From: Eledone cirrhosa
Lineage: Eukaryota
Assembly: GCA_964016885.1 (NCBI GenBank)
Contig: OZ024751.1
Coordinates: forward strand, 46,562,001 to 46,626,000
DNA: 64,000 bases
Reading direction: 5' to 3'
Shown here: one piece after another, positions 1 through 64,000 of the stretch
How the letters are laid out: the number at the start of each line of letters is the position of its first letter
Numbering within the stretch: position 1 is the first letter of the stretch
Notes under the pieces: generated by a model
The model's input: the letters and a program-made list of their open reading frames with translations, nothing else
Database searches by the model: none
Told to the model about the DNA's origin: nothing
Program-made: the position numbers and the translations under genes

Positions 1-32209: not shown

Positions 32210-33542
32210 TTTCATCATAAGATCGAACATGTCATTATAAGGACGGTTATTTCATCATAAGATCGAACATGTCATTATAAGGACGGTTATTTCATTATAA
32301 GATCGAACATGTCATTATAAGGACGGTTATTTCATTATAAGATCGAACATGTCATTATAAGGACGGTTATTTCATTATAAGATCGAACATGTCATTATAA
32401 GGACGGTTATTTCATTATAAGATCGAACATGTCATTATAAGGACGGTTATTTCATTATAAGATCGAACATGTCATTATAAGGCCGGTTATTTCATTATAA
32501 AATCGAACATGTCTTTATAAGGCCGGTTATTTCATTATAAAATCGAACATGTCATTATAAGGACGGTTATTTCATTATAAGATCGAACATGTCATTATAA
32601 GGACGGTTATTTCATTATAAGATCGAACATGTCATTATAAGGACGGTTATTTCATCATAAGATCGAACATGTCATTATAAGGACGGTTATTTCATTATAA
32701 GATCGAACATGTCATTATAAGGACGGTTATTTCATTATAAAATCGAACATGTCATTATAAGGACGGTTATTTCATTATAAGATCGAACATGTCATTATAA
32801 GGACGGTTATTTCATTATAAAATCGAACATGTCATTATAAGGCCGGTTATTTCATTATAAGATCGAACATGTCATTATAAGGACGGTTATTTCATTATAA
32901 GATCGAACATGTCATTATAAGGACGGTTATTTCATTATAAGATCGAACATGTCATTATAAGGACGGTTATTTCATTATAAAATCGAACATGTCATTATAA
33001 GGACGGTTATTTCATTATAAAATCGAACATGTCATTATAAGGCCGGTTATTTCATTATAAAATCGAACATGTCATTATAAGGACGGTTATTTCATTATAA
33101 GATCGAACATGTCATTATAAGGACGGTTATTTCATTATAAAATCGAACATGTCATTATAAGGCCGGTTATTTCATTATAAGATCGAACATGTCATTATAA
33201 GGACGGTTATTTCATTATAAGATCGAACATGTCATTATAAGGACGGTTATTTCATTATAAGATCGAACATGTCATTATAAGGACGGTTATTTCATTATAA
33301 GATCGAACATGTCATTATAAGGACGGTTATTTCATTATAAGATCGAACATGTCATTATAAGGACGGTTATTTCATTATAAGATCGAACATGTCATTATAA
33401 GGACGGTTATTTCATTATAAGATCGAACATGTCATTATAAGGACGGTTATTTCATTATAAGATCGAACATGTCATTATAAGGACGGTTATTTCATTATAC
33501 GATCGAACATGTCATTATAAGGACGGTTATTTCATTATACGA
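32210..33542. repeat. 40-bp tandem array, ~33 copies
   Basis: TTCATTATAAGATCGAACATGTCATTATAAGGACGGTTAT; highly homogeneous. Confidence 0.98.
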
Positions 33543-33815
33543 CCTATCTTTCTAGACTCTGTTTCGTTCATTCTACCTTGCTTTCCTACTAGTTTCTGAA
33601 ATATAGTTTGTATAGACGTTTTGCTTCTTGCATCCCATATCATTTATGACAGCGACATTTTGGAAAAGTTTTTCCTAACTTACCCTTAATACACACACAC
33701 ACAAATATATATAAATATATATGTATTTATTATAAGAACAGATTAAAGTTTAAGCAAAGAATCGCTGCTTTCACCTTTAACGGGATCTTCTGATGGATGT
33801 GTATATGCATGTGTG

Positions 33816-33891
<76 letters not shown>

Positions 33892-34311
33892 AGTATGTAC
33901 ACGTACATACATATACTGTACGTCTGTATACATATATGTATGTACGTGTACATACTTATATTTAAGTAACAGCCGTACTAAGAGTGGGAAATGAAATTTC
34001 GTTTCATTTTTTCCGTTTATATATATATATATAAATATATATAAATATATACATATATATATACATACATATACACATCCATCCTTATATTCATACATAC
34101 ATACATACACACACACACACATTTAGTGTCACTTTAATTTTTTTAACCCCCCCCCCCCACCCTCCCACCTACAAAAGACCAGAAACAAAACCAAAAATTC
34201 GTAAACAATGAAAGATATAAGAAAAAGAAAAAAAAAGACGAATAAAAAAATGAACAAAATATATAAATATATATAAATATATATATTAGTTTCCATTTAT
34301 TTAATATTATA

Positions 34312-34344
<33 letters not shown>

Positions 34345-34747
34345 GGAGAGAATTGAAGAGGACAAGAAAAACGAGTGAAGAGGAGTAGAATGGTGCTATG
34401 ACGTCATAGAGTTAGGATTATATGATTTCGTTGAGTCACCTGGTTCCAATAGAAACACAATACGATGGTGAACCACACCAGTGAAGAAATCTTTAGTAAT
34501 GAAGACAATAGCTTATAAAGAAATATCCTAAACAAAGCGGAATAAAATAAAACTGAAGAATTACACGAGAATTATTTTTTTTGTAATATTTAGTTTATTA
34601 AAAAAAAAAACTGAAGGTCGTGACATTGGAGTATATTGTATTATAGGTTACTGTCTTGTTATGTTGACTGTTTAGGGTGGTGGATTGGCAGTAATTGGTG
34701 GAGCGACGGATAATATGCTTTGCGGGATATAGTTTCGGCACTTTATA

Positions 34748-34794
<47 letters not shown>

Positions 34795-34964
34795 TATAGA
34801 TAGGTAAATATACACGGGTGTGTATGATTGTGTATAGAAGATTATATTAATAAGAGGAATTCCAACTTTGTCTGATTTACTCGTTTTATTTACAATCCTT
34901 TAAAATATATATAATGGTATTATAATGAAATAGTATGATAGAATATTAAATTCTAAGTGTTAAT

Positions 34965-35003
34965 TGAACAAGTACTTTCATGCTTTCGCAATCTTCAGGT
35001 TCA
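34965..35003 (-). ncRNA. Minimal hammerhead ribozyme in the 3' pLTR, sense to the Penelope ORF
   Basis: Reverse complement of 37300-37338, downstream of the ORF stop. Confidence 0.9.
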
Positions 35004-37299
35004 TGATATGTGGTGACAGTCGAGTTTGCAATTTTCAACTGTAATGAGATGGGTAAATTTCCTACCTTTTATACATTTTATACAGAGAAAAGTGGCTCCA
35101 GAATGCAAAGCCCTGTAAACTGTATTTCGACCAATCAGTGTGTAGTTTCACTGAATTACTACAGCTGATTGGTTTAAGCGTCACGGCTGGTTGAACATGC
35201 TAACGACCAATAGTCATATCCAACGTATCAATTGTTTTGCTTTTTTGAAATGATGAAAATAGCATTTTCTATTAATCATCACCATCAACATCACTTTTAT
35301 TATTATTATTATTGTTGTTGTTGTTGTTGTTAGTGGTCGTGGTCATAGTGGTAGTAGAAGTAATACCCCTAGGCGTTATTATTGTTCATTTAGCTTGGGT
35401 TTGAATTTATCAATACAATTCTTTTCTTTGATTTTTCTCTTGATTTCATTTGGGCTGTGTAATTTGTAGAATGGGAATATTATAAATATTCCCTGACCAC
35501 ATGTTGCCAGGTGGCCGCTTAGGGGTATCTGACGGACATTTGGGTCTCTGATTTGTTGACGGTGTACCCGTGCACGTTCCGATAGTGCATTTCCAGTTTG
35601 ACCGACATATAGTTCTTCACAATTCGGGCATTTAATGCAGTAAATTAGATTTCTGCTTTTGCAGTTCATATTTGCATTTGTGAATATTTTTCCAGTTTTT
35701 GTTTTCATATATTGACCGGCGTGTATGGATTGACATGTGCCGCATCGATTATCATTGCATTTAGATACAGTGAATGATTGGTCTTTGTTGTTAAGGTCAA
35801 ACTTTGCTTTTGTTAGCAATTGCTTCAAATTTTTTGGCTGTCTTTTACTAAGAGTCAAAGATCGATCTGTGATTAAGCCTTTTAATTCATTACTTTGAGC
35901 AATGATCGGTAGGTTTGCTTTGGCAGTGTTGAAGATATTCTGGTGACATGGGTTGTGTGTCATTATAAATGGTATGACCAGTTCTTGGTTTCTTCTTCTT
36001 TGGGTTGTTCTAAGTTGTTGTATAGGTATTTTTATAGCCCGCTGTATGCCATTTTCTATAAGAAGAGATGGGTATTTTTGTTTGAGCAAAAATTCTCTTA
36101 GTTCTGTTAGGCGTTTGTACCTGGTATTCGTATCTTCTACAATGGTACAAATTCTTCTGGCTAGGCAGTATGGGATGTTGCGTTTTGTATGAGGTGGATG
36201 GCACGACTTAAAATTCAGATATTGATGGGTGTCTGTGTGTTTATAATATATATCCGTGGTAATGGTGGTGTCGTTTTTGATTATCATTATATCTAGGAAT
36301 GGTAATTTGGTCCTACTCATCTCTTTTGTGAATTGGAGAGATGGGTGTAGGTTATTCAGGAGGATATTGAACTCATCCAGAGTATCTAGAGATTCTGTCC
36401 AGATGATGAAACAGTCGTCAAGGTATCTCTTCCAAGAATTTTCAATGTACTTTCTAAAGTCAGTACTATATTTTTCCTCTATTTCTTGGTAGAGTTGTTG
36501 TTCTAAGTATCCCATTACAGAGTTCGCGTAAACGGGAGCAAACTTCGTTCCCATCGCTGTGCCTCTAATTTGGATGTAATTCTTTCCATTGAAGAAGAAA
36601 GTGTTGTTTTCCAGAATAAGTTTAACTGCGTCTAATATAAATGGCGCTGTGAATCTAATGGGAATCACTTCTCTATGTTTTTCCACCCAGTATTTAACCG
36701 CCTTTATTCCTAAATCATGTGTAATGTTGGTGTAAAGGCTTACCACATCAAAACTGAGTAGAAGTGAATTCGTTTCCGTGGTTTTGGGAAGATGGGACAG
36801 GAAGTCGATATCATCCCGGATGAAACTGGGTATGTGAATACATAGTGGTTTCAAAATAATGTCAACAAAATTGCTTAGACGGTGAGTGGGGCATGTTGGA
36901 CCAGCTATAATAGGTCTAAGTTTTAAGTCTTTTGGGTGTAATAATTTAATGTACTCACTGTTTTGTTCTCTTACTGCCAGTTGTATTTCTTTTGACTTGT
37001 GAACTTTCGTGATGTTGATGGTGATGATTAATAGAAAATGCTATTTTCATCATTTCAAAAAAGCAAAACAATTGATACGTTGGATATGACTATTGGTCGT
37101 TAGCATGTTCAACCAGCCGTGACGCTTAAACCAATCAGCTGTAGTAATTCAGTGAAACTACACACTGATTGGTCGAAATACAGTTTACAGGGCTTTGCAT
37201 TCTGGAGCCACTTTTCTCTGTATAAAATGTATAAAAGGTAGGAAATTTACCCATCTCATTACAGTTGAAAATTGCAAACTCGACTGTCACCACATATCA

Positions 37300-37338
37300 T
37301 GAACCTGAAGATTGCGAAAGCATGAAAGTACTTGTTCA
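37300..37338 (+). ncRNA. Minimal hammerhead ribozyme in the inverted Penelope pLTR
   Basis: TGAAC-CTGAAGA-TTGCGAAAGCAT-GAAA-GTAC-TT-GTTCA. Stem I TGAAC/GTTCA, GAAA-capped stem II, palindromic stem III AGTACT. Confidence 0.9.
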
Positions 37339-37452
37339 ATTAACACTTAGAATTTAATATTCTATCATACTATTTCATTATAATACCATTATATATATTT
37401 TAAAGGATTGTAAATAAAACGAGTAAATCAGACAAAGTTGGAATTCCTCTTA

Positions 37453-37486
<34 letters not shown>

Positions 37487-37939
37487 GAAATGAATGAAGT
37501 AATTCCGCCGGAAAAGTCCAGGAAAAAAGAGTACTCTATGTAGGTAACAGAGCTTAATAGTTATGTAATAAACAACATAAGGCAATTATTTCATTTACCA
37601 GTGGTTAAACCACTGGTAAATGAAATAATTGCCTTATGTTGTTTATTACATAAATATATATATATATATATAAATGGAAAAAATGAAACGAAATATATAT
37701 GTATATATATATCGTAATAATAAATGTGAAGACTAAAATCCTAAGAGGGCTCGATAAGGATTATATATATATATATATATATATTGTTATACTTTGGGAA
37801 GGTCATGTTGCCAATAAGAAACACACGCACCAGTTGCTTTCACTTCAATTTAATTTATTATATATTTATAAATTTACAAATTTATAAATTTCTGGTTGGT
37901 TGGTTGGTTCCACAACCAGATAGTTGTTTATATATATAT

Positions 37940-37984
37940 AGTCATAGTTCTTTCGGCACACACTCTGTGACCTCTTCAGTGACT
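37940..37984 (-). ncRNA. Minimal hammerhead ribozyme, third family
   Basis: AGTCA-CTGAAGA-GGTCACAGAGTGTGTGCC-GAAA-GAAC-TA-TGACT on the minus strand. A paralogue at 16939-16981 (-) has core CTGGTGA and a varied stem II. Confidence 0.85.
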
Positions 37985-38005
37985 GGGGACAAATTCAGAA
38001 ACGAA

Positions 38006-38041
<36 letters not shown>

Positions 38042-38118
38042 TTCGTTTCTGAATTTTGAAGATCCCGTTAAGGGTGAAAGCAGCGATTCTTTGCTTAAAC
38101 GTTAATCTGTTCTTATAA

Positions 38119-38189
<71 letters not shown>

Positions 38190-38407
38190 ATATATACATA
38201 TAATATATATATATATATATAAAGTTGAAGAGAATGGAAAAATGATGTAGAAACAAGACAAAAAACAACAAAACAACAATAAAAAAAATGTGTTCGCTAT
38301 TCACTCAAATGTAACTTTTTCATGAATAATACATATTTCTTATTGTCGTTATTTTTATTGTAGTAGTGGTGGTGGTAATAGTAGTAGTAGTAGTGGTGGT
38401 GGTGGTG

Positions 38408-38451
<44 letters not shown>

Positions 38452-38511
38452 GGTGGTGGTGGTGGTGGTAGTAGTAGTAGTAATAGTAGTAGTAGTAGTA
38501 GCAAAAGCAGC

Positions 38512-38608
<97 letters not shown>

Positions 38609-39195
38609 GTACCATTGTCATTGTCACCGTTAGCAGACTTTTGTCTTATCTTTGTTCTTGTTCTAGTTCTACCATTGTTATTAATATTATTATTATTACT
38701 ATTTATAATTATATCATTACTATTAATATTCTTTTTCTTGTTATTATTAGTATTATTTTTTATGCTGCTTTTTCGACATTTTTGTTGTTCGTGTTGTTAT
38801 TGTTATTTTTATTGTTACATTTCTTCTAAATTTGAATTCAACCGTGAAAACCTCGATTGTGAAATTATTATCTAGAATTATTATTTACTTTCTATGAAGC
38901 ATTTCGTGGTAAAAACAAAACAAAACGAAACGAAACACAAAACAACGTGTTGAACAATCTTGAATAATAATAACAATAATAATAGTAATTATGGTAGCAA
39001 TTGTAATTGTAACATTAATTGTAATTTTAATGACTGTTAGTGTGGCTGGTGGTGGGATAATGTGTAGTAAGAGAACTTTCCTTTCATCGTTTTCAAGATT
39101 TTGAAAAGGTACCATCGTATTAGACAAAGGTTATATCTCGAGCGGAAGAAATGAAGAATTGTAGAGTGAACACAAACATTGAAATATGGAAAACA

Positions 39196-39247
<52 letters not shown>

Positions 39248-39614
39248 GGAGAGAGAGAATGAATGAGTGAGTAAAACAGAGAGGGAGTGAGGGAAAGAGA
39301 GTAAAGAAGCGAAGTGTTTCTAATTTTTAAAACATTTCCAAGAAAGTTAAGAAATCTTAACATGATATTTCCTAGTTAGAAAATCAGTGAATAATATTTT
39401 ACTGGGAGGACATTTTACCAAACGAAAAGTTTTACTCAAACTTTGGAATACTTTATGTGTGTATTAGTTTACGTTTTCTTTTGTTGTCATTCAAAATACC
39501 TCATTGATGTTGACCATTTGATCTGATGTGTATCCAATACAACCAATTGTCATTCAATATACCTTATTGTTCTCGATAAATTGATCCGTCTGATCCCAAC
39601 ATAGCCAGTTTTTG

Positions 39615-39990
39615 TTCAAAATACCTCACTGATCTTGGCCTATTGATCCAACGTCTGATTCCAATGTAACAAGTTATAGCTCAAAATACCTCACTGATCT
39701 TGGCCTATTGATCCAACGTCTGATTCCATTGTAACCAGTTGTAGCTCAAAATACCTCACTGATCTTGGCCTATTGATCCAACGTCTGATTCCAATGTAAC
39801 AAGTTATAGCTCAAAATACCTCACTGATCTTGGCCTATTGATCCAACGTTTAATTCCATTGTAACCAGTTGTAGCTCAAAATACCTCACTGATCTTGGCT
39901 TATTGATCCAACGTCTGATTCCATTGTAACAAGTTGTAGCTCAAAATACCTCACTGATCTTGGCTTATTGATCAAAAGTTTGATTCCAAT
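39615..39990. repeat. 65-bp tandem array, ~5.5 copies
   Basis: GCTCAAAATACCTCACTGATCTTGGCCTATTGATCCAACG... recurs at 39679, 39744, 39809, 39874 and 39939. Confidence 0.95.
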
Positions 39991-40350
39991 AAACACAGTT
40001 TATTACCTAATCAATACTTTACTTATTAATGTCTACAAACAATATCAACGACCTTACCAATTCCACGCTCTATTGATCCCAGTACACATTAACAAGGATT
40101 TTATTTAAGGTAAAACAAGCTAGTAAAAAAACAACATGAAAACGATTTTAGACCCCTTAAAAAAAGGTCAGTGATTCCTACATTTTTTTTTATTCTATTC
40201 TTTTTCCGGGTTTTCTTTTTATTTATCATCGTAGTTGTTCTTGTTTTTCTCATTATTCCTCCCAAACTATTGTTTGTTACTACAGATGATTTTGGTCCGG
40301 AATTATTGTCGTACCGAAAACATGCACATTATATATTTATGTATGTATGT

Positions 40351-40389
<39 letters not shown>

Positions 40390-40528
40390 AAAGAAACTAC
40401 ACATAACTACATACTACGAATGTAGAGGGCTTTCTCTTAGTTATTCCTGTCTTTCATCAAAACAACTTTTACTGAATATTATATATATGTATACGTATAT
40501 ATATATATATATATATTTATAAATATAT

Positions 40529-40615
<87 letters not shown>

Positions 40616-40802
40616 TATATATATATATATATAACGAAGGTGTTGTGGTAAGGAACCAGATGGACCATAACGCACCAGACTACTCAATACTTAGGGTAGT
40701 AGAGTGGGTAATAGGAGAAAGTATGACCCCGACTAGTCCAGAAATAGTCCAGAAATAGCCGTCGAAACGGCTTCAGCTCTGCCGTCGGGGTCATACTTTC
40801 TC

Positions 40803-40873
<71 letters not shown>

Positions 40874-40886
40874 CATACATATATAT

Positions 40887-40935
<49 letters not shown>

Positions 40936-41443
40936 CACACAGATCTATATATTTATATATAGATGTTTGCGTGTATGTGTGTTTGTGTATGTGTATATGT
41001 GTGTGTGTGTGTGTATGTGTTTATGTGTTTATGCACGTGTTTGTATGTCCATGTGTTTGTGTACGTAGGTGTGTGTGTGTGTGTGTGTGTATATCTGAAC
41101 CTGTTTGTCGCTTTGCCTCTGTCTGCCTCTCTCTGTGTCTCTCTTTCTCTCTCTGCCCCTCTGTCGCTCTCTGTCTCTCTCTGTTTGCCTATCTATCTCT
41201 CTGTCTCTCTCTGTCTGTCTCTCTCTTTCTCTCTCTGTCTCTCTGTCTCTCTCTGTCTCTCTCTGTCTGCCTCTCTATCTCTCTGTCTCTCTCTGTCCGT
41301 CTCTCTCTTTCTCACTCAGTCTCTCTCTGTCTGCCTCTCTATCTCTCTGTCTCTCTCTGTCCGCCTCTCTCTTTCTCACTCTGTCTCTCGCTGTCTGCCT
41401 ATCTATCTCTCTGTCTCTCTCTGTCTGCCTCTCTCTCTATCTG

Positions 41444-41573
<130 letters not shown>

Positions 41574-41737
41574 GTTCCTGTGCCACAAGGACAATGGCAA
41601 GGTTCTGTTACTACAACAGCCACATTGGGTTGCAAGTCTGTTTTAGTTGACATTGACAGTGTTACAGTTTTATCTCGGTAGTTAAACATCAAACTGGAAC
41701 CTACACTACATACACTACATTAACAGGCTTTCAAAGG

Positions 41738-41791
<54 letters not shown>

Positions 41792-41809
41792 ATATATATG
41801 TATATATAC

Positions 41810-41891
<82 letters not shown>

Positions 41892-41892
41892 G

Positions 41893-44978
<3,086 letters not shown>

Positions 44979-45322
44979 ATGTATGTATGTATGTATGTAT
45001 GTATGTATGTATGTATGTATGTATGTATGTATGTATGTATGTATGTATGTATGTATGTATGTATGTATGTGTGTGTGTGTTTGTGTGTACACTCACACAC
45101 ATATATATATATATACATTGAACAGGTGTTTTTACCGTAGTTTTAGGTTGACCCAAGTTTAAACCCCACTGGCTGGTTTCTTGGGCTTGGGTTAACCCAA
45201 ACATTGTAAAGGAATTTGCGTCGACGGAAACTGTGTGGAAGCCCGTCAGGTGGATTGCAATGTAACTCAAATGTCCAGCCTTGTCATATATTGTGTTACC
45301 CAGATTATCAAAAATTCTACTG

Positions 45323-46626
45323 CAAAAATACAATAGTATATATAGAGTAATGTAAATGTTATGTGAGATATTATGTGAGATAATTATGTAAGATAAAGCC
45401 TTTACCATGAAAATACAATAGTATATATAGAGTAATGTAAATGTTATGTGAGATATTATGTGAGATAATTATGTAAGGTAAAGCCTTTACCATGAAAATA
45501 CAATAGTATATATAGAGTAATGTAAATGTTATGTGAGATATGTGAGATAATTATGTAAGGTAAAGCCTTTACCATGAAAATACAATAGTATATATAGAGT
45601 AATGTAAATGTTATGTGAGATATGTGAGATAATTATGTAAGGTAAAGCCTTTACCATGAAAATACAATAGTATATATAGAGTAATGTAAATGTTATGTGA
45701 GATATTATGTGAGATAATTATGTACGGTAAAGCCTTTACCATGAAAATACAATAGTATATATAGAGTAATGTAAATGTTATGTGAGATATTATGTGAGAT
45801 AATTATGTAAGGTAAAGCCTTTACCATGAAAATACAATAGTATATATAGAGTAATGTAAATGTTATGTGAGATATTATATGAGATAATTATGTAAGATAA
45901 AGCCTTTACCATGAAAATACAATAGTATATATAGAGTAATGTAAATGTTATGTGAGATATTATGTGAGATAATTATGTAAAGTAAAGCCTTTACCATGAA
46001 AATACAATAGTATAGATAGAGTAATGTAAATGTTATGTGAGATATTATGTGAGATAATTATGTAAGATAAAGCCTTTACCATGAAAATACAATAGTATAT
46101 ACAGAGTAATGTAAATGTTATGTGAGATATTATATGAGATAATTATGTGAGGTAAAGCCTTTACCATGAAAATACAATAGTATATATAGAGTAATGTAAA
46201 TGTTATGTGAGATATTATGTGAGATAATTATGTAAGATAAAGCCTTTACCATGAAAATACAATAGTATATATAGAGTAATGTAAATGTTATGTGAGATAT
46301 TATGTGAGATAATTATGTAAGATAAAGCCTTTACCATGAAAATACAATAGTATATATAGAGTAATGTAAATGTTATGTGAGATATTATGTGAGATAATTA
46401 TGTAAGATAAAGCCTTTACCATGAAAATACAATAGTATATATAGAGTAATGTAAATGTTATGTGAGATATTATGTGAGATAATTATGTAAGGTAAAGCCT
46501 TTACCATGAAAATACAATAGTATATATAGAGTAATGTAAATGTTATGTGAGATATTATGTGAGATAATTATGTGAGGTAAAGCCTTTACCATGAAAATAC
46601 AATAGTATAATTAGAGTAATGTAAAT
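45323..46626. repeat. 85-bp AT-rich tandem array, ~15 copies
   Basis: AAATACAATAGTATATATAGAGTAATGTAAATGTTATGTGAGATATTATGTGAGATAATTATGTAAGRTAAAGCCTTTACCATGA; two units are 82 bp. Confidence 0.97.
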
Positions 46627-46650
46627 ACTAAAGGGTTAATATTATCTGTA

Positions 46651-46842
46651 GTGGTGGATTGGCAGTATCGGTAGAGGGTCGGACGCCATGATTCGACGCA
46701 TAGAGTTACGGCCCTTGCCATTCTGAGTTCAAAACCCGCCGAGGTTAACTTTGCCTTTCATCCTTACGGGGTCGATGAAATAAAGTACCAGTAATGCACT
46801 GGGTAATTGCTGGCCTTATGCCAAAAGTAGAAACAATTATTT
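46651..46842 (+). mobile_element. SINE family 1 copy just upstream of exon 1
   Basis: Colinear with 2496-2727. Confidence 0.9.
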
Positions 46843-46871
46843 CTAATGTATTCTTTTCTCTATATTTGCAG

Positions 46872-46990
46872 TGAGTGGTCAAGAGATGGCAAGGACCACA
46901 TCAATCGAGGATTTATCACAGCTCCCAGTCTTGGAGGAAAATATCATTTTGAAACATTTACACGACAGATGCCTGCTGCAGAAATATTAC
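46872..46990 (+). CDS. Myosin-motor-domain gene, first visible exon (ATG at 46886; MARTTSIEDLSQLPVLEENIILKHLHDRCLLQKYY)
   Basis: Pyrimidine tract plus TTTGCAG acceptor at 46871 and GTATGT donor at 46991. 'EDLSQL..LEE..I...L..R' matches the start of a myosin head. Phase 0 joins the next exon to give KYY/TYIADILV. Confidence 0.85.
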
Positions 46991-47197
46991 GTATGTCTCC
47001 CCTTCTGTCTCTGGTTATTGTTGTTGTTAGTGTTGCTGTTGTTGTTGTTTTTCTAGCTTCCGTTGTGTTCAGTGAAAGAAAGACAGGTATCAGTTTTGCA
47101 AGAGATGTCAACATGAATGGACCTGTTATTTTTATCTGAAGACATTTTTTTCCAATTCCATCCCGCCCGTCCCCTCAATCTATTTTATTTCTCATTC

Positions 47198-47236
47198 TTT
47201 CTTCTGATGAAGGACTAGCGTCCGAAATGTTAAGAC
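47198..47236 (+). ncRNA. Candidate minimal hammerhead ribozyme in intron 1
   Basis: TCTT-CTGATGA-AGGACTAGCGTCC-GAAA-TG-TT-AAGA; stem III is very short or imperfect. Confidence 0.6.
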
Positions 47237-47326
47237 CCTCTTCTTGCTATATCAAGCGTTAACCTAATATATACCTTCCATATACTGTACCGATTGTGTT
47301 GTTATTTCTGTTTACCTTTTACATAC

Positions 47327-47390
<64 letters not shown>

Positions 47391-47524
47391 GAAAAAGTCA
47401 GTCAGGACCCCGACGGCTGAGCTCCGGCCGTTTCAACAGCTAGATCCGAACTCTTTTCCTATTACCCACTCTACTAACCTAAGTATCGAGGGGTCTGGTG
47501 CGTTATTGTACACATTCTTCGTTG

Positions 47525-47571
<47 letters not shown>

Positions 47572-47753
47572 TCTATATATAAACATAATTATTTCAATAC
47601 ATTTGTTTGTGTGTATGTAGATTATATCATTGTATATATAAATATACATATGTGAATATATATATATATGTAATAATGCTTTCTTTATTAGCCACAAGGG
47701 CTAATATATATGTAATAATAAACGTAATATTAAGACTAAAATTCGAAAAGGGC

Positions 47754-48171
<418 letters not shown>

Positions 48172-49007
48172 GTGCATTTATATATCAGCATGTATAAATA
48201 TGCATGTATAAATACAGAGCAGTGTGTTTATTCAACAACAAATTTTAGAAGATTCCACTTCAATCAACTGAAGCTGTGTAATCCTATACAAACATTTTGA
48301 TGAAACACTTGAAACTTTGAAAAACAATTCAAAATTTAAACTAATCCCAACAACAAAAATACCACCGCCACTATACACATACAGACACATACACAGACAC
48401 ATATACACACATACACAGACACATATACACATACATATACACACACACACACACACACACATACACATACATATATACACACACACATACACACACACAC
48501 ACACACACATACACATACATATATACACACACACACATACACACACACATACACAGACAGACACACACACACACATACACACACACGTACACACACATAC
48601 ACATGCACATACACACACACACACACACATACACATACACATACATATATACACACACACACATACACAGACACATACACAGACAGACACGCACACACAC
48701 ACGTACACACACATACACATACACATACACATACACAGACACATACACATACACACACACATTCACACACACACACTTACACACTTACACAGACACATAC
48801 ACAGACACACATACACACACACACACTTACACATACGCACACTTACACATACACACACATACACACACATACACTCACTCAGAGACACATACACAAACAC
48901 ATACACAGACACACACACTTACACAGACACACACACACACACACAAATACACACACACATACACACACACATACACATACACAGATATATGCACATATAC
49001 ACACACT

Positions 49008-49038
<31 letters not shown>

Positions 49039-49752
49039 TGAGAGAGAAAGAAAGAGAGAGAAAGAGATGGGATAGGGAGAGAGAGTGAGAAAGAGAGGGA
49101 GAGAGAGTAAGAAAGAAAGAGACAGAGAGAAAGAGGGGGGATAGGGAGAGAGAGTGAGAAAGAGAAGGAGAGGGATATATAAATACGCACTTGGATCTCC
49201 ATCGTTTGCAACGATGAGTGTCCCAGTTGTTCAAACAACGGAACAGCTTGCGCGGAAAACTAAATTGCAAGTGGCTGAGCATTCCACAGACACGTGCACC
49301 CTTACTATAGTTGTCAGGGAGATTCGGCATAACACAGACTGTGACAAAACTGGCTCAGTTAAATTACAGTAAATTACAGGTACAGCTCAACTGTAGACTG
49401 TACTGGAGCAACATGAAATAAAGTGTCTTGCTCAAGGATGCAACAACACACTGCCGGGAATTGAACCCTCGATGTTGTGATTGTGAGCTGAGATATACTG
49501 AAAAGAGAGGGGTTTCAAAATGGCTGAACTGATAAAATAATACACTAAAATAATACACAGACACACACACACACACACTCATATATACATATACACACAT
49601 ACGCACACACGCACATATATATACATACATAAATATATAAATACATATACATACATACACACGCACACACATATATATATATATATACACACATACATAC
49701 ACACATACACACACACATATATATATATACACACACATATATATATATACAC

Positions 49753-49795
<43 letters not shown>

Positions 49796-50215
49796 CACAC
49801 ATATATATATATATACACACATACATACATGCGTACACACACACACACATATATATACATTCATTTTTCATTCATATATATTTTTATTTGTCTGACCCGA
49901 ATTTTCGTTTAAGCATCGTCTCAGTGTGTTGGTAAACGTTAGTTATAGCTCTGGTTTATCCAAACTATTGAGCACTTTGCCACACATTTCAACGATTGTG
50001 TTTCGTTATTTCGTGGCCGAGGTTCCGTTTCTCGATAATTTATTTGTATATATATATATATATATATATATAATAAGGAACTGACGGACCCAGCATATTT
50101 ATCAATGCCAGGACCGGTTGTATCTCAGCGTACTCAATAGGTAATGTAGGATACATTCCCAGAGTATATACACAGTTATTCGCTTCAATACTACACCACG
50201 TAACACACAACTAAG

Positions 50216-50250
<35 letters not shown>

Positions 50251-50664
50251 ACGGGTGCCTCTGTATTTTTGAACGAAATGCCTGCTGAGAAAGCAGTTTC
50301 CTCGTTCGTCTCTTTACCAGAAGTCAGATATATTTTTTATGTGGGCTGACGGTAATTGATTAAGGAACTGCAGAAACCCCAAAAGCTAGAATTCAACATC
50401 CTTCTAGCGGGTCCGGGTAAGATTTTACATTCATTTAATTTATTAATTTATTATTTGTGTGACCCGGATTTTCCTGGTCGTTTTTTCGGCTGTGCGAATG
50501 ATTTTAAGCATTGTCTCTATGTGTTGGTATTTAAACGATAGTTATAGCTCTGGTTTATCCAAACTATTGAGCCCTTTGCCATGCATTTCGAAGATTGTGT
50601 TTCGTTATTTCGTGGGTCGAGATTCCGATTCTCGATTATTTATTATGAACAACACACAACTAAG

Positions 50665-50736
<72 letters not shown>

Positions 50737-50738
<2 letters not shown>

Positions 50739-51159
50739 AAAGTTTTATTTAAAATTGTTGGGTTACAACAAATAAATATTTTATAACTGATATAAAGTAC
50801 TCAACAAGTTTTGGAGTAGATATACGATATTAAACAAATGGAAACTATATTTATAAAACCATATTTATTTCATTATACATATTTCGGGGGATACCATATT
50901 AAAAATATGGCATGCCTTCTTCAGATAAAATACAATATATAAACAGTTTTATAAATAATTTTGACGTACCATAAATATTGATCAACTTTTATGTAAGTAG
51001 TTGATCAATATTTATGGTACGTCAAAATTATTTATAAAACTGTTTATATATTGTATTTTATCTGAAGAAGGCATGCCATATTTTTAATATGGTATCCCCG
51101 AAATATGTATAATGAAATAAATATGGTTTTATAAATATAGTTTCCATTTGTTTAATATC

Positions 51160-51164
<5 letters not shown>
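50737..51164. mobile_element. Fold-back PLE remnant with hammerhead-like core (related fragment at 4795-4895)
   Basis: Arms 50821-50987/50999-51164; CTGAAGA (51062) - hairpin - GAAA (51100); unpaired tail 50737-50820; (TA)n flanks. Confidence 0.75.
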
Positions 51165-51225
<61 letters not shown>

Positions 51226-51409
51226 CGAAGGAAATGTGGTAAGGAACCAGGTGGACCATAACGCACCAAAGTACTCAATACTTGGGGTAGTAGAGTGGGT
51301 AATAGGAACCAGTAAGACCCCGACGGCTGAGCTCAAGCCATCGAAACGGCTAATTCTCTGAATTAGCCGTCGAAACGGCTTGAGCTCAGCCGTCGGGGTC
51401 TTACTGGTT

Positions 51410-51443
<34 letters not shown>

Positions 51444-51677
51444 CTTAGTTGTGTGTTGTTCATCTGTTTACCAAGACGTTTCTGAGAGCGAGGAACGCCC
51501 AAAGATGCTGTTACAATGGTTGTTTTAGTTGAAATTCCAGTTGGTCAGCCGATACCAAATATTACGTCTAGAAATAACAACAATAACAACAGCAACAATA
51601 GTCTGGAGTGACACGGATTTATAGAAGAAAAGCTTAAATAAAAAAAAATTCTTAACGAAGGGTTGTGTATGAGCGTA

Positions 51678-51774
<97 letters not shown>

Positions 51775-51783
51775 ATATATATA

Positions 51784-51957
<174 letters not shown>

Positions 51958-51980
51958 GTATATATATATGTATGTGTATA

Positions 51981-52016
<36 letters not shown>

Positions 52017-52034
52017 TGTATGTATGTATGTATG

Positions 52035-52115
<81 letters not shown>

Positions 52116-52126
52116 GCATACATACA

Positions 52127-52162
<36 letters not shown>

Positions 52163-52209
52163 TATACACATACATACATATATATACACATTCATACATA
52201 TATACATTC

Positions 52210-52287
<78 letters not shown>

Positions 52288-53560
52288 ATGTATATATGTA
52301 TGTATATTTATCACACACATATGATATGTGTATATATATATATGTATATATGTATGCATATTATATGTGTGTGTGCATCAACATATGTATGTTAGTGTGT
52401 GTTTGTATGTATTGACTAGTTGTTTTCATGTTTAGATAGGGAGGTGCTACCTTTCGGTGTTGGCCCTTTATTGAACTAACAAATTACAGGTAAATACATG
52501 AATGAACCAGTATAACCTACCTGTGAGACACTTTATCTACAGTCTTACATATACATATATACACATATACACATATACATACTCACATACATACATACAT
52601 ACACTCATACATACACACTCGCATGCATCTATACACACACACACATATACACATATACACATATACATATACATATACATATACACATAGTCACATACTC
52701 ATACACAAACATGCATATATATACACACTGACACACAAACGCATACATACGCACAGGTAATTACTTATTTATTCTATTTGACGATGGTAATGATGATGAT
52801 GGTGATGGTAAAATTCTTCTGATGGGCTTCTACACAGTCACTGTGTACACAATTTGAGTCGACCGGTTCGAGACTATTGTAAAATCACTTGGCCCCCAAA
52901 TGACCCGCAGTGGGATCGAATATAGGACCTGAAGATTGCTACATCGGACATCTTAAGCACCCAACCAAGCCCACGTCCGTTATTTCATTGGCAGTATCAG
53001 TAGAGAGTCGGACGCCATGCTTTGCAGAATTGAGTTTCGTCCCTTTACGGTTTGTGTTCAAATCCTGCCGAGGTTAACTTTGCCTTTCATCCTTACGGGG
53101 TCGATAAAATAAAGTACCAGTAATGCACTGGGATAATTACTGGCCTTGTGCCAAAAATAGAAACAGTTATTTCATTTATTCAGTTAATGAAAGCAACATG
53201 GGCGCATGACTAAAATCTTAGCTTCACAATTACAAAGCCTTGTTGTGTGTTTGAGCCATGTCCTATGAGTAAAACAGGTTGAACGAAGACTGTTTTGTAA
53301 CCCGTTGGATTGACTATACTTGTATTTGAAAGAGGGCTGAGCTTACTTAAGATTTCACCCTTCCATAAGGTTTCAAACGAACAAAGAATAAGAACAGAGA
53401 TTAAACTTGTTATGTACTAAAATAGTTCACGCGATGTGATGATGGCGTAATAGTGTAAACATTCTTTTGTACGTCAATTTACACACACACACACACACAC
53501 CTACACAACAAACACACAGTCACACATACACAACATACAAACATACACACACACACACAC

Positions 53561-53623
<63 letters not shown>

Positions 53624-53674
53624 ATCCCGTTAAGGGTGAAAGCAGCGATTCTTTGCTTAAACTTTAATCTGTTA

Positions 53675-53761
<87 letters not shown>

Positions 53762-54002
53762 GCTTGGACTTTTGACAGACTTGGCCCTTTCTTTATGTCT
53801 GAATCAACAAACCTACTAATTGAGGTCGTTTCATAACGGTCCCGATCTATTGAATATTCAACAAATACACACACATACACACATACACACGTACACACGC
53901 ACACCACACGCACACTGTCATAGACACATATATTCTACACATTATGTTCAACTACATAGCACAGACTGTTGTAGACACCGATACAAATACTCTATTGTAC
54001 AC

Positions 54003-54450
54003 CTCTTCGCCCACTTTTTCCTGAGAGGATCGTGAGTTTTCAAACACTCCTTCCAGCAGGTCCTGTCAGAAGTAACCGTCTCTAATTGATCCAGCTGGAT
54101 CAATTAGAGACCAAGCGAGACCAGTTGAGCTCATGGATGTTATCCAACCGTTTTGCTCGTGGTCTACACCTGTCGGTTAGTTTTACCCTTAAAATCTGTC
54201 CAGCGATTCTTTCCTGAGTCATTCTAACTTTATGCCCATAGTATCGGAACTGTGATCTCTCAATTCGGAGGAATCGAGACTCTCCCTGAAATAATACTCT
54301 GATCTCCGAACTAAAAATCCTATTGAGTAACTTTACTCCAAAGTCCCTTTAGAGGGACCCCATTTCGATCACTTGTATTAGCGATCGTATTCTTTCGGTC
54401 ATTACCCAATATACATGACGATAGCTAAGGGTTGGCACGCAAATCGAATT
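54003..54450 (-). mobile_element. RTE-type LINE 3' fragment (same family)
   Basis: Colinear with 15553-15845 and 23945-24350. Confidence 0.78.
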
Positions 54451-55044
54451 ATCTATAGCTTATATACCTTTTGCATATCAAACATCTACTGGGGGAGTTC
54501 AGTTGCATATGGTGCGTGTGTGGCAAGAATAAGCTATAGCAGGTATACTTTCTGAACAGGAAAATAGTATATGAGATCAATCCACGCTTATTAACCAATG
54601 AATTTAAATATATCACCAGACGATATAAGAATTTCTTTTATCAAACCACTTTATTATTTTGCATATCTTTAATAATAATTTCTTTGATACAATTCTTTGT
54701 GCCGCTTTGTAAACATCCGGAGATAGCAAAGTAAATATATTTATAAAGCATAAATTATCTCTGTAAACACAGTCTGAAGTATTTCCTTGTAAGAATCTCT
54801 ACACACGTGACACTTTCACACATTCCCGTCTCTGTCTCTATCTTTTCTTCCTTTTAACGCTCTTCTCCCTCGTTCTACAAAACCCGACTATTTCTTTATG
54901 CATGTAATATTTTCTCATATGATTTATTACTATTCTGAAGATTCGAGAAAAGAAACGGCAGTAAAAATTAATAAAATCCTGAACATTTTCAACTGCACTA
55001 ATTATTTCTTACACAGAGTTGGCCTTGTGCCTAAATCAGAAACC

Positions 55045-55095
<51 letters not shown>

Positions 55096-55309
55096 ATATA
55101 TATATATCTGTAACGCTGAGTGGTTAGAGAATTGGTTGTGAGTTCGATTCTCGGACCGGGCGATGGGTTATGTCCATGGGAAAGACACTTTATTTCACGT
55201 TGCTCCTTCTACCTGGAGTTGCGACCAACTAATAGATAGTATAAGCAATTGGAAAGAAGAATGGAAACATTGTTTCCTCGGTCCGATTTGACGAAAGTCG
55301 ACCGACTTT

Positions 55310-55351
<42 letters not shown>

Positions 55352-55355
<4 letters not shown>

Positions 55356-55542
55356 CGAAGGAAATGTGGTAAGGAACCAGGTGGACCATAACGCACCAAA
55401 GTACTCAATACTTAGGGTAGTAGAGTGGGTAATAGGAACCAGTAAGACCCCGACGGCTGAGCTCAAGCCGTTTCGACGGCTAATTCTGCAGAATTAGCCG
55501 TCGAAACGGCTTGAGCTCAGTCGTCGGGGTCTTACTGGTTCC

Positions 55543-55543
<1 letters not shown>
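55352..55543 (-). mobile_element. Mini fold-back family A copy, nearly identical to 51222-51413
   Basis: Tail followed by a palindrome centred on TTCTGCAGAA; (TA)n on both sides. Confidence 0.85.
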
Positions 55544-55586
<43 letters not shown>

Positions 55587-55621
55587 TATGTATGTATGTA
55601 TGTATATATATATATATATAC

Positions 55622-56488
<867 letters not shown>

Positions 56489-56544
56489 TTGAGCATATGT
56501 TGGTTGGTTACCGACACTTCAGTATGCAGGGTAGAGCATTAAAC

Positions 56545-56582
<38 letters not shown>

Positions 56583-57688
56583 CGTGTGTGTGATCTGTGC
56601 GTGTTTGTGTGTGTAGGTGTATGTGAGTGTGTGTTAGTATGTCTTTGTGTATGTGTGAGTTAATGGGAGTGTTTGTGTGTGGGTTTATGAATTTAAATAC
56701 TATGATATGGTATTCATAAATTTCCCGACATTAATGGAAATTTAGTGAAAAAATGAGAGAGAGAGAGAGAAGGAGAGAGAAGGAGAGAGAAAGTGACCAA
56801 TTGATTTCTTCCGGTTGGAGCCTGTTTTGATTTAACGAGGCCACGTGATCTATAATCCGGTTGTAAAAACCAGATCAAACCAGATCAATGGAATGCTAAA
56901 ATCTAATTATAGTTGAAATTGTGTGAGAAATTTACTAATAGACTTTCTTCATAACAGTGCGTATCAACCGTTGCGGCGAGGAACATTTCATTAAATAATT
57001 CCCCGGTTGTATATTAAAATTTCAGTCACCGAATTATTTTTCACGTGCTGGTGTTTTTTGTTTTGTTTTACTAAAATAATTTTTTTTTTCCAGTGTGAGA
57101 CCCCCCCCACCCACCCACCCCCCGCAACTTATTTTAGCCATTTAAATAACTCACAGAGAAAACTGTTATATTTATTCATGTGATATCAACATTTTCGTCG
57201 CGCCCTCTGCGACCTGTTACTGACACAATCCCTCGGCATTGAATTGTATCGGGGGTCAATCACCCAACGAAATAAATGAAAAAAAAATGAATAATATAAG
57301 ACAATTTTTGTGTGTGTGTATATGTGTGTGTGTATGTGTTTGTGTGTGTGTGTTTGAGTATGTGTGTGTGTATGTGTGTGTTTATATATGTATGTGTGTC
57401 TGTGTGAGTATGTGCGTGTTTAATGGCTAAAATAACTTATAATGTAATTGACTCAACAGTCTCAGATCAAACACTCGCTAAACATGTTCAACTTTGAAAT
57501 TTGATTTTATAGTTTTCACAAATAAAAAAGAATGATTAAGAATGAGGAACAAATTTATGGAAACCCCGTGCTTTTAAGTTTGTATATTCAGTGCCTTAAT
57601 TAAAAATTGTGTTAAACAAAATTTAACAAGTTTACATCTCATAAATCCTTTAGGTTATTGTTTCGTTGAGAGAAAGCAGTGAATTCTT

Positions 57689-58370
57689 ACATTTCCATGC
57701 TGTATATTTTAGGGCCAAGTAACCTTACGTACTACATTTCCATGCTGTATATTTTAGGGCCAAGTAACCCTTTGTACGACATTTCCATGCTGTATATTTT
57801 AGGGCCAAGTAACCTTACGTACTACATTTCCATGCTGTATATTTTAGGGCCAAGTAAGCTTACGTACGACATTTCCATGCTGTATATTTTAGGGTCAAGT
57901 AACCCTTCGTACGACATTTCCATGCTGTATATTTTAGGGCCAAGTAACCTTACGTACTACATTTCCATGCTGTATATTTTAGGGCCAAGTAACCTTACGT
58001 ACGACATTTCCATGCTGTATATTTTAGGGCCAAGTAACCTTACGTACGACATTTCCATGCTGTATATTTTAGGGCCAAGTAAGCTTACGTACTACATTTC
58101 CATGCTGTATATTTTAGGGCCAAGTAACCCTTCGTACGACATTTCCATGCTGTATATTTTAGGGCCAAGTAACCTTACGTACGACATTTCCATGCTGTAT
58201 ATTTTAGGGCCAAGTAACCTTACGTACGACATTTCCATGCTGTATATTTTAGGGCCAAGTAACCCTACGTATGCTTCTAAATGCTGTATAATTTAGGGTT
58301 AGATAACCCCACTTATGATGTCGCCATGCTGTATAGTTTAGGACCAGGTACCCCTGCGTACGCCTTCTCC
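57689..58370. repeat. 45-bp tandem array, ~13 copies plus decayed edge
   Basis: ATTTCCATGCTGTATATTTTAGGGCCAAGTAACCTTACGTACKAC. Confidence 0.97.
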
Positions 58371-58469
58371 AGTCTGTATAATAGGTAACCTTGTTGATTT
58401 TGTTGTTAAGCTCTAGGCCAGCTCTTACCGGGTTAACCTATAAACAAGCACATATTAGTTGTGACCATG

Positions 58470-58760
58470 CTGTCTGTTTTCTTTTAGACATAGTGTGTAT
58501 ATATATGTATTCTTTTTGAAGACAATAAGATACTGCCAGTAAGATACTGACTGCTATTTCTAGCATGTCAGGCAACCATATATATCATGTTTGTGAATAT
58601 ATGCAGGCGTTGTAATATTGTGTCTGTTTTTTTTTTAGATATAGTGTGTTCTTTTTGAAGACAATAAGATACTGCCAGTAAGATACTAACTGCTATTTCT
58701 AGCATGTCAGGCAACCATATATATCATGTCTGTGAATATATGCAGATGTTGTAATATTGG
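58470..58760. repeat. ~150-bp tandem duplication
   Basis: 58471 and 58621 start the same sequence. Confidence 0.9.
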
Positions 58761-59368
58761 TTATCTTAGTTTGCACTTCATGTTAACCACTTGTTTTATT
58801 ATTTTGTTCTTATAGTATTTCTTTTAACTAGGAATTGATCGTGGACAGTTAAAATCAGCTGAAATAATACCATTTTTGCTTTTAACCTGGATTTTTCAAA
58901 CCATTGTTGGTTTTCCTTCTAGTTTGCTTACTCTCTGTCCAGTCTTAAAGTGTATATTGGCCAAGAGATGGCTCTTTTCGCATTTTTTCTTTATTTTGAT
59001 TTCATCTTTTAATTTAATTTTTATTTCTTTTAGTTTTCTTCTCTTGTTTAGTCTTTATATAAATATTTTTCTTCGGTTTATAAGTGTTGGCTGAAAAGTT
59101 CATAGGCTCGAAGTATCGGCGGGAAAGCGTTACTTGCTGTTTAGTTAGTTACTATGATGATATCTATCTGTCTTTCATACTCAGTCTCTCTCTCTCACTG
59201 TATTTCTCTCTCAACATTTTGCATGAAAAAAATAATTTCGTCTTACGAACATTTCGGATGACGAACGGCCTTCAGGAATGGATTAAGTTCGTGGACCGAG
59301 GTTCCACTGTATATGCGGTGTATGTATACACATCTATATCCCCTTTTCTCTTTATCCCTATTTTACAG

Positions 59369-59434
59369 ACTTATATCGCCGATATCCTGGTGTCCATTAA
59401 CCCTTTCCAGGCAATCGACTGCTACAGTAATGAA
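59369..59434 (+). CDS. Myosin-motor gene exon 2 (TYIADILVSINPFQAIDCYSNE)
   Basis: TTTTACAG acceptor and GTAAGT donor; 66 nt, phase 0/0; myosin YTY..ILV..NP motif. Confidence 0.92.
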
Positions 59435-59970
59435 GTAAGTAGTGATAAATGTTTAAAACCTACTTTCCTACTCTAACATTTGTTGACTGGTGAATTGATA
59501 CATTCGGTAGAGCGACGGATGAAACGTCGTGTGGTATCTTTTCTGACTTTCTGAGTTCTGAATTCAAACCTCCTCGGGGTCAACTTTGCATTTTATTCTT
59601 CCAAGATCGAAAAGAGTATCAATCAGGTACCAGGGTCAATTTAATTGACTAACTGCTCACCCAAATTTCTGGCCATGTGACAATGTTAGAAATAAGGGTT
59701 TCTAATTTAGACACAATGCCAATAATTTAGGGAGGGGAAAGTCGATTAAATCGACCCCAGTGCATTATTAGGTACTTTATTTTATCGACCCTATAAAGGA
59801 TGAAAGGCAAAGCTAACCTCAGTGGGATTTGAACTCAAAACGTAATGAACCATAACTCTATGCCACAAGGCATGCTATCCGACGCTCTACCAATTCTACT
59901 GACAGTCCTGACTTTGTTAGAAATAACAATAATGATAATTATTGTTATTGTTATTTTGTCTTTTTTTCAG

Positions 59971-60201
59971 AATCATGAAAGTTATAAGAATGTGAAAATA
60001 CGGAGCTCGCTGGAGCCCCATATTTTCTGGTTGGCTGACAATGCGTATCAAAGAATGCGAGAGACAGGCCGGGTACAATGTATTTTGGTCAGTGGTCTCT
60101 CTGGTTCCGGTAAAACAGAAAGTACGAAACATATGATAAGGCACATCTCTAAACTGAGTACATCACACAGTCAACTACAGCTGGCCAATAAAATCACAGA
60201 G
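59971..60201 (+). CDS. Myosin-motor gene exon 3 containing the P-loop (PHIFWLADNAY...ILVSGLSGSGKTESTK)
   Basis: TTTTTCAG acceptor and GTACGC donor; 231 nt, phase 0/0; myosin PHIF..AD.AY motif and Walker A. Confidence 0.95.
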
Positions 60202-60686
60202 GTACGCCCAATCCTTCTTAAAACATGGTCACCCATTGGAAATAATTTGCCCCTTACTACATTTATAAAAAAAAAAGATATATATTTATTAATTAGGTAT
60301 TAGGACTGGTGCTCTGAAATAGCGATGTATACATGAATGTATGTATAGTATGTTTGGCAATATAACGTATGTTTAATTAAAAACATTTTGAAGACCATAC
60401 GCTATCAGTTTTAAAGTAGTGACTATGTCCCTTAGTCACTACTTTAAAGCTGATAGCGTAGGGTCTTCTAAATATTTATTAATTATGTTTTTTTATTACC
60501 TGTTGGCATCCTTAACCTAGAAAAATTCAAAGTGAAAAAGTTTCGTCTGTTAATTAAGGTGAGAGCACCAAAAAAGCGTCATTACCGACAGAAGGTGAAA
60601 ACCTTTCGTCACACTCTTGTTTGATTAGGAATATTAAAAATCAAACTGTGTCTGTGTAGCTTTCATTCTATCTTTCTATTGAAAAG

Positions 60687-60801
60687 GTGAATCCACTTTT
60701 GGAAGCTTTCGGTAATGCCAAGACAATCATGAACGATAACTCCAGCAGGTTTGGTAAATATCTTGAGATGAAATTTACACACGAAGGCAACCTCATTGGT
60801 G
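60687..60801 (+). CDS. Myosin-motor gene exon 4 containing switch I ([25 protein letters not shown])
   Basis: AAG acceptor after a pyrimidine tract and GTAAGT donor; 115 nt, phase 0/1; canonical [10 protein letters not shown] and NSSRFGK. Missing from the ORF track because it is short. Confidence 0.95.
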
Positions 60802-61460
60802 GTAAGTAGAATATGTTATTATATTGACACATAGATATACAGTTTAACTATAACAATACATGATTATTACATAGCTTTAATATAATATATGGATATTACT
60901 GTTGTACAAAGTGGCAACACATCATATATACGGATATCATACTTCTATAGGACAGACAATGCATAATATATGTATATCACACAGCTCTACAGGAGTTCGA
61001 TTTCCAGATCGAACGACATGTTATGTCATTACTCCAGTCCATCAAGCTGGATATAAAAATGAATTGCGACGACACTGGGACGATCGAAGTTTGTCTTTCC
61101 TATGTGTTTCCCCTGGGGATATGGAGAAAAGAAAGTGGCTTGCATGGGTGACGTCTGATCTTCAGCAAATCACTCTACACAGGCGTGCGACTCGGAAAGG
61201 TAAACTCATGACCTAGGGGGCTTAATTTTTTTTTGTGATACTATATTTTTACAAAATCAACTGAAAATTTCATAGATTGACCATGGAATGACCAAATGAG
61301 GTTTATCTTTCAATATAGTCCCTGGAAAGAAACAATGTACTTATTAATAAAAAGAGTTGAAATTAATGCATGCAAGATTTCACAGCTCTAGCACCACTCC
61401 TTCATAGTCAGCCTATGAACCTTTCAGCCCAACCTCATATATGTATTTTCTCCTTTTCAG

Positions 61461-61608
61461 CTCAAATTCAAGATTTCTTGTTGGAGAAGACCCGTGTTAT
61501 TCAACAAGGTTGCGGAGAAAAGAACTTCCATATATTCTACTACATGTTTGCTGGTATGACAAATAACGAACTGAGTGATTATTTTCTCAAATCACCTGAG
61601 AATTTCAG
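61461..61608 (+). CDS. Myosin-motor gene exon 5 (AQIQDFLLEKTRV...EKNFHIFYYMFAG...ENFR)
   Basis: TTTTCAG acceptor and GTGTGT donor; 148 nt, phase 1/2; LLEK.RV and E.NFHIFY motifs. Confidence 0.95.
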
Positions 61609-61857
61609 GTGTGTAACAAAATCTCATTGCCCCTCCCCCTCTCCCTATTTCTGTCTCTCTTTCAAATACACACTCATGTAATATTTGTTTTATATACGTT
61701 CTGTGTTCAAATCCCGCCGAGGTTAGCTTTGCCTTTCATCCTTATGGGGTCGATCAAATAAAGCACCAGTAATGCACTGGGGTCGATTTAATCGACTTTC
61801 CCCTCTCCAGAAATTGCTGGTCTAAAGTATAAACAATTATTATTATTATTATTTTAG

Positions 61858-61978
61858 AATCCTACACAATGACAGCAATAACCAACCTATCTACAGCGGA
61901 ACAGAAGACTATGAACTCAGCGGATTTATGTTCCATAAACAATTGAATTTATTAAAAGTTGTGGGATTTACTGATTGG
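61858..61978 (+). CDS. Myosin-motor gene exon 6 (ILHNDSNN...LLKVVGFTDW)
   Basis: TTTTAG acceptor and GTAAGA donor; 121 nt, phase 2/0, which keeps the frame; 'L..VGF' motif. Confidence 0.88.
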
Positions 61979-62407
61979 GTAAGACGGCAATTGATTATTT
62001 TTGATGTTGATGTTGGTGTTGTTGGTGGTAGTGTTGGCGGTGGTGGTTCTGTTGGTGTTGGTGGTGGTGTTGGTGTTGGTGTTAGTGTTGGTGTTGATGT
62101 TAGTGGTGATGTTGGTGTTGGTGGTGGTGTTAGTGTTGATGTTGGTGGTGGTGTTGGTGGTGGCGTTAATGTTGGTGGTTGTGTTGGTGGTGATGTTGGT
62201 GTTGTTGGTGGTTGTGTTGGTGGTGATGTTAGTGTTGATGTTGGTGTTGATGTTGGTGTTGATGTTGGTGTTGGTGGTTGTGTTGGTGTTGATGTTAGTG
62301 TTGGTGTTGGTGTTGATGGTGGTGTTGGTGGTGTTGGTGGTTGTGTTGGTGTTGGTGTTGGTGGTGGTGTTGGTGGTGTTGGTGGTGGTGTTGATGTTGG
62401 TGGTTGT

Positions 62408-62714
62408 GTTGGTGTTGGTATTGGTATTGGTTTTAATATTGTTGTTGGTGTTGGTGTTGATGTTGGTATATCCTATGTTCAAAGACATTCCAACCATGAA
62501 AATCTAGTATTTTATGAAGACATAGTCTACCTAGGACTACATTATTCAATGTACTCTAGAGTCTAGAGTACATTGAATAATGTAGTCCTAGGTAGACTAT
62601 GTCTTCATAAAATACTAGATTTTCATGGTTGGAATGTCTTTGAACATAGGATATACCAACATCAACACCAACACCAACAACAATATTAAAACCAATACCA
62701 ATACCAACACCAAC
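62408..62714. repeat. 153-bp inverted duplication of flanking intron DNA abutting the hAT MITE
   Basis: 62408-62560 is the reverse complement of 62562-62714, with a single central G at 62561. Confidence 0.95.
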
Positions 62715-63021
62715 GTGATTCTCAACGTGGTCCAGGTGGACCACCGGTGGTCCACATTGCATTTCTAGTGGTCCACAGAGAATTCGTAGCCATAAAAAAA
62801 TTGTAGCCATTTCACAAAAATGTAACTAATATAATATTTTGTTTAATTACACACATGTCCATTATATTTGAAAATTTCGAGTTCACAGCTCTGATACTAT
62901 GGGTATGTGGTTAGAATGTCTCTAGCAGTTCTATTACAAAAGATTTAAAAGTTTAGGTGGTCCACAGGAAAAAATTACTTATTTTGGTGGTCCACAGCAA
63001 ACAAAAGGTTGAGAACCCCTG
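62715..63021. mobile_element. hAT (Charlie-like) MITE with damaged left end
   Basis: Right end GTTGAGAACCCCTG versus left [CA]GTGATTCTCAAC; repeated subterminal GGTGGTCCAC; right flank CTCTAGAC fits the NTCTAGAN target consensus. Confidence 0.8.
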
Positions 63022-63243
63022 CTCTAGACTATAATTCTTCCCTAAAATCAGAGACTTTGTAACTTTGTTAAAAATACGACATATTTTATAGTTATTTTAG
63101 TTGATGGTTGTTTTTTTAAAATTATTTATATTGTATAAAGTACCAGTCACGCACTGGGGTCGATTTAATCGACTTTCCCCTCCTCCCAAATTGTTGGCCT
63201 TGTGCCTATATAAGAAACCAATATTTATATTGTACTTATACAG

Positions 63244-63361
63244 GAAATTTCCATGATCTTCACTTTACTGGCCTCGGTGCTCCATATAACCAATATCTCC
63301 TTCTCCAAAGTCGAAGACACTGATTCTGTAACAATTGGCGACAAGACATCATTACATCACG
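63244..63361 (+). CDS. Myosin-motor gene exon 7 (EISMIFTLLASVLHITNISF...DTDSVTIGDKTSLHH); gene continues beyond the window
   Basis: TACAG acceptor and GTAAGG donor; 118 nt, phase 0/1; 'IF..LA..LH..NI.F' myosin motif. Confidence 0.92.
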
Positions 63362-63850
63362 GTAAGGCTTTCTCTCCAGCCATCTTAGTTATTTATTTAT
63401 CTATTTATTTATTTATTTATTTATTTATTTATTATCTATTTATTTATTTATTTATTTATATATTTATTTATCATCTATTTATTTATTTATTTATTTATAT
63501 ATTTATTTATCATCTATTTATTTATTTATTTATTTATTTATTTATTATATATTTATTTACTTATATATATTTATTCATTTATGTTTGTCCAATGACGAGG
63601 TCCCATTGGTTTTTCAAGGGAGATAACGAAAGCATGCCCTCCCTTATGCAAGTTATAGGATTTCGGACACATTATGTAGCTTTAAAATAAATAACTAATG
63701 ATTATCACTATCTGTGAAGGCGCGTGGCTTAGGTGTTAGCGGTATTCGGCTCGCGATCGTTAGATCGTGAGTTAGATTCTCGGCTATATATTATCACTTT
63801 ATCGATTGCATTGTTTTGCACAATATTCCGTTACTTAGTTCTTATTTGTC

Positions 63851-64000
63851 TGATATTCTGTTATTCCTATACACCAGCATTCATATAATACAATGGGTTC
63901 GAATCTTTTTACCTTACTCTATTTGACTGATATTCTGTTATTCCTATACACCAATATTCATATAATACAATGGGTTCGAATCTTTTTACCTTAATCTATT
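63851..64000. repeat. ~77-bp tandem repeat at the window end
   Basis: TGATATTCTGTTATTCCTATACACCA starts at 63851 and 63928. Confidence 0.9.

What the first reader, a model, noticed from the sequence alone, without database searches (positions are those of the whole stretch)
62408..63029. Fossil of a hAT transposase hairpin intermediate: 153-bp palindrome with the diagnostic central base
Seen: the MITE's right flank is CTCTAGAC. On the left the sequence reads CTCTAGA-G-TCTAGAG followed by the flank inverted over 153 bp, then the left TIR lacking its terminal bases. Known: hAT transposases (Hermes, Ac, Tam3) nick one base into the flank and seal a flank hairpin. For a CTCTAGAC target this gives exactly CTCTAGA+GTCTAGAG, and off-centre opening yields inverted duplications as in Tam3 nivea alleles. 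Inference: an abortive single-end cut was repaired by opening the hairpin ~150 nt away and rejoining it to the element. Identical arms suggest a recent event and an active hAT.
Basis: partly seen in the sequence, partly recalled or inferred. Interest (0 to 1): 0.75.

Follow-up and report, generated by a model that had tools for sequence, protein, structure and literature searches.

The report
Transposase hairpin scar beside retained transposon
A perfect 153-base mirror repeat sits against one end of a small jumping DNA element, centred exactly where its class of enzyme seals cut DNA into a hairpin; six other copies in the genome show the same scar, so these are likely leftovers of failed, one-sided attempts to cut the element out.

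Summary
Observation confirmed: arms 62408-62560/62562-62714 are 153/153 complementary around one G, next to a 309-bp Buster-type hAT MITE that lacks its first CA and keeps an intact right TSD (CTCTAGAC). Short-read contigs of one public sample hold the centre with its G. Six more elements show the same one-sided scar (arms 6-18 bp); in 7 of 7 the centre is the complement of the last TSD base, the published signature of hAT flank hairpins, and the element is still there. The MITE is a hybrid (left end of one autonomous family, right end of another, transposases 35% alike); 4 of its 49 copies are scarred, all at the left end (versus 1 of about 80 in the other family; p 0.07-0.15, not significant). 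Best reading: one-ended cleavage, hairpin opened 3' of its tip, rejoined to the element; full excision with copy-back from the sister remains open, and a distal nick cannot be told from snap-back synthesis. 'Recent, active hAT' is unsupported: no intact cognate transposase found, and perfect palindromes are common in this genome. Known chemistry, unusual recurring outcome. Two look-ups of earlier scan notes showed no such scar.

The parts
62408..62560 (+). Original left flank, left arm of the palindrome (end of a GTTGGT-type satellite plus an old dispersed repeat fragment at about 62472-62557)
   Evidence: continuous with the satellite to its left; other copies of the repeat fragment about 76-84% alike, and the four fetched are not self-mirrored at this point
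62554..62560 (+). Bases 1-7 of the left target-site copy (CTCTAGA); the eighth base C is missing
   Evidence: matches right TSD 63022-63028
62561..62561 (+). Central G, complement of the last TSD base; inferred hairpin tip
   Evidence: present in contig of X7; same rule at six other loci
62562..62714 (-). Inverted copy of the flank, 153 nt (a very long P-nucleotide arm)
   Evidence: exact 153-nt contig in X8
62715..62880 (+). MITE left part: left end of autonomous Buster-type family A, first two bases CA lost; no microhomology at the joint
   Evidence: 88-99% to nt 1-168 of 2.2-2.7 kb elements L079-L084, L225-L234; joint
62879..62922 (.). About 44-bp piece of a very high-copy repeat joining the two halves of the MITE
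   Evidence: summed contig depth about 700,000 at 62882-62907; absent from families A and B
62923..63021 (+). MITE right part: right end of Buster-type family B (ends GTTGAGAACCCCTG)
   Evidence: 94-98% to nt 211-309 in L220, L183, L144, L151, L071, L171; B transposase 34-35% identical to A
63022..63029 (+). Intact right target-site copy CTCTAGAC
61461..61608 (+). Context: myosin motor-domain exon; the scar lies 0.8 kb downstream, likely in an intron (next exon not identified)
   Evidence: Pfam Myosin_head E 2e-12; AG and GT borders

Best explanation
The 153-bp palindrome is centred on the hAT flank-hairpin register and is likely the repaired product of a transposase cut made at the left end only, after which the opened hairpin was likely rejoined to the element that never left. 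Steps: (1) shown: a hybrid Buster-type MITE sits in a CTCTAGAC target; (2) from established hAT chemistry: nick one base into the flank and attack on the other strand seal the flank as CTCTAGA-GTCTAGAG; (3) inferred from the centre base: the hairpin was opened on the 3' side of its tip, because a 5'-side opening would put C in the centre and replication through the hairpin would give C or G equally, and 7 of 7 scars show the complement; (4) inferred, two routes not separable by sequence: the 154-nt extension came either from a nick about 150 nt down the stem or from a tip-proximal opening, resection and snap-back synthesis; (5) inferred: end joining to the free left tip of the MITE, losing CA, then fill-in of the other strand. 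The right end and right TSD stayed intact. The mismatched ends of the hybrid MITE may favour such one-ended cuts (4 of 49 copies, all at the family-A end), but that enrichment is not significant.
For: Register at the window. Six further loci with element retained, no TSD on the scarred side, and centre = complement of the far TSD's last base: L009 (A, arm 10-12), L072 (C, arm 6 plus 19-nt filler), L137 (A, arm 18, element lost 34 nt), L071 (T, arm 6-7, right end), L073 (A, arm 17), L075 (G, arm 12-13, TIR lacks CA, far TSD damaged). The search pattern left the centre free; chance for those six centres 3e-4 by base composition, 1/64 if C-or-G type orientation were random. Short-gap pattern: 12 hits, control 0. 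L009 and L137 were found among BLAST hits of the MITE, not by the pattern. Joints lie within 0-2 nt of the element tip in 6 of 7. Two weaker candidates (L069, L088) also have the complement. Contigs hold the centre. [quoted passage not shown]
Against: Transposases are described as acting only when both ends are synapsed (PMC6900584, passage), and full excision with copy-back predicts the same sequence. The pattern searches demanded a nearly whole TIR, so the clustering of joints at the tip is partly selected (in the junction-anchored census of 49: three within 2 nt, one at 34 nt). The arm is far longer than the 20-nt maximum quoted for yeast and is the only long perfect one among 33 of 38 long-gap hits examined, where the control pattern gave 21 hits. 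The arm-to-MITE joint has no listed contig and no long read; no empty or ancestral allele was seen; three RAD runs do not cover the locus. Hybrid versus family B: Fisher p 0.069, or 0.15 without the window copy.
Confidence: 0.65

Rival explanations
1. Both ends were cut and the element left; the right flank copied the TSD and element back from the sister chromatid or homologue (one-sided gap repair) and was then end-joined to the left flank, which carried its opened hairpin.
For: Keeps two-end synapsis. Explains the perfect far TSD in 6 of 7 scars and the 1-4 nt microhomologies at L009, L071, L075 and L137 and the 34-nt loss at L137. Abortive gap repair is a known source of Ds elements (recalled, not read).
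Against: Copying has no reason to stop at the element tip, yet 3 of 4 scars in the junction-anchored census and 6 of 7 overall join within 2 nt of it; truncated hybrid copies (L138, L169, L248, L030, L027) showed no hairpin centre in the test. The window joint has no microhomology.
Confidence: 0.2
2. The hairpin was made during the original insertion: after strand transfer and filling of 7 of the 8 gap bases, the still-bound transposase re-attacked the left joint.
For: Gives the same letters; needs no later transposase, which fits the lack of an intact cognate gene; scars occur at several percent of copies.
Against: The MITE has 3 private substitutions in 307 nt but the arms have 0 in 153, P about 0.05 if equally old; weak, because arms may be homogenised.
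Confidence: 0.07
3. Sister-chromatid (alternative) transposition: two left ends were cut, the two left flanks fused at the footprint, and an end reinserted 153 bp away.
For: Known for Ac to give inverted duplications with a footprint at the centre (bioRxiv 10.1101/2020.01.07.897926, passages).
Against: It predicts an intact TIR against a new TA-centred target; 0 of 7 scars have TA at positions 4-5 next to the element against 93 of 96 ordinary TSDs, 3 of 7 TIRs are shortened, and the centre is never the direct base.
Confidence: 0.04
4. A transposase-independent fold-back or template switch at the self-complementary TCTAGA, one of this genome's many palindromes, or an assembly artefact.
For: 15 other palindromes with arms of 30 bp or more in the window and loci; fold-back inversions of 5-34 bp form at ordinary breaks (PMC11724301, abstract).
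Against: Fold-back needs a nearby inverted microhomology and would not fix the switch between TSD bases 7 and 8 in seven different sequences; short-read contigs carry the centre; the arm is local flank, not a palindromic MITE.
Confidence: 0.04

Closest known systems
hAT excision footprints with P-nucleotides (Ac/Ds in yeast, Candida, Arabidopsis; PMC5873905, passages read)
   Same: Palindrome centred on the complement of the base next to the transposon; microhomology or filler at the joint.
   Different: There the element is gone and the two flanks are joined; arms reach at most 20 nt in yeast. Here the element and far TSD remain and one arm is 153 nt.
TcBuster and the Buster branch of hAT (PMC3499496 and PMC12637253, passages read)
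   Same: 8-bp nnnTAnnn TSD, short TIRs, 2.5-kb autonomous elements, hairpin-type repair.
   Different: Data there come from plasmid excision in cells; the passages seen report no one-sided scar with the element retained. The element here is a two-family hybrid MITE.
Ds with an adjacent 598-bp inverted repeat in Arabidopsis (PMC1978519, abstract and passages)
   Same: A long inverted repeat directly beside one TIR of a retained hAT element, explained by a hairpin.
   Different: There the repeat lies inside the target duplication and is proposed to come from the previous site by a distal cut; here it is local flank and its centre is the TSD itself.
Tam3 nivea alleles with inverted duplications, such as niv-525 (recalled, about 200 bp; not found in searches, nothing read)
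   Same: Long inverted duplication of flank from off-centre hairpin resolution.
   Different: As recalled, an excision product of a plant Ac-type element in a laboratory line, not a recurring fixed scar beside retained animal MITEs.
V(D)J coding-end P nucleotides and fold-back inversions at breaks (PMC6900584, PMC3299998 passages; PMC11724301 abstract)
   Same: Flank hairpin opened 3' of the apex; synthesis at one end and end joining at the other.
   Different: Resembles a coding end joined back to its own signal end (open-and-shut joint, recalled), with a far longer P arm.

Membership tests
hAT superfamily, Buster branch (the MITE) | 8-bp target-site duplication with central TA | tested here: met
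   36 of 49 hybrid copies have a TSD with at most 1 mismatch; 93 of 96 perfect TSDs in this and related families have central TA
hAT superfamily, Buster branch (the MITE) | Short imperfect TIRs beginning CAG | tested here: met
   CAGTGATTCTCAAC / CAGGGGTTCTCAAC
hAT superfamily, Buster branch (the MITE) | Ends shared with an element coding a Buster-type DDE transposase | tested here: met
   Left end from 2.2-2.7 kb family A, right end from family B; homologues named SCAND3-like, ZBED5-like, FAM200B-like, one with PF05699 (that these names are Buster-derived is recalled); D, D, CxxH, RW, E motifs visible (motif names recalled). Pfam gave only DUF659 below cut-off and PDB searches no hit.
hAT superfamily, Buster branch (the MITE) | Tree placement with TcBuster or SPIN | not tested
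   No reference sequence of TcBuster or SPIN was fetched
hAT hairpin-derived P-nucleotide footprint | Palindrome centred on the complement of the flank base next to the element | tested here: met
   7 of 7 strict scars, 2 of 2 weaker candidates
hAT hairpin-derived P-nucleotide footprint | Element excised and the two flanks joined (classical footprint) | tested here: not met
   Element and far TSD are retained; so it works like a footprint but is not a classical empty-site footprint
hAT hairpin-derived P-nucleotide footprint | Dependence on transposase and a hairpin-opening nuclease | not testable with these tools
   Needs a cell assay
Sister-chromatid (alternative) transposition product | Intact TIR inserted at a new target with its own duplication | tested here: not met
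   0 of 7 with TA-centred target at the joint; 3 of 7 TIRs shortened
Palindromic (fold-back) MITE insertion | Arm sequence is a repeat that is mirrored at its other copies | tested here: not met
   Arm is local satellite plus an old repeat found at about 80% identity, not mirrored in the 4 loci fetched
Currently active hAT | Intact cognate transposase gene or polymorphic insertions | tested here: inconclusive
   All close copies scored are broken (83 of 2909 candidates scored); more distant Buster frames of 551-605 aa without stops exist at 32-38% identity; no allele data

The most novel reading that the evidence does not exclude
hAT transposases routinely cut one end of an element without the other in an animal germline, most often when the two ends come from different families, and each failed cut can write a new palindrome of up to 150 bp into the genome beside a transposon that never moved; genomes then hold a countable fossil record of uncoupled cleavage and of how hairpins are opened.
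Probability: 0.3. Interest if true: 0.7.

Novelty: new variant of a known kind. Interest (0 to 1): 0.5.

Why it matters
The chemistry is known, but the outcome is not the textbook empty-site footprint: the element stays and only one flank is scarred, and it recurs (4 of 49 copies of this MITE). That gives a sequence rule (seven TSD bases, the complement of the eighth, inverted flank, TIR) that can be counted in any assembled genome. It makes two questions testable from genomes alone: whether the two ends of a hAT element are always cut together in vivo, and how far from the tip germline hairpins are resolved. It also names a source of new perfect palindromes, here 307 bp in a likely myosin intron. 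No effect on the gene was tested.

Tried and rejected
Long-gap pattern (31-200 nt): 38 hits against 21 control; 33 examined, only the window has a long perfect arm; L088 is an older 37-bp, 86% candidate with 139 nt of other sequence before the TIR, not counted; 5 hits not fetched, three of them a duplicate-looking copy of L088. Broader TIR pattern for other hAT families: 22 hits, none a convincing scar, mostly ordinary TSDs or tandem TCTAGA sites. Of the 12 short-gap hits, 5 are scars, L069 is ambiguous and 6 were dropped: L070 and L078 have matching or 1-mismatch TSDs, L077 a matching TSD, and for L068, L074 and L076 no far end was found. Eleven family-A right ends showed no scar. Runs X1 and X2 (other organisms by label) hold only the MITE family, and RAD runs X9-X11 do not cover the locus; small word shares were not used as evidence. 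A genome search with the 27000-27148 palindrome arm returned nothing, not even itself, so it is uninformative. Pfam and PDB did not name the transposase; the protein atlas gave no answer. Reconstruction of the empty site from the old repeat gave only a hint (TTCTTCCCT follows in both L033 and the right flank). Dating by arm identity rejected as weak. Ten paper searches found no report of recurring one-sided hairpin scars beside retained hAT elements in an animal genome; the library lacks most subscription journals, three key papers were not held (PMC6212770, PMC4105704, PMC321453), and no supplements were opened, so rare products of this kind may be in print.

Full report
Observation. The window holds a perfect palindrome: arms 62408-62560 and 62562-62714, 153 nt each, one G between them. 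The centre reads CTCTAGA-G-TCTAGAG. The right arm runs straight into GTGATTCTCAAC at 62715; the element ends GTTGAGAACCCCTG at 63021 and is followed by CTCTAGAC. The left arm is ordinary local DNA: the end of a GTTGGT-type satellite that continues leftwards, plus a fragment of an old dispersed repeat whose other copies are about 76-84% alike and are not mirrored in the four loci fetched. A myosin-head exon lies 0.8 kb upstream, so the structure is likely intronic. Closest named homologues of the transposase are from Octopus species.

Is it in real DNA? Contigs from one public sample carry it: a 61-nt contig over 62531-62591 with the G and no mismatch (30 letters on each side, one short of the tool's bridging rule, and the longest a one-base loop can give if the contigs were built from 31-letter words, which is my inference), an arm contig at depth 15 against 10 for the centre, and in a second run a contig of exactly the 153-nt arm. 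Limits: the arm-to-MITE joint is in no listed contig, the right flank has no cover, that sample may be the source of the assembly, and three RAD runs from other samples miss the locus.

The element. BLAST gave 40 loci and a pattern on its internal junction 49 copies, all examined: 36 have an 8-bp TSD with at most one mismatch, 4 have a left-side hairpin scar (three flagged by the script; L072 was missed because of a one-base loss in its right TIR and was read by eye), 9 are truncated or otherwise altered. Among 96 perfect TSDs of this and related families 93 have central TA, the Buster pattern (PMC3499496, passages). The MITE is a hybrid: nt 1-168 are the left end of a 2.2-2.7 kb family A, nt 211-309 the right end of family B, joined by a 44-bp piece of a very abundant repeat. 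The A and B transposases are 34-35% identical; A's homologues are annotated SCAND3-like, ZBED5-like and FAM200B-like, names I recall as Buster-derived. All close A copies scored have stops or frameshifts (83 of 2909 candidates scored); L080's 521-aa frame lacks a start.

The decisive test was whether the register repeats. A pattern with a free centre base (TNTARA-N-TYTANA, 1-30 nt, TIR) gave 12 hits, control 0. Five are scars, one is ambiguous, six were dropped. With L137, found among the BLAST hits, there are six scars besides the window: L009 (far TSD GTTTAGAT, centre A), L072 (GTTTAGAG, C), L137 (ATCTAAAT, A), L071 (GTCTAGAA, T), L073 (GTCTAAAT, A), L075 (damaged, ending TAGAC, G). Every centre is the complement of the last TSD base; chance 3e-4 by composition for these six. 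Arms are 6-18 bp; four joints show 1-4 nt of microhomology and one has a 19-nt filler. Two weaker candidates obey the same rule: L069 and L088, the latter with 37-bp arms at 86% identity, so such scars can also be old. Among 33 of 38 long-gap hits examined the window has the only long perfect arm. A pattern for other hAT termini gave 22 hits and no convincing scar. In the first 100 listed of 172 exact right ends, all examined, 19 are hybrids and about 81 family B, with one B scar (L071). Hybrid against B: 4 of 49 versus 1 of 80 as computed, p 0.069; without the window p 0.15. So enrichment in the hybrid is a lead, not a result.

Mechanism. Published work states that hAT enzymes cut the non-transferred strand first and seal the flank as a hairpin (PMC6900584, passages), that cleavage is at the nucleotide flanking the insertion (PMC1978519, passages) and that footprints are centred on the complement of the base next to the element, with arms up to 20 nt in yeast (PMC5873905, passages). 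The one-base offset for Hermes itself is recalled; the primary papers were not held. For a CTCTAGAC target the hairpin strand reads CTCTAGA-GTCTAGAG, as seen. My inference: opening 3' of the tip leaves G in the centre, opening 5' of it leaves C, and replication through the hairpin would give either; 7 of 7 complements (1/64 for the six non-window cases) point to 3'-side opening, the side used by Pso2 and Artemis (PMC3299998, passages). How the arm reached 153 nt is open: a distal nick in the stem, or a short overhang that snapped back after resection and primed synthesis, as described for fold-back inversions joined by end joining (PMC11724301, abstract only). The element's tip lost CA with no microhomology.

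One end or two? Joints within 2 nt of the tip in 6 of 7 scars suggest the tip was a physical break end, hence a one-ended cut (about 0.65). Full excision with copy-back from the sister gives the same letters and respects two-end synapsis (about 0.2); it should scatter joints through the element, which the census of 49 does not show, but numbers are small and the pattern searches favoured whole TIRs. A re-attack at the time of insertion is possible (0.07). Sister-chromatid transposition (bioRxiv 10.1101/2020.01.07.897926, passages) is disfavoured: 0 of 7 joints have a TA-centred target. A transposase-free fold-back or artefact is disfavoured by the fixed register and the contigs. That the palindrome comes from a transposase-made hairpin by any route I put above 0.9.

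Age. The window MITE has 3 private substitutions in 307 nt; equally old arms would differ at about 3 sites, P(0) about 0.05. But this genome has many near-perfect palindromes: 6 others in the window and 9 in fetched loci, with arms 99-100% alike while sister copies of the same repeats are 70-96% alike. Arms may be kept alike here, or many palindromes may be young. With no intact cognate transposase found, 'recent and active' is not supported.

Novelty. The hairpin chemistry and P-nucleotide rule are known. Ten searches found no report of recurring one-sided scars beside retained hAT elements in an animal genome; the nearest is a 598-bp inverted repeat beside a Ds in Arabidopsis with a different layout, and Tam3 alleles that I recall but could not read. 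Older subscription papers and supplements were not seen and may hold such products. Earlier scan notes list other palindrome-making processes in this genome but not this scar. Verdict: real, a new variant of a known kind, interest 0.5.

Noticed in passing
window 27000-27297, 26139-26374, 37561-37653, 50887-51099, 55457-55520, 55948-56097; L047, L092, L108, L122, L159, L179, L213, L221, L251: Many near-perfect palindromes (arms 31-255 bp). For three tested, arms are 99-100% alike while other copies of the same repeat are 70-96% alike; several end at a (TA)n run on one side. Suggests arm homogenisation or another frequent palindrome-making process.
   Followed up: partly
window 62715-63021 and 48 other copies: The MITE is a chimera of two Buster families with 35%-identical transposases, joined by a piece of a very high-copy repeat, yet it spread to 49 sites with clean TSDs.
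   Followed up: yes
L088 (G000:C1:303916078-303919267, minus strand; similar hits on C921): Older candidate scar: 37-bp arms at 86%, centre A, far TSD CTCTAAAT, then 139 nt of other sequence before the TIR.
   Followed up: partly
L013, L177, L217: One or two bases lost exactly at a TSD-TIR joint with the other side intact; may be short end-joining scars of the same process, not counted.
   Followed up: no
window 26097-28079: Large inverted-repeat element with long (TA)n interior; the 26139-26374 palindrome is part of its left side.
   Followed up: no
G000:C1:87823702, C4:6752363, C19:28260035, C1:365469860: Distant Buster-type frames of 551-605 aa without stops (32-38% identical to family A); candidates for intact or domesticated transposases.
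   Followed up: no
L027: Hybrid MITE copy whose 41-bp subterminal unit has expanded into a tandem array, replacing the left end.
   Followed up: no
L006, L029, L180, L182, L238; L017 and L197; L169, L187, L190, L239: Different Buster elements sit at the same position of shared flanking repeats, suggesting target hot spots inside repeats.
   Followed up: no
window 61461-61608: Myosin motor-domain exon (Pfam Myosin_head, E 2e-12).
   Followed up: partly
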